The position numbers were made by a program, and so were the translations under genes. From Patescibacteria group bacterium UBA6017 (GTDB lineage: Bacteria; Patescibacteriota; Saccharimonadia; UBA4664): a stretch of DNA of 64,000 nt. The notes under the pieces are model-generated. The model was not told the DNA's origin, did not search any database, and saw nothing but the letters and a program-made list of their open reading frames with translations. Within the stretch, counting starts at the first letter, position 1. Each line of letters opens with the position of its first letter. This document shows, one piece after another, positions 1 to 64,000 of this stretch. The stretch is from positions 14,889-78,888 of the forward strand of contig DIZX01000016.1 of assembly GCA_002429485.1 (NCBI GenBank), given 5' to 3'.

Positions 1-161
1 TCCGAGTGCGGGACTACCCCGATCTCGATCCGGATCTGGTGGGTGAGATCTTGAGCGTGCAGCACCAGTTCGCTGAGGACCGGGCAGAGGCCCGCAAACG
101 CACCGAGCAGCTCATTAACCGCTGGGCCGCCAGCCAACCCGATCCAAGGGCGACCGACTGA
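1..161 (+). CDS. 3' end of an upstream gene cut off by the window edge. Frame 3 is open from position 3 to the TGA at 159-161, which overlaps the ATG of the next gene (TGATG).
   Basis: Frame 3 is open from the window edge to 161. Its translated end is ...RVRDYPDLDPDLVGEILSVQHQFAEDRAEARKRTEQLINRWAASQPDPRATD*. The stop overlaps the start of the ATPase gene, which is typical of translational coupling. The high-GC codon usage matches the neighbouring genes. Confidence 0.4.
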   Translation, partial: RVRDYPDLDPDLVGEILSVQHQFAEDRAEARKRTEQLINRWAASQPDPRATD

Positions 162-2101
162 TGCTCACCCTTGATGGCCTGACGATCCAGGACTTCGGTC
201 CGTATCGCGGACGGCAAGAAATTAAATTCACTCGTGACCGCGGGGTATACATCTTGTACGGGCCGAATGGTCGCGGAAAGACGACGCTGCATAACGCCTT
301 TCGGTACGCGCTGTATGGCGAGATTCTTGGTCGCCGCCGAGCCGAGCAGGCCCGCGAGTTGGCCAACTCTGAGGCTCGCAAGCAGGCGGGCTTCGGCTCG
401 TTTGAGACGACGTTGGACTTTGGGCACCAGGGCGCCCGCTACCGACTGACCCGGCGGTACGACGAGCGCGAGAAACCCCACGAGTTGACGCTCCTGGAAC
501 GCGATGGCGTGCCTATGTCTCAGGATGACTCCGAGAAAGCGCTCCAGGTCATTGCGCCACACTCGGTAAGCCAGTTCTTCCTTTTCGACGGCGAGTTGCT
601 CCGTCAGTACGAAAACCTGCTTGACCGGGACAGTGAAGAAGGGGCTGCTCTGGAGCAATCGATCGAGCGCGTCCTCGGTATCCCGATCGTTGGCAATGCC
701 AAGGCTGACGTCACCGGAGTGTGGCGGCTCGCCGAGAAACAGATGGCCGAGCAGTACGCCGCCCACGATGAGACCCGGCGCATGGGCCTATCGCTCAATG
801 AGGCCCAGGAAGTACGCGCTCGGCTGCAGGAGGGTCACGACGAGATTGCCTTGCGGATCGATACAGCGAAGGAGCGTGTTGCCGAGCTAGAAGGCATGCT
901 GCGCGAGCAGCAGAAGGCCGAGCGTTTGCTAGGCAATCTCGATCGGCTCCGTACCCAGCAAGCGGACTTAGAACTTCGTGAAAAGGAGGGCGTCGATGCT
1001 CTGAACGAGCTGTCCGGCGATCTGTGGAAGGCGGTGCTGGCGCAGTCGGCAGCCGATCGGTTGGTGTCGGTCGACGCCGAGGTGCAGATAGCAGAGACTG
1101 ACCTGCGGTCCGTTGCAGCTGCGGTCAGAGACCTGGCACATCTGCAAGCCGAGCATGACTGCCCCGTCTGTCGCCGTGATGTACCCGAGGACCTACGCAA
1201 TTCGCTGATCGCAAGCTTGGAGGCAACTGCCTCGGACGCCCATCACGAGGCCGTTGACGCTCGCCTTGATCGGGCACGTAGTAAGCGCCGGACGCTGCAG
1301 GTCCTCGCTTCTGAGGACGCGCGCCTCGTCGTAGAGCGGGATCGGAACCTCCGCTCGCTGCGGTTGGAGCGGCAGGAAGTGCGGGAGGACATCGCAGGTC
1401 TCGAGCAGCAGTTGTCCGAGATCGGCGAGGACGAGTTGCGCGCCCTTACCGGTGAGCGAGATCAGCGGCAGGCGCAGATTCTGCGCGACAAGGAACGGCT
1501 TGAGGACAGTGGCGTCAAGCTCCGTGAGCAGGAGCTGGTGATAGAGGATCTGAAGCGCCGCTTGCGCAAGCAGCCCGTGCGGCCCGACCACACAATCGAG
1601 GTGAAGGACCAAGTGAGTCAGGCCTTGATGGGTCTCTTTGGCGGGGCGATTGACGCCTACCGCGTCAAGCTGCGTCGCCGGGTCGAAGAGCGGGCATCGG
1701 AAATCTTCCGCCAGCTCGCTTCCGAGCCGGACTACGTGGGGCTGCGCATCACTGATCGGTATGGGTTGGAGATCATTGACTCCGACGGCGAAGTGGTCAG
1801 GCGATCAGCCGGCTACGAGCACCTGGTTGCCCTGTCCCTGATCGCGGCCCTGCAGGACAGTGCGGCGGTGCGCGGCCCGGTGATCATGGACTACCCGTTT
1901 GGACGGCTTGACACCGACAACACGGCGCATGTCGTGGCAGCCCTGCCGCGTATGGCCCGCCAGGTCATTCTGCTGTCGTTCGATGGAGAGTTCGATCGCC
2001 ACGCGGCTCTGACTGCGCTCGGCAGCAATCTGGTGGCCGAGTATGAGCTAGAGCGCGTCACCTCGAAGCACACTCGCATCCAGCCTCGGAGGACCATCTG
2101 A
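161..2101 (+). CDS. SMC/Rad50-family ABC-type ATPase with a central CxxC zinc-hook and short coiled coils (DndD / LmuB / SbcC-like). Probably a defense-system ATPase.
   Basis: N-terminal Walker A GPNGRGKTT. FFLFDGELL motif. A long coiled-coil region rich in heptad E/R/L. Mid-protein hook HDCPVCRRDVPEDL. C-terminal signature-like SAGYEHLVALSLIAAL, Walker B PVIMDYPFGRLD and LLSFDGEF. TGATG overlap with the genes on both sides. Confidence 0.8.
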   Translation: MLTLDGLTIQDFGPYRGRQEIKFTRDRGVYILYGPNGRGKTTLHNAFRYALYGEILGRRRAEQARELANSEARKQAGFGSFETTLDFGHQGARYRLTRRYDEREKPHELTLLERDGVPMSQDDSEKALQVIAPHSVSQFFLFDGELLRQYENLLDRDSEEGAALEQSIERVLGIPIVGNAKADVTGVWRLAEKQMAEQYAAHDETRRMGLSLNEAQEVRARLQEGHDEIALRIDTAKERVAELEGMLREQQKAERLLGNLDRLRTQQADLELREKEGVDALNELSGDLWKAVLAQSAADRLVSVDAEVQIAETDLRSVAAAVRDLAHLQAEHDCPVCRRDVPEDLRNSLIASLEATASDAHHEAVDARLDRARSKRRTLQVLASEDARLVVERDRNLRSLRLERQEVREDIAGLEQQLSEIGEDELRALTGERDQRQAQILRDKERLEDSGVKLREQELVIEDLKRRLRKQPVRPDHTIEVKDQVSQALMGLFGGAIDAYRVKLRRRVEERASEIFRQLASEPDYVGLRITDRYGLEIIDSDGEVVRRSAGYEHLVALSLIAALQDSAAVRGPVIMDYPFGRLDTDNTAHVVAALPRMARQVILLSFDGEFDRHAALTALGSNLVAEYELERVTSKHTRIQPRRTI

Positions 2102-2484
2102 TGGCCGATCTCAAGAACATCGCTCTGACCATCGAGGCAACCCAGACTGCCACCGACCTCAAGCATTGGCTCGGCATCGTCGAGCAGATGGACCGCATCC
2201 GGCTAGGCTTCGCTTACGCGGTCAGGAACAGCCTGGACCTCACGCGCGATGACACTTTCGGCACCCGGGGCGGTAGTAACTACGACACCGGCGGCCTCGA
2301 CCAGGACGGCCTGATGGCCGAGACCGTAAAGATCTACTATCCGGACCCGGACGTCGCCGCCGAGCCCTACCGCGCCGTTGAGACGCTCATGAATAAGGGC
2401 CTGCGCCTACTCGGGGAGCATTGGCAGCAGGGCCTCATCGGCAGTGTCGGCGATTTGATGGCCAGCGCGGCCGACGCGGAATAG
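2101..2484 (+). CDS. Small acidic partner protein (127 aa) of the zinc-hook ATPase. Function unknown.
   Basis: Its start overlaps the ATPase stop codon (TGATG at 2099-2103). Codon usage matches the ATPase gene. A promoter-like AT-rich gap follows. No motif was recognised. Confidence 0.55.
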   Translation: MADLKNIALTIEATQTATDLKHWLGIVEQMDRIRLGFAYAVRNSLDLTRDDTFGTRGGSNYDTGGLDQDGLMAETVKIYYPDPDVAAEPYRAVETLMNKGLRLLGEHWQQGLIGSVGDLMASAADAE

Positions 2485-2624
2485 AGTCACTAATTGTGCG
2501 GATTTGTATCCAATAGCACAATCTTGACTTATCCACAGGCCTTTGAAAGAATAAGCGCTAGCGACATTGTCAGCCGGAACTACTCGCAACACTTTATCAC
2601 CGAGCTAATCGTAAGGGCGCACAC
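2485..2624 (+). promoter_or_regulatory. AT-rich intergenic region, probably holding the promoter of the four-gene Qat-like operon.
   Basis: This is the only AT-rich gap in a stretch that is otherwise about 62% GC. It contains TTGACT ... TATCCA-like hexamers and ends just before the ATG at 2625. Confidence 0.3.
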
Positions 2625-4409
2625 ATGACCGGCGAGACGAGAACTCCGGACCTTCACCTCTGGTCCGATGAACCGGCAGTAACAGATTTACTTTCCTTCA
2701 GCGCGATCGCTGACACGGTCGTTGACGCCCTCTTCGACGAGAACCTCAATCCTGTGGCGCTTGGCATTTCTGGCGCCTGGGGCAGTGGCAAGACCACCGT
2801 ACTCAACCTGATCGACCAGCGCATCAACGCTCGATCTACAGATCAGCAGACAATCGTTGTGGTCCGCGCCGACCCGTGGCGCTATGACCCGACCAAGGGC
2901 CCGAAGGAGAGCCTGATTGTTGCCGTACTGACGGCACTGCAGGGCGAATTTAAGGGCTCAGATGCGGCCCAGAAGTCCGCCGGTGAGGCGCTCAAGAGGC
3001 TTGCGAAGCGGGTCAACTGGTCGAAAGCCATCAAGATGGCAGCGACCACGGCCCTAACCGCGCAACTTCCTTCGCTGGATGCAGTTATGGGCTTGGTCAG
3101 TGACGAGCCAGAAACGCTCGGTTCCGAGAAGGGCATGGACCAGTTCCGCGAGGAGTTCGAGGCGCTCCTAAAAGAAGAGGCGCTCGCCCACGTCATGCAA
3201 GTGGTCGTCCTGGTGGACGATCTAGACCGCTGCTTGCCAGAAACCGTCGTCGAGACGCTAGAAGCCATCCGGTTGTTCTTGTCGGCGGAGAACATGTCAT
3301 TCGTCATCGCCGCGGATGAGGCCCGAGTTGCAGAGGCGATCCAGCAAAAGCTGCAGATGCCCGACCCGAGCGACGGCACGGAGAGCATTGCCAGCCTTTA
3401 CTTGCACAAGATTGTGCAGACGACGGTGCCGTTGCCAGCCCTCAGCTACTTCGATACTCGCGCCTACCTTTTCTTGCTGCTCGCCCGAATGCAGGTTGAA
3501 ACGGATGTGTTTGGCGCGCTGGTTACCTCGTGCGACGTTCTTCGTATCGACGCCGGAAGCCTTGACGACCTCGCGCTACCAGAGGGTATTGATCTCTCGT
3601 CTCCTATGGCCACAGCCTCAAGACTCACGCCTATTCTCTACGAAAAGTTCCAGGGCAATCCTCGACGCATCAAGCGCTTCATGAACGACCTATATGTTCG
3701 ACAGTCCGTGGCCGCGAGACGGGGTCACAAGCTAGAGCCCGACGCCATCGCCAAGTTGATGGTGATCGAGCGGCTATTCCCGGCTGACTTCGGCGTCCTA
3801 ATGGACTGGCTCGCGTCCGGCAATCTGCGCGGCAAACTAGATGCGCTGCAATTATTCACGAAGGGGGAGCAGCGCGAGAAGGGAAAAGCCGAAGAAACCG
3901 AATTTTCCGGCACGATGTTGCGCTGGGCCAAGCTCCCACCCGAATTCGATACGGCTATGGTCTCGGGATATCTGACACTGGCGGCTGCGTTCCAGGGCCG
4001 TCTCCTAGTAGATGAGTCGCTGTCAGAGTCTCTGCGCGACCTCGCCGCTGCACTGACCTCGAGTTCGCAGGTCGAACGCAGTTCAGTGAAGGACGGTGAG
4101 ATTAAGGCGCTCCCGCCCGGAGACGTCGCGGAGCTGCTCGCCCACTTAGGTAGACGCATGCGCGACGACTCTTCGATCCAGCTCCCGACGGTGAACGCGA
4201 TCGTATCGATCGCTACCCTGCACCCTAGCGAGTTGGGTCGAGCTCAGCGCGCACTGTTGATGTTGCCTGGCAACGATGTTCGGTCATCCAGTGTCCTTAT
4301 CTTCAAAGACCTGACCGCCGACTACGATGATGTGCTCGAGAGCTGGTCGAAGAGCTCGGACGCCACGACGAAGCGGGCGATCTTGTCCGTGCGCAGCAGG
4401 AAGGCCTGA
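2625..4409 (+). CDS. qatA: KAP-family P-loop NTPase, first gene of a Qat-type defense operon (QatA-like).
   Basis: Walker A GISGAWGSGKTT close to the N-terminus. Walker B-like VVVLVDDLDRC. Size of 594 aa. It is followed, with start/stop overlaps, by a Gly-rich protein, a QueC-like protein and a TatD-like protein. Confidence 0.75.
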   Translation: MTGETRTPDLHLWSDEPAVTDLLSFSAIADTVVDALFDENLNPVALGISGAWGSGKTTVLNLIDQRINARSTDQQTIVVVRADPWRYDPTKGPKESLIVAVLTALQGEFKGSDAAQKSAGEALKRLAKRVNWSKAIKMAATTALTAQLPSLDAVMGLVSDEPETLGSEKGMDQFREEFEALLKEEALAHVMQVVVLVDDLDRCLPETVVETLEAIRLFLSAENMSFVIAADEARVAEAIQQKLQMPDPSDGTESIASLYLHKIVQTTVPLPALSYFDTRAYLFLLLARMQVETDVFGALVTSCDVLRIDAGSLDDLALPEGIDLSSPMATASRLTPILYEKFQGNPRRIKRFMNDLYVRQSVAARRGHKLEPDAIAKLMVIERLFPADFGVLMDWLASGNLRGKLDALQLFTKGEQREKGKAEETEFSGTMLRWAKLPPEFDTAMVSGYLTLAAAFQGRLLVDESLSESLRDLAAALTSSSQVERSSVKDGEIKALPPGDVAELLAHLGRRMRDDSSIQLPTVNAIVSIATLHPSELGRAQRALLMLPGNDVRSSSVLIFKDLTADYDDVLESWSKSSDATTKRAILSVRSRKA

Positions 4410-5227
4410 TGGGAACCAGCGGAGCCTTCAAAGGAAGCGGCGGAAAGGATGCCGGCAGCCTCCGGGACGCCATCAGTGATTGGCTGGGAGGTGCCGACGA
4501 GGCTCAACAGGGTCAAGCCGACACGACCACAACAGACCAGCCGGCCGAACCCGACCACTTGAACCCCAACGCCCTCGCCCCCGCGGCTCGACTCTGGCTG
4601 CGAGGACCATCGGGCGGTTCCAAGGGTTCGGGAAGCGGAGGCGGGGGTGCAACCAGTGGGGGCGGTGGCTCCGCGGGTGGCGGTAGGTCATCTGGTGGTG
4701 TCCAGCGGACAGTCGGACGCGTTTCCGGACCTGCCGGGCGTGCAGGCGCACTGGCACGTGCCTTTGCGACGGGTGACAGCCCGGCGCTAGAAGAAGCGGG
4801 CCTTAACTACGATGAACTTCGCGCGCTCAATGATCCGCTTGAAGTGGGTCGCAAGATCACCGAGGTGGCTTTTGAAGGCCAACCTGACGGCAGTATCGAA
4901 GACGGCGAGGCACGCTTAATCGTAGCTGAGCTCGTCTCGTGGATCATGGATGCGCCTGACGGTGAGCGGCCCAGTCCCGACCAGATTGTCCGCTACTCAA
5001 TCGAACTTATGATTGCTAAAGCAGCCCTTACCGAAGTGGGCGATACGATCCGTAAGCAATCCGACCCCGTCAAGCGCCAAGAAGCTGAAGCAGAAGTGCG
5101 CCGCGGAGCCAAGGTCCTGGCAGGAAAGCTAGATCTTGATGGAGTAGGACCTAGTGCATCGGACATCGCTCGTAGTATCGAGACAAGTGTGCAGCAGCTG
5201 GTCGATATTCACGGGGACCCGACATGA
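4409..5227 (+). CDS. qatB: Glycine-rich protein of the Qat-type operon (QatB-like).
   Basis: Its ATG overlaps the qatA stop (ATGA). Starts MGTSGAFKGSGG and carries a long Gly/Ser tract (GGSKGSGSGGGGATSGGGGSAGGGRSSGG). The C-terminal half is helical. The next gene starts inside its last codons. Confidence 0.65.
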   Translation: MGTSGAFKGSGGKDAGSLRDAISDWLGGADEAQQGQADTTTTDQPAEPDHLNPNALAPAARLWLRGPSGGSKGSGSGGGGATSGGGGSAGGGRSSGGVQRTVGRVSGPAGRAGALARAFATGDSPALEEAGLNYDELRALNDPLEVGRKITEVAFEGQPDGSIEDGEARLIVAELVSWIMDAPDGERPSPDQIVRYSIELMIAKAALTEVGDTIRKQSDPVKRQEAEAEVRRGAKVLAGKLDLDGVGPSASDIARSIETSVQQLVDIHGDPT

Positions 5228-6501
5228 CCCGACTTGCTCTCGTCATGGATCGAACGCGGATACCGGCCGACACGGACGAGGTCTTCCTTTGGGATGGGGG
5301 AGCCGACCAAAGCTTCAAGACTGGGCTCACTCCCACACTTGCAGAACTAGGCGACGTACCCCCGCTCAATGCGGACGCTGTGAGGATCGCGCTTACAGCC
5401 TACGCGGCCGACCACAGCGTGAAGCGGGAACGTGGCGGTTCCAACTGGAATCGTCGGACTTTGGATCTGCTGGTACCGGTCAGTGATCCCGACGTCTGGG
5501 CAGGTGCGGCCACGGAGCTCATCGATGCTCTCAATTTCCTCACCGGTGACAATTGGAGCCTAAGATTCGTCCAGCATGAAGTTGAGGACAACCAGCACCA
5601 GCTTCTCGCCGATGCACCAGCCCGCGTCGTTTTACTCAGCGGGGGTGCCGATTCGGGAACGGGTGCGGTCATCTCTGCGAGTTCTCTTACACTCAACGAG
5701 TCGCACATTCTCGTATCTCATTCGAGTTCGGGCGCAACCAGCGGTGCGCAGAGAGCCGTCCATGACCGCCTCGAAGCTCTCTTCCCGGGAAAGCAGCCTA
5801 TCCATCGCCAAATCTTCATAGGTCGGGCCAAGAAACGAATCGATGGTACGAACTATCCAGACGAACCATCCAGCCGATCGAGATCATTCTTATTTCTGAC
5901 GCTTGGTCTGGCGGCCGCTGCCCGGTCGGGAGCCACCCTCTGGATCCCAGAGAACGGGTTTGCATCACTAAACCCTCCGCTCGGTCCTGAGCGACTGGGT
6001 GCACTCTCCACTAGGACAACGCACCCATGGTTCCTTTGGAGGCTCCAACAGGCCCTCTCGAAAGTCGGCGCGCACGCCGATCTCGAGAATCCCTTCCAAC
6101 TCGAGACGAAAGGCGAGATGTTTACGCGCGCCTCGGGTGTCCTCGGGAAAGATGGCGCGTCCGCGTTTCTCAGCACTACAAACTCGTGTTCTCACACCGA
6201 CCAGAACTACCAAGGCGTGCCGAGTGGAACTCACTGTGGTGTCTGCTTCGGATGCATCGTCAGGCGCGCTTCCTTCAAGGCCTCCGGGCTCCATGACCAG
6301 ACCCGGTACTTGAGTGCCGAGAGCCGCTACGCCACGTATACCGCGAGCCATTCCATCGTGGAAGCGGTCCGGGACTTCGTAACCCGTGGAATCGACGACG
6401 CCACTGTGCTTGCTATGCCCCTGCCTCCAGGCCTGCTAGCTGGCGGAGCAAAGGAGCTGTGCGTACGCGGCTTGAATGAAATGGAGTCCTACCTGGCATG
6501 A
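5224..6501 (+). CDS. qatC: QueC-like PP-loop ATPase (7-cyano-7-deazaguanine synthase family), QatC-like.
   Basis: PP-loop motif VVLLSGGADSGTGAV (SGGxDS). C-terminal Zn-binding-type cluster HCGVCFGCIVRR (CxxCxxC). Overlaps both of its neighbours. Confidence 0.8.
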   Translation: MTRLALVMDRTRIPADTDEVFLWDGGADQSFKTGLTPTLAELGDVPPLNADAVRIALTAYAADHSVKRERGGSNWNRRTLDLLVPVSDPDVWAGAATELIDALNFLTGDNWSLRFVQHEVEDNQHQLLADAPARVVLLSGGADSGTGAVISASSLTLNESHILVSHSSSGATSGAQRAVHDRLEALFPGKQPIHRQIFIGRAKKRIDGTNYPDEPSSRSRSFLFLTLGLAAAARSGATLWIPENGFASLNPPLGPERLGALSTRTTHPWFLWRLQQALSKVGAHADLENPFQLETKGEMFTRASGVLGKDGASAFLSTTNSCSHTDQNYQGVPSGTHCGVCFGCIVRRASFKASGLHDQTRYLSAESRYATYTASHSIVEAVRDFVTRGIDDATVLAMPLPPGLLAGGAKELCVRGLNEMESYLA

Positions 6502-7274
6502 AGTTGCCACCACTCGACACGCATGCACACGTGGCTCTCGAGGTCCCGACGCGGGACCTCGAGAGCCTCGGCGCAGCGGTGTTGATCGCTACGCGCAGCG
6601 CAGACGAGTTTGAGAGGGTTAGAGCACGGCATGACCTGGTGAGTGTTTGGGGGCTCGGGTGCCACCCTTCACTGGTTGGTGTCCAGCGATCGTTCGATAG
6701 CGAAAAATTTCGCGCCTTACTTGAATTCACACCATACGTCGCCGAAGTTGGGCTTGATGGGGATTCTCGGGTTCCGCTGGAAAATCAGACCGAAACGCTG
6801 AAAGCTATCCTTGATTGCGTTCGACAAATGCCCAGGGTCGTTTCACTGCACAGCTTCCGCGCGACCACGGACCTACTTAGGGTCCTTGATGTTCAGGATG
6901 GCACGTCGGCCCTCATCCTTCATTGGTGGCTTGGCACGAGGGAGGAGACGACGTGGGCGCTCGAGCTCGGCTGTTACTTCTCGGTCAACTACTCGATGAT
7001 TCGCTCGACGAGCCAATGGCGACAAATTCCACTCGACCGTTTACTTGTCGAGACCGACCATCCATCGGGAGACCGGTTCTCGAGCAGCCCGCGGCAGCCG
7101 GGCCGCGTTCAGGACGTCGAGCGGGCTCTCGGAAAACTCCACGGCCTAAGTGTTGAGAAGGTCCGACTCCAACTCTGGCAGAACTTCGCAGCACTGACAT
7201 CGGCGACCAGTACAGCGCAGATGCTGCCCATCCCCCTACGCAAGATGATCGCGTTCGCACAACAGTCCCAGTAG
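6498..7274 (+). CDS. qatD: TatD-family metal-dependent hydrolase/nuclease, QatD-like.
   Basis: N-terminal LDTHAHV (the TatD DxHxH metal site). HWWLGT motif. C-terminal LLVETDHPS (the TatD ETDxP motif). Its start overlaps the qatC stop. Confidence 0.8.
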   Translation: MKLPPLDTHAHVALEVPTRDLESLGAAVLIATRSADEFERVRARHDLVSVWGLGCHPSLVGVQRSFDSEKFRALLEFTPYVAEVGLDGDSRVPLENQTETLKAILDCVRQMPRVVSLHSFRATTDLLRVLDVQDGTSALILHWWLGTREETTWALELGCYFSVNYSMIRSTSQWRQIPLDRLLVETDHPSGDRFSSSPRQPGRVQDVERALGKLHGLSVEKVRLQLWQNFAALTSATSTAQMLPIPLRKMIAFAQQSQ

Positions 7275-7291
7275 ACACCTGATTGATTTTC

Positions 7292-7301
7292 GGGGGGGGG
7301 G
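7292..7301. repeat. Homopolymeric G10 tract in the gap between the convergent qatD and HTH genes.
   Basis: The sequence reads directly ttttcggggggggggtaacc. Confidence 0.9.
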
Positions 7302-7396
7302 TAACCTCTTGGCATTCTTAACCGGATACCCCCATGCCCAATCAAGAAGACATGTAGCTAGATCTGACGCGCCGAAGGCATGCGTCTACTTGATCT

Positions 7397-7846
7397 TCAT
7401 GTCCCTTTTTGATCGTGTGGTTGACGCATGACCACGCCCCGCCCACGTAACGCCCTCCAGACCGTGGCGCCAGCGACCTCGAACCGTTCGCCCAGCCGGG
7501 CCAGCGACCACCCCTCGCCGTAGAGGCGGACGGCCCGTTCGACCTGCCCTGGGTCGAGGCCTCGTTGTCGAGTCGGCACTCCGGCTCGCCTGATGATCTC
7601 GGAGACCGTCACTCGGTGGATGCCGTGGGCGGCGGCAAGATCCTTCATGTTCGCGCCCGCTACGTACGCCAGGACAATCTCGGTCTGATCGGCGTACGCC
7701 AGTCGGCGCTGTGGCGTGACGTTCAGGCGGACAGCTCCGGAGCTGCTCGGGCCCGGCAACTTCGCCCGGTCTGCCATTGCCTCGTCCGCAAGCGTGACTA
7801 TTTGGGCCGCGAGGGGGTTCGATAGACAACCCCTCAGTTCCACCAT
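7397..7846 (-). mobile_element. Helix-turn-helix protein resembling the N-terminal DNA-binding part of an IS transposase or resolvase (orfA-like). There is no catalytic DDE partner, so it is probably a mobile-element remnant at the edge of the island.
   Basis: Two HTH-like segments: NMKDLAAAHGIHRVTVSEIIRRAG and GWSLARLGERFEVAGATVWRALRGRG. No adjacent ORF with a DDE/recombinase domain. It sits exactly where GC content changes from ~62% to ~40%. Confidence 0.45.
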
Positions 7847-7925
7847 TTAGTTCTTTTTACTTTCTCCGAGTTTTCATTAGCTATTCATCTAGAGTCGTGA
7901 TGCTCTTTTTGGTATACTGCCAGGC

Positions 7926-8495
7926 ATGAATCTTATCTTCTCTACCGGTAACTCGGACAAATTCCATACAGCACATAGGGTACTTGAAGAAGCAGGCATA
8001 ACGCTTACACAAGAAAAACTCGATATAGACGAAATCCAGGCCGAGGAGGGCAATGCAATTATCCTAGACAAGTCTGCGAAGGCTTATAGCCTATTATGCC
8101 AGCCAGTAGTAGTCAGTGATGATTCGTGGTCAATCCCAGGCCTGGGCGGCTTCCCCGGACCTTACATGAAATCGATTAATGCGTGGTTCAAGGCGGAAGA
8201 TTTCGAACACCTCACTCGCCCGCTCGAAGACCGTCGAGTCTTTCTGACCAACCGGCTCGCCTACAATGATGGTCATCAGATAAAACTCTTTCACAATCAT
8301 CGTGAGGGAATTCTGCTCAAAGCAAGCCGCGGCCACAGTAGTCATCTGAGCCATCAATTTATTGTGATGGAGGGCGATAATGGGCTGAGTCAGGCCGAGG
8401 CTTACAATCAAGGCGTCGACCAAAACAACCTCGAAAGAGCCGCCATCTGGAGGCAACTAGAGGGTTGGCTAAGGTCTAACATAAAAGCTTCATAG
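7926..8495 (+). CDS. Non-canonical purine NTP pyrophosphatase (Ham1/ITPase/RdgB family).
   Basis: N-terminal STGNSDKFHTA (the TGNxxK motif). VVVSDDSW (the DDSG-like motif). About 190 aa. AT-rich codon usage. Confidence 0.7.
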   Translation: MNLIFSTGNSDKFHTAHRVLEEAGITLTQEKLDIDEIQAEEGNAIILDKSAKAYSLLCQPVVVSDDSWSIPGLGGFPGPYMKSINAWFKAEDFEHLTRPLEDRRVFLTNRLAYNDGHQIKLFHNHREGILLKASRGHSSHLSHQFIVMEGDNGLSQAEAYNQGVDQNNLERAAIWRQLEGWLRSNIKAS

Positions 8496-8504
8496 AACCT
8501 CTAA

Positions 8505-8543
8505 GCGAATCGCAGTGCTAACAGCGCCCACAATGCTCCACCA
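8505..8543. repeat. Copy 1 of a ~39-bp intergenic repeat ending in ATGCTCCACCA (tRNA-3'-end-like).
   Basis: gcgaatcgcagtgctaacagcgcccacaatgctccacca aligns with the copies at 9400-9438 and 9946-9984. Confidence 0.7.
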
Positions 8544-8598
8544 GTTTAGTTTCGTATATTTTTTCGTCCGGCGATAAGCACTTGGTATAATCGAAAGT

Positions 8599-9381
8599 AT
8601 GAATAATCCCGACTCAGACCTCCTTCAACTACTGAAGTCCGCACCAGAGCGCATCGGCTGGGATTTTAGTCGTATAAAAGATGACGTTGAGCCTCGCCCA
8701 TGGGATTATCTATCGATTGTCAAAGCCTGGTTATCTAAGTCTGACCACGTTCTAGACTTAGATACAGGTGGGGGTGAAAAATTTATTGCCTTAGCCGACT
8801 GCTACAAGTCTGGCTTTGCAACCGACTCGTCCGCCGAGCAGATTCAAGTTTGCAATCAAAATCTAGCCGTATCATTACGGAATAATATTCAGTTTGTGCA
8901 GTCCGACGCCCGCAAACTTACTGCGTTTGATGATGCCTCTTTCGATAAAGTCATCAATCGTCACGGCGCATTCTCATTGGCTGAGGCTTATAGAGTTCTC
9001 AAGCCAGGTGGGATATTTATTACTCAACAAGTTGGCGAAAAGAATACCTTGAACGTTTACGGCGCCTTTGGGTACTCGGACGCCACCGCCTATTGGCGTT
9101 CACGCGATGTCGAGACGGAGACTTGGTCGAGCATTGTAGAAGGGCTGATAAAGTCGGATTTCGAAGTGGTAGCGAAAGGCGAGTACAATTTAGATTATTA
9201 CTTCCTTGGCAACGAGAGTTTTATTTTTTGGCTGAAAGCGATCGAGATACCGTATCCTTTCGAACCGGAACAGCACGTTGAAATCATAAAAAAGTTCATT
9301 GCTGAAAACCAAACTGAACGGGGCATTAAAACCAATGAGCAGAGGCATCTGCTCATTTTACGGAAACCTAGGCATAACTAG
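8599..9381 (+). CDS. Class I SAM-dependent methyltransferase.
   Basis: Motif I VLDLDTGGGE. Acidic motif II. LKPGGIF motif. A -10-like TATAAT lies 13 nt upstream. Confidence 0.7.
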   Translation: MNNPDSDLLQLLKSAPERIGWDFSRIKDDVEPRPWDYLSIVKAWLSKSDHVLDLDTGGGEKFIALADCYKSGFATDSSAEQIQVCNQNLAVSLRNNIQFVQSDARKLTAFDDASFDKVINRHGAFSLAEAYRVLKPGGIFITQQVGEKNTLNVYGAFGYSDATAYWRSRDVETETWSSIVEGLIKSDFEVVAKGEYNLDYYFLGNESFIFWLKAIEIPYPFEPEQHVEIIKKFIAENQTERGIKTNEQRHLLILRKPRHN

Positions 9382-9399
9382 CCCAACCCCTGCATCTGA

Positions 9400-9438
9400 G
9401 CGTATCGTAGTTCGAACAACGTTAACCATGCTCCACCA
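9400..9438. repeat. Copy 2 of the ~39-bp repeat ending in ATGCTCCACCA.
   Basis: gcgtatcgtagttcgaacaacgttaaccatgctccacca is about 80% identical to copy 3. Confidence 0.7.
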
Positions 9439-9482
9439 TATAGCCATATTTACTGCGTTTCAGCGCAATATAGCATTACATC

Positions 9483-9502
9483 AAGAGCCGTGAGGCTCTT
9501 TT
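9483..9502 (+). terminator. Hairpin GAGCC-GTGA-GGCTC followed by a T-run. Intrinsic terminator module, shared with the copy at 9997-10022.
   Basis: aagagccgtgaggctcttttggtat: perfect 5-6 bp GC-rich stem, GTGA loop, T-run. Confidence 0.55.
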
Positions 9503-9551
9503 GGTATATCTCAATTTTAGAATCGAAAAATAACTTTGCTAGAATAAATGC

Positions 9552-9896
9552 ATGAAGTTTGTAAATCAATCCCAAGCAGTCGAATTCCGTAACGGTGATA
9601 CCTGTGTCGCATTAGAGTATCAGCTAAATGACGCCGATATCAACGGAGCGGTAATTCGACTATCTGGGCGCTATCCAGAGCAAGGTTTTGCTGTTAATGA
9701 AGTATCGAAAGAACTGGTGTATGTCGTCAAAGGCCAAGGGACGCTTACCGTTGGTGAGACTAGTACTCGTTTAAGTGAAGGTGACATGGCATTGCTTATG
9801 CCTGGCGAGAAGTATTTCTTCGATGGTGAGCTTGTAATGATGATGCCCTGCGCCCCAGCCTGGACGCCGCAGCAGCATAAACTGGTTAGCGATTAA
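9552..9896 (+). CDS. Cupin-domain protein.
   Basis: Small beta-barrel protein with a Gx5HxHx...E-like region (RLSGRYPEQGFAVNE ... LMPGEKYFFDGE). 114 aa. Confidence 0.5.
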   Translation: MKFVNQSQAVEFRNGDTCVALEYQLNDADINGAVIRLSGRYPEQGFAVNEVSKELVYVVKGQGTLTVGETSTRLSEGDMALLMPGEKYFFDGELVMMMPCAPAWTPQQHKLVSD

Positions 9897-9945
9897 TCAC
9901 AGACCGAGGATTCAAAGCATAGCCGACCTCAACCCCCGCTTCGGC

Positions 9946-9984
9946 GCGCATCTTGGTTCGAACAATGCTAATAATGCTCCACCA
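9946..9984. repeat. Copy 3 of the ~39-bp repeat ending in ATGCTCCACCA.
   Basis: gcgcatcttggttcgaacaatgctaataatgctccacca. Contains GGTTCGAAC (T-loop-like) and ends in CTCCACCA. Confidence 0.7.
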
Positions 9985-9996
9985 GCACTAATTAAT

Positions 9997-10022
9997 AAAA
10001 AAGAGCCGTGAGGCTCTTTTTT
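9997..10022. terminator. Bidirectional intrinsic terminator between the convergent cupin gene and guaB. Same hairpin sequence as at 9483.
   Basis: aaaaaagagccgtgaggctctttttt: A-run, GC stem, T-run. Lies between the cupin stop (9896) and the guaB stop (10077). Confidence 0.65.
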
Positions 10023-10076
10023 ATTAAATCGCAGGATTTAAGACCGCAGTTAGTAATGCTCAATAAGCCTGGCCGC

Positions 10077-11591
10077 CTAAGTGCGAACCCCAGATCCGGA
10101 CTCATCCTGGACGATATTGCTCGTACCGCCTTCTACGATTGACTGCCCCGAAACCAGCGTCAGGACTGCATTCTCGGTAAACTCTTTCAAATTCAATGAG
10201 CCTAGGTTGCACATAGTGGAGCGCAGTTTTCCGATAGTTACGCTCAGCATGTCTTTCACCGGCCCGATTACGGGTACATACCCATCAATTCCTTCTTCGA
10301 ACAGCAGGCCGTCGACGGTCTTGCCTTCGCTGTAGCGCTGCCAGTTGCGAGCTCGGTTCGATCCCTCGCCCCAATATGGCTTGAAGATGCTGTTCTTGAT
10401 GGTCACTTTCTGCGTTGGGCTCTCGTCGCTCATCGCGAAGTATCGCCCCATCATCACAAAGTCAGCGCCCATCGCCAGAGCAATAATAATCTGCGTGTCA
10501 TTAGCCAGCCCGCCATCCGAGCAGATTGGAATATAAATCCCTGTCTCTTCGAGGTATCGGTTGCGTTCAGCCACAACGTCCAATAGCGCGGAGGCCTGGC
10601 CCCGGCCAATGCCTTTTTGTTCGCGGGTAATGCAGATGGATCCGCCGCCGATGCCAACCTTGACGAAGTCGACTTTGGCTTCTTCTGCCAGATATCGAAA
10701 ACCCTCTGCCGAGACAACGTTGCCGGCGCCTATAACAATCGAATCGCCGTACTTCTCCCGAGCCCAGAGTGCGGCATCGCGTTGGTATTCAGAGAAACCA
10801 TCCGAGGAATCAAATGCAACAATATCTACTCCTGCCTCCATCAGCGCCGGCAGTCGGACTTCGTAGTCGTGAGTATTTATACCTGCGGCCGCTACTAACC
10901 TCTTTTCGTTGTCGAGCAGCTCAAGCGGGTTGTTCTTGTGGGCAACATAATCTTTCTTGAACACAATCGAGTTCAGCTTGCCGTCTTTTTCCAAAATCGG
11001 CAGAGCTTCTTTTTTGTGTTTATGGAGCAATTCATTTGCCGATCTGAGCCCAATTCCTATTTCGCCGAAAATTACCTTTTCTTTTGGCGTCATGTGCGAG
11101 CTGACTATCGAGCTAAGATCGTCTTCAAACTCCCAGAAATCGTTATCAGTAATAATTCCCTCGAACATGCCGGTGGGCGAGCCGTCGCTGGTGACCGCAA
11201 CCGTTGAGTGCCCTTCGCGGCGCATGAGATCCAGCAATTCACGCAAGGTTGCGCCTGGTTTGACGTTTAAGGTGCTCTTAACGAACCCGGCTTTGTGCAA
11301 TTTAATCTTGGAGATCATCGCGGCCTGGGCTTCGATTGTCTGCGAACAGAATACAAAAGCCGCCCCGCCCTGTCGGGCCAGGGCTACGCCCATATCAACC
11401 CCGGAGACGGCCTGCATGCTGGCAGATACCACTGGAAGATTCAACTGGAGCCGACTCGTCTCGCCCTTCTTAAATTTGGCAACGGGCGCCAAGAGGGAGA
11501 CATTCGAGGTCATATGAATCTTTTTTGTGAGCCGGGGGATTAAAAGATACTCAGAAAACGTTCGGGAAAAACCATCAAGTACATGTGACAT
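10077..11591 (-). CDS. guaB: Inosine-5'-monophosphate dehydrogenase.
   Basis: Catalytic loop GIGGGSICITREQKGIGRGQ. CBS-domain insert. N-terminal TFSEYLLIP. The ORF-track start at 11729 looks over-extended. The Met at 11591 (MSHVLDGFSRTF...) matches the conserved IMPDH N-terminus. Confidence 0.9.
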   Translation of the reverse strand: MSHVLDGFSRTFSEYLLIPRLTKKIHMTSNVSLLAPVAKFKKGETSRLQLNLPVVSASMQAVSGVDMGVALARQGGAAFVFCSQTIEAQAAMISKIKLHKAGFVKSTLNVKPGATLRELLDLMRREGHSTVAVTSDGSPTGMFEGIITDNDFWEFEDDLSSIVSSHMTPKEKVIFGEIGIGLRSANELLHKHKKEALPILEKDGKLNSIVFKKDYVAHKNNPLELLDNEKRLVAAAGINTHDYEVRLPALMEAGVDIVAFDSSDGFSEYQRDAALWAREKYGDSIVIGAGNVVSAEGFRYLAEEAKVDFVKVGIGGGSICITREQKGIGRGQASALLDVVAERNRYLEETGIYIPICSDGGLANDTQIIIALAMGADFVMMGRYFAMSDESPTQKVTIKNSIFKPYWGEGSNRARNWQRYSEGKTVDGLLFEEGIDGYVPVIGPVKDMLSVTIGKLRSTMCNLGSLNLKEFTENAVLTLVSGQSIVEGGTSNIVQDESGSGVRT

Positions 11592-11647
11592 ACCCCAGTC
11601 TAGCCTTAAATACCTCGTACTGTAAACACCGATCCGAGATGAAGTGC

Positions 11648-12253
11648 CTAGCCTCGTATAGCTGCCCAGCCCTCTCGATAGCCGTAAAATACGATCACAA
11701 ATCCAGCCAGCGGGTCTGCCCACCACCACCCCAACAGGGGATTTAAGATAATTCCTATCAGAACTGCCGCCGCCAGATAGGCATCAATGAGCGTGACCCT
11801 GCCTTCGGTCTGGAGAACGGCATTGTCCAATTTCTTCCCCACGCTCATTTTGCTAAACGCGAGCAGCAGCATGGCAATAAATGTCACTAATGTCCAAATA
11901 ATCCCGATACTTGATGGCTGCGGACGGAAACCGCTCAACAATACCGTAATCGATTGTGCCGCAATGTATGTCGCCAACAGCATGAAGGCAATGCCGATCA
12001 TTTTCATCGCACGTCGCTGGGAGTGTTCCTTGATCTTTTTAAGTTCCCAAACCACAACCACGGATGCAAAAATCTCGACCAGGCTATCAAGCCCGAAACC
12101 GGCGAGCGCTACGGAGCCCGATTTAAGCGCGGCATATACGAGAATCATTACGCCGACGACATTCCAAGATAGCGTGATGTATTCCAGCCATAAGCCTTGC
12201 CGCAGAAGTTTTGAAGTGTGAGCGAGGCTAGTCATTGCCCAGAATTGTCGCAC
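11648..12253 (-). CDS. Cation-diffusion-facilitator-like membrane protein (transmembrane domain only).
   Basis: Six predicted TM helices. SVALAGFGLDSLVE resembles the CDF metal-site motif SxALxADxxHxxxD. 201 aa, with no cytoplasmic C-terminal domain. Confidence 0.5.
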   Translation of the reverse strand: MRQFWAMTSLAHTSKLLRQGLWLEYITLSWNVVGVMILVYAALKSGSVALAGFGLDSLVEIFASVVVVWELKKIKEHSQRRAMKMIGIAFMLLATYIAAQSITVLLSGFRPQPSSIGIIWTLVTFIAMLLLAFSKMSVGKKLDNAVLQTEGRVTLIDAYLAAAVLIGIILNPLLGWWWADPLAGFVIVFYGYREGWAAIRG

Positions 12254-12329
12254 GAATAATGGTTATCCCCAAGGAGCCAGCGGCAAGATATCAAAATAAG
12301 GCATAAGACTTTTTTGTTATACTTTCCCT

Positions 12330-12731
12330 ATGCGTAAGTTTGTCTACCAGAAATTCATACGGGATAAGATCCTCGACCACATGCTCGGCCAGGGCGAGCA
12401 GCCCGAGCACCATATTTTGAATGACCAAGATTATCTCCTTGAGTTAAAGAACAAAATTCTCGAAGAAGGTTCCGAAATCACGCTTGATGATCACGATAAA
12501 CTGCTCGAGGAGCTAGCTGACTTGCAGGAAGTCATAGATTGTATGCTCAATGCTATCGGCGAGAACTCTCATGCAGTCAAAGAGATTCAGGATAAGAAAA
12601 ATTCAAAACTCGGCTCGTTTGGTAAAAGAGTCTTCATCGACACCGTAGCGATACCGGATGGCAATGAGTGGATCAAGTATCTTGAGTCCAACCCCGATCG
12701 TTATCCTGAAATAAAGGGAGATATAAATTAG
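12330..12731 (+). CDS. MazG/HisE-like nucleoside triphosphate pyrophosphohydrolase-fold protein.
   Basis: EExxE-type helical motif LLEELADLQEVIDCML. Small, all-alpha. Low-GC codon usage. Confidence 0.45.
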   Translation: MRKFVYQKFIRDKILDHMLGQGEQPEHHILNDQDYLLELKNKILEEGSEITLDDHDKLLEELADLQEVIDCMLNAIGENSHAVKEIQDKKNSKLGSFGKRVFIDTVAIPDGNEWIKYLESNPDRYPEIKGDIN

Positions 12732-12732
12732 C

Positions 12733-12990
12733 ATGATCAAACCATATCCCCTAGTCGGAGTGTACGAACACTACAAGAGCACGGCCCAGAGCCGACGCTA
12801 CTATCAAGTAATTGGCTTTGCGAAGCATACCGAGACCGAAGAAATCCTAGCCGTTTATGTGCCGCTGTATGTTATCCCGGAGCATACTGGACTTCGCCTG
12901 CAGGTGCGCCCACTCGAGATGTTCGTGGAAGACGTTGAGCTGGGCGGCAAACATATGCCGCGGTTCAGATACATCGGACCGGAACTCTAG
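12733..12990 (+). CDS. Small conserved hypothetical protein (DUF1653-like).
   Basis: Separated from the previous gene by one base. 85 aa. No catalytic motif recognised. Confidence 0.4.
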   Translation: MIKPYPLVGVYEHYKSTAQSRRYYQVIGFAKHTETEEILAVYVPLYVIPEHTGLRLQVRPLEMFVEDVELGGKHMPRFRYIGPEL

Positions 12991-13056
12991 GCCTAAAACC
13001 TCAATGTCAGCAGCAAAATATGCTACCATAAGCAAGATAACAGGTAGCCGCCAGCC

Positions 13057-13263
13057 ATGGACGTTCGAGCCAAATCCAAAGACACATCCACCTCCCGCCT
13101 CAGTGACAATTTTCTTTCTGATATCGTTCGCCCCCGCACCAAGCACGTCTCATATGGTGACGGCTTTCGGTTTGGCATCGGCCTCATCACCGCCCAACTG
13201 CTCGTCGTACTCATCGTGGGCGGCTTGGCCTGGGGCATTGTAGCGGCATTTAAGCTTCATTAG
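13057..13263 (+). CDS. Possible small membrane protein (68 aa).
   Basis: C-terminal TM helix GIGLITAQLLVVLIVGGLAWGIVAAF. Overlaps alternative-frame ORFs. Weak call. Confidence 0.25.
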   Translation: MDVRAKSKDTSTSRLSDNFLSDIVRPRTKHVSYGDGFRFGIGLITAQLLVVLIVGGLAWGIVAAFKLH

Positions 13264-13327
13264 TTGCCTGCTTTACTTGCTTAAACCCCTATATTTTGGT
13301 AATGTTCTGTCTTGTTAGATCATACGT

Positions 13328-13403
<76 letters not shown>

Positions 13404-13408
13404 TAATA

Positions 13409-13437
13409 AGTACCCGGAACCCAACGCCGGGTGCTTT
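13409..13437 (+). terminator. Hairpin plus T-run downstream of tRNA-Ala. Part of a repeat that is also found at 14529-14575.
   Basis: cccggaacccaacgccgggtgctttttatttg: stem CCCGG/CCGGG followed by a T-rich tail. Confidence 0.5.
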
Positions 13438-13616
13438 TTATTTGAGTGTATTATTTGGCAGTGCCTACGCTCAAAACCGCTTGAATATGTTATAACTATC
13501 CACACCCCATCGCCTGCACCAAGAAATGGAGAGGCCGTGGTGAGTACCTTGAGTCAGATCGACAACAACAAGACGCAGGCTGCATCAGGCACCTACTAGC
13601 CGGGAGGCGAAGTGTT

Positions 13617-14384
13617 ATGGCACGAACAGAAATAGTTTGTCCAAATTGCGTTCTTGGTCGTATTTACCTGGACGATGGGCGCTCCGCCATTTGTCCCACA
13701 TGCAAAGGGAAGCGAGTCGTACGAACGTTGGACCGACCCGTAACCGAGCTGAATGTTCTTCAAGAACTCGATCGGGTGGGAGCCGTCCTACTCGACCGAC
13801 ACTTCGTCTACAACAGCAATAGGCACGGCTCCGGCTACATCAACATGGATCCGTTGTTCCCCAATACGGGGCTTGTTGCCTCGATCTGCGCGCAGCTTGT
13901 CCGTCCGTTCGAAGGTGACTTCGATACGGTGGTGAGTCCGGCAACCGGCGGGGTGGTGCTTGCGTTTGCCAGTGCCAGCCAGACCCCCGGCAAGAAACCG
14001 GCCGCAGTCTGGGCCGACAAGAGCGGTGACGACTTTCGCTTCGAGCGGGCAGGCTTCGTCGCCCATCTGAGAGGAAAGCGGGTTCTGGTGGTCGAGGATC
14101 TACTCACCACCGGCGGCTCGGTGATAAAGGTCTGCCGCGAGGCCGAGCAGCATGGCGCCGAGATTATCGGTGTCAGCGTCATCTGCAACCGAGGCGGCAT
14201 TGCCGCTGAGCAGCTAGGTGTATCCCGCCTGGTAGCTCTCGCCAGTGTCAATTTCGCAGCTGCCGTTCCTTTCGAATGCGATCTTTGCGCCACCGGCGTT
14301 CCAATCGTCGAGGACATCGGTCACGGTATGAAATACAAGGCCGAGCATCCTGACTACACGGGTGGCTTCATCAAGCTGCTCTGA
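13617..14384 (+). CDS. Type I phosphoribosyltransferase (OPRTase-like) with an N-terminal CxxC...CxxC zinc ribbon.
   Basis: PRPP-binding motif VLVVEDLLTTGGS. N-terminal CPNC...CPTC. Higher GC than its flanks. Confidence 0.65.
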   Translation: MARTEIVCPNCVLGRIYLDDGRSAICPTCKGKRVVRTLDRPVTELNVLQELDRVGAVLLDRHFVYNSNRHGSGYINMDPLFPNTGLVASICAQLVRPFEGDFDTVVSPATGGVVLAFASASQTPGKKPAAVWADKSGDDFRFERAGFVAHLRGKRVLVVEDLLTTGGSVIKVCREAEQHGAEIIGVSVICNRGGIAAEQLGVSRLVALASVNFAAAVPFECDLCATGVPIVEDIGHGMKYKAEHPDYTGGFIKLL

Positions 14385-14493
14385 ACACCTAGCAGTAGGT
14401 GGGTACTCAGTTCCAGGGGCACCTCTGGGGCTGAGTCTCAACCCAAGGTCTCAAATATTTGAGGGCTTAGGCAGAGTACTTGTCGGCGCTGAA

Positions 14494-14575
14494 AAAGTGT
14501 AGCTAACCCCAATCTCCACCAATAAAAACACCCGGAACTTTAGCGTCGGGTGTTGTTTATTTGGGTTTGTATTAC
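14494..14575. repeat. Degenerate duplicate of the tRNA-Ala 3' end plus its downstream terminator (attR-like).
   Basis: gtgtagctaaccccaatctccaccaataaaaacacccggaactttagcgtcgggtgttgtttatttgggtttgtatta aligns with 13391-13450 (tgtagctccaccataataagtacccggaacccaacgccgggtgctttttatttgagtgtatta). Confidence 0.55.
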
Positions 14576-14614
14576 GAGAAGGGCCAGTGTGGCTTTTTTT
14601 GTTATGATCTACGA

Positions 14615-15175
14615 ATGGCGCCACAACCAAATCATCTAAGCTACCCGTCGTTTATCACAAGCTTTATCAAGATCGGATTCCAGGCCTTTGGCGGCTCGGC
14701 GACCACGGCTTCACTTATGGAGCAATTCATTGGGGATAGACTTTCGAAGCAGCAAATCCACGCGGCGTACGCCTACGCTCTCATCCTGCCCGGGGCTTCG
14801 CAGGTCGCCATTGTCTCCAACGTAGGGTACCGGCTCAAGGGTAGATGGGGAGCGCTGGTTGCGACCATCTGCTACTTACTGCCCTCGCTTAGCCTCATTA
14901 CAGCCTTTGCCGTGGTCTACTTTGGCTTCACCGGCGGAACGCATACTACAACTCACCTAAGTGGAGTTCTTGCGGCGCTTGCGGGAATCATGCTCTCAAA
15001 CTCGCAAAGGGTGGGCAAATCAAACGCCACCAGTAGCTGGATGTGGGTGCCGGTTTTATGCGCTTTCGTAGCCAGCTTCCTCCTGCATATAAACGCCACC
15101 CTAATTCTCTTATGCTCTGGAACTGCGGCAATGAGCCTGTATCTGCTAGCAAAAAGGCCGCACATATGGAGATGA
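14615..15175 (+). CDS. Chromate-transporter (CHR) family short-chain protein, first of a pair.
   Basis: KIGFQAFGGSAT (the CHR GxxxFGG motif). Multi-TM. The start was moved to the ATG at 14615 so it does not run into the upstream terminator repeat. Confidence 0.6.
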   Translation: MAPQPNHLSYPSFITSFIKIGFQAFGGSATTASLMEQFIGDRLSKQQIHAAYAYALILPGASQVAIVSNVGYRLKGRWGALVATICYLLPSLSLITAFAVVYFGFTGGTHTTTHLSGVLAALAGIMLSNSQRVGKSNATSSWMWVPVLCAFVASFLLHINATLILLCSGTAAMSLYLLAKRPHIWR

Positions 15176-15693
15176 TTGCAACCCTGGTCCATTTCTTTCT
15201 CACGATGCTCTACATTAGCCTCATAGCTTTTGGCGGTAGCGCGCAGCCGCTCTTCGAGCAGTTCACTGTTTTGCAAAATCACTGGTTATCACAAACCGAC
15301 TTCGCAGCTGTATTGGCCTTTGGCTATTCAACCCCCGGCCCCGCCGTATTTGGGACAGCTGCCTTTATCGGATACCGCCTAGCCGGACTCCCCGGAGCGG
15401 TTGTTGGGAGCGTAGGAATATTTACGGTCCCGCTCTTAGCGTCATTAATTACGGCCAAATATCTCACGACCATCCTGGAAAAACCATCTGCCAAAGCGTT
15501 CATAAGGGGCGTCGGACTGGCAGCCTCCGGATTGCTGGCAGCCACTGCACTGCATATTGCCGGCCCAAACTGGCTCCATCCAGCCAATTTTGCCATCATG
15601 CTCTTGGCATACATACTCCTTACCCGCAAACTTTCTAACCCGCTACTCCTGCTTGTGGGCGGCGGACTAGTGACTACAATTTTTGGGATATAG
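15166..15693 (+). CDS. Chromate-transporter (CHR) family short-chain protein, second of the pair.
   Basis: ISLIAFGGSAQP motif. Multi-TM. Its start overlaps the first gene's stop in ATGGAGATGA. The ORF-track start at 15043 is probably too far upstream. Confidence 0.6.
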   Translation: MEMIATLVHFFLTMLYISLIAFGGSAQPLFEQFTVLQNHWLSQTDFAAVLAFGYSTPGPAVFGTAAFIGYRLAGLPGAVVGSVGIFTVPLLASLITAKYLTTILEKPSAKAFIRGVGLAASGLLAATALHIAGPNWLHPANFAIMLLAYILLTRKLSNPLLLLVGGGLVTTIFGI

Positions 15694-15746
15694 GCCGCCT
15701 GCTTTTATTTGGCCAAGGCAGTAATCGTCAATCTGTCCAACGGCAG

Positions 15747-16208
15747 GTGAGCCATAGATGCTCTAAGATATGTGCAATTACTCCAAATGGAGCGATTGCA
15801 CATGAATATCGTCCGCAGCCTTGCTCGGACTCGAGTTTCGAAGGAGGGGAAATGCCCGCCAAACCACCCAACTACCCGGAGGCGCGAAGTCTAGTCGACC
15901 AAATTCGGACGCAAATGTCCATCATTCCCCAAGCCCGCGGCATCAGTATTATCCCCGGCGAGCAGGAACCGTATATCGTCTTTCGAGACAACGACGGAGA
16001 CCTGCGCTACGCGGATATCAGTCTGATCATCAAAGACCCTGTCGTCTTACGGCAGGTCACGTCGATGTGCTGGCAGCTGAGAGAACTTCTCCCGGACCAG
16101 CCCGACATCTTCCAAGGGGAGGCTGCATATGAGCAAGCCGAGCGAGAGCTCCGTGGTCAGTACGGCATTGAATTCTGCGGTGTCAACGGCCTCCGCATTT
16201 TGCCCTAA
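15747..16208 (+). CDS. Hypothetical protein.
   Basis: Open frame with consistent codon usage. No recognisable motif. The true start may be the internal Met (MPAKPPNYPE). Confidence 0.35.
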   Translation: MSHRCSKICAITPNGAIAHEYRPQPCSDSSFEGGEMPAKPPNYPEARSLVDQIRTQMSIIPQARGISIIPGEQEPYIVFRDNDGDLRYADISLIIKDPVVLRQVTSMCWQLRELLPDQPDIFQGEAAYEQAERELRGQYGIEFCGVNGLRILP

Positions 16209-16286
16209 TGATCACCCCGGTACTGGTGTCTTCGGACGCCGGCACCGGGCCTACCCCGACATTTCAACTGCGGTTGAAGTTTCAGG

Positions 16287-18425
16287 CTAGGCTTCCTCTT
16301 GCACACCCAACCGCTTCGATAATCGCGCCAACGGCGCCGGCGCCCACCAGTTGAGGTGACCCAGCAGACGCATAGCTGAGGGCACTAGCACCAGCCGCAC
16401 GATTGTCGCATCGATGGCTACCGCCACGCCCAAGCCTACGCCCACTTGCTGGATAATCCCGATCTTGCCGGTGGCAAACAGGCCGATTACTACCACCAGC
16501 ATCAGTGCCGCCGAGGTGATGATGCTGGCCGTTCGCTCCACGCCTACCGCCACGGCGTTGGCATTATTGCCCGTGCGGTCGTACTCTTCTTTGACCCGCG
16601 ATAGCAGGAATAATTCGTAATCCATCGCCAGCCCAAATGCGATTGCGAAGATCAGTACCGGCTGCGTGGCGTCGATGCTGCCATTTGACACAAAACCCAG
16701 CTGACTCGTGAGGTGGCCGTCCTGAAAGATCCACACCAAGACGCCGAATGCGGCCGACAGCGACAGGACGTTTAAGATGACAGCCTTGAATGGGATCACC
16801 ACACTCCCGAGCATGATGAACAGCAGGGTGGAGGTGGTTACCAGAATTATCAGACCCGCCAATGGCAGCTTGGACCCCAGCCCGTCCAGCAGGTCAACCA
16901 ACTCCGCGCTGGTGCCTCCCGAATACACCGTCCAACCCTCAGGTATAGCTACGGTCCTTGCATTGCGCACTACCTGCTGGGCTGCGGGCGACTGACTCTT
17001 ATATTGCTCACTAAAAGCCACGTTGTAGAAGTTGCCCTCGGCGCCGAGAATTTTCTGCTTGTCTAATCCGTCGACTTTGCTGAAACGAGCCAAATATTCG
17101 GATAACTTACGTTGATTGTCCGGCAAATTCGCCGGGCCATCTGCCTCAATTACTAGAGTCAATTTGGTGTCGCCGGCCCCGGCAAAGTTGGTCGCTAGCT
17201 GGTCGTTTACCTGTCGGCTCGAATAGCTGGCGGGCACCGTCTTGGCATCGGGGGTGGTAAATATGGCGGAGTAAAAGGGGATACCCAGCACTACCAGCAG
17301 CTCCACCGCCAGTCCAAACATCAGGAGCGGGCGGCGCATGATGAAGTGGCTGTAGCGGTACCAGAATCCATGCTCGGCCGGGCGAGACAGGCTTTTGTGC
17401 AGCCCCGGTAGCGCCAAGTCGTTAATATGATGGCCAATCAATCGCAAGGCCGCCGGCAGTACCGTGAGCGCCAGTATGGCCGTGGCCGCCACCGCTGCCG
17501 CGCCGCCCATGCCCATGCTGCGCAGGAAGCCTTGTGGGAACACCAAGAGCCCCAGCAGACACAGGACCACGGTGAGGGCGCTAAAGAACACCGTCCGGCC
17601 CGCCGTGCGCAAAGTAGTGGCAATTGCCTTATTGGTAGTGGCTCCGCCCGCCAGCTCTTCCCGGAACCGGCTCACAATAAACAAGCTGTAATCAATCGCC
17701 AGTCCCAATCCCATGAGGGTAATAATATTGATGGCATACACCGACACCGTGGTGTAATTCGTGATTATTCTTACCAGCAAAAATGCCACTAGAATACTCA
17801 ACCCTCCCAGGCCCAGGGGTACCAACGCGGCCACGACACTCCGAAATACCAGCACCAACAAAATCGCCAAGATCGGAAACGACAGCATTTCGGCTTTGGC
17901 CAAATCCTTGGTAACCTGGGCGCTGATCTGGTCATTGACCGCCACGAATCCTCCATACTCTACCGCCACTCCCGTCCCGCTCTTGATCTGGTTTTGGAGA
18001 TTATGGAAGGTGGTCACTTTTTCGGCCTGTGTGCCGTTCAGGGCGACCGTCGCGAAGGTCTGCCTGCCGCTAGTCGATACAAAATCCGGTGCTCCAGTTG
18101 AGAAATAGCTGGTTACGTTCGCCACTCCAGACGTAGACTTGGCCGTATCGAGTTGACGCCTCACGAATTGAGCCGTGCTTGGGTCGCTAGTGATGCTTCG
18201 GTCGCTGGCGGAAAACAAAATTACCAGATCGGACCGCTGATTCTTGAACTCACTCGACAGTGTTGACAGGGCTTTTTCGGATGAAGAGTTCGGGTCGCCA
18301 TAGCCGCCGCTCGATAGCCGGGAGAATACCGTCAGCCCGTAGCTGGCAGCTATCACGGCCAGGATTAGCCCGGCGGTTAGGACCCAGCCCGGCCGGCGAT
18401 TAGTTATGTGTGTCCATCGGTTCAT
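16287..18425 (-). CDS. MMPL-family (RND superfamily) membrane transporter.
   Basis: 712 aa. Two sets of six TM helices separated by large periplasmic domains. Typical MMPL length and topology. Paralog of 54274-56457. Confidence 0.8.
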   Translation of the reverse strand: MNRWTHITNRRPGWVLTAGLILAVIAASYGLTVFSRLSSGGYGDPNSSSEKALSTLSSEFKNQRSDLVILFSASDRSITSDPSTAQFVRRQLDTAKSTSGVANVTSYFSTGAPDFVSTSGRQTFATVALNGTQAEKVTTFHNLQNQIKSGTGVAVEYGGFVAVNDQISAQVTKDLAKAEMLSFPILAILLVLVFRSVVAALVPLGLGGLSILVAFLLVRIITNYTTVSVYAINIITLMGLGLAIDYSLFIVSRFREELAGGATTNKAIATTLRTAGRTVFFSALTVVLCLLGLLVFPQGFLRSMGMGGAAAVAATAILALTVLPAALRLIGHHINDLALPGLHKSLSRPAEHGFWYRYSHFIMRRPLLMFGLAVELLVVLGIPFYSAIFTTPDAKTVPASYSSRQVNDQLATNFAGAGDTKLTLVIEADGPANLPDNQRKLSEYLARFSKVDGLDKQKILGAEGNFYNVAFSEQYKSQSPAAQQVVRNARTVAIPEGWTVYSGGTSAELVDLLDGLGSKLPLAGLIILVTTSTLLFIMLGSVVIPFKAVILNVLSLSAAFGVLVWIFQDGHLTSQLGFVSNGSIDATQPVLIFAIAFGLAMDYELFLLSRVKEEYDRTGNNANAVAVGVERTASIITSAALMLVVVIGLFATGKIGIIQQVGVGLGVAVAIDATIVRLVLVPSAMRLLGHLNWWAPAPLARLSKRLGVQEEA

Positions 18426-18569
18426 CTTGAATCCTATTCTTGCTAATTACACGCATCCGTAAGCGTAATAATACATTATACTTAACACCGCCGAGGCTCA
18501 GGCAGCTTGACCTTATAAGCATAAGTGCGATAATTAGTTACAATAAGTAAGGTATATGTAGTAACTATT

Positions 18570-18890
18570 ATGAAGCAAAATTATCTACACGATCAGCGTG
18601 GCATCGCCATGCTACTCGAGTTGGTTCTCGTAGCCGCAGTTCTTGGCCTAGTTGGCGTTGCGGTCTATCAGTCCAGCCATCGCAACAACCCCACGGCTTC
18701 GGTCGCTGGTCAGCAAGCCGCTCCCAATAGTACCGTTGGTCTGGCCAACTCAGCTGCCGCAATTACGCAATCCGAATCAAATTCCGATTCTGTATTGAGT
18801 GCGTCCGCCGATGCATCGGCCAGCCAGGTCACCGAGTCCGATGTTGACGTATCTAACCTTGGAGGCAGCACCAGTGCGAACTCTTTCTAG
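18570..18890 (+). CDS. Small secreted or pilin-like protein with an N-terminal hydrophobic segment (uncertain).
   Basis: N-terminus RGIAMLLELVLVAAVLGLVGVAVY is loosely prepilin-like. The Ser/Ala-rich tail overlaps the next ORF by about 50 nt in another frame. Confidence 0.3.
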   Translation: MKQNYLHDQRGIAMLLELVLVAAVLGLVGVAVYQSSHRNNPTASVAGQQAAPNSTVGLANSAAAITQSESNSDSVLSASADASASQVTESDVDVSNLGGSTSANSF

Positions 18891-19773
18891 ACTCCTACTT
18901 GTTTCCGTTGCCAGTACAATGCTCATACCTAGTCTCGCTGCCGCCAGAAACGGTGCCGATGATGCCCAGGCTGCCACCCCAACCACGAGTCCCGAGGTTC
19001 ACAGTACGTCCGGCGATTCCGGCTCCGGTAAGGTTGAGCGTCTACCCGATGCTACCCCGAGGGTCAAGGTTGAAGGCGGACAGTTCTGTCTGCGCTTCAC
19101 CGATGCCACCGGCACTGTGAGCTCTGAGACTTCCGATCGCTTCAACAAGCTCAACGATAACTTTGCGACCCGTGGCCAGAAAATTGATTCTGACTTCGCG
19201 GAACTTTCTCAGAAGCAGGGGCAAAATCGAGCAGAGGCAAATTCCAAGCTCACCACCAAATTCGCCGAACTCGACGCCAAAGCCACCACCGCTGACCAAA
19301 AAGCTGCCGTAGCTCAGTACAAGGCGAGCGTGCTTGCCGCCGTGGCCAAGCGCCGCGCCGCCGTGGATGCCGCTAATGATACCTTCAAAGCCGGTTTACT
19401 CCTCGCCGTGACCGACCGCCAAGCCAAGCTCAAGGCCGCCGCTACTACGTATAAGTCCGCTGTAGCCGCCGCCCTGGCGAGCGCCAAATCCAGCTGCGCC
19501 GCCGGTACCGCTCCAGCAACGGTTCGCACCAACCTCAAGGCTGCCCTCGACGTCGCCCGTGCCAACCTGGAAACCGCCCGCAAGTCGGTCGAGAAGGTCG
19601 GACCAAACCTTGACACCCTCAAGGCCGCCCGCAAGGCCGCCGTCGATAAGGCCAACGCCGACTTCAAGGCTGCCGTTCAAGCTGCTCTCGCTAAGCTCAA
19701 GGCCGCTCTCGGTGTCACCGCGAGCAACTCACCTGAGGCCTCGCCGAGTTCATCGCCCGTCTCCACACCGTAG
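18841..19773 (+). CDS. Secreted alanine/lysine-rich repeat protein (amphipathic helical repeats).
   Basis: Signal-peptide-like MLTYLTLEAAPVRTLSRLLLVSVASTMLIPSLAAA. Repeated KAA/KAxL helical motifs. The start was chosen at the in-frame ATG at 18841; the ATG at 18919 is an alternative. Confidence 0.45.
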   Translation: MLTYLTLEAAPVRTLSRLLLVSVASTMLIPSLAAARNGADDAQAATPTTSPEVHSTSGDSGSGKVERLPDATPRVKVEGGQFCLRFTDATGTVSSETSDRFNKLNDNFATRGQKIDSDFAELSQKQGQNRAEANSKLTTKFAELDAKATTADQKAAVAQYKASVLAAVAKRRAAVDAANDTFKAGLLLAVTDRQAKLKAAATTYKSAVAAALASAKSSCAAGTAPATVRTNLKAALDVARANLETARKSVEKVGPNLDTLKAARKAAVDKANADFKAAVQAALAKLKAALGVTASNSPEASPSSSPVSTP

Positions 19774-19843
19774 CCTACCCGCTACGTTCATCAAAAAACC
19801 TCCCGCTTGATCGGGAGGTTTTTAAATTAACAAAATCAGATTG

Positions 19844-21151
19844 TTACGAGCGAATCTCGAAATCTGCTCCCAAGGCTTTGAGCTTGTCCCACAGATTTTC
19901 GTAACCCCGTTCGAGGTGGTGAATGCCGGTGAGCGTCGTTTCGCCGTCGGCTACCAGAGCAGCAATCACCTGTGCCATGCCGGCTCGGATATCGGGGATC
20001 TCCACAGCTGCACCGTGCAGCGGCGTAGCCCCCATGATCACGGCCGAGTGCCGCTGTGATCGGTTGCGGAACCGGCAGGGCAGCTCGCCGAGGCATTTGG
20101 CGAATACACCGATGTCGGCTCCCATGCGGCGCAGATCTTCGGTGTAGCCGAACCGGTCTTCGTAGACCGTCTCATGCACCACCGATATGCCCTTGGCTTG
20201 GGTGAGTGTAACCACGGTTGGCTGCTGCCAGTCGGTCGCGAACCCCGGGTAGGTGTCGGTCTCGAGCTCGATACCGACCAGTCCGCCATTCCCGCGCCGG
20301 AAACGTATCCATTCGGGGGTTACTTCGAAGTCGCCCCCGATACGCTTAATGGTGTTCAGGAATGTCACGAGTTCGCTCTGGCGGGCGCCTTCCACGATGA
20401 TTTCACCGCCGGTCGCGATAGCCAGGTTGGCAAACGATGCCGCCTCCAGCCGGTCGGGTATGACTTCGTAGCTTACTCCGTGCAGACGCTTTACGCCGTC
20501 GATCGTGAGAGTACGGTTGGCGCCAAACTCAATAATTGCACCCATCTGCTGCAAAAATTTCACGATGTCGACAATTTCCGGCTCCACGGCGGCATTCTCA
20601 ATCCGGGTGCGGCCCGAGGCTAAGACGCCGGCCAAAATAATCGTCTCGGTCGCGCCGATGCTAGGATAGGGGAGTACAATGGTGGCTCCGCGCAGCCCGC
20701 CCTTTGGTGCACGCGCCTTGTAGCTGCCTTCCGCCTCCTCGATCACGGCTCCCATTTGTATCAGAGCCTGAAGGTGGAAATCTACCGGCCTGGGCCCGAT
20801 TGCGTCGCCGCCTACTCGCGGTACCTCCGCCTCACCCGAACGATGCAGCAAGGGCGCAATCGCCAGGATCGAAATTCGGTTGGCCCGGGTCATTTTAGCC
20901 ACCTTAGTGCTGACGATTTTCGGGGTCTGGATCACAATTCGGCTGCCCTCCCGACGCACGTGCGCACCAATTGCAGCGCAAATCTCGGACGTAATCGATA
21001 TCTCCTCAATTTGCGGACAGTTGTCGAGAGTAACCTCTTCATCGGTCAAGAGGCTGGCAACCATCATCTTTGATGCTGCATTTTTTGCTCCGGCTACTCG
21101 AACGCGGCCCGACAGCGGACGTCCCCCTCGGATATGAAGTGTTTTGGTCAC
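19844..21151 (-). CDS. murA: UDP-N-acetylglucosamine 1-carboxyvinyltransferase.
   Basis: N-terminal RIRGGRPLSGRVRVAGAKNA. Length 435 aa. Typical MurA/EPSP-synthase-fold conservation throughout. Confidence 0.9.
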   Translation of the reverse strand: MTKTLHIRGGRPLSGRVRVAGAKNAASKMMVASLLTDEEVTLDNCPQIEEISITSEICAAIGAHVRREGSRIVIQTPKIVSTKVAKMTRANRISILAIAPLLHRSGEAEVPRVGGDAIGPRPVDFHLQALIQMGAVIEEAEGSYKARAPKGGLRGATIVLPYPSIGATETIILAGVLASGRTRIENAAVEPEIVDIVKFLQQMGAIIEFGANRTLTIDGVKRLHGVSYEVIPDRLEAASFANLAIATGGEIIVEGARQSELVTFLNTIKRIGGDFEVTPEWIRFRRGNGGLVGIELETDTYPGFATDWQQPTVVTLTQAKGISVVHETVYEDRFGYTEDLRRMGADIGVFAKCLGELPCRFRNRSQRHSAVIMGATPLHGAAVEIPDIRAGMAQVIAALVADGETTLTGIHHLERGYENLWDKLKALGADFEIRS

Positions 21152-21215
21152 GAGAATTATTACCTTTCAATGCTAATCATACCGTATAGTGCTTGGCTGG
21201 GGTAGAATATCTAAT

Positions 21216-22517
21216 ATGAAATCACACGTTCGCCGTTTCATTGCCAGCCTTTTCGAGCAGCAAGTCCACCGCCTCGTTATTCGTCACCATCTCAAAGTGG
21301 TCGCCGTTGGCGGAAGTGTGGGTAAAACTTCCACCAAAACTGCCATTGCTACCGTCTTGAGTGAAAAGTACCGCACCTTGGTTCATCCCGGAAACTACAA
21401 TTCCGAGCTCGGGCTGCCGCTGTCGGTGTTTGAGCTTTCCGTGCCCGGAAACTTACTCAACCTCTTCGCCTGGGCCTGGCGCCTAATCCAATCGGAGTGG
21501 CAGATCTACAGCTATCCCTATGATGTCATCGTGCTCGAACTCGGTACCGATCACCCCGGCGAAATTCCGCTGTATTTGCGCTATCTCAGTCCTGACATCG
21601 GCGTGCTGACTGCCCTCACTCCCGAGCATATGGAGAATTTTCCGGATGGGCTAGATCAGGTCGCCGTCGAAGAGCTCACTCTTGCTTCTGCCTCCAAAAT
21701 TTTCTTGGCCAACCTTGACGAAATTCCGGCCAAATACCGCCGCAAATACATCGACGCTCATCCGCACCATCATTACTACGGCCTCGATAAAACCGCCGAG
21801 TATGGCTTCGAGATGATCAGCACCGACCCTCAGACCGGAACTAGCGGCCAGCTCATCCACGCGGGCCATAAGGTGATCGAGGACCTTAAAATCGGCCTCT
21901 TTGGCGCCCATAGTATGAAAGCTGCCGTGGCCGCCTACGCGGTAGGGGATTTACTCGGCCTTTCCAAACATCAGATTGAAGCAGGCTTGGCCAAGCTCCA
22001 GCCGGTAGCTGGACGCATGAACCCGCTGGCCGGCCTAAATGGCGCAACTATTATCGATGACACCTACAATTCCAGTCCCGATGCCGCCATTGCCGCTCTG
22101 GCCTCAATCTCAGATGCCGCTGTCTCTGGCCGCCGTATCGCCATTCTCGGTTCCATGAATGAGCTCGGGTCGGATTCTCCCGGCTACCACGAGCAAGTGG
22201 GCGAGGCGGCCGCCGGAGTGGACCTGCTGATAACTATCGGTGCGGTCGCTACCCAGCACCTGGGGCCGGCCGCCGTTCGGGCGGGCCTCGACCCAACCCG
22301 TTTCATGCCCGCTATTTCGCCCTATGCCGCCGGCGAGCACGTGAAGCTCCTCCTCTCGCCCGGCGACATCGTCCTCGTGAAAGGTTCTCAGAATGGTGTC
22401 TTCGCCGAAGAGGCGGTAAAAATATTGTTGGCCGATCCATCCGACGCCGGCAAACTCGTACGCCAATCACCTGCCTGGCTTCATGTTAAGGCCAAGCAAT
22501 TCCCGGATGCTCCCTAG
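21216..22517 (+). CDS. Mur ligase family enzyme, probably UDP-MurNAc-tripeptide--D-Ala-D-Ala ligase (MurF-like).
   Basis: ATP-binding P-loop VVAVGGSVGKTSTKTAIA. Mur-ligase central and C-terminal domains. Start chosen at the ATG at 21216, which has TTGGCT-N17-TAGAAT upstream. Confidence 0.75.
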   Translation: MKSHVRRFIASLFEQQVHRLVIRHHLKVVAVGGSVGKTSTKTAIATVLSEKYRTLVHPGNYNSELGLPLSVFELSVPGNLLNLFAWAWRLIQSEWQIYSYPYDVIVLELGTDHPGEIPLYLRYLSPDIGVLTALTPEHMENFPDGLDQVAVEELTLASASKIFLANLDEIPAKYRRKYIDAHPHHHYYGLDKTAEYGFEMISTDPQTGTSGQLIHAGHKVIEDLKIGLFGAHSMKAAVAAYAVGDLLGLSKHQIEAGLAKLQPVAGRMNPLAGLNGATIIDDTYNSSPDAAIAALASISDAAVSGRRIAILGSMNELGSDSPGYHEQVGEAAAGVDLLITIGAVATQHLGPAAVRAGLDPTRFMPAISPYAAGEHVKLLLSPGDIVLVKGSQNGVFAEEAVKILLADPSDAGKLVRQSPAWLHVKAKQFPDAP

Positions 22518-22634
22518 CCCTTCGTGAAATTACGTAGAAAATGCCGACCTACCTAGGTCAGTTTTACTCTTTTCAGAAGAGTAAAATGAGGACACCATGA
22601 CAAAACCCCTGCAAATTCCAGCCAAATAAAGCGG

Positions 22635-22674
22635 CCCGCTCCGTCTGCCGAATAAATCTGGCAGACAGAGCGGG
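22635..22674. terminator. Bidirectional terminator hairpin (14-bp stem) between the convergent murF-like gene and the 22703-23194 gene.
   Basis: cccgctccgtctgcc gaataaatct ggcagacagagcggg: near-perfect 14-bp stem with a single mismatch. Confidence 0.55.
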
Positions 22675-22702
22675 CGTAATGCGAAAGCGATGACTCAGGG
22701 TT

Positions 22703-23194
22703 TCACTCGAGTCGAGCCTCAAAGTCGAGAAGCCTATGTTCCATAGGAGGTGCCTCGTGCTCGGTCCAGTAGATCTGGGCCAGCATGATGTACTTGCAGG
22801 CGCCGGCGCCGAAGCGCGACTCTATGCAGTTGCACGACCAACAGTTGCCAGGTCCAGAGGACACTGCGTGGGAGGGCTTGCCGTCGATAGAGATCGCCAG
22901 CGTGGTGTTCGGGTTCACGCGGTAGTGCTTGGGCAGCATGCTCAGAACATCTCCGAACACGATCTCGACGTAGTCGAGCCTGCCCCTCTGCGCATAGTCC
23001 TGGAGCAATCGAACGACGGTTCCTCGCTCAGCCGGGGTGAGATCGAAGAAGCCATCGCAGGCATCGGGGTTCTCGTCCAGTATGTCGCCCAGCTCGAGAT
23101 GCCAGGCAATTGCGCGGAGGTTACTTCCCTCCAAGGCCGGTGAGACAAATCCAGGGAGAACGGGATCGGTTGAGTATATCGTCGGTGAGGTCAC
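22703..23194 (-). CDS. Hypothetical Cys-rich protein, in a locally high-GC segment.
   Basis: 163 aa. CWSCNC...C cluster. ~60% GC compared with ~52% in the flanks. No recognisable family. Confidence 0.4.
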   Translation of the reverse strand: MTSPTIYSTDPVLPGFVSPALEGSNLRAIAWHLELGDILDENPDACDGFFDLTPAERGTVVRLLQDYAQRGRLDYVEIVFGDVLSMLPKHYRVNPNTTLAISIDGKPSHAVSSGPGNCWSCNCIESRFGAGACKYIMLAQIYWTEHEAPPMEHRLLDFEARLE

Positions 23195-23320
23195 AGAATT
23201 TCCTATCGAGAGAAGGACGTTCGAACTTGCACATTATTGAGCATTACCATTAAATAATCAAATTGCCAAAAGCCCTAGAACTAGCCACAAATTGAAATCC
23301 CTCTATAATAAAGTCCATAT

Positions 23321-26119
23321 ATGAAAAAATACGATCCCAAGACTATTGAACCCAACTGGCAGCAAACCTGGGCCGACACTAAGCTATATGCTGCCGTCAC
23401 GGGCGATACCGCTCGCGAAAAATACTATATGCTCACCGAATTTCCGTATCCTTCCGGCGCCGGTCTTCACGCTGGGCATACCCGCGAATATACCCTCGGC
23501 GATGTAATAGCCCGCCACAAACGCATGCAGGGCTTCAACGTGCTCTATCCTATGGGTTACGACGCTTTCGGTTTGCCCACAGAAAATTTCGCCATCAAGC
23601 ACAAAATCCGCCCCCAAGACGCCACTAGCCAAAATGTCGAGGTCTTCCGCCAGCAATTCGATTCCCTCGGCCTTAGCTTCGACTGGGATCGCGAGGTCAA
23701 CACTACCCACCCCGATTACTACCGCTGGACGCAGTGGCTATTCCTTAAATTCCACGCCGCCGGCCTCGCCTATCAAGCTGAAATGCCCATCAACTGGTGC
23801 CCGAAAGAAAAAACCGGTCTCTCCAACGAAGAAGTGGTCGACGGCAAGCACGAGCGCTGCGGCACCCCGGTCGAAAAAAAGCTCATCAAGCAATGGATGC
23901 TCAAAATCACTGCCTACGCCGACCGCCTCATCGAGGGTCTCAAGACCGTCGATTACCCCAGCCGCATCGCCGACCAGCAAGTCAACTGGATCGGCCGCTC
24001 CGAAGGCGCCGAGATTGATTTCTTGGTGGGGGAGTCGGGTGTGGCACCCAAAGACAGCCTCAAATTCACCCCCGAGCTTACCAAACTCGTCCTTGACGGC
24101 AGCAAAACCAACACCGTCCGCCTTGAGCCCAAAAACCTCCAAGTGGGCGACATTGCCAGCCTCATTACGCGATTGAGCCCCACCGACACTCAGGTTTTTG
24201 CCCAGGCCAAAGTGACCAAAATTGAAACAATGCCGCTCGGTCAAATTCCGCTCGACCTCGACGGGCACGAACCGTTCGCTTCTACCGACGAGCAGCTGGC
24301 CGCCTATCGCGGCTATTACGGCGACACGGTTGGATTCGATACCGAGTTCACGATCTACTATTTTGACTCGGTCCAGCCCACCGTCACCGTCTACACCACC
24401 CGCCCCGACACCCTCGCCGGCGCAACTTTCTTGGTGCTCGCTCCTGAGCATGCTGCGGTTGCCCAAATCACTACTCCCGACCAGCGTTCCCAGGTCGAAG
24501 CCTACGTTAAAAAGGCTCAGGGTGAATCCGAAATCGACCGTCAAAACACCGACCGCACCAAAACGGGCGTTTTCACCGGAGCCTACTCCGCGAACCCCAT
24601 TACCGGCGCCAAAGTACCAGTCTGGATTGCCGACTACGTCCTCGCCAGCTACGGCACCGGCGCCATCATGGCTGTCCCTGCCCACGACGAGCGCGATTTT
24701 GCCTTTGCCAAAGCCTTTAAGCTGGATATTCAGCAAGTAGTCTCGGGCGATGATTTGCCCGCGGTGGCCACTGGCAAGCTCATCAATTCCGGACAGTTCG
24801 ACGGGCTCGAGGGTGCCGAGGCCAAGCGGGCTATCGTCAAATATCTCGAGGACAAAGGCAGCGCCAAGACGGCCGTCAAATACAAACTCCGCGACTGGAT
24901 CTTCTCCCGCCAGCATTACTGGGGCGAGCCCATTCCGATCGTCCACTGCGAACACTGCGGCGCCGTGCCAGTGCCCGAGGATCAGCTGCCTATAACTTTG
25001 CCCGACGTGGAGCACTATGAACCTACCGAAACGGGGGAGTCCCCGCTCGCCGCCATCACCGACTGGGTCAATACTGCCTGCCCGAAGTGCGATAAACCCG
25101 CCAAGCGCGAGACCGACACAATGCCCAACTGGGCGGGTTCGAGCTGGTATTATCTGCGCTATATGGATGCCCATAATGACCAAGCCTTTGCGAGTCCTGA
25201 AGCCCTCAAATACTGGGGTGAGGTCGATTTGTATCTCGGCGGCATGGAGCACACCACGCTCCACTTGCTCTACTCGCGCTTCTGGCACCAATTCTTTTAC
25301 GACCAGGGCCTAGTGCCCACCCCCGAGCCCTACGCCGCCCGCCGCGGCCAAGGCATCGTGCTGGCCGCCGACGGCCGTAAAATGAGTAAATCCATCGGCA
25401 ACGTAGTGAATCCCACCGATATCATTGCCAGCTATGGCGCCGACACGCTGCGCCTCTACATCCTGTTTATGGCCCCCTACGACGAAACCACCCCTTGGAG
25501 CGAAGAGCGCCTGGCTGGTGCTTCGAGGTTTGTGTGGCGCGTTTGGGCGCTCGCCCAGGAGCTCATTGAGGCTCATGCCTTCACTCGAGCCATGAAGCCC
25601 GGCCCCGGCGACGCCTTCGAAACCGAAGTCGACCGTGCTACCCACAAAGCCATCAAAAAGGTCCACGATGAGCTGGGCGGCATGCGCTTCAATACCGCCG
25701 TCAGCGCCCTCATGGAATACGTGAATTTCCTCTCAGATGCCAAAACCAAGGCTCGTTTGCTCGAGCCGGCATCGGCCGCCCTAGCTTGGCGCGCCCTCAA
25801 TACCCTCGTCCAACTCCTCGCCCCTATTACCCCGCATATGTCCGAAGAGCTCTGGCACCAACTTGGCTACCCGGGCAGTGTGCACGTGGCCGGCTGGCCC
25901 GAGTATGACCCCGAGCTCATCAAGGACGACGTGGTGGTGATTGTGGTGCAGGTGAACGGCAAGGTGCGGGCCAATTTAGCTATGACACCCGACGCTACCC
26001 AGTCCGAGTTAGCTGAGGCCGCCAAGGCCGACCCCAATGTGGCCAAATACCTTCAAGACGGCCAACTGCTCAAGACCATCGTCGTTCCGCGCAAGCTCGT
26101 AAATTTCGTCGTAAAGTAG
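23321..26119 (+). CDS. leuS: Leucyl-tRNA synthetase.
   Basis: HIGH-type motif (PSGAGLHAGH). KMSKS motif (RKMSKSIGNV). CP1 editing domain. 932 aa. TATAAT -10 lies 17 nt upstream. Confidence 0.95.
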   Translation: MKKYDPKTIEPNWQQTWADTKLYAAVTGDTAREKYYMLTEFPYPSGAGLHAGHTREYTLGDVIARHKRMQGFNVLYPMGYDAFGLPTENFAIKHKIRPQDATSQNVEVFRQQFDSLGLSFDWDREVNTTHPDYYRWTQWLFLKFHAAGLAYQAEMPINWCPKEKTGLSNEEVVDGKHERCGTPVEKKLIKQWMLKITAYADRLIEGLKTVDYPSRIADQQVNWIGRSEGAEIDFLVGESGVAPKDSLKFTPELTKLVLDGSKTNTVRLEPKNLQVGDIASLITRLSPTDTQVFAQAKVTKIETMPLGQIPLDLDGHEPFASTDEQLAAYRGYYGDTVGFDTEFTIYYFDSVQPTVTVYTTRPDTLAGATFLVLAPEHAAVAQITTPDQRSQVEAYVKKAQGESEIDRQNTDRTKTGVFTGAYSANPITGAKVPVWIADYVLASYGTGAIMAVPAHDERDFAFAKAFKLDIQQVVSGDDLPAVATGKLINSGQFDGLEGAEAKRAIVKYLEDKGSAKTAVKYKLRDWIFSRQHYWGEPIPIVHCEHCGAVPVPEDQLPITLPDVEHYEPTETGESPLAAITDWVNTACPKCDKPAKRETDTMPNWAGSSWYYLRYMDAHNDQAFASPEALKYWGEVDLYLGGMEHTTLHLLYSRFWHQFFYDQGLVPTPEPYAARRGQGIVLAADGRKMSKSIGNVVNPTDIIASYGADTLRLYILFMAPYDETTPWSEERLAGASRFVWRVWALAQELIEAHAFTRAMKPGPGDAFETEVDRATHKAIKKVHDELGGMRFNTAVSALMEYVNFLSDAKTKARLLEPASAALAWRALNTLVQLLAPITPHMSEELWHQLGYPGSVHVAGWPEYDPELIKDDVVVIVVQVNGKVRANLAMTPDATQSELAEAAKADPNVAKYLQDGQLLKTIVVPRKLVNFVVK

Positions 26120-26125
26120 CCGATA

Positions 26126-26797
26126 GTGGCATCCCGCCCAGTCAACGACACTGCCACCAGTCACTACGCCATTTTGGGCGTTTCCAGAGGTGCTTCTATC
26201 GGTGACATCAAGCGTGCCTACCATGCTAAGGCCAAGTCGGCCCACCCTGATGCCGGCGGCAACGTGGCTGCTATGTCTCGCGTTAACGTTGCCTACAAGA
26301 TTCTCAGCGATCCCATTACCCGCCGCGACTACGACGCCGATCAAGCGGCCGCTGTACGCCATCATAATCAACCTTCGGCATCGTCGGCAGCCGCTCACGA
26401 GCCATCCCGATCCCAGCCGCAACGGCCTCGTGAGCAACCGATATACACCGATACTAGGGCCGATCAGGTTGACCGCGATCGAGCAGCATGGGCCAGACGT
26501 TCGGCCTGGGAAATGCTGCGCTTTACCACTCCGTTAGCCTTGGGCGCCATCATTATCCGGTTGTTCTTAACCACATATATTAGCGGCACGTCGGTAGTGC
26601 TCATTTTTAGTCTCATCACCTTCTTGCCGGTGTATCTGTTTGCCCTAAGCATAATTTTTATTACCGATCCTAGCCTACGCCTCGTGTTTGCCGACCTGGT
26701 CCGTCGTCATCCCACCACCAAGCACGATCGGACCGGCGCTCTGGCGGTCGTGCTGGCATTCTTGCCTCTGGCGGCCATCTGGGCGATTTGGCGATAA
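26126..26797 (+). CDS. DnaJ (J-domain) protein with a C-terminal membrane anchor.
   Basis: J-domain YAILGVSRGASIGDIKRAYHAKAKSAHPD (HPD motif), followed by three TM helices. Confidence 0.65.
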   Translation: MASRPVNDTATSHYAILGVSRGASIGDIKRAYHAKAKSAHPDAGGNVAAMSRVNVAYKILSDPITRRDYDADQAAAVRHHNQPSASSAAAHEPSRSQPQRPREQPIYTDTRADQVDRDRAAWARRSAWEMLRFTTPLALGAIIIRLFLTTYISGTSVVLIFSLITFLPVYLFALSIIFITDPSLRLVFADLVRRHPTTKHDRTGALAVVLAFLPLAAIWAIWR

Positions 26798-26879
26798 GCT
26801 TACGGCACTAGCAGCATCCAGATAGGGAGTGGTGTATAGTTGGGGTCGTCCGTACAACAACCCCCGACCTTAGGAAATC

Positions 26880-27206
26880 ATGTCAACCTCACGAGATTTT
26901 GGGCCATGCTGCCTATCGCCCGTCCAAGCCGCAGCGATGGGATTGCTGGCAATCGGCACTTACCCCGACCGGCGGACTTATCTGCACGTTCTTGATGGCA
27001 AATTCGGCCTCTCGCGCGCAGATTGGAAAGGAGTCCTTGAGAGCCTTCGCTACTTCGATCTCGTAGATCATCGGCCATTCGCCCACAACCTCTGGTGCAT
27101 CCTCGGGCCGACGTATGGTCTCACCGAGGCTGGACTACATCTCGAGATCGACAACCGATTGGAGCTAAGCGACTATGCGATGAGTGTAACCTCTCACTCG
27201 GCGTGA
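26880..27206 (+). CDS. Hypothetical protein.
   Basis: Open frame. No motif recognised. Confidence 0.3.
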   Translation: MSTSRDFGPCCLSPVQAAAMGLLAIGTYPDRRTYLHVLDGKFGLSRADWKGVLESLRYFDLVDHRPFAHNLWCILGPTYGLTEAGLHLEIDNRLELSDYAMSVTSHSA

Positions 27207-27402
27207 CCCAATCGTGCAAGCCTCATCCCCGCATGTACGGACGAACGCTTCTTGGTAAATTGCCAGGAAGCGTTTTTCCATGTATATTTCCCACAAGTTA
27301 TGAGTATAAATACCCAAAACAACCTGCTGGCCCTGCTGCTGCCCCTGACCACCCCGGACGGTATCGTTTGAGCTTGAGCTAAAACCAAAAAAGCCAAAAC
27401 AC

Positions 27403-27434
27403 CTCCCGACCGGAAACGAGCGGGAGTTTTTATT
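27403..27434 (+). promoter_or_regulatory. Hairpin plus T-run 27 nt upstream of the leuA ATG. Possible attenuator or leader terminator.
   Basis: acctcccgaccggaaacgagcgggagtttttattt: stem CTCCCG/CGGGAG. Lies within the 5' leader of leuA. Confidence 0.35.
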
Positions 27435-27460
27435 TATCAACATCATCACAAGGACATATT

Positions 27461-28951
27461 ATGAGCGACCAAATAATGATCTTCGACACCACCTTACGCG
27501 ACGGCGAGCAGGCCCCGGGCTGCCAACTCAACACTGTTGAAAAAATCGAGATTGCCCGCCAACTGGAAATTCTCGGCGTCGATGTGATCGAAGCCGGTTT
27601 CCCGATCTCGAGCCCCGGCGATTTTCAGAGCGTAGTCGAGGTCTCTAAGGCCGTATCCGTTCCCGTGATCTGCGCGCTCACCCGCGCCGTCCCGGGGGAT
27701 ATAGACGCCGCCGTAGAGGCCCTAAAATTTGCCAAACGCAAACGTATTCATACCGGCATCGGCGCCTCAGATATCCACATTCAACACAAATTTAACTCCA
27801 CCCGCGAAGATGTTTTGGCCCGCGGTGTCGCGGCCGTCAAGTACGCCCGGAAATTTGTCGAGGAAGTCGAATTTTACGCCGAAGACGCCGGCCGGGCCGA
27901 CAATGCCTATCTCGCTCAAATGATCGAGGCCGTGATCGCTGCGGGCGCCAGCTACGTCAATATCCCCGACACCACCGGCTACTGCACCCCCGATGAATTC
28001 GGCGCCAAGATCCGCTACCTGAAAGAGCACGTGAATAATATCGACCAGGCGATAATTTCCGTGCATTGCCACAATGATCTCGGTATGGCCACCGCCAACA
28101 CCATAGCTGCCATCCAAAATGGCGCCCGGCAAGTGCAAGTCACCATTAACGGCATCGGCGAGCGCGCGGGCAATACTTCGCTCGAAGAAATCGCCATGAT
28201 CCTCAAAACCCGCCAAGATCTCGCCGCCCATACCAACCTCGATACCACGAAAATTTATCCCACCAGCCGCCTCGTTTCGCGCCTCATGCGCATGCCGGTG
28301 CAGGCCAATAAGGCTATTGTCGGCCGCAATGCCTTTGCCCATTCCTCGGGCATTCACCAAAACGGCTTGCTCAAAAACCGCCTCACTTACGAAATAATGC
28401 AGCCCTCCGATATCGGCATCAAGGACAATTCCCTCGATCTCAGCGCCCGCAGCGGCCGCTCCGCGCTCAAGCATCACTTGGATCGCCTCGGGTATAGCCC
28501 TGAACCAACCGAGCTCGATGCGGTTTATCAGGAGTTCCTCGTGCTCGCCGACCGCAAAAAGCAAATCGCCGACGACGATTTGCGCCAACTCATGGGCGAT
28601 CACGCTGCCGCTGGCGGTATTGAAATTGTGGCCGTTGACGTTCATTCCGGCACTTCTATCGCCCCGAAGGCCACCGTAAAGCTCGCGGTAGGCGGCACCG
28701 AGCACCAGGCTACCGCCGCCGGCAACGGTCCCGTCGATGCTGCCTTCCGAGCGGTAAACGAGATCATTAAGCAGCCCGTAGTTCTTGAAGAATACCTGGT
28801 GCAAGCCATCACCCACGGCACCGACGATACCGGTAAAGTTCACGTGCAGCTGGCTCACAACGGCCACCTTTACTACGGTTTTGGCGCCGATACCGACATC
28901 ATCGTGGCCTCGGTGAAGGCCTATATTGACGCTCTGTCCAAATTAACCTAA
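27461..28951 (+). CDS. leuA: 2-isopropylmalate synthase.
   Basis: N-terminal [14 protein letters not shown] (DRE-TIM metallolyase motif). HxH metal site (SVHCHNDLG). C-terminal LeuA dimerisation/regulatory domain. Confidence 0.9.
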
Positions 28952-29010
28952 TTCACTTTTATGCGAGTTCTCCCAACTAACCCTCATTTAACTTCGGTTA
29001 ACGCCCATGT

Positions 29011-29111
29011 CGGACCTATGCCCATAATGGGACATCAAATTTTTCACAAAATATTTCCAGATACAAAATAACTTTTTCACAAGCCCATGTCCCATTATGG
29101 GCATAGGTCCG
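29011..29111. repeat. Perfect 25-bp inverted repeat with a 51-nt spacer, between leuA and yceD.
   Basis: Arm 1 at 29011-29035 is cggacctatgcccataatgggacat. Arm 2 at 29087-29111 is its exact reverse complement (atgtcccattatgggcataggtccg). Each arm is preceded by gcccatgt. The spacer contains the direct repeat tttttcacaa twice. Confidence 0.85.
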
Positions 29112-29298
29112 CAACGTGCATGCCCCCGGGGAAATATATATCTACATAACGCCCCAAAACGATCTATACGTGTATATTCCAAGATTTGCCAATATACACA
29201 ATAAACTCAAAGCGCGCACCCATTATAGGAATAATCCTAACCAACCCTACCATTTGCCAAACCACCCCAGATAAGATATAATCTCCCTCAAGAGTGCT

Positions 29299-29775
29299 AT
29301 GCACATCAACGTACGCGACATACTAGTTGAATCGGTCGGGTACAGTAGTACATACAAGATCACAGGCGAACGCCCGGATCTTGAAGCTGTCATACTGACC
29401 CGAGATATAGAGGGGGAGATTTCGATCTCTCGGCTCGATAATAGCTTGCTCGTTCGCGGGCACTTGGCTACCGAAGTCGAACTTGAATGCCATCGTTGCT
29501 TGAGCACTTTTAGCCGCCCTGCTGAGTTTAGTCTCAAGCAGGAATACGCCGAGGAGCCTGTAGACGAACAAATGCCTTTCGAGGGTGATGTCATTGACAT
29601 TGCACCGCTCGTAGAGCAAGAGATCATCTTAGGTCTTCCCATCAAAATACTTTGCCGCCTGGATTGCCCGGGTATCAAAGAGGCGCAGGGCAGGTATACT
29701 AAAGAAGACAATATTGGTGTGCGTCTTGCAGACAAGGCGCACATAACGAAAGGAACCCATCGTGGCCGTACCTAA
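29299..29775 (+). CDS. yceD: YceD/DUF177-family protein (accumulation factor for the large ribosomal subunit, usually upstream of rpmF).
   Basis: ECHRCL...C Zn-like pattern. Length 158 aa. Sits immediately upstream of rpmF. Confidence 0.65.
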   Translation: MHINVRDILVESVGYSSTYKITGERPDLEAVILTRDIEGEISISRLDNSLLVRGHLATEVELECHRCLSTFSRPAEFSLKQEYAEEPVDEQMPFEGDVIDIAPLVEQEIILGLPIKILCRLDCPGIKEAQGRYTKEDNIGVRLADKAHITKGTHRGRT

Positions 29776-29929
29776 GAAACGTACTACCAGGACTGCTCAA
29801 GGTCAGCGTCGTTCGCACCTGGCACTCAGCCCCATTCAGCTAGTGAGCACCTCCACCGGAGCCCTCGTCCCTCGCCGCCTCAAAAAGGCTGCCGAGCTCG
29901 GATTGCTCAAAACTACCAAGAAAGTCTAG
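29762..29929 (+). CDS. rpmF: 50S ribosomal protein L32 (GTG start). Not present in the supplied ORF track.
   Basis: Translation is (M)[54 protein letters not shown]. The conserved L32 N-terminus is AVPKKRTS...RRSH. Overlaps the yceD stop by 14 nt. Confidence 0.7.
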
Positions 29930-29940
29930 GCAAACTAGCT

Positions 29941-30405
29941 ATGGCCTCCAACCGTCATCTCGGCCGAATTGTCGCCATGCAGACGCTCTACGAGCACGAT
30001 TTTCGGTCTGGCGACGAGACAGAACGTGAGCTCTCGCCGATATTGCAGCGTAATCTCGACGAGTTTCGCTCCAGTATCGACGACACCAATTTCGTTGAAG
30101 ATCTCGTAGGGGGCGTCTCCGACAGCCAAACCGCCATCGACGCCATCATCGGCCCGGCCGCTCCGGAATGGCCGGTCGACCAGATCGCCAAGATCGATAA
30201 GGTCGTGCTGCGCATCGGCGTCTACGAGCTGATGATCAAACGTGACGTGCCGCCCAAGGTGGCAATTAATGAAGCCGTTGAACTCGCCAAAACCTTTGGC
30301 GGCGAAAACTCGAGCAAATTTATCAACGGTGTGCTCGGAACTATTTACCGAAACAGTGAATTTTATGAACCAGAAGAAGACCCGTCGGCCAAACCGATCG
30401 GCTAA
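29941..30405 (+). CDS. nusB: Transcription antitermination factor NusB.
   Basis: [13 protein letters not shown]... GVLGTIYR helical NusB signature. Lies in the usual context next to rpmF and rnc. Confidence 0.8.
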
Positions 30406-30862
30406 ACCAAAATCCAATCGAAATCCCAAAGCTGTTCGCGAATATACCGCGGGCGGTGTGGTGTGGCGCCGTGTCGGCGACAACTTCGAGATCCTCATGA
30501 TCCAGGATCGCCTCGGCCGCTGGACCATCCCCAAGGGGCACGTCGAGGAAGGCGAGAGCCTGGAGCAGACCGCTCTGCGCGAAGTCGCCGAAGAAACCGG
30601 CCTCACCGAGTTTCGTATGGGCGAAAAGCTCGATAAACTGCACTTTTTCTATCGCAAGGAAGGGAAACTTATTTTTATGACAACTCACGTTTATCTCATG
30701 GAGGCCATCGGCGACACCGACGCCGTTGTTGCCGAGGATTCCGAAGGCATCGTGGATGCCAAATGGTTCGGCTCCGATGAAGCTCTCGGGCTCATCGAAT
30801 ACCGCGACACCGAGAAGCTTTTCCGCCTCGGCCTTGATAAGATTCAGGCCGCAGCCCTATGA
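30365..30862 (+). CDS. NUDIX hydrolase.
   Basis: NUDIX box [22 protein letters not shown]. Start placed at the ATG at 30365 (MNQKKTRRP...), which overlaps the nusB 3' end. The ORF-track start at 30242 is probably too far upstream. Confidence 0.7.
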
Positions 30863-31560
30863 ATCCGCTGCAAGAATTCCAGGACCGCCTCGGCATTCAT
30901 TTTAACGATATCTCGCTGCTCGAGCGGGCATTTATCCACCGATCTTACCTCAATGAACATCCCAAACTTGGCTTAGAGCACAATGAGCGTATCGAGTTCC
31001 TCGGTGATGCCGTGCTTGAGCTCGTAGTTACCGACTTCCTCTACCGCACCTATCCCAACCCTGAGGGTGACCTCACGAACTGGCGCTCAGCCCTCGTGAA
31101 AACCGAATCTCTGGCGACTGTAGCCGAGACTCTGAAGATTTCGGAGTATTTCAAGCTCAGCCGTGGCGAGGCCAAGGGCAATGCCCGCTCGCACGCGCTC
31201 ATTTCGGCCAACGCCGTCGAGGCAATTATCGGTGCGACCTATCTGGATCAGGGCTACGACATGGCCAAAAAATTCATCACCGACCACATTATTTCGCGCC
31301 TGCCGGAAATTCTCGAGACCGGCACCTGGATGGACCCCAAGAGTAAATTTCAGGAAGTCGCTCAGGAGCGTTTTGGCCTCACGCCCAACTACAAAGTGAT
31401 GGAAGAAGCCGGACCCGATCACGATAAGATTTTCACCATCGGGGTCTACGTGGGCGATTCGCTTTACGGCAAGGGCTCCGGCTCATCCAAGCAGGCCGGC
31501 CAGCAGGAGGCTGCCGCCGCCGCCCTCGAGAAGCTGGTTCAAGCCAAACCCGTAGCATAA
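30859..31560 (+). CDS. rnc: Ribonuclease III.
   Basis: RNase III signature ERIEFLGDAVLELVVTDFLY. C-terminal dsRBD. Overlaps the NUDIX gene's stop. Confidence 0.9.
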   Translation: MNPLQEFQDRLGIHFNDISLLERAFIHRSYLNEHPKLGLEHNERIEFLGDAVLELVVTDFLYRTYPNPEGDLTNWRSALVKTESLATVAETLKISEYFKLSRGEAKGNARSHALISANAVEAIIGATYLDQGYDMAKKFITDHIISRLPEILETGTWMDPKSKFQEVAQERFGLTPNYKVMEEAGPDHDKIFTIGVYVGDSLYGKGSGSSKQAGQQEAAAAALEKLVQAKPVA

Positions 31561-31676
31561 GGAACTTGTAGGATATTCCTAATTCGTACCGAATATAGCC
31601 TGTTAATTTTGTAATCCTGCTATAATTTCACCAGACATACCGCCGAACCGGCGGGTGCCGGTTCCCTGACAAGGGA

Positions 31677-32585
31677 GTGAAAATGAGCGTCCACCCGCTT
31701 CGCCTGCACGTACCGTCGGTACCCAAGAGGGTCACGGGACTTGCTCCGCAAGAGCACAGGATTATTGTTTTGCCCGGCGGTTTCAAGATGCACGTTCTTG
31801 TCATCAACCCCGGCAAAGCTGATGTTGTACTGTTTCTGCATGGGGTCGGGGCTTCACCGGATCTCCTACACCACCCGCTTTCCTGCTGGGCCAAGGCCCA
31901 CGACGTCACCATGTGCGCCCTGTACTTGCCATGTCACGGCTTGAGCGACGATATTCGTTCATTTCCGGAGCTCATCGATGTCATCGGCCTGGCGGCCGAG
32001 AAGCTCGGGCTTCGCAGCGCCGTGTTCATGGGGCATTCGCTCGGAGCGCATCTTGTCGTGTGTCTGGCCGAATCCCGCCCGGATCTCATGGCATCCGGCG
32101 TCGTCCTGTCGCTGCCCACCAAGATTTATACCTCGGGGCTCCATTTCCTGGCCACAATGCCCGCATTGGGGATCGACGCCTACGTCACCTCGAATGTAGC
32201 GATGCTTGGGTCGTTCTTCCACGGGAACCCCATGGCGTTGGCTTCAGCCTTCGTCGATGCTGGCGTCCGTATGGCCAACGGCTACCGAATCTACGATGTT
32301 CTGAAGGGAGCACCCGACCTCGCAGGCATATTGCCTCACGTTTTGCAGCCCATGATCTCGCTGCACGGTGGCTTTGATCTCGCCGTACTGCCGGCCAAGT
32401 TCGCCTCCGGAGGCAACTTCGAGAGTATTGTCCTGCCAGGGATGCCTCACAACTTCCTGTGGTTGGACTGGACCATTCCGGTAGTCTCGGATGCCCTCGG
32501 AAGGGCTCTGCAGTCAGTCCGCGTCCAGCCGCTGGCTGAGGTCATCACCCTCCCTAACCGCCTTCTCGGCGCCGCCGTTTCTTAG
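31677..32585 (+). CDS. Alpha/beta-hydrolase fold protein (paralog 1).
   Basis: HGVGASPDLL. LPCHGLSDD. Nucleophile elbow GHSLGAHLV. GTG start, with a -10-like TATAAT upstream. Confidence 0.65.
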   Translation: MKMSVHPLRLHVPSVPKRVTGLAPQEHRIIVLPGGFKMHVLVINPGKADVVLFLHGVGASPDLLHHPLSCWAKAHDVTMCALYLPCHGLSDDIRSFPELIDVIGLAAEKLGLRSAVFMGHSLGAHLVVCLAESRPDLMASGVVLSLPTKIYTSGLHFLATMPALGIDAYVTSNVAMLGSFFHGNPMALASAFVDAGVRMANGYRIYDVLKGAPDLAGILPHVLQPMISLHGGFDLAVLPAKFASGGNFESIVLPGMPHNFLWLDWTIPVVSDALGRALQSVRVQPLAEVITLPNRLLGAAVS

Positions 32586-32820
32586 CCGGCGCCATCTAGT
32601 TTGTCTGTCGCTGAGTATGAGCCCCGACAGCCCGACGCAACGCCATATCCCTTTCGGGGGGTGTGGCGTTTGTCAGTTTAGGGGCTTTGTAGAGCAGTCT
32701 AAATTATTCGCGTGTATCTTGCATAATTCTTATGATTATGCTATTATCAACCTCAGGCATTATCCCGATTTCACTTTTGAGTCGGCGAAACGCCGGTTCA
32801 CTGACAGTAGGGAGAGGACC

Positions 32821-33618
32821 ATGGAGGTCCAGCAATACCCAGTCGTCCTAAAGGGTGGCCCTGTCATTATGACTGCCTGCATCAACCCTGGCAAAACTCG
32901 CCACGCCGTGTTCCTTCATGGGCTCGGTGCCTCGCCCCGTGCCATGTACCCGTTTCTCGAGTACGTTGCCGTAAAGGAGGGTGTTACGATCATTGCGCCT
33001 CGTCTGCCATGTCACGGTAAAAGTGACGACGTGGATACGGCGGATGAATTCATTGCTCGTCTCGGCGAGTGGGGTGAGGCCGTCGGGCTCTCAGGTGACT
33101 TGGTTGTCGGTCACTCTCTCGGTGCTCTTGTGCTTCCGCACATTGCAAAGCGTTTCCCGAACCAGATCGGGGCTGGGATTTGTCTTGCCTTGCCTACTGA
33201 GCCACTCTCGGGCAGGCTCGATCTGTACAGACGCCTTGTGCATGTCGGAACTGACGTCACCATCACTACTAGTGTCGCCTTGATTGAGGCCTTTCGGTAC
33301 GGTGACGGCCCAAGGTTCAGCAGGGCCGTCCAAAGCACTGCATCTGAGGGTTTCCGGCTGCGCCAAATGATGAAGGTGCTTCAGGGACTTTCGGATGTTG
33401 AGCTAGTCCTTGATGGGCTCGATATTCCGATCGCGCTCATGTGGGGGGAGCGCGACAGCGCCACTCCGCCACAAACCGAGCGCCTAGATCACCCAATCGT
33501 TCTTCCTGGCCAGCATCACTGTTTTCTGATGCTGCGCGAAGATTGGGAGCCGATTCGGGCTGAATTCCACGCCAAGCTCGAGTATCTCTCTCCCTCTCAA
33601 TCCGCCACGGCCTCATGA
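32821..33618 (+). CDS. Alpha/beta-hydrolase fold protein (paralog 2, tandem duplicate).
   Basis: HGLGASPRAMYPF. LPCHGKSDD. GHSLGALVLP. Strong RBS GGGAGAGGA before the ATG at 32821. The ORF-track start at 32491 is over-extended into the intergenic region. Confidence 0.65.
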   Translation: MEVQQYPVVLKGGPVIMTACINPGKTRHAVFLHGLGASPRAMYPFLEYVAVKEGVTIIAPRLPCHGKSDDVDTADEFIARLGEWGEAVGLSGDLVVGHSLGALVLPHIAKRFPNQIGAGICLALPTEPLSGRLDLYRRLVHVGTDVTITTSVALIEAFRYGDGPRFSRAVQSTASEGFRLRQMMKVLQGLSDVELVLDGLDIPIALMWGERDSATPPQTERLDHPIVLPGQHHCFLMLREDWEPIRAEFHAKLEYLSPSQSATAS

Positions 33619-33788
33619 CGCCGCGGCCCCATCGTCAACCCGACTACACCTTCTGGGTGCAGTCAATCAGACGAAAATGCCATCCCTGCCAACGCGGGGG
33701 TGGCATTTGTCATTTCTGTCTAACCGAATTTATCCCCATCTCCTCCACCTGATACAATAATGCTAATGGTGTTTGGAGCAGACTCAGC

Positions 33789-36275
33789 GTGTTTCTTCGG
33801 CGAGTAACAATTACCGGCTTCAAATCATTTGCCAATAAAACCGTGATCGATCTCGAGCACGGTATCACTGGCGTGGTCGGCCCCAACGGCTCGGGCAAGA
33901 GCAATATTGCCGACGCCATCCGCTGGGCGATGGGGGAGCAGGGCAAGGCTCGCTTGCGGCTGGGTGATCGCGATGAAGTGGTCTTTGCCGGCACCGACAA
34001 GCGCGCCAAGGCGAGCTTCGCCGAAGTAATTCTATTGTTTGACAATGAAGACGGTTCATTTCCGCTCGATCTTACCGAGGTAGAAATTTCGCGGCGAATG
34101 TACCGCAGCGGCGAAACGGACTATCGGCTGGCCGGCCGTAGCGCGCGGTTGAGCGATATTCAGGCGCTGCTGGCCGGGGCCGGGGTGGGCGCGAGCAGTT
34201 ACGCCGTAATTGGCCAGGGGATGATTGATTCGATTCTGATGAGCTCGCCATCCGAACGCAAACTGCTGTTTGAGGAGGCAGCAGGCATCCGCGGGCCTGA
34301 GCTCGGGCGCGAGGCCGCTGTACGAAAACTCACAGCCACAGCCGGCAATCTCACGCGTCTGCGCGATATTTCGGCGGAGCTGGCGCCTCGCCTTGGCGCC
34401 CTGGAGCGGGCCGTGGCCGCCGCCGACGAGCAGACCCGCCTCACGTCGCGAGTAACTGAGCTGCGTACTGCCGTGGCGAGTGCCCAGCATGCCCACTGGA
34501 CGCTCGTGGAAGCCGGTGAGGCCCATCGGTCGGCAGAGCTGCTGCAATCGGCTCACCGCCTGCGCCACGAGCTGCGCGCGCTCGAACGCACCCGTGAGCA
34601 GCAGGATCGTGCCGAAGCGCAGGCCCTTGGCCAGCGCCAGCAGCTCCAATCTGGGCTGGCCGCCCTCGAGCTCCGTCGCGACTCAGCTGCCGCGGACCTC
34701 GCCGCCTCCCAGTCCGCCACCAGCGCCGCCGCTCGCAATATCCAGTCGGCCGGCGAGCTCAAAATACGCCTCGCCCGCGCCGAAGCCGACCTGGCTGCGG
34801 CCGAGGGCCGACTCAAGGACTCTCGCGCCGAGCTGGCTGCCAGTGCCGTAGGCGCCGCCCGCGCCGATAAGGCCGTGGACAAAGCTGCCCACGAGGTTGC
34901 GGCAGCTCAATCCGCTTTGGTGGCCGTCCGCAACGGGATCAACGATGGCTCTCGCGACCAATATCTGGATCACGCCCTCCAAATACTCAAAACGCTGGCC
35001 CTCGGGCTGGGAACGCCGCAGTACGATGAAGGTCGGGTGCGCCTGCTTGTACACAAGGCCGGGCGCCTACTCAGTCATGCTACCCGCAGCGGTGCGGCCG
35101 AGCTTCTTGCCGAGCTCAAAACCGCCCAGAAACACCTTGAAGCCGCGATGTCGCGCCGCGAAACCGCCGTGGAGCACCAGACCAACGTGTCTATTACCGG
35201 CCGTTCGCTTGAGATTGATATTACCCATCTGGAGGGTGAAGTTGTCCGGCTAACTCAACGCCGAAATGATATTTTGACCGAGCTGAAGCCGCTAGAATTG
35301 GCTTCATCTCAGCTCAAATCACTTCAGTCAGCCGAGCACACTGCCGTTAAGACCTTGCAGGACATCACCAAACAGCTCGAAGTTCAACGTTCTCAACTCG
35401 CCGATCTAAGTGTCGGTTCCGGTGATATCTCTGTCCATTCCAAGACCCTCACTGCCCTCGAACTCACGAGAGCCGCCATTTCCAATGTTGCCCGCGATCA
35501 TACTCAGGCCGGGCAAAACCGACTCGCTGCCGCGTCCGAACTGGCTGCCACCGTCCGCCGTGCCGCCGAGTGGGCCGTCACTATTACCTCCTCGGACGCT
35601 CATGAAGACCTCGCAGTCCTGACCGATCAGCTCGCCCGCGCCGAAACTCTCCTCGAGGCCCGCACTCAGGTGTATCAGGAGCAATTGGTCGAATACGAGG
35701 AGGTCTCCACTCGCCAAACCGAGCTTGCCGCCCAAATTAGCGACCTCGAATCTGCCGAATCCGACCTGCGAGCCCTCGTGACCGAGCTCGATACGCTCAT
35801 CCGCTCGCGTTTCAAGGAAAATTTCCAAGCCTTGGCTGAGCAATTCAAGATCTACTTTGGCCGCCTCTTCAACGGCGGCACCGCTTCGCTCGAGCTCGCC
35901 GAGACTGACGATGGCACTTATGGCATTACTATCAAGGCCAGTCCCAACGGTAAGCGCCTCACGACTATAGCGGCCCTGTCCGGCGGCGAACGAGCCTTGG
36001 CTGGTGTGGCCCTAGTGGCCGCCATTATGCGCGTCAACCCCAGCCCCTTCGTGGTCCTCGACGAAATCGACGCCGCCCTCGACGAGGCCAATTCGGGCCG
36101 TCTCGCCGGCATTCTCACCGAACTTCAGCAGTATTCGCAGCTCATCGTCATTACCCACAACCGCCAGACCATGAAGGCCGCCCGCGTGCTCTTTGGGGTT
36201 ACAATCAATGAGCATCACATCTCGCACCTCATCTCCATGCGCCTCGAACAAGCCACCCAGCTCGCCGCCCGCTGA
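33789..36275 (+). CDS. smc: Chromosome segregation SMC protein (short form, 828 aa).
   Basis: N-terminal ITGFKSFANKT...VVGPNGSGKSNI Walker A. Long coiled coils. C-terminal LSGGERALAGVALV (signature) and VVLDEIDAALD (Walker B). GTG start. Confidence 0.85.
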   Translation: MFLRRVTITGFKSFANKTVIDLEHGITGVVGPNGSGKSNIADAIRWAMGEQGKARLRLGDRDEVVFAGTDKRAKASFAEVILLFDNEDGSFPLDLTEVEISRRMYRSGETDYRLAGRSARLSDIQALLAGAGVGASSYAVIGQGMIDSILMSSPSERKLLFEEAAGIRGPELGREAAVRKLTATAGNLTRLRDISAELAPRLGALERAVAAADEQTRLTSRVTELRTAVASAQHAHWTLVEAGEAHRSAELLQSAHRLRHELRALERTREQQDRAEAQALGQRQQLQSGLAALELRRDSAAADLAASQSATSAAARNIQSAGELKIRLARAEADLAAAEGRLKDSRAELAASAVGAARADKAVDKAAHEVAAAQSALVAVRNGINDGSRDQYLDHALQILKTLALGLGTPQYDEGRVRLLVHKAGRLLSHATRSGAAELLAELKTAQKHLEAAMSRRETAVEHQTNVSITGRSLEIDITHLEGEVVRLTQRRNDILTELKPLELASSQLKSLQSAEHTAVKTLQDITKQLEVQRSQLADLSVGSGDISVHSKTLTALELTRAAISNVARDHTQAGQNRLAAASELAATVRRAAEWAVTITSSDAHEDLAVLTDQLARAETLLEARTQVYQEQLVEYEEVSTRQTELAAQISDLESAESDLRALVTELDTLIRSRFKENFQALAEQFKIYFGRLFNGGTASLELAETDDGTYGITIKASPNGKRLTTIAALSGGERALAGVALVAAIMRVNPSPFVVLDEIDAALDEANSGRLAGILTELQQYSQLIVITHNRQTMKAARVLFGVTINEHHISHLISMRLEQATQLAAR

Positions 36276-36360
36276 GCATACTCTAGCCGTATCTGTTGAC
36301 TTATCCCCCAAAAATCGGTAAACTCAACTTCGTTGTATCGAATTTATTAGGAACTACCTT

Positions 36361-36750
36361 TTGTTAGTAATTCGCCTAGCCCGCACCGGCCGAACTAAAT
36401 ACCCCACCTACCGCATTGTCGCTGCCGAATCTGCTCGCGCCGCCACGGGTAAGTTTGTAGCTGTCCTCGGACACTACAACCCTCATACCAAAGAAATCGT
36501 CATCAAGCGTGACGAAATCGCCAAGCACCTCGGCAATGGCGCTCAGCCGTCAAATACCGTCGTAAAGCTTCTGATTCGCGAAAAAGTTGAGCTGCCCGCC
36601 TGGGTTAAGCTCAAGACTAAGGCTCCCAAGCCGACTGAAGCTGTCGCCGAAGAAGCCGCTGCCGAAACCGCCCCAGCTGCCGACACCGAAGTTACTCCGG
36701 CCGAAGCCGAAGCTGACGCTGCTGCCGAAAACACCGACGCCGACAAGTAA
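36361..36750 (+). CDS. rpsP: 30S ribosomal protein S16, with an Ala/Glu-rich C-terminal tail.
   Basis: MLVIRLARTGRTKYPTYRIVAAESARAATGKF matches the S16 N-terminus. TTG start. ~45-aa low-complexity acidic tail. Confidence 0.85.
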   Translation: MLVIRLARTGRTKYPTYRIVAAESARAATGKFVAVLGHYNPHTKEIVIKRDEIAKHLGNGAQPSNTVVKLLIREKVELPAWVKLKTKAPKPTEAVAEEAAAETAPAADTEVTPAEAEADAAAENTDADK

Positions 36751-36827
36751 TCCCTTCGTAGGGGTTCTTGCTCTGTAAAAAATGGTATGATATTTTCATC
36801 ATCCATAATTCTGATAGGAGTGGTGCT

Positions 36828-37235
36828 ATGCCTGACATGGATAAAGAATTTGTAGAATACGTAGTGAGAGCGCTCGTTAGTCACCCAGATGACGTAAGCG
36901 TCCGCAGGTCCGTCGACGATATGGGAGTATTACTGGAATTATCAGTGAACCCCGAAGACATGGGCAAGGTCATCGGTAAGGCCGGGGCCACCGCCAAGAG
37001 TATCCGTACGCTGCTTCGAGTATTAGGCTCGCGCAACGACGCTCGCGTCAACCTCAAGATTATCGAGCCCGAAGGTAGCGAATATCAAGACGACCGCCAG
37101 GACAGCCCTGCCGCCCCCGTAGCCCCGGCTCAAACGGCTCCAGAGGCTCCCGCGGCCCCTCAGCCCGACGCCGATTCCGAGATGGTTGCCCGCACCAAGC
37201 GCGAGTTTGCCGACCTCGACGATCTCGACCTCTAG
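36828..37235 (+). CDS. KH-domain RNA-binding protein (UPF0109/YlqC-like), with an acidic Pro/Ala-rich tail.
   Basis: KH motif VIGKAGATAKSIRTLL. RBS TAGGAGTGG upstream of the ATG at 36828. Canonical position between rpsP and trmD. Confidence 0.7.
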   Translation: MPDMDKEFVEYVVRALVSHPDDVSVRRSVDDMGVLLELSVNPEDMGKVIGKAGATAKSIRTLLRVLGSRNDARVNLKIIEPEGSEYQDDRQDSPAAPVAPAQTAPEAPAAPQPDADSEMVARTKREFADLDDLDL

Positions 37236-37247
37236 AAACCTCCAATT

Positions 37248-37931
37248 ATGAAAATCGACATTATCACACTGTTTCCGGACATGTTCAAAGGTCCCTTCGA
37301 CATGAGCATGATTTGGAAAGCCCAGGATAGGGGATTAGCGCAGATTAACCTCATTAACTTGCGCGATTTTGGCTTGGGAACGCGCCATACCGTCGATGAT
37401 ACCCCTTATGGTGGCGGGGATGGCATGGTCCTCAAGCCTGAGCCGGTGGTGGCAGCTATTGAGGCTGCCCGAACCGCCAATCCCGGTGCGCGCGTGATTG
37501 CCCTCACGCCCAGCGGCCATCGATACAGCCAAGCCATGGCTGCTGAGCTGTCCGAGCTGCCGGGCCTCATTCTGCTGGCCGGCCACTACGAAGGCTTCGA
37601 TGAACGCATACTTACCTACGTGGACGACCAGGTTTCTATTGGCGACTACGTGCTTACCGGCGGCGAACTGCCCGCCATGGTGATCTTAGACAGCGTCGTG
37701 CGGCTGATTCCCGGCGTTTTGGGTGGGGAGGCTAGTGCCGCCGACGAATCGTTCAGCGAGCCCGACCTGCTCGAGTATCCACACTACACCCGTCCGCAAG
37801 AATTCCGCGGTGAAGCCGTGCCGGAAGTGCTGCAAAACGGCCACCATGCCGAAATCGCTAAATGGCGCCGCGCTCAAGCCCAAGCCAAAACCGCCAAATT
37901 CCGCCCCGATTTGCTCAAAAACTCAAACTAA
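37248..37931 (+). CDS. trmD: tRNA (guanine37-N1)-methyltransferase.
   Basis: MKIDIITLFPDMF N-terminus. SPOUT-fold motifs (GGGDGMV, GHYEGFDERI). 227 aa. Confidence 0.9.
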   Translation: MKIDIITLFPDMFKGPFDMSMIWKAQDRGLAQINLINLRDFGLGTRHTVDDTPYGGGDGMVLKPEPVVAAIEAARTANPGARVIALTPSGHRYSQAMAAELSELPGLILLAGHYEGFDERILTYVDDQVSIGDYVLTGGELPAMVILDSVVRLIPGVLGGEASAADESFSEPDLLEYPHYTRPQEFRGEAVPEVLQNGHHAEIAKWRRAQAQAKTAKFRPDLLKNSN

Positions 37932-39079
37932 TTTTCGAAATGATTCCAAAGCTGGCTAGATAGGTCGGCAAACATGGCCGGGGCGTTTCCGGGAGAATTC
38001 CATGGCCCGCTTGTTACCACTACCAAGTAATTAGTTTTTGGTCCGTACACAATCCCTGCGTCGTGGACTACTCCGTCGAGGTCGCCGGTTTTGTGTGCAA
38101 TCACCGTTCCGGCCGGCAAGCCTACCGGTAGGCGGTTGTTTACTCGTTGGTCCTTGAGCAGCCCCAAAAACTTATCGCTCGAGCTGGCCGACACCAACGT
38201 TCCGCTGTACAGGCGGGTCAACAGTGTGGCTACGTCGCCAGCCGATGTCCTTTGTGGGTCAGCCAAGCTAGTTTGCTTGTAGCCCTCTACCCCCAGCGCC
38301 TGGTCTTGCGCGCCCCATCCCAGTATCGTCCCCAGCGCTCGCCCACAGGCGTTGTCGGAGACGTTAATCATTACCGTCAAACACCCGTCAATATTGCGCC
38401 CGGTGTCGCCACCTGCCGCTTTGCCGTAGGTCAGTTGCCCCAAGTCTATTTGCTGGTAAATCCGCTGCGCCACAAACAGTTTATACAGGCTTGCACTTGT
38501 GATTTGCCGGTCTGGATTAATGCTGGCCGTTTCGCCAGTGGTCATATTTTTTACAACGATACCGAATTTATCAGCATTTGCTGCCGTGAACGTGTCCAAT
38601 AGCTGCTGCAGCCCGGTTCTTTGCGGTGTCGGCACGACGGCTGCTGCGGCAGCGGGCTTTACGGCGGCGTTTGGCGCGGGTGCGCTGCGCTCGGAGGCCC
38701 TGGCCGTTGAGTTCGAAGGAGTCGTTAGTGCGCCCACCATCACCGTCGAGGCCACCAGTGCCGTTGCTACCAACCCAAATGCAATCGCCGGCCGTTTCCA
38801 GGCAATCTGCGGCAATCGCAACGATGGCATCTGCCATACGGGAGTAGCCTCCATCGCTGCTGCCTGCATGTTTACTACCGCCTCGCGAGGGGTCGGCATT
38901 ACCGGCCGACGAATGCCGTCCATGCCCACCGTGTAGGCTCGAGGCTGAGGCGACAAGGCCGCCACAGCCGGTTTCGGCTGCGACAATACTATCGTCTGCT
39001 GGCGGCGCACACTTGGCCGCACTCCATCCATCACATGAATCATATATACAGTATAACCATAAGCTTCATATCGCTTCAA
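37928..39079 (-). CDS. Class A beta-lactamase-fold serine hydrolase with an N-terminal membrane anchor/linker.
   Basis: SxxK (SLYK), SDN (VSDNACG) and KTG (HKTGDLDG) motifs in the correct order and spacing. Confidence 0.6.
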   Translation of the reverse strand: MKRYEAYGYTVYMIHVMDGVRPSVRRQQTIVLSQPKPAVAALSPQPRAYTVGMDGIRRPVMPTPREAVVNMQAAAMEATPVWQMPSLRLPQIAWKRPAIAFGLVATALVASTVMVGALTTPSNSTARASERSAPAPNAAVKPAAAAAVVPTPQRTGLQQLLDTFTAANADKFGIVVKNMTTGETASINPDRQITSASLYKLFVAQRIYQQIDLGQLTYGKAAGGDTGRNIDGCLTVMINVSDNACGRALGTILGWGAQDQALGVEGYKQTSLADPQRTSAGDVATLLTRLYSGTLVSASSSDKFLGLLKDQRVNNRLPVGLPAGTVIAHKTGDLDGVVHDAGIVYGPKTNYLVVVTSGPWNSPGNAPAMFADLSSQLWNHFEN

Positions 39080-39115
39080 GTCGCAGTTTTTTCGTAACGT
39101 ATACTAGTAGATGAA

Positions 39116-39532
39116 ATGGAGATTATGATGAAATTTGCCAACCTGCTGCCAGCTACTACCGTCTACGCTCACTGCGATCTGCCCTGCGGTGTTTACGATC
39201 CCGCCCAAGCCCGCATTGAGGCCGAATCAGTCCTCGCCATCTGCAAGAAATACCAGCAATACACCGACAAGGCCGATGAAGTCTTCCGCACTCGCTGCAT
39301 CGTCATCAAAGATGAGCGTGCCGAGCTCGTGAAACGCCATCTCTGGGTGTTGTGGACGGATTACTTCAAGCCCGAGCATCTCGAAGCTCACCCTCAGATC
39401 CACGACCTTTTCTGGCGCGCCACCAAGCAAGCTGGCCAGGCCAAGCACCACACCGATGTCGAAACTGCTCAAAAATTGCTCGAGCTCATCGCCGAGATCA
39501 CCGAAGTCTTCAACGCCACCAAGAAGGCCTAA
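39116..39532 (+). CDS. sodN: Nickel superoxide dismutase precursor.
   Basis: Ni-hook HCDLPCGVYDP directly after an ~18-aa propeptide (MEIMMKFANLLPATTVYA). Four-helix-bundle length of 138 aa. Confidence 0.8.
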   Translation: MEIMMKFANLLPATTVYAHCDLPCGVYDPAQARIEAESVLAICKKYQQYTDKADEVFRTRCIVIKDERAELVKRHLWVLWTDYFKPEHLEAHPQIHDLFWRATKQAGQAKHHTDVETAQKLLELIAEITEVFNATKKA

Positions 39533-39538
39533 ACCTTC

Positions 39539-39820
39539 ATGTCGATTTGGCCCCTCGGAATATATAGGGTAGCGGGGGACAGTATGCTGCCGACATATCA
39601 GCCGGGCGACACCCTCCTGGGCCTGCGCTGGTTCACATCGCGGCCCGGCCAGGTGGTGGTGGCCATAGAGTCCGGACGGCCTGTCATCAAGCGCATCGTC
39701 TCTATCGAGGACACCGCTATCACCCTCGCCGGAGACAATCCCGCCGCCTCCACCGACTCGCGCCACTTCGGCCCTGTCCATAAAAAACAACTAGAAGCCA
39801 AAATACTTGTTAAGATATAA
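39539..39820 (+). CDS. S26-family signal-peptidase-like protease, probably the Ni-SOD maturation peptidase (SodX-like).
   Basis: Catalytic Ser motif GDSMLPT. Lys motif IKRIV. Lies immediately downstream of sodN. Confidence 0.7.
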   Translation: MSIWPLGIYRVAGDSMLPTYQPGDTLLGLRWFTSRPGQVVVAIESGRPVIKRIVSIEDTAITLAGDNPAASTDSRHFGPVHKKQLEAKILVKI

Positions 39821-39823
39821 CCT

Positions 39824-40267
39824 ATGATTCTCAAACCCTTCAAGTACGCCTTCCGAGAGCTGATCATGAACCGCCGCAAACAGATCCCGTTTTGGGTCTT
39901 AGCCGGTTTCTTGCCCACCTTCCTCATAGCCAGACTGCTCGTCGCGAGGTTCCCCGGACTTTTCCTGCACATCCGAGGCACGCACGTGCATCACTTCATC
40001 TACGGGTTCTTTGTGCTGGCTATCATCGGCTTTATTTCCATCCTCTCCGAGCGCGGGCGGCGTATTCAGGCCTTCGTATACGGAGTAGGCCTCGCCCTGG
40101 CCTTTGACGAGTTTGGCATGTGGATGCACCTCACGAACAACTACAATATCGACACCTCCGAGGACGCCCTCGCCTGGATCTTCGCCTTCCTGATATTCCT
40201 CGTCTACGGCATTGGCATGATCCGCCGAGCCATCCCGCACATGAAGCGGCTTCGCCCAGGTCGCTAA
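39824..40267 (+). CDS. Hypothetical membrane protein (four TM helices).
   Basis: Hydrophobic segments with His-rich loops. No recognisable family. Confidence 0.45.
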   Translation: MILKPFKYAFRELIMNRRKQIPFWVLAGFLPTFLIARLLVARFPGLFLHIRGTHVHHFIYGFFVLAIIGFISILSERGRRIQAFVYGVGLALAFDEFGMWMHLTNNYNIDTSEDALAWIFAFLIFLVYGIGMIRRAIPHMKRLRPGR

Positions 40268-40329
40268 GCATTGCCGCTGAGCTCAAAATCTTGTATTATA
40301 TGACGGTCGCAAAAATCTATTACGCACAA

Positions 40330-40404
40330 TGGGGTGTGGCCAAGCGGTAAGGCATCTGATTCTGGATCAGAGGATCCTAGGTTCGAATCCTAGCACCCCA
40401 GCCA
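40330..40404 (+). tRNA. tRNA-Gln (anticodon CTG).
   Basis: TGGGGTGTGGCCAAGCGGTAAGGCATCTGATTCTGGATCAGAGGATCCTAGGTTCGAATCCTAGCACCCCAGCCA. Acceptor stem pairs with 66-72. Anticodon loop TTCTGGA. T-loop TTCGAAT. Encoded CCA. Confidence 0.85.
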
Positions 40405-40418
40405 TTGCACTTATGCTT
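40398..40418. repeat. 21-bp direct repeat (attL-like) overlapping the 3' end of tRNA-Gln.
   Basis: ccagccattgcacttatgctt is identical to 43587-43607. Confidence 0.85.
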
Positions 40419-40604
40419 GAACAACGGCTTGCTCAAGCCGTTGTCTTGTTATTATCGTCATCACGTTAAGTGATTCACGTTCCCAACCCATCTGAATACT
40501 CAAGCGAGTTTTTAGCACTCAGGTGGATCCCCGGCCATCGTTCCGGGGCGGAACGATGGCCGGGCTGTCTGGTCGAACGAGCCCCTAACACGTACGTGCC
40601 CGAA

Positions 40605-41378
40605 CTATGTGAGTTGCGCAGCCTCAAATGCTCGCAGGTTGTCCTCTAAATGCTCAGGCGATTTAGTCCCCGTAAGGACTAGCCCACGAGGGCAGTTATC
40701 GAAGATAAACCTGAATGCCTCGCGCTCAAGCTCGGCTCGGCTCTTTTGTGAGTCGTTGTCTATCAGTTCGCCCATGTTGAACGGACGATTGATGACAACC
40801 GTTTTCCCTCGCTCCAACGCGAGTCTAATGATGGGGAGGAAGGCGGCATTCTTTTGGTTGAAGGGCAGTTGAACGACCTCATATGCGTCGTCTCCACAGA
40901 CCATCTCCCCACTTTCGATATCGCTTACACTTGCGCCGAATCGGGTGATGCCCTGTTCTCGGGCGTAACTCCAGGCTCGCTTTAGGCCGTCGCTTAGGAG
41001 CACGGCCGGAGTTGTTTTGTGAAGCTGAAGCACGTCAATCTGGCCTAGTCTCGTGAGGCTTTGGTCTAGACTCGACCGGAGTGCATCATAGGTATGGTCT
41101 ACGTACGACTGTTGGTCTTCCGCCCGCCAATGCTCTCCGAACTTTGTAGCGATTGTGATATTGCTACGTTGCCCTTGATTCAGCGTTCGCAGCCAATCAC
41201 CCAACCTTGCTTCACTCAGGCCGTAAGATGGCGCTGTATCGTAGTAGCTAATGCCCTGGGAGAAGGCAGACTCGAGAAACGTGGCTGCCGCTTGATCTGA
41301 CGGAATGGGTGATGGCTTGAACCCCCAAGTTCTTCCGATGCCGATAAGACCACACGCTAGTTCTAGGTTGTTTGACAT
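40605..41378 (-). CDS. Aldo/keto reductase family oxidoreductase.
   Basis: AKR N-terminus LGIGRTWGF...YYDTAPSYG. TIM-barrel length of 257 aa. Confidence 0.75.
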   Translation of the reverse strand: MSNNLELACGLIGIGRTWGFKPSPIPSDQAAATFLESAFSQGISYYDTAPSYGLSEARLGDWLRTLNQGQRSNITIATKFGEHWRAEDQQSYVDHTYDALRSSLDQSLTRLGQIDVLQLHKTTPAVLLSDGLKRAWSYAREQGITRFGASVSDIESGEMVCGDDAYEVVQLPFNQKNAAFLPIIRLALERGKTVVINRPFNMGELIDNDSQKSRAELEREAFRFIFDNCPRGLVLTGTKSPEHLEDNLRAFEAAQLT

Positions 41379-41461
41379 GTTTTAAGGGTACTATAAGGTA
41401 TGAGCCTTTACAACCCTGGCATAATATATTATTATATTTTTCCACCGACGAGATACCAGGA

Positions 41462-42586
41462 ATGGGGATCAAAATGCCTCAGCAGTTTGACGTCACGGTT
41501 GTAGGGGCCGGCATAGCCGGCCTGATGCTCACCAAGAAGCTCTCCGAGTTGGGCCTCAAAGTGGCCCTGGTCGAGAAGGAAGCCCAAATGGCTGGAGGGC
41601 CCTCAACTAAGAACGAAGGGTGGCTGCACCGAGGAACCTACCACGCGACGTCGATTAGCGATAAGGACACCGCTATTCAGGTTGCGAGGCGCTGCATTTA
41701 CGGGCACGAGCAGATCCGAGGGTACGCGCCCGAAGCTATCGAGGATATCGACCTCGCCTCGTATGCGTTGGTGAAGGACCCGGAGCGAACGATGGAGGTC
41801 ATCTCTCGATGGGATGAAGCCGGTGTTCGCTACACGAGGGTACCGCTCAAGGAGCTCGCGAGACTGGAGTCGAATGTTAGGACAGGTGAGTTTGCAGACG
41901 TGTTTCAGGTCTACGATCTGGGCATTAACACTCGCCTGCTCTACCGAAAGCTCCTCGCGGCTAGCATGCGAGCCGGTATCGAGATTTTCTTGAATGCCGA
42001 AGTGGTGTTCAATAGCCTCGAGGAGGCGCTGATCGAGAGAGAGGGAGAGAAAATCCCAATAACGTCACGGCTGTTCGTTTATACGGCCGGGTACGGAGTT
42101 CGGGATATCCTCAGGTCAAACTTTGGCATTCTGGTGCCTCTGCGGTACTGGAAGAGCCATCTCACGGTGTTCCCGCGTCTCACGAGGTCATCAGTGTTTT
42201 GTCTCGACCCGCATGAAGCGGGGATGATGAACCACGGCGACTACAGCATCGTGGGGCTCAACGAGGACGCCATGGTGCACGAGAGCCCAGACTTCGAGAT
42301 TTTGGAGGAGGGCAAGGAGAAGGTTTACGCAGCTGCTAGTCGCCTATTCCACAACCTGGACGGCGCTAGAAGCCTGACCGTCGCCTGCATCAAAACCGAC
42401 CTGGCAGACAAGCCCGCTGCTGTCCGCTCGCTCGGCGTCTCAGTTACGGAGCCCTTACGCGGCCACTTCGTCGTACTGCCCGGCAAGATGACCGAGACGC
42501 CCTATATTACCGACGTCGTGGCGAAAATGGTCTATGATAGGATCGATGACGAGATGATCGCTCAGCGCCCGATGGATACCATTTAG
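41462..42586 (+). CDS. FAD-dependent oxidoreductase (GxGxxG dinucleotide-binding fold).
   Basis: FDVTVVGAGIAGLMLTKKL Rossmann motif followed by VALVEKE. Start placed at the ATG at 41462. Confidence 0.65.
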   Translation: MGIKMPQQFDVTVVGAGIAGLMLTKKLSELGLKVALVEKEAQMAGGPSTKNEGWLHRGTYHATSISDKDTAIQVARRCIYGHEQIRGYAPEAIEDIDLASYALVKDPERTMEVISRWDEAGVRYTRVPLKELARLESNVRTGEFADVFQVYDLGINTRLLYRKLLAASMRAGIEIFLNAEVVFNSLEEALIEREGEKIPITSRLFVYTAGYGVRDILRSNFGILVPLRYWKSHLTVFPRLTRSSVFCLDPHEAGMMNHGDYSIVGLNEDAMVHESPDFEILEEGKEKVYAAASRLFHNLDGARSLTVACIKTDLADKPAAVRSLGVSVTEPLRGHFVVLPGKMTETPYITDVVAKMVYDRIDDEMIAQRPMDTI

Positions 42587-42617
42587 CCAACCAGGATACG
42601 GAGGTAGAAAGACATAT

Positions 42618-43244
42618 ATGACTCACGAAGACGTTTTGACAATGATCGATGAACAACGGGCATCAAGGGGGTTCTACGGAGTTTCGGAGCTCTTGGAGTG
42701 GGCCGCGCAGAGCGACAACACCTTTCTTGACCCGTTCTCGATCCTGATCAGTCGGACAGTCAAGCTCGGTCGAGACAATGTTTTCTACCCCAATGTCATA
42801 CTCGAGGTGAAGAACGGCGGAGAGCTGACTCTCGGAAATAGCAATGTGCTCTACCCGAGCACTCTCATGATCGCCGAGCGAGGCAAGATTTTCATTGCCA
42901 ACGGCAACCAGCTCGGCGACGGCGGGTGCAGTCTGAAGGCGAACATGCCCGACGCTGTCATCACCGTGGGCGACAACGGCCGCTACATGAGCGGCGCCCA
43001 GGTGATAGGCCGAACCGCGCTTGGCTCCGGCTCTCAGGTACTCGGCCTGATCACCGTCCAAAACTGCACGCTAGAAGGTGGTGGTGACTACCGGTCTGCC
43101 GACCCCGACGCACGAGCAGGTCTCCTGAAAGGGTCAGGCCTAGCCAGAAATATCACCGTTCCTGTGGGCAAGGTGCTCAATGGTTCGAGGATGTTCGAAG
43201 AGTCCCAGACCGAAGACCAATCGAAGTACCACCCCAAGAAGTAG
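42618..43244 (+). CDS. Hypothetical protein with repetitive beta-strand (beta-helix-like) segments.
   Basis: Repeated short G/N-rich strands (LGNSNVLY, IANGNQLGDGG, VGDNGRYMSGAQVIG). A terminator hairpin follows at 43272-43330. Confidence 0.45.
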   Translation: MTHEDVLTMIDEQRASRGFYGVSELLEWAAQSDNTFLDPFSILISRTVKLGRDNVFYPNVILEVKNGGELTLGNSNVLYPSTLMIAERGKIFIANGNQLGDGGCSLKANMPDAVITVGDNGRYMSGAQVIGRTALGSGSQVLGLITVQNCTLEGGGDYRSADPDARAGLLKGSGLARNITVPVGKVLNGSRMFEESQTEDQSKYHPKK

Positions 43245-43586
43245 CCGGGGCCTCTGTACTATCCATTCGCACCCTCCCACTACAACGACGTAACGGGAGG
43301 GTGCTCAACCCTTTGGAATTATTTTTTATAAATCCTTACGAAACGAGGGGTAAAGCGCATTCATGCGCTTGTGGGTAATGAAGGGACTCTCAATTATGCA
43401 AAGCTCCCGGCACTTATCGAGATCCCGTATGAAAACCGGATAAAACGTCCGCTCATCGAACAACTTCGACGCCAAAAGGTTGGTAGGGGAGACGCGATCT
43501 GGTCATAGTAAAACCCTAGCGCCTCCAATCTTTCGGCCAACTGAACTAAGCTGGAGTAGATCTGGTTCCACCTGAGGGATAGCTCG

Positions 43587-43607
43587 CCAGCCATTGCACT
43601 TATGCTT
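43587..43607. repeat. 21-bp direct repeat (attR-like), identical to 40398-40418. The sequence just upstream of it weakly resembles the tRNA-Gln T-arm.
   Basis: ccagccattgcacttatgctt. Preceded by ggttccacctgagggatagctcg (compare ggttcgaatcctagcacc in the tRNA). Confidence 0.85.
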
Positions 43608-43627
43608 TTACCTTCTACAATGTAATT

Positions 43628-44266
43628 ATGCCACCAGTCACACCTGAACCAGAAAAATCAGCCGAACTGCCCACTGCCGAGCCAATCAAGAAAAAACATA
43701 TTGTTAGGAACATAATCCTTGCGCTGGTTGCCGTCGCCTTCCTGGGCGTAGCGGGTGTAGTTGCTTATATAGGTTTCGTCCTTGTTACTGCGTCAAATGA
43801 CTGCTCTTCCCGGACTGCTGAGCTAGAGACTATGGTTAAGCAAAATATTGCGTACCTGGATGGCATCACAATTCTTGATGGGCAACGACAAAATGCCTCC
43901 GGAGCCCCAGATGGTGACTGCTTAACGGGTCATGGCGGCCCGGCTACTGTTTTCTACCCTGTCTCAGGAAACGTCACAGATGTAAACGCGCAAGTTACCC
44001 GAAATATTAAGCAACGCGGTTTTGAGATGTCGTCGAAGTTCTATAACGATGGCCCGGGTAACACATCCGTAACGGACATTTGGACGACCGCAACGGACGG
44101 TAAAAATTCTTTAGAAATTAGGTACAAACTCAGTCAACCGTATAACTGTCCTGACACCAACCCCGCCTGCGCCGGTGAAGGAATTATCGAACAAGCCAAA
44201 CTCCTAACTTATCCAACTAGGCAAGTTACAGTTATATTGGGTGGAGTAATTGTCAGGCCCTATTGA
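43628..44266 (+). CDS. Membrane-anchored hypothetical protein with an extracytoplasmic Cys-containing domain.
   Basis: N-terminal TM helix IILALVAVAFLGVAGVVAYIGFVLV. 212 aa. Confidence 0.45.
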   Translation: MPPVTPEPEKSAELPTAEPIKKKHIVRNIILALVAVAFLGVAGVVAYIGFVLVTASNDCSSRTAELETMVKQNIAYLDGITILDGQRQNASGAPDGDCLTGHGGPATVFYPVSGNVTDVNAQVTRNIKQRGFEMSSKFYNDGPGNTSVTDIWTTATDGKNSLEIRYKLSQPYNCPDTNPACAGEGIIEQAKLLTYPTRQVTVILGGVIVRPY

Positions 44267-44470
44267 GGGCTATCACAAGCCCTATCAGGACCGAAACCCC
44301 TAGCCGAAATCGCGCTAAACGGCCCCTCGATTGTTAGGAAATTCGACCACAGCCCCAGCCAAGAAACTAGGTTACATTGCTAGGAAACGTAGGCCGACGC
44401 GTCGGGTGAGCTAACCAATAGGTGTTTAACCTCGGTGATAATGGCCAGCCAAAGCACTTTTTGCGGTTAA

Positions 44471-45460
44471 TTAGAGCGTGAGCGCCATCACGGCTTTGAT
44501 GGTATGCATGCGGTTTTCCGCTTGATCAAACACGATGCTGTGTTTGCTTCTAAATACCTCATCAGTCACTTCCAGCGCTTCTAGACCATATTCTTGCTTC
44601 ATATGTAGACCTGTTTCGGTCATTGTGTCATGAAACGCTGGCAAGCAGTGCATAAATTTAACGTCGGGCTTGTTCGTGGTTTTGATCATAGCCATATTTA
44701 CCTGGAAGTCACGCAGCAGTTCGATGCGTTCGGCATATTTATCTTCCTCGCCCATCGAGACCCATATATCGGTGTATATCGCATCGGCACCCGCCACGGC
44801 TTTGGCGATATCGTCCGTAATGGTAACCTTTGCGCCGCTCTTTTTCGCAAATTCATTAGCCTGCGCCACTAGAGTTTCATCCGGGAATAGTGATTTCGGT
44901 GCCGCAATTCTAAAGTCCAACCCCATCTGGGCCGACCCGAGCAGCAGGCTGTTGGCCATATTGTTGCGGCCATCACCCACAAATACCAGCGACAAGCCCC
45001 TCAACTCGCCCACATGCTCCTCGAGCGTCATGAAGTCGGCCAAAATCTGGGTGGGGTGAAATTCATCCGTGAGGCCGTTCCACACCGGTACCCCGGCGTG
45101 CTCCGCCAACCCCTCGACTGTCGAGTGAGCGAAGCCACGAAACTCGATGCCGTCAAACATCCGCCCCAGCACCTTGGCGGTGTCTTCCACGGATTCCTTC
45201 TTGCCGAGCTGAATATCATTCTTGCCCAAAAATTCCGGCGCAATGCCGAGATCGTTCGCTGCTACGGTAAAGGCGCACCTAGTCCTAGTAGAGGTTTTTT
45301 CGAACAACAGCGCGATATTTTTGCCCTCACAGTCGCGGTGCGGGGTGCCTGCCTGCTTGAGTTTCTTATACTGCCTGGCCGTGTCGATCAATAACTGTAT
45401 TTCTTCGGGGGTATAGTCGCTCAATGTTAAGAGAGAGCGGCCTTTTAGCTGACTTTTCAA
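44471..45460 (-). CDS. Ornithine carbamoyltransferase.
   Basis: STRTR carbamoyl-phosphate motif ([10 protein letters not shown]). HCLPA motif. ~330 aa ATCase/OTCase fold. Confidence 0.9.
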
Positions 45461-45578
45461 TTGTTCTCCTCCAATTACTTTCTCACATACTCAACGCATT
45501 AAATCATATCAAGTAACTGGTTGCCTATGTCTAGATCAAGCCAGACATTATAATGCTACTGGTAAACAAGAGAACATC

Positions 45579-45893
45579 GTGACTATCGAAGAACTCCAGA
45601 CCCGCGCAGTAGAAGTTGCGGTTAAATACAGGCAGAAGAACGAAGATGACGGCCACGCAAAATGGGATGCTTCCGCCTACATGGCCGGTTTTGTTGGCGA
45701 CGTAGGCGACCTATCTAAACTCATCATGGCCCGCTCGAATCTTCGACACATCGACGATGTTGATAAAAAGATAGCTCATGAACTAAGAGACTGTCTCTGG
45801 TCGGTACTCGTATTGGCGCATCATCTCGAGGTAGATATTGAACAAGAATTTACAAATACTATGAAAGAGCTCGACGCGCGCCTGGCCGCTTAG
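45579..45893 (+). CDS. MazG-like nucleotide pyrophosphohydrolase (small single-domain form).
   Basis: EExxE/D helical metal motifs (FVGDVGDLSK ... HELRDCLWSVLVLAHHLEVD). 104 aa. Confidence 0.55.
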   Translation: MTIEELQTRAVEVAVKYRQKNEDDGHAKWDASAYMAGFVGDVGDLSKLIMARSNLRHIDDVDKKIAHELRDCLWSVLVLAHHLEVDIEQEFTNTMKELDARLAA

Positions 45894-46021
45894 CTAAGCC
45901 AAGCTCTCGACATTGGCCGCCGATGCGGCTACTCTTTGATATAACTCTAGGCTTAATGATTGTTTAAATTTTGGTCCTTAAGGTATAATCCCTCTACAGA
46001 AGCATAAAAAGGAGATAGAGA

Positions 46022-46294
46022 TTGAAGAATAAATGGTTGGCAGGAATTCTGAATATATTGCCTGGCGTAGGCTATCTGTATGTCGGCGTACGTACCCCAT
46101 TTGCGGTCATATTGCTGCTAATTCTTCCTGCAATTATCATTGGTGGCACTCTTGATCCAGCTCTAAATTCCAGTGCGGACACAAATTCTTCAATGAGCTG
46201 GGGCGTAGCCCTATTTTTCGGAGTGCCAATTGTGGCTTTTGTCGTAGATGCCTACTTGGCGGCAAAAGAGCACAACGGCCGAATAAAGAATTAG
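46022..46294 (+). CDS. Small membrane protein (two TM helices).
   Basis: Hydrophobic helices. 90 aa. Weak call. Confidence 0.35.
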   Translation: MKNKWLAGILNILPGVGYLYVGVRTPFAVILLLILPAIIIGGTLDPALNSSADTNSSMSWGVALFFGVPIVAFVVDAYLAAKEHNGRIKN

Positions 46295-46395
46295 CCGATA
46301 TTCAATGAGCACAGAATCGGCCCGACCTCGTCGATGATGATCCTCCATAGCACTTACGTTTAAAATATAATATCCTTTGACAAAGGGAGCATGCT

Positions 46396-46890
46396 TTGCT
46401 AAAACTCAACCAGCGCGGCTTTACTGCATTTGAGACGATCGTCGTCCTCCTCCTACTCGGAATATTAGGGATAGCAATATATCTTGCGTACTTAAATACT
46501 CCAGTTGCTCGTAAACCTTATAGCACGCCTGCCGCTAGTAAATATAAAAGCATCTGTGACTTCAATAATAATGAGGTAGGCTGTGGGCTCAATTCATTTA
46601 AAGTTCTCGCCCCAAGCGGAAACGAAAAAATATGTATCGGTAAAAACTACGATATCAAATGGGCCGCACCTGATGATGTGAGCACCGTTACAATTACCCT
46701 TCGAGAAGATGGTCTTTCCGGGCAAGAGTATAAGCTGGGTATATTCCCGGCCAGCCAAAAGCATTTCGTCTGGGGTGTAACTGGCATACCTGCAGGCTCT
46801 GTGTACAAGATATGGATCAATACGGTATATAAAAGCTCATCAGTGAATAACGTGAGCAGCGGACTACTTACCATTCAGGGGTGTAGCTAA
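46396..46890 (+). CDS. Type IV pilin/pseudopilin-like protein with an N-terminal prepilin cleavage/methylation motif.
   Basis: QRGFTAFETIVVLLLLGILG: G/FTxxE with Glu at +5, followed by a hydrophobic helix. C-terminal Cys pair. Confidence 0.65.
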   Translation: MLKLNQRGFTAFETIVVLLLLGILGIAIYLAYLNTPVARKPYSTPAASKYKSICDFNNNEVGCGLNSFKVLAPSGNEKICIGKNYDIKWAAPDDVSTVTITLREDGLSGQEYKLGIFPASQKHFVWGVTGIPAGSVYKIWINTVYKSSSVNNVSSGLLTIQGCS

Positions 46891-46931
46891 TATTTTTTGT
46901 ATCGCCGAGTAACCCTTCAGACACAATCTTT

Positions 46932-47246
46932 ATGTATAATTCTCTTATGAATAAAGTCGACTATCGGTGGATCGGCGTTGGCGCACTGGGAGTATTTGCG
47001 GCAATAAGCCTAGCTGTGTCATCTTCGCTGCTCCGCATGCTTTCGCCAAGTTATAGCTCGGTAATCATTCTTCTTGGCGCCGTAGTAACCATAATCCTCG
47101 CGGAGATATGGGGCGTTATGTATTGGAGAGCCTCTCGAAGCATATTGTCGACGACGACACTCGCTATGATTAATGTCGCAATTTTATGCAACCTAATCTA
47201 TTTAACGCCGGTATTTAGAATTATTTTCAGTCGGCTTTTTAGCTAA
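46932..47246 (+). CDS. Small membrane protein.
   Basis: Three hydrophobic segments. 104 aa. Confidence 0.35.
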   Translation: MYNSLMNKVDYRWIGVGALGVFAAISLAVSSSLLRMLSPSYSSVIILLGAVVTIILAEIWGVMYWRASRSILSTTTLAMINVAILCNLIYLTPVFRIIFSRLFS

Positions 47247-47358
47247 CAGTGCACTAACTCAATTGAATCGCTTGGTATTAGTACGTAGGTGTAACGAAAT
47301 CCAACCCCTACCGTTATATATACCAGTAGATCAAAATAATTGAGGTTAATTACTTTCA

Positions 47359-47817
47359 ATGTCCCCAGCAAAACTAATCCGTACCACGGCAATCGCCGGC
47401 GCTCTATCCGTAGCCGGTCTGCTCGCCGCTAATGTAGTATTAACCTCGGTTGCAATGCCTGGCGCACAGCCATCAGCAGTAGCTTCCGCCAAGGGCGGCA
47501 CCGGTGGTGGTGGTAGCATCAAGCCCAGCCTCCCAGCCGATTTCCCGATCGCCTTCCCGCTGCCCACCGGTACGCTGTTTGGTTCGACCGGAGTTTCCCC
47601 GACTTGGTCCGTGGGCCTGAACGTCAATGGTTCCTACAGTACCGTATTGCCCGACCTGCGTAGCTTCTATGTAGCTCAGGGGTTCACCGACCTCAACCCT
47701 ACCAGTGTAATACCCTTTGGCTTCGAGAACGCCAGCTACACCATTCAGGTAGTCGGCCGCTCTCACGACCACCTGGACACTAGCACCGATGTGACGATCG
47801 TAGTTAACCAGAAGTAA
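47359..47817 (+). CDS. Secreted hypothetical protein.
   Basis: Signal-peptide-like N-terminus TAIAGALSVAGLLAANVVLTSVAMPGAQP, followed by a Gly-rich linker. Confidence 0.4.
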   Translation: MSPAKLIRTTAIAGALSVAGLLAANVVLTSVAMPGAQPSAVASAKGGTGGGGSIKPSLPADFPIAFPLPTGTLFGSTGVSPTWSVGLNVNGSYSTVLPDLRSFYVAQGFTDLNPTSVIPFGFENASYTIQVVGRSHDHLDTSTDVTIVVNQK

Positions 47818-47894
47818 CTGGTTCTAGATCGGTAACACTAAAAACCCCGACGCAAGTCGGGGTTTTTAGTGTTTGATATTTGACGGTAAAAAAG

Positions 47895-48509
47895 TTATGA
47901 GGTTAGCTTTCGTTCTCTGTCGCTGGCCGCTTTGAGCCCGGCATCAATTGATTGAGCGGCCTGAACACTAGCCTTAGCCCGAGCATCTTGGAGTACTTTG
48001 GTGCAGTACTCGAGCGCACGGTAGCTTTCCGGCGACGTGCGCCCGACATCGTAAATGTAGGAGTCAATTGTGACGGCTACCAATTTGGAGTCGGCGTGAG
48101 TTTCCACAAGATGCCGCACTTCATCGCTGCGGCGCATCATCATTTGGTCGCGGTAAGCCGGTTGAACCGCCACGGTAATCTGCTCGCTCGCTCGTTTAAG
48201 CGAATACGTGAGGTCTCCGGGGTAGCTGCTTCGTGCCACACTGGTCACAAAAATTCCGCCGATAAGTGCTGCCGAAAAACCAACCGCGGTCATCCAGGGC
48301 ATCCAGCGCTTGGGTTCATTGCTCGTAGCAATAATCTGCCTGGCCAGTTCCCGCTTGAGTTCGGATGAGTGGTGGATTTGAGCCGGGTGGGGGAGCTCAT
48401 GCAGGGCAGCACCTAGCTGGGCTAATTGCGCAGCCTCATCGTGTGATGCACCGGCCTTCCTCAGCTCGGTCTCCAGTTGGTTTGTGTTGTTCGAGTTCAT
48501 CCTACTCAT
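47895..48509 (-). CDS. Probable anti-sigma factor (single-pass membrane protein) downstream of the ECF sigma gene.
   Basis: Helical N-terminus, then a TM helix WMPWMTAVGFSAALIGGIFV, then an extracytoplasmic domain. Start placed at the internal Met (48509). Adjacent to the sigma gene. Confidence 0.45.
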   Translation of the reverse strand: MSRMNSNNTNQLETELRKAGASHDEAAQLAQLGAALHELPHPAQIHHSSELKRELARQIIATSNEPKRWMPWMTAVGFSAALIGGIFVTSVARSSYPGDLTYSLKRASEQITVAVQPAYRDQMMMRRSDEVRHLVETHADSKLVAVTIDSYIYDVGRTSPESYRALEYCTKVLQDARAKASVQAAQSIDAGLKAASDRERKLTS

Positions 48510-49017
48510 GCTCCGTGAGTGTAATTTGTAACTTTTTAAGTGCTCGGTGCTGCAGTACGCGAACGTTACCTTCATTCAATCCTAGCACTTCGCCAGTCTC
48601 CTTGGCCGATAATCCCTCGATGAAGCGCAATTCCACGACAGACCGAAGTTTTTTGGGCAGTCGGCCGACCGCCAGCTTGAGGCTTTTGGCGTCGTCGTTT
48701 CGGGTAACATCCTCGAGCAGATTCTCTGAGCTCACTAAGTGTTCCACGCTATCGCACATCGGGACCTCTTTGTGCTTGCGCCAGTGGTCGATGAGCAGGT
48801 TCTGCGCGATGCGGTAGAGCCAGGCTTTATACGAACCGCCATTGAATTTTTCCTTACTGCGCCACGCTTTTGCGAAAGTTTCGCTGGTCAGATCTTCCGC
48901 CAACAAAGGCTCCGATGTTCGCCACAACAGGTACCTTTTGATGGCATCGGCGTGAGCAACATAGGCCTCTTCGAATTGCGACTCTCGATCAATCAGGCTA
49001 TCCACGAACTCTTTCAC
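48502..49017 (-). CDS. ECF-type RNA polymerase sigma-70 family factor.
   Basis: Region 2 (YLLWRTSEPLLAEDLTSETFAKAW...WLYRIAQNLLIDHWR) and region 4 HTH (LSAKETGEVLGLNEGNVRVLQHRALKKL). Confidence 0.7.
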   Translation of the reverse strand: MKEFVDSLIDRESQFEEAYVAHADAIKRYLLWRTSEPLLAEDLTSETFAKAWRSKEKFNGGSYKAWLYRIAQNLLIDHWRKHKEVPMCDSVEHLVSSENLLEDVTRNDDAKSLKLAVGRLPKKLRSVVELRFIEGLSAKETGEVLGLNEGNVRVLQHRALKKLQITLTEHE

Positions 49018-49154
49018 TCATTAAGACGTATCAACTCGCAATACGTTACACTTGGCTAGCAAAAAATAATCAAAATTGACTTTTTTCTCTCTTGGCCACG
49101 CTATGTCGACATCATAGCACCTTTATCTCGGTTCAGATGTGATCCGTCAGAGCC

Positions 49155-51194
49155 TTAGGCGACGCCGGCGACTAGGGGTTCCGCAAACTGGCTGTTGTAT
49201 AGCGAAGCGTAGAAGCCGTTTTGGCCCAGCAGCTGATCGTGAGTGCCTTGCTCCACGATATTGCCGTCCTGCATGACCAGGATGAGATCGGCGTTTCGTA
49301 TCGTTGAAAGACGATGAGCGATCACAAAGCTCGTGCGGCCTTTCATGAGTCGCTCCATGGCCGACTGGATCAGTGTTTCGGTGCGGGTGTCGACCGAACT
49401 CGTGGCTTCATCCAGTATCAGCATTGGCGTATCGGCTAGCATCGCGCGCGCAATAGTAATCAGCTGCTTCTCTCCTTGAGAAACGTTGTCCGCCTCCTCG
49501 TTCAGCTCCATCTTGTATCCGCCCGGAAGTGCGTGAATAAAGTGATCGGCATGCGCCGCCTCTGCCGCCTTCACTACTTCCTTGTGTGTAGCCTTGGATT
49601 TCCCATAGGCGATATTATCTTCGATTGTGCCATTAAACAGCCAGGTATCTTGCAGTACCATGCCGAAGAGGCGGCGCAAGTCGGAGCGCCTCATATCTCG
49701 GATATCAACGCCATCCACTCGAATTGAACCCTCGCTTACATCGTAGAATCTCATTAGCAGGTTTACGATAGTCGTTTTGCCTGCTCCGGTCGGGCCGACA
49801 ATTGCAACGCGCTGTCCGGGTCGGATGCTGGCATTCAGACCTTTAATGATGGTCTTCTCCGGCGAATATCCAAAGACTACATTCTCGAACTCCACGCCTC
49901 CTCTAGCTTTGCCGAGGGCCACCGGTTGCGCTGCCTCAGCCACCTCTTCCTCTTCGGCCAAAAATTCGAATACCCGCTCGGCAGCAGCAGCGGTCGATTG
50001 CAGGACGTTCGCAATATTAGCAGTTTGCGCTATGGGCTGAGTAAATTGGTTCATGTACTGTATGAAGGCCTGAATGTCTCCAATATTAATCTTGCCGTTG
50101 ACCGCCAGCCACCCGCCCAGCACGGCCACCGCGACATAGCCCAAATTGCCGACAAATTGCATGATTGGCATCATCAGCCCCGACAAGAACTGAGACCTCC
50201 AGGCGCTGCCGTAGAGCTCGGTGTTGATTGAGCGAAAAGCCGCCACCGACCGCTGCTCGCCATTGAACGCCTTCATCACCGTATGTCCGGACAGCATCTC
50301 TTCCACGTGGCCGTTGATCTTGCCCAGAGACACCTGCTGCTGCACGAAGTAACCCTGCGAGCGTCCGACGATCAGCTTAATCAGGACGATGCTGACCGGC
50401 AGAACCAGCAACGCCACCACCGTCATTTGCCAACTGATTGTGAGCATTATAATCAGTATCCCGATGATGGTCGTCACGGAGGTTACGATTTGGCTCAGGC
50501 TTTGGTTTAGGGTCTGGCTGACGGTATCTACATCGTTGGTAACCCGGCTCAACACCTCGCCGTGGGTTCGGTTGTCGAAATACCGCAGCGGCAGCAGGCT
50601 GATTTTCAGGGAGATATCCCGCCGCAAGTTGAAGGTGACCTTCTGTGATACTCCGGACATTATCCAGCCCTGAAGATAACTAAAGAGTGCACTGAGGAGG
50701 TATAGCCCCACCAGCAACATTGCCAGCCCGCCGATGCCGCCGAAATCAATCGTTGGCCGCTTGGACAGATCAAGGGATTTTATCGTTTCAAGTTCTTTGG
50801 CGGGAATTCTTTGTATGTCGCTCGGCGGCATGAGTTTCAGTAGCTTAGCTCCGGTCATCCCAGGAGGAAGCTGCATCCCCCGAGGGAGCTTACTGACAAC
50901 TTGATCGTAGACTTTTCCGTCTACGTAGCCGGAGACTATTTTGTTCGTAACATTGCCTAAAATCTTCGGGCTTACGATGGCAAACATGGTGCTGGCGATA
51001 GCAAAAATCAGGACAGCGGTAATTGACAGCCGAAACGGCCGTAGGTACTTCACTAGCGTCCGCATAGTCCCTTTGAAGTTTTTTGGTTTTTCGGCTGGTC
51101 CGCCCATCATTGGGCCGCGACCCATTCCCATACCCATGGCGGGGCGCGGATTCTGAGGGGCTATCGGTGCTGAGTTTGGACGAGCAGTACTCAT
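49155..51194 (-). CDS. ABC exporter, fused permease and ATPase (heterodimer partner B).
   Basis: Six TM helices plus an NBD with Walker A GPTGAGKTT, signature LSQGEKQLITIARA and Walker B LILDEATS. Confidence 0.9.
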   Translation of the reverse strand: MSTARPNSAPIAPQNPRPAMGMGMGRGPMMGGPAEKPKNFKGTMRTLVKYLRPFRLSITAVLIFAIASTMFAIVSPKILGNVTNKIVSGYVDGKVYDQVVSKLPRGMQLPPGMTGAKLLKLMPPSDIQRIPAKELETIKSLDLSKRPTIDFGGIGGLAMLLVGLYLLSALFSYLQGWIMSGVSQKVTFNLRRDISLKISLLPLRYFDNRTHGEVLSRVTNDVDTVSQTLNQSLSQIVTSVTTIIGILIIMLTISWQMTVVALLVLPVSIVLIKLIVGRSQGYFVQQQVSLGKINGHVEEMLSGHTVMKAFNGEQRSVAAFRSINTELYGSAWRSQFLSGLMMPIMQFVGNLGYVAVAVLGGWLAVNGKINIGDIQAFIQYMNQFTQPIAQTANIANVLQSTAAAAERVFEFLAEEEEVAEAAQPVALGKARGGVEFENVVFGYSPEKTIIKGLNASIRPGQRVAIVGPTGAGKTTIVNLLMRFYDVSEGSIRVDGVDIRDMRRSDLRRLFGMVLQDTWLFNGTIEDNIAYGKSKATHKEVVKAAEAAHADHFIHALPGGYKMELNEEADNVSQGEKQLITIARAMLADTPMLILDEATSSVDTRTETLIQSAMERLMKGRTSFVIAHRLSTIRNADLILVMQDGNIVEQGTHDQLLGQNGFYASLYNSQFAEPLVAGVA

Positions 51195-52990
51195 AGCGCT
51201 TCCCCGGTTGAGAGCTGGCCGCCCTGGTAGGCTTGGTCATCTGTTTCGCTTAAGGCCCGGGCCAGCTCGGCCTCGGACAGTTGAGACGAGGCTATCTCGC
51301 GGTAAACAGCGCAGGTTCGCAGGAGTTCGCTATGAGTACCCTGACCGACGATACTCCCGGCCTCAAGTACCACAATCTTTTCGGCTTGGATGATTGTGCT
51401 GATCCGTTGGGCCACAATCAGTACAGTCTTGCCCTTAGTCTCCTTCTCCAGCGCCTTGCGCAAATTGGCGTCGGTCTTAAAGTCTAGCGAAGAAAAACTA
51501 TCATCGAAGATGTATATTTCCGGTTTCTTCGCGAGAGCCCTGGCTATTGCCAGACGCTGCTTCTGGCCGCCCGAAACGTTGGCTCCCCCCTGAGAAATCG
51601 GGCTCTCCAACCCATCCTCAAGCTGGCCGATAAAGTCGGATGCCTGGGCGATCTCGGCCGCGTGGCTCACTTCATCGCGAGTCGCCTTCGGGTCTCCGTA
51701 CTTGATGTTATCCTCGACGTTACCCGAAAAGAGCACCGCCTTCTGGGACACGTAGCCGATCCTAGCTCGCAGGTCTTCCTGGCGCATATCTCGGACATTA
51801 ACCTCGTCAACCAGAATAGTCCCATCGGTCACATCATAAAAACGGGGGATTAGATTCACTAGCGTGGACTTGCCGCTGCCGGTACTGCCGACAAACGCCG
51901 TTGTCTCACCGGGTACGGCAGTAAAGTTGAGGTGGTGCAGCACCGGCTCTTCTGCGCCGGCGTAGCCAAATGTCACGTCCTTAAACTCAACCAAGCCCTT
52001 GTTCAGGGGGGCTTTTATCGGGCGCTTGGGATCTTTGATCGTTGCTTCGGTATCCAGGACTTCCGCCACGCGTTCGGCCGAAACTGACGCACGCGGTACC
52101 ATAATGAAAATAATCGAGATCATGAGGAAGGCAAAAATAGCCTGCATGGCGTACTGCATAAACGCCAGCATGTCGCCGATCTGCAAGCTGCCCATATTGA
52201 TTTGCTGCGCTCCCACCCAGACTACCGCTATCGAGGTGAGGTTCAGGATCAGCATCATGGCCGGCTGCATAATGACCATCAGCCGGTTTACGAACAGGTT
52301 AACGTCGGTGAGGTCCTGATTGGCGTTCTTAAATTTAGCCTCTTCGTAGCTTTCCGTATTAAAGGCCCGGATCACCCGCAGACCCGTCAATATCTCCCGA
52401 GTGACCAGGTTGAGCCGATCCACCAGCTTCTGTAACTGGGTAAACTTAGGGATAGCAGTGATGAACAGGGTCGCAATGATGAGAATGAGCGTCCCGATTG
52501 CAATGGCCATAATCCAGGCCATGGAAGGTGCCAGCTGGTAGGCCTTAATAATCGCGCCGACTCCCATGAACGGGGCCATGAGCGCCAGGCGCAGGAGCAT
52601 GCCCAATACCGTCTGTATTTGCTGAATATCGTTAGTGCAACGCGTGATGAGGGAAGCGGTTGAAAAGGTATTAAACTCCAGTAGCGAGAAGCTTTCCACC
52701 TTGGTAAAGATCTCATCGCGCAGGCGCATAGCAAATCCGGTCGCTACTTTCGAGGCCAAATATCCGACGCCCACCATGCACGCTCCGCCGAAAAGGGCGA
52801 TCAGCAGCATTATCAGCCCATTACTAAATATTACGTTGCTGTCTTGGCCTACGATTCCCTGGTTTATGATCCTGGCCATGTAGTCGGGCAGGGCCAATGT
52901 TGCCGTCGTCTGCCCGTAGGTGAGTATCAGCATCAGTATCAGGAACCATTTATAGGGAGCAAAGTATTTGAGTAGTTTCAGCGTCTTCAT
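51191..52990 (-). CDS. ABC exporter, fused permease and ATPase (heterodimer partner A).
   Basis: TMD plus an NBD with Walker A GSTGSGKST, signature VSGGQKQRLAIARA and Walker B IFDDSFSSLD. Start/stop overlaps with its neighbours. Confidence 0.9.
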   Translation of the reverse strand: MKTLKLLKYFAPYKWFLILMLILTYGQTTATLALPDYMARIINQGIVGQDSNVIFSNGLIMLLIALFGGACMVGVGYLASKVATGFAMRLRDEIFTKVESFSLLEFNTFSTASLITRCTNDIQQIQTVLGMLLRLALMAPFMGVGAIIKAYQLAPSMAWIMAIAIGTLILIIATLFITAIPKFTQLQKLVDRLNLVTREILTGLRVIRAFNTESYEEAKFKNANQDLTDVNLFVNRLMVIMQPAMMLILNLTSIAVVWVGAQQINMGSLQIGDMLAFMQYAMQAIFAFLMISIIFIMVPRASVSAERVAEVLDTEATIKDPKRPIKAPLNKGLVEFKDVTFGYAGAEEPVLHHLNFTAVPGETTAFVGSTGSGKSTLVNLIPRFYDVTDGTILVDEVNVRDMRQEDLRARIGYVSQKAVLFSGNVEDNIKYGDPKATRDEVSHAAEIAQASDFIGQLEDGLESPISQGGANVSGGQKQRLAIARALAKKPEIYIFDDSFSSLDFKTDANLRKALEKETKGKTVLIVAQRISTIIQAEKIVVLEAGSIVGQGTHSELLRTCAVYREIASSQLSEAELARALSETDDQAYQGGQLSTGEAL

Positions 52991-53415
52991 AATTTACCGG
53001 GCTCCTGGAGCAAGCTCAAGATTCGGTCAAGCTCGAGCATATCTTTGAGCTCCAATCTATCCAGCATAGCTCCAGTTTGCATCATCTTCATATTTAACAA
53101 CTCGACCAGCTTACGCCCGGCCTCGGCCGATAACTCGAGGCGGATACCTCTACGGTCATTATCGTCCGGCGTTCGGACCAGCCATCCGGACTCAACCAGC
53201 CGATCAGCCAGTAGCGTAGCGGAACCGGGAGAGATAAGCAGCTCATCCGCCAGTTCACGCATCCGGACCGGCTGCTCATTTTTGACAAAGAACAAGGCCT
53301 GCATCTGGTGCATGGTGAGATTCTCTACCCCCATGCCGCCGGCCCCCTGCTGCCGGGTACGGCGACTAATTTGGTAAAGGTGGGTGATTATGGAGCGCTT
53401 AATATCTTCGTGCAT
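52987..53415 (-). CDS. MarR-family transcriptional regulator.
   Basis: Winged-helix region LTMHQMQALFFV...RLVESGWLVRTPDDNDRRGIRLELSAEG. First gene of the ABC-exporter operon. Confidence 0.8.
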   Translation of the reverse strand: MHEDIKRSIITHLYQISRRTRQQGAGGMGVENLTMHQMQALFFVKNEQPVRMRELADELLISPGSATLLADRLVESGWLVRTPDDNDRRGIRLELSAEAGRKLVELLNMKMMQTGAMLDRLELKDMLELDRILSLLQEPGKL

Positions 53416-53500
53416 GCCGCATCAATCAATTACGTTTGATATACGAATAGTTTGTATCTAAAAGTAATATACAAATTAACCAAAATCTCGTCAACCGATA

Positions 53501-53815
53501 GTGCTAACTATAAGCGTTATAGTGTATCATTATCTGCATATGACCAAGCAAAAGACCAACTCGACCTTCGATAATATTGCCATGGCTGCCGCCGTTGCAA
53601 TGCCGCTGATGACCATTCCTCAGCTAGCCAGTGTGCTCAAGGGCCACGTAGAAGGCGTTTCATTGCTCACATGGTCACTGTACACGTTAGTATCCCTTGT
53701 CTTTGCCATTATGGGTTATAAGCGTAGGGACAAAACTCTGATTGTGGCTTATGTCCCTATGTTTCTTCTCGAAGTCGGTATAGTGGGCGGCTTATTGGTG
53801 GTGCATACTAAGTAG
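53501..53815 (+). CDS. PQ-loop/SemiSWEET-like small membrane transporter.
   Basis: Three TM helices with MPLMTIPQLASVLKG (PQ motif) in the first helix. ~100 aa. Confidence 0.5.
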   Translation: MLTISVIVYHYLHMTKQKTNSTFDNIAMAAAVAMPLMTIPQLASVLKGHVEGVSLLTWSLYTLVSLVFAIMGYKRRDKTLIVAYVPMFLLEVGIVGGLLVVHTK

Positions 53816-53884
53816 ACGAAAAAGCCAAAACGGGTCCCATTGATTTGTATTACAATACGAATTAAGTAAGAAGCGGAGCTAGTT

Positions 53885-54265
53885 ATGTTTAAGCAAATTC
53901 ACGCATTCAGCGGTTTTTCGGTTGATAATTTAACCGCGGCCAAGGAGTTCTACGGCAAAACGCTCGGGCTTGAGGTGGAAGAAACACCCATGGGAGTCTA
54001 CCTCAAAGTAGCCGGCGGTAATCCCATTTTTGTGTACCCCAAAGACGACCATACTCCAGCCAGCTTCACGATTCTCAACTTCCCGGTTGAGGATATCGAT
54101 GCCGCGACTGAATGGCTGGCAAGCAAGGGAGTAACCTTCGAGCACTACGACAACATGACCGATGAAAAAGGTATTGCTCGAGGCATTTCTGCAAACCGTG
54201 GCCCCGACATTGCCTGGTTCAAGGATCCGGCCGGGAATATTCTGTCGGTACTGCAGGAGGGGTAA
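53885..54265 (+). CDS. VOC-family (glyoxalase/bleomycin-resistance fold) protein.
   Basis: Paired beta-alpha-beta-beta-beta modules. 126 aa. Confidence 0.6.
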   Translation: MFKQIHAFSGFSVDNLTAAKEFYGKTLGLEVEETPMGVYLKVAGGNPIFVYPKDDHTPASFTILNFPVEDIDAATEWLASKGVTFEHYDNMTDEKGIARGISANRGPDIAWFKDPAGNILSVLQEG

Positions 54266-54273
54266 GCCGCCGG

Positions 54274-56457
54274 CTACCGTCGCTTGTGCGAAAGTTTTGA
54301 TGGCCACCAGATGTTTCGCCCAATATCGTAAGACATTGCCGGGACCAGTAGTGAGCGCACGATTAGGGTGTCAAGCAGAACGCCGAACGATACAATGAAG
54401 GCAAGTTGTACCAAGAATAAGATCGGTATAATCGCCAGCGCCGCGAAGGTTGCCGCCAGTACTAGCCCCGCCGAGGTGATCACGCTGCCGGTAACACCCA
54501 GGCCGCGCAAAATGCCTGGCCTAGTCCCGATCTTGAATGATTCTTCCCGCACGCGAGTCATGAGGAAAATATTGTAATCAACACCTAGCGCCACCAGGAA
54601 AACGAAGCCAAATAGCGGCACAGTGGGGTCTGCCCCAGGGAAGTTGAAGACGTGATTGAAGACCAGCGCTGAAACTCCCATTGTGGCTGCAAAACTAATT
54701 ACTACGCTCAAAATCAGCAGTATCGGCGCCAGTACCGACCTCAAGAGCAACATTAATATTAGGAGAATCACTACCAGCACTATCGGGATTATCTTATAAA
54801 GATCGGCGCGAGCAGTGTCGTTACTATCAATGGCAATGGCGGTCACTCCTCCTACCGTCACGGCTGGGTCGGTGCCCGGCAATGATCTCCTCAAATTTCG
54901 GACTACCTGCTCGGCGGAGGCCGAGTCGGCTTGATCAATTAGGGTCGCATTGATGAGCACTTTGCCATCGACTACCCTTGGATCTGACCGAGTTAAGGCC
55001 GTTGGATTTCCGGAGCCGGCGTAGATGTAGGCCGCGCCAATTCCGGTAGTCGCCTGCACCGCCTTAAGTGTTTCCTGCGCCTTGGCCTGGTCGGCAATAA
55101 TTACTACCGGGCTCCCAGAGCCGGCATCGAAGTGATCAGCTAGTACTTTCTGACCATCAACCGCCTCGGACTTCGACAGAATCAGCGCGGTTTGCGAAAC
55201 GCCGGACGCCTTGAGCTGCGGCAACCCGAGTATGCAGCCAGCAAGTACCGCTAGCGCAAATAACCAGGTTAGTCGTGGCCTACGGGCGATCAGGCTACCG
55301 ATTCTACGCCATAGCCCGGGAGCCCCCTCGAGACCCGAAACTTCATTGTCTGTATCGGCGTGCGGGTGCTCGGGATTAACCTTGGGAGTCATGGGCCAAT
55401 AAGCTTTGCGGCCGAAAGCGTACAGCAGTGCCGGCAGCAAAGTCATGGCAGCGAGAAATGAGAACAATATGCCGATCGCAGCAATTGGGCCTAGGCTGCG
55501 GTTCGAATTCAGATCAGAGAAGAGCAGGCAAAGGAGGGCTAAGATCACCGTGGCAGCCGAGGCGGCAATCGGCTCAATCGAATTCTTTATGGCATGAATT
55601 ATCGCGACCCATTTATTCTCCACATGCTCGAGAGCCTCGCGATAACGAGCGGATAGCAGCAATGAGTAGTCCGTGGCAGCGCCGATCACCAAGATAGACA
55701 AAATACCCTGACTTTGCCCGTTAAGCTTGATCCATCCCCAACTAGCCATTGCGTACACTAGCAAGATTGCGGCAGTGAGGGCGAACATGGCCGTAAACAG
55801 CACTACGAATGGTAAAACGATCGAACGATAAACCAGCAATAGGATTATAAAGACGGCTCCGACCGCGACGAGCAGAAGGATGCCGTCAATCCCGCCAAAG
55901 GCAGTTATTAGGTCAGCCGAAAGTCCGGCCGGCCCGGTAACATAGCTGGCTGTACCTTCCGGAGCAGTATCCTTTGCGGTCCGGCGTAGTTCCTTCACAA
56001 CCGCACCGACTTTCTCGGTATTTGAGATAGGAACAATATATTCCACTGCTTTGCCATCCGCCGAAGGGATTGGCCCCGCTACAGCCGTGGACTGTCCGGA
56101 AGCTGGAGATTCGACTCCGCTAACAGTCCCGAGGCTAATACCTAGCTTTGCGAACTGTGATAACTGGGCGGAAGTAATCCGGGCGGGCGACTCGACGACT
56201 ACTATTGCCGGTATTGATTTAGAGGCTGCAAATTTAGCTTGGACTGCCTGAACCTTGGTGCTTTCAGCACTGGCCGGCAGGAACGAAGCTTGGTCATTAC
56301 TCGATACGGAGGACAACTTGCCGAAGGTTGGACCGCCTATTCCGGCAGCAATGAACCAGGCCACGATGATGACTGCGGGCAACAAGATTCTCGCCCATCG
56401 GGACGGCTGGCGTTCAGATGACGATTTGCTACGATTTGAATCTGAAGTTGTGGTCAT
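54274..56457 (-). CDS. MMPL-family (RND superfamily) membrane transporter, paralog 2.
   Basis: 727 aa, 12 TM helices with two large loops. Similar to 16287-18425. Confidence 0.8.
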   Translation of the reverse strand: MTTTSDSNRSKSSSERQPSRWARILLPAVIIVAWFIAAGIGGPTFGKLSSVSSNDQASFLPASAESTKVQAVQAKFAASKSIPAIVVVESPARITSAQLSQFAKLGISLGTVSGVESPASGQSTAVAGPIPSADGKAVEYIVPISNTEKVGAVVKELRRTAKDTAPEGTASYVTGPAGLSADLITAFGGIDGILLLVAVGAVFIILLLVYRSIVLPFVVLFTAMFALTAAILLVYAMASWGWIKLNGQSQGILSILVIGAATDYSLLLSARYREALEHVENKWVAIIHAIKNSIEPIAASAATVILALLCLLFSDLNSNRSLGPIAAIGILFSFLAAMTLLPALLYAFGRKAYWPMTPKVNPEHPHADTDNEVSGLEGAPGLWRRIGSLIARRPRLTWLFALAVLAGCILGLPQLKASGVSQTALILSKSEAVDGQKVLADHFDAGSGSPVVIIADQAKAQETLKAVQATTGIGAAYIYAGSGNPTALTRSDPRVVDGKVLINATLIDQADSASAEQVVRNLRRSLPGTDPAVTVGGVTAIAIDSNDTARADLYKIIPIVLVVILLILMLLLRSVLAPILLILSVVISFAATMGVSALVFNHVFNFPGADPTVPLFGFVFLVALGVDYNIFLMTRVREESFKIGTRPGILRGLGVTGSVITSAGLVLAATFAALAIIPILFLVQLAFIVSFGVLLDTLIVRSLLVPAMSYDIGRNIWWPSKLSHKRR

Positions 56458-56716
56458 GGCATCCTTTGGGAATTAGATGTGGCTAGAGTCTAATATTAGC
56501 CCAAGTCGCCTCCTGAAGTAAGCTGGTCCATCCCAGGAGAGACTAGTCGTCATTCGGCGGCTGCCGCCGCGTCGGGGTCGGAGTCGGAGAGGGGGCGGCT
56601 GTGGCTGCGGGCCTGGGGGTGGTTGGAGAGGGAGTGCTCTGAACCGTCTTTTTGGGTGTCGGAGTGGGTGCAGGCGGCGGGGGGTGATTACTTCGAAATC
56701 CTGGTAGGGTAGGGAA

Positions 56717-57550
56717 TTATAATGCTCTACCACAGCCACTACTCGGTACTGACCCGGTTGGCGAAACAGCGAGTGCCAAGCTCACCGCCCCGAGGACATA
56801 GACATTAAACGGCCAGCTCTGGATCTTGCCGGTTTGGCGGTTTGCGCCCTGGCCAAATGCCTCGGTGAGTACGTGAGACTCGGGCACGCCCTGCCGGTGC
56901 AAGTTTCCTGCCATTCCTTTCATGAACGGCGGCGGGCCGCAGATGTAGAACGCCTTAACCACTAACATGCCCCTTACCACTCGGTCAATCAGCTCCGGCG
57001 ATATGAACCCGGTCGTCACCAGTTGGCCCTGCAGCCTATCTGTCGCCCCTTGACCAATCACGAACACCACTCGGAAATTAGGGTTCACACTGCTGAGCCG
57101 TTTAAGCTCATCAACGAAGGGAATATCGTCTTGATTTCGGCAACTATATACGAGCGTGACAGTGTTTGAGGCCTCAATCTTAGTGAGATACCGAATCATG
57201 CTGATGAACGGCGTGATACCGATGCCTCCAGCCAGAAATACTGCCTCGGAGTCCCGAGCCTGGTCGAATACAAATCCGCCAAACGGACCGCGGACCGCTA
57301 CATCATCACCGGGCATAATCCGGCTCAGAGCACCGGTGTAGTGACCACCATTGCGGATACTAAATTGGAGCAGCCCCGCTTCGGTTGGTGAACTAACTAT
57401 CGAAAAGCACCGAGCAGCCGAGGGGCGAGCCCCCTGATAGAAATTAATCGCCGCATACTGTCCCGGCACAAACGCAAATGGACGTTCATCATCGCCAAGA
57501 CGGAGAGTCAACAGACTCGTCGATGGTGTCAGGGCCTCATTTGAGACCAC
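56717..57550 (-). CDS. FNR-like FAD/NAD(P)-binding oxidoreductase.
   Basis: FAD motif RCFSIVSSP. GPFGGF. NAD(P) motif VFLAGGIGITPFISM. Confidence 0.65.
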   Translation of the reverse strand: MVSNEALTPSTSLLTLRLGDDERPFAFVPGQYAAINFYQGARPSAARCFSIVSSPTEAGLLQFSIRNGGHYTGALSRIMPGDDVAVRGPFGGFVFDQARDSEAVFLAGGIGITPFISMIRYLTKIEASNTVTLVYSCRNQDDIPFVDELKRLSSVNPNFRVVFVIGQGATDRLQGQLVTTGFISPELIDRVVRGMLVVKAFYICGPPPFMKGMAGNLHRQGVPESHVLTEAFGQGANRQTGKIQSWPFNVYVLGAVSLALAVSPTGSVPSSGCGRAL

Positions 57551-57770
57551 CGTGTACTTGTGTATATGTCGGACATTATATCATCCAAGCCGGTAGGGTT
57601 TGAGGCTCTCAGACTCTAATTGAACCAATAATATGTGTTTATAATGGCTGGGTTTTGACGTTGAGAATCCGTTTTTTACTTAAGCCAACAGATATGCAGC
57701 GTCTTGCTAAATCCAGATAGCAACAGCATAATAATCTCGTCCTAGTAGTTCTGAAGTTCTTTGAAACGGA

Positions 57771-59237
57771 GTGCTGATGCCCAAGAGTCACGACCCGCGG
57801 ATCGCGGCCGAGCTCGCTCGTCCCGGTTCCCTAGCAATGCCAGGTTTTCTCGCAATGGTCGCTGCCTACGAAGCGCTCGCAGCCGGCATCGACGGCGGAG
57901 TGAAGTTGGCTGGGCATTTCAACTCCCCAGACAAACAATCGGTCCTGCGCCTGTACGCCGACATGGCGATCACGGCAGCATCGCCGTGGAACACGTTCAT
58001 CGGCAACCCCGCTGCTCAGAGGGAGGCGTTCCGCACCAGCGGTGGCTCACTTATCAACGGGCTCGTCAACTTCTGGACCGACGCCAGGCACCACAATGGG
58101 TTCCCGCTTCTTTCGGACGGATCGTTCGAAGTTGGCGTGAACAGCGGTGACACTCCGGGGGATGTGGTCTTCAGCAATGGGCTCATCGAGCTCATTCTCT
58201 ACCGCCCCACAACCAAGAAGGTCCGAGCGGTTCCGCTGCTCGCGGTGCCTCCACCCATCGGCAAGCTCCCCATCATGGACCTTACCAAGGGGAAGAGCTG
58301 GATCCAGTTCATGGTGAACTCCGGCTACTCGGTTTACGCGATTAGCTGGGTCAACCCTGACAACTCGATGGGCGACATGTCCTTCGAGGACTACATCCTT
58401 AAGGGGGTAGTCGCAGCCTTGGAGGCCATCCCGGACCCCAAAGTCAACGTGGCTGCACTTTGCCTCGGCGGGACCATGGCCGCCATCACGGCAGCACTCA
58501 AGGGCAAGGTTAACACCGCCTCATTCTTCGTTACCTACACCGACTTCAGTGGCAACACCGGGCCGATGGGAGCGATGATCACCGACAAGGCTCTGGGCAA
58601 GATGAGCGCCAAGAACCCCTACAACGAGGTCGTAACGGCGAAGCAGATGAGAGATGCCTTTCGGGCTCTGAACATGCTTGAGCTCTTCTGGGGTCCGGCT
58701 GTCCAGCAATGGCTCCTCGGCCAGAAGCCCGGCCCATCAGCCCTCCTCGACTGGAATGCTGACGGAACCAATCTCTTCGCCAAGATGCACCTCCAGTACT
58801 TGAGGGCGTGCTATCTCGACAATCTCTTCGCGAAGCGCAAGCTCGTGATCGGCGGCCAGACCATCGGTATTTCGGACATCGACGTCGACACCTACTGGGT
58901 TGGCGGCGAGCTCGATCACATCGTGAAGTGGGGCAGCTGCTTCTTCGGGGCCTCTCAAACGAGCGGCGATCGTCGGCTGGTCCTCGCCCCTCGTGGGCAT
59001 CTCGGCTCTATCGTCGACCCACCCTCGGACAGGGCGTCTTACCTGGTAGGGCCATCCACTTACACCGATGACGCGTCGTGGAAGGCGAACGCGGTCAAGG
59101 TCTCGGGATCATCTTGGTGGGCTGATCACGCAAACTGGCTGGAGCCACGCTCCGGACCACTCGTTGATGCACCTATCCTGGACCCGGCCGACATTCTGTA
59201 CGCCGCCCCCGGCAAGAATGTCTTGGTCAAGGCCTAG
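57771..59237 (+). CDS. PhaC-like alpha/beta hydrolase (polyhydroxyalkanoate-synthase-type lipase box).
   Basis: Lipase box with Cys nucleophile ALCLGGTMAA (G-x-C-x-G-G). Alpha/beta-hydrolase length of 488 aa. The N-terminal start is uncertain. Confidence 0.5.
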   Translation: MLMPKSHDPRIAAELARPGSLAMPGFLAMVAAYEALAAGIDGGVKLAGHFNSPDKQSVLRLYADMAITAASPWNTFIGNPAAQREAFRTSGGSLINGLVNFWTDARHHNGFPLLSDGSFEVGVNSGDTPGDVVFSNGLIELILYRPTTKKVRAVPLLAVPPPIGKLPIMDLTKGKSWIQFMVNSGYSVYAISWVNPDNSMGDMSFEDYILKGVVAALEAIPDPKVNVAALCLGGTMAAITAALKGKVNTASFFVTYTDFSGNTGPMGAMITDKALGKMSAKNPYNEVVTAKQMRDAFRALNMLELFWGPAVQQWLLGQKPGPSALLDWNADGTNLFAKMHLQYLRACYLDNLFAKRKLVIGGQTIGISDIDVDTYWVGGELDHIVKWGSCFFGASQTSGDRRLVLAPRGHLGSIVDPPSDRASYLVGPSTYTDDASWKANAVKVSGSSWWADHANWLEPRSGPLVDAPILDPADILYAAPGKNVLVKA

Positions 59238-59401
59238 GCAACACAGTTACACCCATGGGGTGAGTGGGGTCCGCCCGGACTCCACTCACCCCATCTTTCT
59301 TTGGTACGAGATCACAGGCGATGATAAACATAAGTGTTATAATCAACAAAATTCTTAATTGCCGCCGAGGAGAGACCAGCCCTTCGGTAGCCAGGGAAAA
59401 T

Positions 59402-60811
59402 ATGAATCAGCATACCTCTTCGTCCAGGCCCATCCGCTCTGCCCTGCAGCACCTCATGATCCGCGACGTTCCGTCGTACGCCAATCGGTTCGCTTACTCG
59501 CTCGGTTTCCTTTCAGCTATTTCATTCCTTCTACTGGTGATCACGGGTATCATCATGGCCGCCGCGGGGCCGCACTGGTGGATCGCCAGTCCCTTGGGCC
59601 AGTATTTGCGCAGCTTCCATCTCTGGGCTACCCAAGCATTTGTGGTGTTTATCTTGCTGCATTTGACGATCGTTCTTCTGACCTCGGGGTATAAAGGCGC
59701 TCGTAAGTTCACCTGGGTGCTGGGCGTTTTCATGTTCTTGTTTGCCTTGGCCGAAGCCGAATTTGGCTATGTTTTGCGCGGTGATTTCTCGTCGCAGTAT
59801 CGCAGCCTGCAGGGAGCTGACCTGTACAACGGCAGCGGCATCGGGTGGGTGCTTAATAATCTCAATACCGGCCAAGTCATGGGCATCCATATCGCCGTTT
59901 TGCCGTTGACGTTAATTGCCCTCATACTTGCCCACTACTTCTTGGTCCGTGTTCTGGGCATTGGTAAACCCTCACCGTCCGCCGACGCCTACCCCGTAGT
60001 CAAGGCCAACCACGCCCTCTTGTTTTGGCGGGGCGGAACGGTGGTTGCGCTCGTAGCTTTGCTGGCGGTCGTGTTCCCTTCCCCGTACTTGTCACCGCTG
60101 ACGATCAGTAAGATTGCAAAGGATGACCCGACGCTGATTTCACAGACTCTCGTCAAGGAATTTGACGGTTCGTCGGACACAGCAACCTACGTAAACAATA
60201 TCGCCCCCTACACTTTTAACTCTCAGAGCGTATTCATCCAAACCCCGTACAATCAGCTTAAGGCGACTCAGTCCACCCCCAACCAGCTGACCTTGTTCCA
60301 GGCGGAGCCAGCCGAGCTGCAAAAAACACAACTTGAAGCTGCCACGGCATTTTATGCCAGCGACCCGGTAAGCAAGGTCCTTCCCAAGGGCAATTACGCA
60401 ATCGCAGTCGTCGATAGTCTTACTAATATGGCCCAAAGCGGCCTGTACGAAGCGGCCCTGCGCGATAATAACGGCACGGGATACCAGACAACCTACGTAG
60501 TTCGGTTCCTCGCCGATACGGGAATCCCCGACGAAACCGCAACCAGCTTAAGGATGACGACCGATCAATACGGTATGGTGCGCGAGGAAGCCAACAGCCC
60601 GACACCGGGCGCGTGGTGGCTTGCACCCATCGGGCTGCTCAATCACACCGTTTTGGCCAAAGATGAGGACAATGGAGACCGCGACGGCGCCATCATTATC
60701 GGTACCAGCTTGCTCCTGTTGCTCGCCTTCCCTTTCATTCCGTTCGTCAACCGTCTACCCGAACTTCTTCGAATCTATAAGCTGATCTGGCTCAAGCCAC
60801 GCTCGAAGTAA
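59402..60811 (+). CDS. Cytochrome-b-like di-haem membrane domain fused to a large extracytoplasmic domain.
   Basis: TM helices with conserved His pairs (FHLWATQAFVVFILLHLTIVL, GIHIAVLPLTLIALILAHYF). Start placed at the ATG at 59402 (MNQHTSS...). Confidence 0.5.
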   Translation: MNQHTSSSRPIRSALQHLMIRDVPSYANRFAYSLGFLSAISFLLLVITGIIMAAAGPHWWIASPLGQYLRSFHLWATQAFVVFILLHLTIVLLTSGYKGARKFTWVLGVFMFLFALAEAEFGYVLRGDFSSQYRSLQGADLYNGSGIGWVLNNLNTGQVMGIHIAVLPLTLIALILAHYFLVRVLGIGKPSPSADAYPVVKANHALLFWRGGTVVALVALLAVVFPSPYLSPLTISKIAKDDPTLISQTLVKEFDGSSDTATYVNNIAPYTFNSQSVFIQTPYNQLKATQSTPNQLTLFQAEPAELQKTQLEAATAFYASDPVSKVLPKGNYAIAVVDSLTNMAQSGLYEAALRDNNGTGYQTTYVVRFLADTGIPDETATSLRMTTDQYGMVREEANSPTPGAWWLAPIGLLNHTVLAKDEDNGDRDGAIIIGTSLLLLLAFPFIPFVNRLPELLRIYKLIWLKPRSK

Positions 60812-60896
60812 TCGCTGACGCCCCAACGATATTGGACGCGAACATATCTACGCTCATTCTCATCCAATTCTAAGTAAAGGGGAGTACATTTGCATC

Positions 60897-61337
60897 ATGA
60901 AAAAACTCTTACTAGGTGCATTTGTAGTCGGAAGCTATATCTTATATAGCATCCATCAGCGAGGCGACGGCTCATCTGCCGTAGTGCCGCCATCGATTCA
61001 ATCGACACCACCGGCATCCAGCTCAAACTCGACTCCAACCAGTACCGTTGCCTATAAAGACGGCCAGTATACCGGGCAGGCCGCTGATGCCTATTACGGC
61101 AACATTCAGGTGAAGGTCACCATTTCGGGGGGCAAGCTGTCTAATGTCGAATTCTTGCAGTACCCGAATGACCGCTCGACCTCGGTGCGTATCAACTCAC
61201 AGGCTATGCCCTACCTCAAGCAAGAGGCCATACAGGCTCAAAGCGCGAGCGTAGATGGTGTTTCGGGTGCCACCGACACCAGCCAGGCCTTCATTCAATC
61301 ACTAACGTCGGCCCTCAAGACCGCTCAATCAGCTTGA
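60897..61337 (+). CDS. FMN-binding domain protein (membrane-anchored, NqrC/RnfG-like module).
   Basis: N-terminal TM helix. YKDGQYTG...VDGVSGATDTSQAF, the FMN_bind motif whose Thr is normally flavinylated. Confidence 0.65.
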   Translation: MKKLLLGAFVVGSYILYSIHQRGDGSSAVVPPSIQSTPPASSSNSTPTSTVAYKDGQYTGQAADAYYGNIQVKVTISGGKLSNVEFLQYPNDRSTSVRINSQAMPYLKQEAIQAQSASVDGVSGATDTSQAFIQSLTSALKTAQSA

Positions 61338-62077
61338 AACAGACCCGCCAATTGATGGGCATGCCGGTGACCCTCATTATCGAAGATAATATTGCTTCAC
61401 CCGATATATTTGATCAAGCCTACGCTTATTTTTCCTCGGTCGATGAGACATATAGCCCCTATAAATCGTCCAGCGAGGTGTCGCGGATAAATGCCGGGTT
61501 GGCCGAATCCAATCGTAGCCCTGGGATGCAGGAAATAATGCGGTTATGCAAGGACACCTCAACGGCCACCAACGGCTATTTTGACGCCTGGCACCAAGGC
61601 AAGTTTGACCCGTCGGGGCTCGTTAAGGGCTGGGCGATAAATAATTCAGCCAAGCTGCTCCGCGGCCTCGGCTGTCGCAATTATTATGTTGAAGCGGGGG
61701 GTGATATTCAGGTAAGCGGCTTAAATGCGGCCGGTGAGCCCTGGCAAATCGGCATCCGCAATCCGTTTGACCGCCAGCAGAACGTCAAGGTCTTATCGGT
61801 AACCACACAGGGTATAGCCACATCCGGACTCTATATCCGGGGGGAGCATATCTATAATCCGCTCAATGATGGGGCGCCTTTGAAAGACGTAGCCTCTTTG
61901 ACGGTGATCGGCCCAAATATTTACGAGGCCGACCGATTCGCGACCGCCGCCTTTGCGATGGGCGCCGGTGGTATCCGGTTTATTGATGCACTGCCGGGCT
62001 TTGAGGCGTATATGATAGATAATGCCGGCGTGGCTACCCTCACCCGGGGTTTTGAAAGGTACGTGAAGAGCGAATGA
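61334..62077 (+). CDS. ApbE-family FAD:protein FMN transferase.
   Basis: MGMPVTLII N-terminus. FDPSGLVKGWA. C-terminal metal motif (ATSGLY...DRFATAAF). Overlaps both flanking genes. Confidence 0.7.
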   Translation: MKQTRQLMGMPVTLIIEDNIASPDIFDQAYAYFSSVDETYSPYKSSSEVSRINAGLAESNRSPGMQEIMRLCKDTSTATNGYFDAWHQGKFDPSGLVKGWAINNSAKLLRGLGCRNYYVEAGGDIQVSGLNAAGEPWQIGIRNPFDRQQNVKVLSVTTQGIATSGLYIRGEHIYNPLNDGAPLKDVASLTVIGPNIYEADRFATAAFAMGAGGIRFIDALPGFEAYMIDNAGVATLTRGFERYVKSE

Positions 62078-63591
62078 TGAATTATATCGACAGTCGACTT
62101 GACCGTATCACTATGTACCGCTTATTGGTGCTATACCTGGAGGTGCTGCTGGGTGCCGCTATGCTGCTGAGCGCCCTGGGGTTCCTGTCGTTCAACCCGC
62201 TGTCCATTGCCTTTTCCGCCGGGTTTCTAGTCGGAATCTGCCTGCTTGCGAACCGGATTTTTGCTTCGGTATTTAATGCGCCCGCCAACCCCGAGTCATC
62301 ACTGATTACTGCCCTGATTCTGGCGTTGATTATCACCCCGCCGGCCAGTATTCAAGGCTACGTCTTTTTGACGGCTGCCGCCGGGCTCGCGATCGCCTCA
62401 AAGTATCTCCTGACAATCCGCGGACGGCACATCTTCAATCCGGCTGCTGTCGCGGTGGCGCTTACCGCAATCGCGGCCGGTGAGTCTGCCAGCTGGTGGG
62501 TGGGCAGCGCAGTGCTTGCCCCGGTAGTGATCATTGGCGGCCTCATGCTGATTCGAAAAGTCCGGCGCGGCCAGATGGTGGCATCCTTTGTTCTTACCGC
62601 AATCGCCGCAACGGCCGCATTCGCCCTACTGGGCCATGGTGATATTGTCGGCGCCATCCAAAAAACCTTCCTGCAATCATCTCTGCTCTTCTTGGCCTTC
62701 GTAATGCTTACCGAACCCCTAACGTCGCCCGCGCGTCTGCATCAACAGCGTTGGTACGGCATGCTCACCGGCCTCCTTTTCCCGCCCCAAGTCCATATCC
62801 TTTCCCTCTATTCCACGCCCGAGCTAGTGCTATTGGTCGGTAACGTTTACGCCTATTTCGTTAATCCCAAGGTTAAGTTGGTACCTAGACTATTGAAGAA
62901 AATTGCCTGGGGTCCAAATACGGCTGATTTCGTCTTTGCTCTCGATCAACCGATTACATATGAGCCAGGCCAATATATGGAGTTTACTTTGCCGCACGAG
63001 AAGCCAGACCAACGGGGGAGTCGGCGCTACTTCACCGTTGCCTCTTCCCCGACCGAAGATACCCTCAGGCTAGGCGTAAAATTTTATCCCCAAGGCAGTA
63101 CCTACAAGCGGGCCCTCCTCACGATGACCAAGGCCACTCCCTTTGCCGCAGCACAGTTGGGTGGCGACTTCGTGCTCCCCGACGACCCTACCCGCAAACT
63201 TGCCTTCATCGCCGGGGGTATTGGCGTCACGCCGTTTAGAAGCATGATTAAATATCTGACCGATACCAACGACCCCAGATCTGTCATTATGCTGTATTCC
63301 GAACGCACAGCGTCCGATCTGGCTTACATTGACGTATTTGCGGCCGCTCAGACCAATCCCGAGACCAAGATCGTCTACGCAATTACCGATGCAGCCGCTG
63401 CCGTGCCCGCCGGGATGCATTCCGGGTCGATTACGCCAGCCTTCATCCAGGCCGAAATACCCGATTACCATGAACGATTATTCTACATATCTGGCCCTCA
63501 CACCATGGTGACTGCTATGAAGGCTGCCTTGAGCGCCCTGGGCGTACCGGATCATAATATCAAGATTGATTTCTTCCCAGGCTACGCCTAA
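62074..63591 (+). CDS. Polytopic membrane domain fused to an FNR-like FAD/NAD(P)-binding reductase domain.
   Basis: About 250 aa with 6-8 TM helices, then RRYFTVASSP (FAD), GGDFVLP, and IAGGIGVTPFRSM (NAD). Paralogous to 56717-57550. Confidence 0.65.
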   Translation: MMNYIDSRLDRITMYRLLVLYLEVLLGAAMLLSALGFLSFNPLSIAFSAGFLVGICLLANRIFASVFNAPANPESSLITALILALIITPPASIQGYVFLTAAAGLAIASKYLLTIRGRHIFNPAAVAVALTAIAAGESASWWVGSAVLAPVVIIGGLMLIRKVRRGQMVASFVLTAIAATAAFALLGHGDIVGAIQKTFLQSSLLFLAFVMLTEPLTSPARLHQQRWYGMLTGLLFPPQVHILSLYSTPELVLLVGNVYAYFVNPKVKLVPRLLKKIAWGPNTADFVFALDQPITYEPGQYMEFTLPHEKPDQRGSRRYFTVASSPTEDTLRLGVKFYPQGSTYKRALLTMTKATPFAAAQLGGDFVLPDDPTRKLAFIAGGIGVTPFRSMIKYLTDTNDPRSVIMLYSERTASDLAYIDVFAAAQTNPETKIVYAITDAAAAVPAGMHSGSITPAFIQAEIPDYHERLFYISGPHTMVTAMKAALSALGVPDHNIKIDFFPGYA

Positions 63592-63694
63592 TTTCTGCAT
63601 TGCCTTCCTACCGAGCATCACAGAACAAACTATTTACATAAGACATAGTTGATGGTTTAATTTAACTACGCATCCACTGACCAAGGAGGTTGTT

Positions 63695-64000
63695 ATGACT
63701 ATTGTAGGAGGAATTCCTGGTAGTAACTCTCAACTCGACGGCTCATCTGCGTTGCCAGTACCTTGGGGTATCGATCGAGGCCTTCCCCATCAGGATACGC
63801 TTCCCGGAGTCTTCCCCGAACCGGTGAAAACGTCCTGCCCGTGTGACGGAGGAGTCCACGACGTCAGCTATGGAACCCGTCAAGAGGGTGAATGCCAGCT
63901 GCACATCGTGCACACTCGTATTCCTCTGGTGGCGGGTCGGTCTGGAAAGGTGGAGCCGTTCACTCAGCAAGAGCTGCTCACGAAGGCGGGCAGAGAAATC
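63695..64000 (+). CDS. 5' part of a hypothetical gene running off the end of the window.
   Basis: Strong SD AAGGAGG lies 6 nt before the ATG at 63695. The frame stays open to the window end (MTIVGGIPGSNSQLDGSSALPVPWGIDRGLPHQD...). Confidence 0.4.
   Translation, partial: MTIVGGIPGSNSQLDGSSALPVPWGIDRGLPHQDTLPGVFPEPVKTSCPCDGGVHDVSYGTRQEGECQLHIVHTRIPLVAGRSGKVEPFTQQELLTKAGREI

Follow-up and report, generated by a model that had tools for sequence, protein, structure and literature searches.

How does a small set of accessory genes come to lie behind a tRNA gene, between two copies of that gene's end, with no recombinase to account for its arrival? The question is raised by a 64-kb stretch of Saccharimonadia DNA (the window), in which a tRNA-Gln gene (40330..40404, plus strand; anticodon CTG, CCA encoded; ARAGORN, and Rfam RF00005 at 67.9 bits) is followed by a 3.2-kb islet. 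A preliminary description of this DNA held that the islet is bounded by a perfect 21-bp direct repeat, and exact matches bear this out: within the 64-kb window CCAGCCATTGCACTTATGCTT occurs at two sites, 40398-40418 and 43587-43607, and no third match was found even with three mismatches allowed. The repeat stretches to 28 nt with two mismatches (26/28; 40391-40418 versus 43580-43607). Its first seven bases, CCAGCCA, are the end of tRNA-Gln, comprising the acceptor CCA, the discriminator G and the encoded CCA. The possibility that the 21-mer is a generic genome-wide repeat was also looked into; one exact copy is present in each of five species-representative genomes and one apiece in seven metagenome contigs, and it is not dispersed, although its conservation is partly a matter of ascertainment, as these loci were retrieved by exact-match search.

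The 21-mer is the core of a longer unit of about 50 nt, in which an arm of about 30 nt related to the T-arm and acceptor of tRNA-Gln is followed by CCAGCCA and a 14-nt trailer. Unit R1 (40391..40418, plus strand; nhmmer E = 1e-7) consists of the tRNA 3′ end itself (CCAGCCA, 40398-40404) and the trailer TTGCACTTATGCTT, immediately 3′ of which stands a terminator hairpin, ACAACGGCTT..AAGCCGTTGT (40421..40444, plus strand). Closely related hairpins also trail the 21-mer in L019, L021 and L025 (unit at 1149), and the 21-mer with a related terminator hairpin recurs as a block of about 50 nt in four genomes. Unit R2 (43564..43607, plus strand; E = 2e-9) forms the right boundary of the islet, with the arm GGTTCCACCTGAGGGATAGCTCG ahead of the exact 21-mer (43587-43607); the resemblance to a tRNA T-arm reported upstream of the right-hand copy is borne out. 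The only dyad in the units is a perfect 20-nt palindrome, AAGCATAAGT/ACTTATGCTT, and most units carry one half of it.

Between R1 and R2, the cargo is as previously described. A perfect 16-bp inverted repeat (40530..40564) forms a hairpin beyond the 3′ end of a minus-strand aldo/keto reductase gene (AKR; 40605..41378; PF00248, 4e-23), which is divergent from an FAD-dependent oxidoreductase gene of the DAO family (41462..42586, plus strand; PF01266, 1e-20), called as 374 aa from 41462 with an alternative ATG at 41474. The third gene (42618..43244, plus strand) encodes a 208-aa left-handed beta-helix/hexapeptide-like protein; it has no Pfam match, and its homologues bear Hexapep domains or the JGI name "isoleucine patch acetyltransferase-like". 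A terminator-like hairpin (43269..43304) lies 3′ of it. The DAO gene and the 208-aa gene are a conserved pair in L035 and L037, and in L035 the whole trio sits within an island that is bounded by tRNA genes and includes a large (526-aa) serine recombinase. The cargo trio is therefore mobile elsewhere, as this serine-recombinase island indicates; that island is located at tRNA-Pro/tRNA-Gly, and the unit is absent there. Because the GC content of the islet (0.53-0.58) equals that of the host and its nearest relatives are only 63-69% identical in DNA, its insertion is not demonstrably recent.

Just past the terminator-like hairpin is the cut-off end of a truncated PLD-family (PLDc_2) nuclease gene (43335..43493, minus strand), a remnant of the N-terminal ~53 aa in which no start codon was recognised and which stops before the HKD motif. 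It matches full-length genes in L166, L161, L023 and L018 (tblastx/tblastn E = 1e-14 to 1e-26). A conserved leader (43508..43594, minus strand; 79% nucleotide identity to L166 187-273) separates the remnant from the unit. The same geometry is found in three other genomes (L166, L023 and L018), where an intact PLD gene lies beside a unit on the opposite strand, 70-130 nt from the arm, and reads away from it. Since the PLD proteins are only 45-64% identical to each other and the neighbouring arms have diverged, the linkage between unit and PLD gene is old. The description of the islet as decayed is supported by this truncated gene adjoining the right-hand unit. A 66-aa minus-strand ORF (43394-43594), previously listed as starting within the right-hand repeat, was rejected as a gene: no protein family was found for it, it overlaps the conserved leader and, in another frame, the PLD remnant, and it is a spurious product of the leader.

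The islet is not the end of the structure. The tail of R2 may serve as a promoter, as read from the sequence: TTGCAC and TACAAT are spaced by 16 nt (43594..43621, plus strand), ending 6 nt ahead of the ATG at 43628, but a consensus scan did not pick them up. This ATG is the start of a 212-aa protein without family (43628..44266, plus strand), which makes up the second array segment. Downstream lie R3 (44331..44361, plus strand; ..GAAATTCGACCACAGCCCCAGCCA), a weak remnant with a tRNA-like arm and CCAGCCA that has lost its tail (E = 0.37), and R4 (44421..44469, plus strand), which reads GTTTAACCTCGGTGATAATGG, CCAGCCA and then AAGCACTT.. and is significant (nhmmer E = 1e-7). The "type B" arm of R4 is near-identical to arms in L018 and L025, which stand behind different genes. 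Type-B arms start with a GTTTAAC motif that has no consistent partner. A possible degenerate unit, R5 (CCATAGCACTTACGTTTAAA; 46345..46364, plus strand; E = 0.29, weak), occupies the gap between two small plus-strand ORFs. The 3.2-kb segment recognised earlier is real, but it is not a self-contained element with just two copies; with the significant R4 and the weak R3 and R5 beyond it, it stands nearest the tRNA in an array whose units continue downstream.

Such arrays are present in a subset of Candidatus Saccharimonadia, where co-oriented units were found behind tRNA-Gln in several genomes. The L025/L160 array comprises 7 units, neighbouring units being separated by 1-2 genes, the L018/L020 array at least 7 units over 8 kb, L019 has 3 units, and L024 and L026 have 2-3. 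In L018/L020, L024, L025 and L026 this unit encloses unrelated genes behind tRNA-Gln; the genes upstream in L020 match those of the window (Ni-SOD, peptidase, membrane protein, tRNA-Gln), while its cargo is wholly different. L027 has the tRNA and the 21-mer with no further unit within 6.3 kb, and its downstream genes are not orthologous. Over some 30 segments at 9 loci, segments measure 0.4-3.7 kb and are mostly intact packets of 1-2 genes with their own terminators. Their content is accessory: MazE-Doc and Phd-Doc toxin-antitoxin pairs, Fic, EEP nuclease, PLD, DUF218, GNAT, cupin and MazG-like proteins, and many orphans.

Where segments have been joined can be read from shared sequence. A MazG cassette common to L018 and L025 is 84% identical from its ATG through the arm, and homology stops right after CCAGCCA; other unit pairs share sequence only from about -20 to -60 nt up to +7, regardless of cargo. 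The junction was therefore placed at the tRNA 3′ end, on the basis of this one shared cassette and several short unit pairs.

An enzyme that might make such junctions was sought within the window and beyond it. The statement that the islet contains no recombinase holds: none was detected in the 64-kb window by tblastn with XerD, lambda Int and gamma-delta resolvase, and no Phage_integrase, Resolvase or Recombinase Pfam annotation falls within about 29.8-54.3 kb (±10 kb). Likewise, none of the arrays examined has a recombinase of any known class within ±10 kb. The preliminary description had suggested a search for an empty site, a circular junction and a cognate integrase; sequence comparison turned up none of the three. 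Strains at ≥99.4% identity all carry the islet and no orthologous empty site was found, no circular form was seen and no viral contig carries the site, and among the matches listed no integrase-bearing element using the same att site was present in the 9 unit-bearing loci, T4SS-flanking contigs or viral contigs. Mobility of the islet, be it in cis or in trans, is thus inferred.

The reading that we favour, at somewhat better than even odds, is that the 3.2-kb segment belongs to an accretion array built on tRNA-Gln by site-specific recombination, with the enzyme elsewhere or lost and the islet since decayed. The arm of each unit would descend from the T-arm and acceptor strand of tRNA-Gln. DNA circles carrying one unit each would enter the tRNA 3′ end, with the junction immediately 3′ of the encoded CCA, and each insertion would rebuild the tRNA and shift the earlier trailer and the older segments distally. 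There is precedent for growth of this kind, as tRNA-anchored islands are known to expand by repeated integration, leaving partial tRNAs behind (bioRxiv 10.1101/2020.12.28.424599). In L025, however, divergence is greatest in the unit nearest the tRNA and the farthest unit is perfect, which runs against a simple order with the newest segment proximal. The enzyme, which the neighbourhood of the array does not encode, may reside elsewhere in the genome or on a transient element and act in trans, or may have been lost. The first segment in the window is both composite and decayed: its right end retains the unit together with the leader and the initial ~53 codons of the PLD gene, the remainder of which has given way to a redox/acyltransferase-like module of three genes (AKR, DAO and hexapeptide-repeat protein).

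Alternatively, each segment could be the independently decayed stump of a conventional, larger integrative element (prophage, ICE or island) with its own tyrosine or serine integrase; deletion in very small genomes would have stripped away the integrases and the bulk of each element, sparing att remnants and a few useful genes. We regard this as unlikely, if worth taking seriously. That deletion or replacement did occur is shown by the truncated gene next to the unit in the window, the same cargo trio accompanies the 526-aa serine recombinase in L035, and work on tycheposons reports that islands anchored on tRNA genes contain degenerated elements and partial tRNAs scattered through them (bioRxiv 10.1101/2020.12.28.424599). 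However, the screens used found no integrase fragment in the ~30 segments, which are small and mostly intact; arms of ~30-60 nt conserved across species behind unrelated genes fit a functional site and not random stumps, and the L035 island sits at other tRNAs and lacks the unit.

A dedicated recombinase may also be superfluous. If the units were copied from the region of the native tRNA-Gln that holds its trailer and terminator, they would, with the tRNA, provide portable homology for RecA-dependent or homology-facilitated illegitimate recombination of imported DNA. The lack of a nearby recombinase and the recurring block of 21-mer and hairpin agree with this, units of 50-70 nt plus a 75-nt tRNA are long enough for short homology arms, and natural competence has been reported for Saccharibacteria. 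Yet exchange of this type shuffles segments between existing units; it explains neither the origin of co-oriented arrays of tRNA tails nor the fixed break in homology just after CCAGCCA, and we consider it rather improbable.

A further proposal makes the small single-HKD PLD-family protein the strand-transfer enzyme of the elements, with the islet's copy destroyed and the islet movable only in trans. PLD-family nucleases form a covalent phosphohistidine-DNA intermediate, and BfiI carries out DNA transesterification (PMC4081073). The old linkage and shared geometry described above speak for it, and a tail that is half of a perfect 20-nt palindrome would suit a dimer with one shared active site. 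Against it, the L025/L160 and L019 arrays have no PLD gene in the sequence examined, L161 has the gene without a unit, and the linkage could be merely that of an old, common cassette. The protein is ~160 aa without a recognisable DNA-binding domain, its only database matches are the PLD nuclease domains of defence proteins (MkoC, MkoB, DrmC), and we know of no PLD-family recombinase. We hold this to be very doubtful, and extend the same slim credence to its broader form, a cassette-capture system of Saccharimonadia with the tRNA-Gln 3′ end as docking site, tRNA-tail mimics of ~50 nt as cassette sites and a recombinase outside the known tyrosine and serine families, for which the PLD-family protein is the leading candidate. 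If true, it would be a functional analogue of the integron in the Candidate Phyla Radiation (CPR), with a new strand-transfer chemistry through a phosphohistidine intermediate. Finally, that the two 21-mers are a meaningless chance match or local duplication, for which the small size of the repeat is the sole argument, is scarcely credible, as 100 shuffles gave 0 matches (chance expectation 0) and many independent genomes have the same 21-mer and arm family at their segment boundaries.

Saccharimonadia (TM7) are ultra-small bacteria with ~1-Mb genomes that live as epibionts, and little is understood of how their accessory genes come and go. An array of 1-2 gene packets anchored on tRNA-Gln (toxin-antitoxin, nuclease, acetyltransferase, small redox) would give this lineage a defined hot spot of gene flux. 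Such regions can be located simply by the unit sequence, and the repeat breaks assemblies exactly there, which matters for the quality of metagenome-assembled genomes. If an unlinked or unconventional enzyme moves the segments in trans, the arrays would amount to integron-like gene capture on a different site and possibly by a different enzyme, and the conserved 50-nt unit could become a landing pad for genetic tools in bacteria that are hard to manipulate. If the arrays are ordinary debris of integrative elements, they would be a CPR example of the tRNA-anchored island growth known from Prochlorococcus.

Several known systems resemble parts of this arrangement. Integron cassette arrays and CALINs consist of co-oriented 1-2 gene cassettes, each ending in its recombination site. 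L025 and most of L018 follow this pattern, the arm going along with the gene upstream of it; in the window, the AKR gene and the PLD remnant are on the opposite strand. The cargo is likewise rich in toxin-antitoxin pairs, acetyltransferases and orphans, and an adjacent integrase is lacking as in CALINs. Unlike integrons, these arrays have no IntI, attI or Pc and start from a tRNA gene, their junction lies after CCAGCCA instead of at G|TTRRRY, and the cassettes have their own terminators and promoter-like sequences. The units are not attC-like imperfect palindromes, nor do they fold: ten of them, treated as single-stranded DNA, gave z-scores of -2.0 to +0.6. Xer-dependent elements (IMEX and pdif modules) are also integrase-less modules with short conserved sites, moved in trans by a host recombinase, but by inspection the units contain no dif-like 11-6-11 dyad, and the site here is a tRNA 3′ end. 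CIMEs are cis-mobilisable, att-flanked elements without integration or transfer genes, described beside streptococcal ICEs. The islet shares their att-like flanks and lack of recombinase or conjugation genes, and is plausibly a decayed element, still movable by a related recombinase; it differs in that no cognate ICE or integrase, the defining partner of a CIME, turned up among the matches listed, and in having many tandem units as opposed to one element beside an ICE.

Further parallels are found among islands at tRNA genes. In the tycheposon islands of Prochlorococcus (Hackl et al., bioRxiv 10.1101/2020.12.28.424599), a proximal tRNA is likewise followed by a variable island in a streamlined genome, with repeated integrations pushing older material distally, scattered partial tRNA copies and degenerated elements. 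Tycheposons differ in carrying tyrosine recombinases and replication modules and in being seen as intact copies; here no recombinase-bearing element was found, no unit locus examined has a tyrosine recombinase with a replication/packaging module, units recur at regular spacing around 1-2 genes, and the host belongs to the CPR. Islander-type tRNA islands differ in having an integrase in or near the segment, where the gene next to the att-like unit is here a PLD remnant; the identity block of the islet is also confined to 7 nt of tRNA and 14 nt of trailer, and the segments, at 0.4-3.7 kb, are very small and form stacks of up to 7 or more. The likeness is otherwise direct: an intact tRNA lies at one end and a displaced copy of its 3′ part at the other with accessory cargo between, the identity block overlaps the tRNA 3′ terminus, and in the islet the displaced fragment is present as a direct repeat (21/21, or 26/28) with an arm related to the T-arm. 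We rate the finding as a variant of a kind already known, the tRNA-anchored island.

A tRNA-Gln(CTG) was placed by ARAGORN on the plus strand at 40330-40404 of the window, in agreement with Rfam (67.9 bits), which recognised no known RNA family in the region other than this tRNA. The 21-mer CCAGCCATTGCACTTATGCTT, previously reported as a perfect direct repeat bounding an integrase-less islet, does occur at 40398-40418 and 43587-43607, and at no other position of the 64-kb window with up to 3 mismatches allowed (0 matches in dinucleotide-preserving shuffles); the direct repeat reaches 28 nt if 2 mismatches are tolerated. Its bases 1-7, CCAGCCA, had been taken for the tRNA end, and they indeed comprise the three last acceptor-stem bases, the discriminator and the encoded CCA; a 14-nt tail follows. 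The repeat and islet of the preliminary description are real, but the islet does not stand alone: it is part of an array behind tRNA-Gln, in which a unit of ~50 nt (tRNA-like arm, CCAGCCA and tail) recurs. A profile built from non-tRNA units and searched with nhmmer identified, all on the plus strand, R1 (40391-40421), R2 (43564-43610) and R4 (44421-44469) at E <= 1e-7, with weak matches to R3 (44331-44361) and a degenerate R5 (46345-46364). The order is tRNA-Gln, R1, genes for an aldo/keto reductase (AKR), a FAD oxidoreductase (DAO) and a 208-aa protein, R2, a 212-aa gene, R3, R4 and, further on, R5. In the window, units farther from the tRNA are less conserved in sequence; function, rather than youth, is the likelier reason for the perfect match between R1 and R2.

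The tail of R2 doubles as a promoter-like element (43594-43630: TTGCAC, 16-17 nt, TACAAT, with an ATG 6 nt on), and a similar arrangement occupies the unit tail before the next gene at 3867-3905 of the comparison locus L025. As read from the sequence, this element would yield a leaderless-like transcript; it was not called by the consensus scan because its -35 box fits at only 3/6 positions. Within the array region, between R4 and R5, lies an ornithine carbamoyltransferase gene (44471-45460, minus strand) in a stretch with a GC content of 0.44-0.49, below that of the rest of the window.

Other contigs carry comparable arrays. At L025, a tRNA-Gln(TTG) is followed by 7 units inside 4.3 kb, with 1-2 co-oriented genes per interval and a terminator hairpin after most units; the cargo includes a 303-aa membrane protein, an EEP-family nuclease, a MazG-like protein, a 148-aa protein, a MazE-Doc pair and a 113-aa membrane protein. 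By the same profile search, at least 7 co-oriented units span 8 kb of L018 (a longer contig of the organism represented by L020), 3 are present in L019, and the tRNA of L026 is followed by more units at 3.7 and 6 kb. The array sample is small and skewed to perfect 21-mers because loci were collected by exact match. The MazG-like gene was ruled out as an array marker: it is present without units in L161-L165 and L167-L176, and 17 contigs of one species hold it in a stable, non-array context.

An exact-match scan recovered the 21-mer from 5 species-representative genomes, all Candidatus Saccharimonadia/Saccharibacteria, and from 7 metagenome contigs. With one exact copy in each of these, 2 copies in 64 kb of the window and none in viral contigs, it is not a generic or dispersed repeat. 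Phage or viral origin was also rejected, as the 21-mer, looser versions of it and the unit profile were found in no viral contig; the generic tRNA-Gln 3′-end pattern hit 120 unrelated viral loci and is uninformative. In four loci (L022, L026, L027 and L029) the 21-mer is formed by the 3′ end of a tRNA-Gln, with anticodon CTG or TTG, and its trailer. The copies in L020 and L024 follow a tRNA-Gln at a distance of 0.8-1.1 kb, each with a decayed tRNA-like arm before it and a terminator after it, and a complete genome (CP025011.1) has a unit at L028 7103-7123. L020 and the window share the genes upstream of tRNA-Gln (39116-40267 in the window), encoding a Ni-SOD, its S24/S26-type maturation peptidase and a membrane protein of ~150 aa, but carry wholly different genes from the tRNA to the distal 21-mer copy. 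The upstream side is variable too among relatives: L027 has an Fe/Mn SOD there (983-1585), and in L022 and L029 the tRNA-Gln sits nearer behind the conserved S16-KH-TrmD cluster. The 21-mer or unit is the exact point at which assemblies break or duplicate (L013 1-260 vs 408-5653; L004 10544-11582), contigs begin or end at a unit in L019, L023, L160 and L166, and the UBA MAG GCA_002413465.1 has scaffold gaps there; the repeat therefore causes MAG fragmentation.

The units form one alignable family, consisting of a left arm of ~30 nt, CCAGCCA and the tail. The arm resembles the T-loop, T-stem and acceptor 3′ strand of tRNA-Gln, whose row in the alignment reads GGTTCGAATCC and TACCGCCCCAGCCA, separated by a gap, against unit rows such as AGTTCGGATAACGTACCATAGCCCCAGCCA, GGTTCTAACTTCGTTAACTAGCCCCAGCCA and GTGTTTAACCTCGGTGATAATGGCCAGCCA. 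Given arm variants reappear across species after genes that are unrelated: TTTAACCTCGGTGATAATGGCCAGCCA, for instance, is found behind both the 212-aa gene of the window and the MazG-like gene of L018. When units were compared, together with the 200 nt upstream of each, by pairwise local alignment, pairs shared only a stretch beginning at about -20 to -60 nt and closing with CCAGCCA or a little way into the tail. The sole cassette found in two arrays, the MazG-like cassette of L018 and L025, is 84% identical from start codon through stop codon and arm, and upstream of the gene the common sequence is the 21-mer of the preceding unit only. Its homology runs through the arm and ends directly after CCAGCCA, so that the arm moves with its upstream gene and the recombination junction falls at the tRNA 3′-terminal CCA. 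Folding found no stable hairpins in the units, which rules out attC-like folding. The tail is one half of a perfect 20-nt palindrome, AAGCATAAGT/ACTTATGCTT. Some units, and the tRNA-proximal site of L020, have the opposite half or come close to the full palindrome (AAGCATAAGT + ACTTATGCTT is almost complete at the L020 site), and an apparently inverted tail (CCAGCCA followed by AAGCATAAGTAC) occurs at L020 1279-1306 and, on the minus strand, at L018 861-828 and 6825-6792. This symmetry suggests that the palindrome may be a dimeric binding site. A 12-nt match to the inverted tail (AAGCATAAGTGCGATAATTAG; ~0.2 expected by chance) is also found at 18517-18537 of the window; the pilin-like gene in whose promoter region it lies starts at 18571.

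The absence of a recombinase from the 64-kb window was borne out with XerD, lambda Int and resolvase queries. Precomputed domain annotations contained none in the surrounding 24 kb, and no tyrosine or serine recombinase lay within 10 kb of any array examined; a weak resolvase-like match in L026 falls on fragmented ORFs that look isochorismatase-like by eye and was discarded. A search for an orthologous empty site found none. L027 comes nearest, with a tRNA and 21-mer, no more units in 6.3 kb and different downstream genes. No strain among those compared lacks the islet, and cassette polymorphism between strains was not borne out: L014 differs from the window by small indels only, and differences in the UBA MAG are scaffold gaps at the repeat. 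One strain, otherwise 99.4% identical, has an insertion of ~190 nt (L014 4640-4825 vs window 46934-46942) that alters small-ORF calls downstream of the MazG-like gene. Nearby, 47834-47873 forms a very strong bidirectional terminator with an 18-bp stem; Rfam sRNA matches there (psRNA14, BSnc120) are weak, far under gathering scores, and probably reflect the hairpin only. The T4SS clusters beside units in L023 and L166 cannot count as an ICE because the gene set is conserved across Saccharimonadia (400 relatives of the coupling protein) with variable flanks; the entire 21.8-kb L023 contig contains no integrase or tRNA. The conserved T4SS core comprises pilin, TrbL, TraC-like, VirB4-like, CHAP and coupling proteins (L030 1-12700; L033 1-12673; L166 1-9968), and the flanks are defence-like, with reverse transcriptase, RadC, Xre-type HTH pairs, DNA methylase, an HATPase protein and T5orf172.

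We lean towards site-specific recombination at the tRNA-Gln 3′ end. The chromosomal tRNA-Gln 3′ end would recombine with a unit on incoming circular DNA, repeated insertion would build a co-oriented array, and the enzyme would be provided in trans or have been lost since. Excision would be expected to leave an empty site reading ...GGTTCGAATCCTAGCACCCCAGCCATTGCACTTATGCTTTTACCTTCTACAATGTAATTATGCC and a circle with the junction ...CTGGTTCCACCTGAGGGATAGCTCGCCAGCCATTGCACTTATGCTTGAACAACGGCTTGCTCAAGCCGTT. Independent decay of conventional islands, each having lost its own enzyme, is an unlikely account of arrays that share one family of units. Homology-driven exchange, with the tRNA and units serving as portable arms, appears less probable still; it does not account for the one precise position, just after CCAGCCA, at which homology between units breaks off.

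The genes between the 21-mer copies are those previously described: the minus-strand AKR, the FAD oxidoreductase of the DAO family and the 208-aa protein, whose gene is the last of the trio and is followed by a hairpin. Homologues of the latter are hexapeptide-repeat/'isoleucine patch' proteins; other contigs encode relatives that are 60-76% identical to it, and relatives with 45-50% identity occur in Proteobacteria, Myxococcota and Actinobacteria. In general, these three genes form a mobile module. The same arrangement, with AKR on the minus strand, occurs in a ~10-kb island (L035 453-11090; GCA_003173865.1, PJMF01000019.1) that extends from tRNA-Leu/tRNA-Pro to tRNA-Gly and encodes, directly beside tRNA-Pro, a large serine recombinase of 526 aa; L037 has the DAO and 208-aa genes as a pair, with AKR 3 kb off. 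In DNA, identity to the window is only 63-69%, and islet GC content equals that of the host; arrival of the trio is therefore not demonstrably recent.

A 66-aa ORF noted at the right end of the islet did not hold up as a gene: it has no protein family, and its only meaningful match is a 50-aa ORF over a similar leader in L166. By DNA and translated comparison, 43508-43594 corresponds to a conserved leader with 79% identity to L166, and 43335-43493, on the minus strand in another frame than the 66-aa ORF, codes for an N-terminal piece (~53 residues) of a PLD-family (PLDc_2) protein, 57% identical to that of L166. This remnant stops at the terminator belonging to the 208-aa gene, short of the HKD motif. 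Intact genes (150-166 aa, one HKD) are found in L166 (323-814), L023 and L018 in the same geometry, on the opposite strand, 70-130 nt from the unit arm and pointing away. The islet is therefore composite: an old segment with a PLD gene, which was truncated upon, or some time after, arrival of the three-gene module. Database matches of the PLD-family protein are only to PLD nuclease domains of the defence proteins MkoC, MkoB and DrmC, with no NCBIfam match and no close solved structure. That it is the strand-transfer enzyme is speculative and very improbable: PLD chemistry runs via a covalent phosphohistidine-DNA intermediate and transesterification of DNA is catalysed by BfiI (PMC4081073), but the sequenced extent of the L025 and L019 arrays contains no such gene, and in L161 one is present without a unit. 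Viral contigs hold no member of the family.

The locus identifies a cassette array that is specific to the lineage and anchored on tRNA-Gln, has a well-defined site of ~50 nt and lacks a known recombinase. As a finding it is of greater interest than a solitary decayed islet would be; its value hinges on the identity of the enzyme and demonstrated movement. A literature search found no paper on integrons or tRNA-anchored arrays in Saccharibacteria/Patescibacteria. Site-specific growth of the array at tRNA-Gln would follow the logic of tRNA-anchored island growth in tycheposons (bioRxiv 10.1101/2020.12.28.424599), although their recombinase/replication module is missing here. The cassette-like modularity is reminiscent of integrons, yet the locus has no IntI, no folded attC and a different junction, and unlike classical integrase islands it has no integrase. 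On these defining features it fits neither integron, classical integrase island nor tycheposon; as integrase-less arrays, these loci are reminiscent of CIMEs and Xer-dependent modules.

Follow-up and report, generated by a model that had tools for sequence, protein, structure and literature searches.

The window, by which we mean the whole 64,000-nucleotide stretch of DNA analysed, contains six open reading frames between positions 56,717 and 63,591. All six are found again at the positions given in the preliminary description, and Pfam and NCBIfam HMM searches confirm its domain assignments for each of them. The genes and the signals between them are as follows.

56717..57550, minus strand: FNR-family reductase (FNR2), 277 aa, with FAD_binding_6 and NAD_binding_1 domains; outside the module
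57777..59237 (ORF from 57771), plus strand: PhaC-like alpha/beta hydrolase, N-terminally short, 486 aa, with PhaC_N and Abhydrolase_1 domains; outside the module
59255..59294, plus strand: terminator-like hairpin, perfect over 18 bp, followed by the CTTTCTTT T tract; from folding against shuffles
59335..59343, plus strand: extended -10 promoter element TGTTATAAT; from reading of the sequence and conservation in relatives
59402..60811, plus strand: two-haem cytochrome b6-like membrane protein, 469 aa; from Pfam, homologue profile, Foldseek and hydropathy
60897..61337, plus strand: membrane-anchored FMN_bind protein (NqrC/RnfG-like), 146 aa (PF04205, E = 4.6e-11)
61334..62077, plus strand: short ApbE flavin transferase, 247 aa (TTG 61334) or 240 aa (ATG 61355) (PF02424, E = 1e-37)
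62077..63591 (alternative ATG 62074), plus strand: NqrB/RnfD-like polytopic domain with a cytoplasmic FNR-type FAD/NAD(P) reductase, 504 aa
60897-63591, plus strand: core trio (FMN_bind protein, ApbE and NqrB/RnfD-FNR fusion)

The fusion protein contains NQR2_RnfD_RnfE (PF03116; E = 1.9e-9, 37.8 bits, cut-off 27.7), FAD_binding_6 (PF00970) and NAD_binding_1 (PF00175; E = 5.2e-12), which agrees with the earlier reading of a polytopic membrane protein fused to an FNR-type reductase. The membrane domain occupies approximately residues 1-262 and the reductase carries the FNR motifs RYFT317 and GGIGVTP380. The 120 best homologues are all approximately 500 aa long and contain both domains. A profile of the N-terminal domain aligns with RnfD (8ahx_D) over the C-terminal half only (E = 7e-4). 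The segment that joins the FNPA helix to the following one holds just a short invariant G-x-SASWW, and no [ST]GA[ST] motif occurs in it. The membrane domain lacks the covalent-FMN threonine of NqrB/RnfD, in agreement with Huang 2024.

The FMN_bind protein consists of an N-terminal helix, a Ser/Thr/Pro-rich linker and a domain with the motif DGVSGAT. The flavinylation threonine, whose absence had been set beforehand as a refuting condition, is found as Thr126 within this motif. The [ST]G[AS][ST] flavinylation core is present in 75 of 78 family members. An N-terminal helix is present in 68 of the 78, and in 66 of these 68 its N side is the more positive. Because of this charge bias, the protein is predicted to be N-in with its domain outside the membrane, as had been proposed for a membrane-anchored FMN_bind protein. 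A single FMN_bind domain lies behind the anchor MKKLLLGAFVVGSYILYS, and since the anchor has no Cys there is no lipobox. The neighbouring gene encodes an ApbE with the motifs GGD122, TSG163 and D200xxxT204-A (DxxxTA), and together with PF02424 these bear out its assignment as a flavin transferase.

The cytochrome b gene begins at ATG 59402. This start is shared by all 30 aligned homologues and by the gene calls of public contigs. The preliminary description had placed the frame at 59264-60811. The gene and its domain are retained but the start is moved, and the 46 additional codons cross the terminator hairpin. The protein matches Cytochrom_B_N_2 (PF13631) / Cytochrome_B (PF00033) and contains four core helices, a fifth helix, an outer helical domain of approximately 200 aa and a C-terminal helix. 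His73/His87 and His163/His178, with spacings of 14 and 15, are invariant in the 30 homologues and align to the haem ligands of cytochrome b6. A profile of these homologues matches cytochrome b6 (7r0w_I) over residues 13-186 (E = 6.6e-20). In Foldseek searches, the structure models, which are moderately confident (pLDDT 69 and 64), match cytochrome b chains with E down to 1e-6 and an overall TM of ~0.36. The protein is predicted to bind haem at both sites, consistent with its description as a di-haem cytochrome-b-like membrane protein with a large outside domain. The outer loop of the b6-like core is highly conserved in the homologue alignment. The protein contains no Cys, no CxxCH and, in a search for P[EDV]W[YF], no PEWY motif. 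The outer, C-terminal domain has no match in Pfam and no fold match in the PDB, and it is rare, with 111 representatives among 1.84 billion proteins.

The hairpin at 59255-59294 has a dG of -38.7 kcal/mol (z = -4.89), and 0 of 200 shuffles are as stable. It probably ends the PhaC transcript and sets the upstream boundary of the operon. From the -10 element to ATG 59402 runs a 5' leader that contains a small hairpin and a ribosome-binding site (AGGGA/AAGGA). CATAAGTGnTATAaT and the leader are kept 5' of the cytochrome b gene in three relatives (loci L004, L093 and L095), despite differing upstream genes. A generic sigma-70 scan did not list the TGTTATAAT element, so the -10 call rests on this conservation.

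PhaC and the cytochrome b gene are separated by a junction of 164 nt, which had seemed short because the cytochrome b frame was over-extended. The remaining junctions are an 85-nt spacer between cytochrome b and FMN_bind, in which no terminator is predicted, and 4-nt overlaps between FMN_bind and ApbE and between ApbE and the fusion gene. The proposal of five same-strand genes with short or overlapping junctions thus holds for the last four and fails at PhaC/cytochrome b, where a terminator and a promoter intervene. The four-gene block of cytochrome b and the trio is kept in four species (the window, L004/L005, L093 and L095), among which the fusion proteins are 76-81% identical. Upstream of the block each species has a different neighbour: PhaC, rhodanese, MMPL or enolase. 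This recurrence in four species, each with its own upstream neighbour, puts the clustering of the last four genes far outside what chance would give.

The two genes upstream of the block are correctly identified in the preliminary description but do not appear to belong to the module. The PhaC-like Cys hydrolase contains both PhaC_N and Abhydrolase_1, and its triad (Cys229/Asp380/His408) is intact and invariant in 12 sequences (alignment with 11 homologues). It scores 345 bits against the curated class I model TIGR01838, below the cut-off of 622.65. Its nearest homologue, which is the only close one, is 61% identical and lies in an unrelated context. The next are actinobacterial-type proteins of ~573 aa that are 42% identical, and the N-terminus here is ~85 aa shorter than in these 573-aa relatives. 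The GC content of PhaC is 0.606, compared with 0.551 for the window. The second, divergent FNR-like paralog, FNR2, has both FAD_binding_6 and NAD_binding_1, the motifs RCFS47 and GGIGITP108, and a C-terminal tail of marginal hydrophobicity. It shares 30% identity with the FNR domain of the fusion protein. In L004, L093 and L095, which keep the four-gene block, neither PhaC nor FNR2 is found at the same position. In L093, the MMPL orthologue (83% identity) and the cytochrome b gene are 244 bp apart, compared with 2,944 bp in the window. PhaC and FNR2 most plausibly form a species-specific insertion of ~2.9 kb between the MMPL and cytochrome b genes that is functionally unrelated to the block, and the oddity of a PhaC-linked cluster would be an artefact of this insertion. 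A wider redox unit of all six genes is very improbable, and the comparison of genomes already largely refutes it. In its favour, the genes adjoin one another, and by its architecture FNR2 could feed the two-haem cytochrome from the cytoplasm in a NOX/FRE-like manner. Against this, the two genes are missing at the orthologous position in three relatives, the terminator and promoter lie in the gap between PhaC and cytochrome b, and PhaC differs in GC and in the context of its homologue.

Our preferred reading, to which we assign a probability of roughly 0.6, is that 59335-63591 is a single four-gene operon with its own promoter, that the trio is an NQR/RNF-like system to which one clade has added the cytochrome as a probable electron-exchange partner, and that PhaC and FNR2 are an unrelated insertion. 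NQR/RNF-like systems are defined operationally by a single protein, with NqrB/RnfD at its N-terminus and an NAD-binding domain at its C-terminus, whose gene is clustered with ApbE and/or FMN_bind (Méheust 2021, eLife, PMC8238504). By its domains the trio falls within this definition, as PF03116 and PF00175 are predicted in one protein and the ApbE and FMN_bind genes adjoin it. The earlier suggestion of a partial NQR/RNF- or FLEET-like module, rather than a standard respiratory complex, is supported for NQR/RNF; FLEET serves as an analogy only. Across Patescibacteria, Chloroflexota and Actinomycetota, ~66 of 80 GTDB loci have the order FMN_bind, ApbE, fusion, with 44-59% identity. The NQR/RNF-like system has been modelled as a two-subunit complex with "only two apparent subunits" (Huang 2024, mSystems, PMC11334425). 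It has the same three genes as the trio, a membrane domain that likewise has no flavinylation threonine, and an extracytosolic partner with the ApbE motif Dxx[ST]GA[TS], which here reads DGVSGAT. In contrast to the published two-subunit system, a two-haem cytochrome b-like gene leads the operon in the window and in three relatives. This type of trio is known from genome mining; the cytochrome b gene in the same operon is the new element. In the literature, we found computational descriptions only and no experimental characterisation of any NQR/RNF-like system.

The Na+-NQR and RNF complexes share with the trio a B/D-like membrane domain, a C/G-like FMN protein, an F-like FAD/NAD module and ApbE maturation, all of which are homologous. 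Unlike these six-subunit complexes, the operon is missing the A, D and E (RnfA/B/C/E) subunits. No NqrD/E (RnfA/E) or NqrA (RnfC/B) domains are found in the six genes, and no such genes are found within 10 kb in L001, L004, L093 and L095. A Fer2 (2Fe-2S) domain, as on NqrF, is not found on the fusion protein with Pfam. Electron flow in Na+-NQR and RNF is semicircular and ion-pumping, whereas the flow predicted here is one-way. The B/D-like domain also differs in having no site for covalent FMN.

The Listeria FLEET system, described by Light et al. in 2018, reportedly consists of Ndh2, EetA/B, the lipoprotein PplA with two FMN_bind domains, and the lipoprotein ApbE FmnB. Compared by description and not by sequence, the two share the concept of cytoplasmic NAD(P)H feeding an ApbE-flavinylated protein at the outer face. 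The entry enzyme differs, with Ndh2 in FLEET and the FNR fusion here, and no Ndh2-type or Pyr_redox-type domain is found among the six genes. The FLEET flavoprotein is a two-domain lipoprotein, whereas the one here is anchored in the membrane and has a single FMN_bind domain. The FLEET ApbE has a lipoprotein signal that this ApbE does not have, and EetA/B-like genes are missing from the cluster.

The N-terminal four-helix core of the cytochrome is homologous to cytochrome b6/QcrB of the b6f and bc complexes, with both bis-His sites and the 14/15 spacing of the b6 type. The haem ci Cys, PEWY and the subunit IV-like C-terminal helices are missing, and no Rieske or cytochrome c1/f genes are found near the cytochrome b gene in the neighbourhoods of the window, L004, L093 and L095. 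Ferric_reduct/PepSY-type systems also combine genes for ApbE and FMN_bind with one for a transmembrane b-type cytochrome that has two haems. Their cytochrome has an unrelated fold, and the operon here has an additional NAD(P)H-driven flavin route.

By homology, NAD(P)H would be oxidised at the cytoplasmic, FAD-binding FNR domain of the fusion protein. Electrons would then cross the NqrB/RnfD-like membrane domain, for which the published AlphaFold model suggests a non-covalent flavin site, and would arrive at the FMN that ApbE is presumed to attach to Thr126 of the FMN_bind protein. The outcome would be one-way electron export to the outer face. For NQR/RNF-like systems, the cofactors, the direction of flow and the acceptor are all inferred. 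In one clade, probably within the Saccharimonadia, the trio may have acquired a b6-like cytochrome with a novel outer helical domain. By indirect evidence, the window itself probably comes from a Saccharimonadia (CPR) bacterium. The most likely role of this cytochrome would be electron exchange with the flavoprotein on the outer side. It could be an acceptor or relay from which electrons return to the membrane or go to a substrate outside; alternatively, it could supply a second, membrane-derived electron input. The complete scheme, a minimal respiratory or extracellular chain from NAD(P)H through flavins to the haems of a hitherto undescribed cytochrome b family in a Saccharimonadia clade, with ApbE flavinylating in the cytoplasm before export, is unlikely as a whole.

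The cytochrome may instead be a functionally independent membrane protein of Saccharimonadia, for example a quinol-linked or cytoplasm-fed conduit that merely lies upstream, with the trio alone as the unit. Members of its family occur alone among unrelated genes in most genomes examined (L088-L092), which are more distantly related, 5 kb from the trio in L087 and on the opposite strand in L032. The family is mostly unlinked to the trio, so the cytochrome has a function of its own and its adjacency here could be incidental. The trio is also complete without the cytochrome in ~66 of 80 loci and in L096 (66% fusion identity), and Huang 2024 (PMC11334425) describes two subunits only. However, the block stays intact through four different upstream rearrangements, the sole conserved promoter found lies 5' of the cytochrome b gene, and no terminator is predicted before FMN_bind. 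We regard an independent cytochrome as possible but clearly the less probable view.

Two further readings keep the four genes together and differ in where the electrons go. The operon could encode an extracellular reductase for iron assimilation or another outside substrate, FLEET-like in purpose, with the outer domain of the cytochrome facing the substrate. VIT1 iron transporters are found in six NQR/RNF-like clusters (Méheust 2021, PMC8238504), and Fur, glutaredoxin and rhodanese genes lie directly upstream of the block in L004. The window cluster itself contains no iron transporter, the upstream genes vary by relative, and the best Fur-box match 5' of the cytochrome b gene (13/19) is unremarkable in an AT-rich promoter, so that this purpose is doubtful. 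A minimal NQR-like NAD(P)H:quinone oxidoreductase, in which electrons leave through flavins and return through bL/bH to a quinone on the cytoplasmic side, possibly with ion coupling, would parallel the Na+-NQR path from NqrC FMN through NqrB to quinone. Both pairs of haem ligands are present in the b6-like core, its outer loop is highly conserved, and related soil Saccharibacteria, for which quinone scavenging has been suggested, carry a bo3 quinol oxidase. In the cytochrome, however, a quinone-site motif was not identified, and PEWY is absent. The operon is also without an NqrD/E-type ion-translocating subunit, and this loop, which is entirely inferential and without a demonstrated energetic rationale, is decidedly improbable.

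The main reported hosts of NQR/RNF-like systems include candidate phyla radiation bacteria (PMC8238504; PMC11334425). These bacteria (CPR/Patescibacteria) are almost without a respiratory chain, and the NQR/RNF-like system appears to be among their few widespread membrane redox modules. The cytochrome-linked clade provides a concrete candidate partner for this module, and the four proteins are small enough for co-expression. The published count of NQR/RNF-like systems is 127 genomes, from a pipeline that demanded a predicted signal peptide or lipid site (PMC8238504; PMC11334425). Because of this demand, the count would miss many members like the trio described here, and signal-peptide filters in published pipelines probably under-count the family. 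Such a pipeline might or might not accept the N-terminal membrane helix of the FMN_bind protein as a signal peptide; in ApbE, no signal peptide, lipobox or membrane helix is found.

The absence of an export signal from ApbE extends across nearly the whole family. The ApbE frame is 235-300 aa in 65 of 71 family loci (median 248), and a hydrophobic stretch within the first 40 aa is present in 1 of 65 members. This questions the assumption that such flavinylation occurs outside the cell, and flavinylation before export, if true, would alter the criteria for recognising these systems in genomes. The substrate of this ApbE is predicted to face outward, a puzzle that the simple picture does not explain.

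All six open reading frames of the flavin/haem redox module proposed in the preliminary description are present in the ORF list, and each of the domain assignments made there is matched by both Pfam and NCBIfam:

56717-57550 (-), FNR2, an FNR-family reductase with FAD_binding_6 and NAD_binding_1
57771-59237 (+) (also given as 57777-59237), PhaC-like protein with PhaC_N and Abhydrolase_1
59264-60811 (+), ORF of a cytochrome b-like protein, as first delimited, with an N-terminal cytochrome b domain
60897-61337 (+), FMN_bind protein with an FMN_bind domain
61334-62077 (+), ApbE with an ApbE domain
62074-63591 (+), fusion protein with an NQR2_RnfD_RnfE membrane domain, FAD_binding_6 and NAD_binding_1

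The expected flavinylation threonine of the FMN_bind protein is present as residue 126, in the motif DGVSGAT. ApbE retains the GGD, TSG and DxxxTA motifs. The FNR modules of FNR2 and the fusion protein both contain RxYS/T-type and GGIGxTP motifs. The cluster as such is real, and its core was read correctly. The proposed extent does not hold: PhaC and FNR2 lie outside the unit, which consists of the cytochrome b-like gene and the trio of FMN_bind, ApbE and fusion genes.

The trio fits the published description of an NQR/RNF-like system, which is already known from genome mining. As defined by Méheust et al. 2021 (PMC8238504), this name denotes a flavinylation gene cluster whose defining protein has NqrB/RnfD (PF03116) at its N-terminus and an NqrF-like NAD-binding domain (PF00175) at its C-terminus. 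An NqrB/NqrF-like fusion protein had been remarked on earlier in a soil Saccharibacteria genome (Starr et al. 2018). Huang et al. 2024 (PMC11334425) modelled a two-subunit complex from Ktedonobacter racemifer, in which the membrane domain does not contain the NqrB/RnfD flavinylation threonine. In their account, the flavin bound covalently to the small subunit may be able to reach the membrane subunit's site for a non-covalent flavin. No experimental study of an NQR/RNF-like system was found in a literature search.

The membrane-domain profile of the fusion protein from the window matches RnfD (8ahx_D, E = 7e-4), with an alignment over the C-terminal half only. Only a short, invariant G-x-SASWW stretch separates the FNPA helix from the one after it. 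Both observations are consistent with a loss of the flavinylation loop, in agreement with Huang et al. 2024. The invariant SASWW was considered as a degenerate flavinylation site and rejected, as it is no [ST]GA[ST] motif. The fusion protein belongs to a large, tightly conserved family: its best 120 matches are all approximately 500 aa long, contain both domains and share 56% identity or more. GTDB species representatives contain at least 80 full-length matches, and at about 66 of the 80 GTDB loci listed the fusion gene is immediately preceded by FMN_bind and ApbE, arranged as in the window. Among the matches listed, the best from GTDB (59% identity) belong to Saccharibacteria or Saccharimonadales. 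Two named homologues with approximately 63% identity are labelled Dormibacteraeota. From the GTDB matches and the named cytochrome relatives described below, the source organism is probably a member of Saccharimonadia, a provisional placement in view of the Dormibacteraeota labels.

The new element of the operon is a cytochrome b whose outer domain is novel. Over residues 1-186, the cytochrome b-like protein shares homology with cytochrome b6 (profile against 7r0w_I, E = 6.6e-20). The haem-ligand pairs His73/His87 and His163/His178 are invariant in 30 homologues and align with the b6 ligands. The protein contains no cysteine and thus has neither a haem ci site nor a c-type haem. The PEWY motif is also absent. 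The core is followed by a fifth helix, an outer domain of approximately 200 residues and a last helix. The outer domain matches no Pfam family and, with an only partly confident predicted model as the query, no structure in the PDB. When 1.84 billion representative proteins are scanned in full with HMMER, only 111 relatives of this domain are recovered. Ten of these had their domains checked; five are fusions with a cytochrome b core, and another four are stand-alone proteins of about 320-335 aa without a Pfam domain (P0392, P0404, P0406 and P0419). The stand-alone forms might represent this protein in split form, by analogy with b6 and subunit IV. Relatives of the cytochrome that carry names (57-76% identity) all come from Saccharibacteria, Saccharimonadia or Saccharimonadales.

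The start of the cytochrome b ORF had been placed too early, at 59264. The true ATG is at 59402 and gives a protein of 469 aa; the same start is found in the 30 homologues and in the gene calls on public contigs. The PhaC stop codon is separated from this ATG by 164 nt, which contain the following elements:

59255-59294, hairpin with a perfect 18 bp stem, then CTTTCTTT (dG -38.7 kcal/mol, z = -4.9 (-4.89))
59335-59343, extended -10 element TGTTATAAT
59344-59401, 5' leader (7271-7328 in L004, 5815-5871 in L093 and 4256-4360 in L095, loci of related species)

In the leader, TAATAAT directly follows the -10 element, a small GC hairpin is present, and CGGTCGCCAAGGA precedes the ATG. The promoter and leader are kept in three other species, each with different genes upstream. 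The gene following cytochrome b begins after an 85-nt spacer, and the next two junctions are overlaps of 4 nt each. Because of the conserved promoter and leader and the short downstream junctions, the cytochrome b, FMN_bind, ApbE and fusion genes (59402-63591) most likely form one transcription unit, as judged from sequence.

A structured 5' leader was rejected as too weak a candidate: on the four species, RNAalifold predicts a small hairpin of -6.85 kcal/mol, with 0 as the covariation term and a single compensatory pair. At gathering thresholds, Rfam finds two tRNAs in the whole window and nothing else. Regulation of the cytochrome b gene by Fur was likewise rejected. The best upstream Fur-box match is 13/19, in the AT-rich promoter, and is not significant; 19 positions in the window score 13/19 or better. 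The next gene on the 3' side (63695-64000, (+)) begins 103 nt past the fusion gene and has a strong AAGGAGG ribosome-binding site. On public contigs it encodes 166 aa without a Pfam match. It is present in L001 and L002, which are loci of the same species, whereas in L004, L093 and L095 it does not follow the operon.

PhaC and FNR2 were inserted between an MMPL gene and the cytochrome b gene. In L093, 244 bp separate the MMPL orthologue (83% identity) from the cytochrome b gene; the corresponding gap in the window is 2,944 bp and contains FNR2 and PhaC. In L095 and in L004/L005, the four-gene block is present without either gene. The protein collection contains only one close homologue of PhaC (61% identity), which adjoins ornithine carbamoyltransferase and other unrelated genes. 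The next matches are actinobacterial-type proteins of about 573 aa with approximately 42% identity. The GC content of PhaC is 0.606, compared with 0.551 for the window. PhaC scores 345 bits against TIGR01838, under the cut-off of 622.65, and its N-terminus is short. The Cys229/Asp380/His408 triad is intact, so PhaC may well be an active enzyme. An apparently intact PhaC-like gene with raised GC sits in a probable CPR genome.

The evidence on the linkage of the cytochrome to the trio points both ways. The four-gene block is intact in four species-level genomes (fusion-protein identity 76-81%), next to PhaC in the window, rhodanese with glutaredoxin and Fur in L004/L005, MMPL in L093 and enolase in L095. 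Its persistence beside differing neighbours and the conserved promoter before the cytochrome gene support the link. The link is weakened by more distant loci. Lower-identity cytochromes occur alone among unrelated genes in five of them (L088-L092), 5 kb from the trio in L087 and on the opposite strand in L032, and L096 has the trio without a cytochrome. It is concluded that the cytochrome has its own function and was recruited to the operon in one clade. A direct functional partnership between cytochrome and trio is given a probability of roughly 0.55-0.6.

The most intriguing loose end is a topological contradiction, predicted from the protein sequences, between an ApbE without an export signal and an outward-facing substrate. 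Across the family (window and L006-L085; 65 ORFs), the trio ApbE is short (median 248 aa) and starts approximately 5 residues ahead of the first conserved strand. Neither a signal peptide nor a lipobox nor a membrane helix is present; the N-terminus is hydrophobic in one sequence. An in-frame stop upstream leaves no space for a hydrophobic N-terminus. Of 78 FMN_bind proteins in the family, 68 begin with a membrane helix, and for 66 of those 68 the charge bias predicts an inward-facing N-terminus and hence an FMN domain on the outer face. For fumarate reductases, cytoplasmic ApbEs are known, but those targets are cytoplasmic, whereas the FMN_bind target of the trio is predicted to be exported. 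Possibly the small FMN_bind protein is flavinylated first and then exported post-translationally. It is also possible that ApbE is exported by an unconventional route, or that the predicted FMN_bind topology is wrong. A frameshift fusion of FMN_bind and ApbE that would carry ApbE outside was rejected, as the overlap is not a conserved feature: 5-20 nt spacers and other frames are found at many loci. The mismatch is not addressed in the available text of Méheust et al. 2021 (PMC8238504) or Huang et al. 2024 (PMC11334425).

In close relatives, a second short ApbE lies beside Ferric_reduct-type genes (L093 15515-17281; L087 4738-7808). The Ferric_reduct-type gene is fused to FAD_binding_8/NAD_binding_1 in L093 and has a DUF2127 gene and a separate FNR as neighbours in L087. 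At least two membrane redox systems linked to flavinylation are therefore present in these genomes.

The 64 kb contain two MMPL-family transporter genes, at 16287-18425 (-) and 54274-56457 (-). The latter is beside a MarR gene and an ABC exporter gene pair, which in L093 have been rearranged to the opposite side of this operon. At the start of the window, a DndD-like ATPase gene (161-2101, E = 1.9e-52) and a QatA-like ATPase gene (2625-4409, E = 7.3e-86), both below the curated cut-off, suggest an anti-phage defence island.
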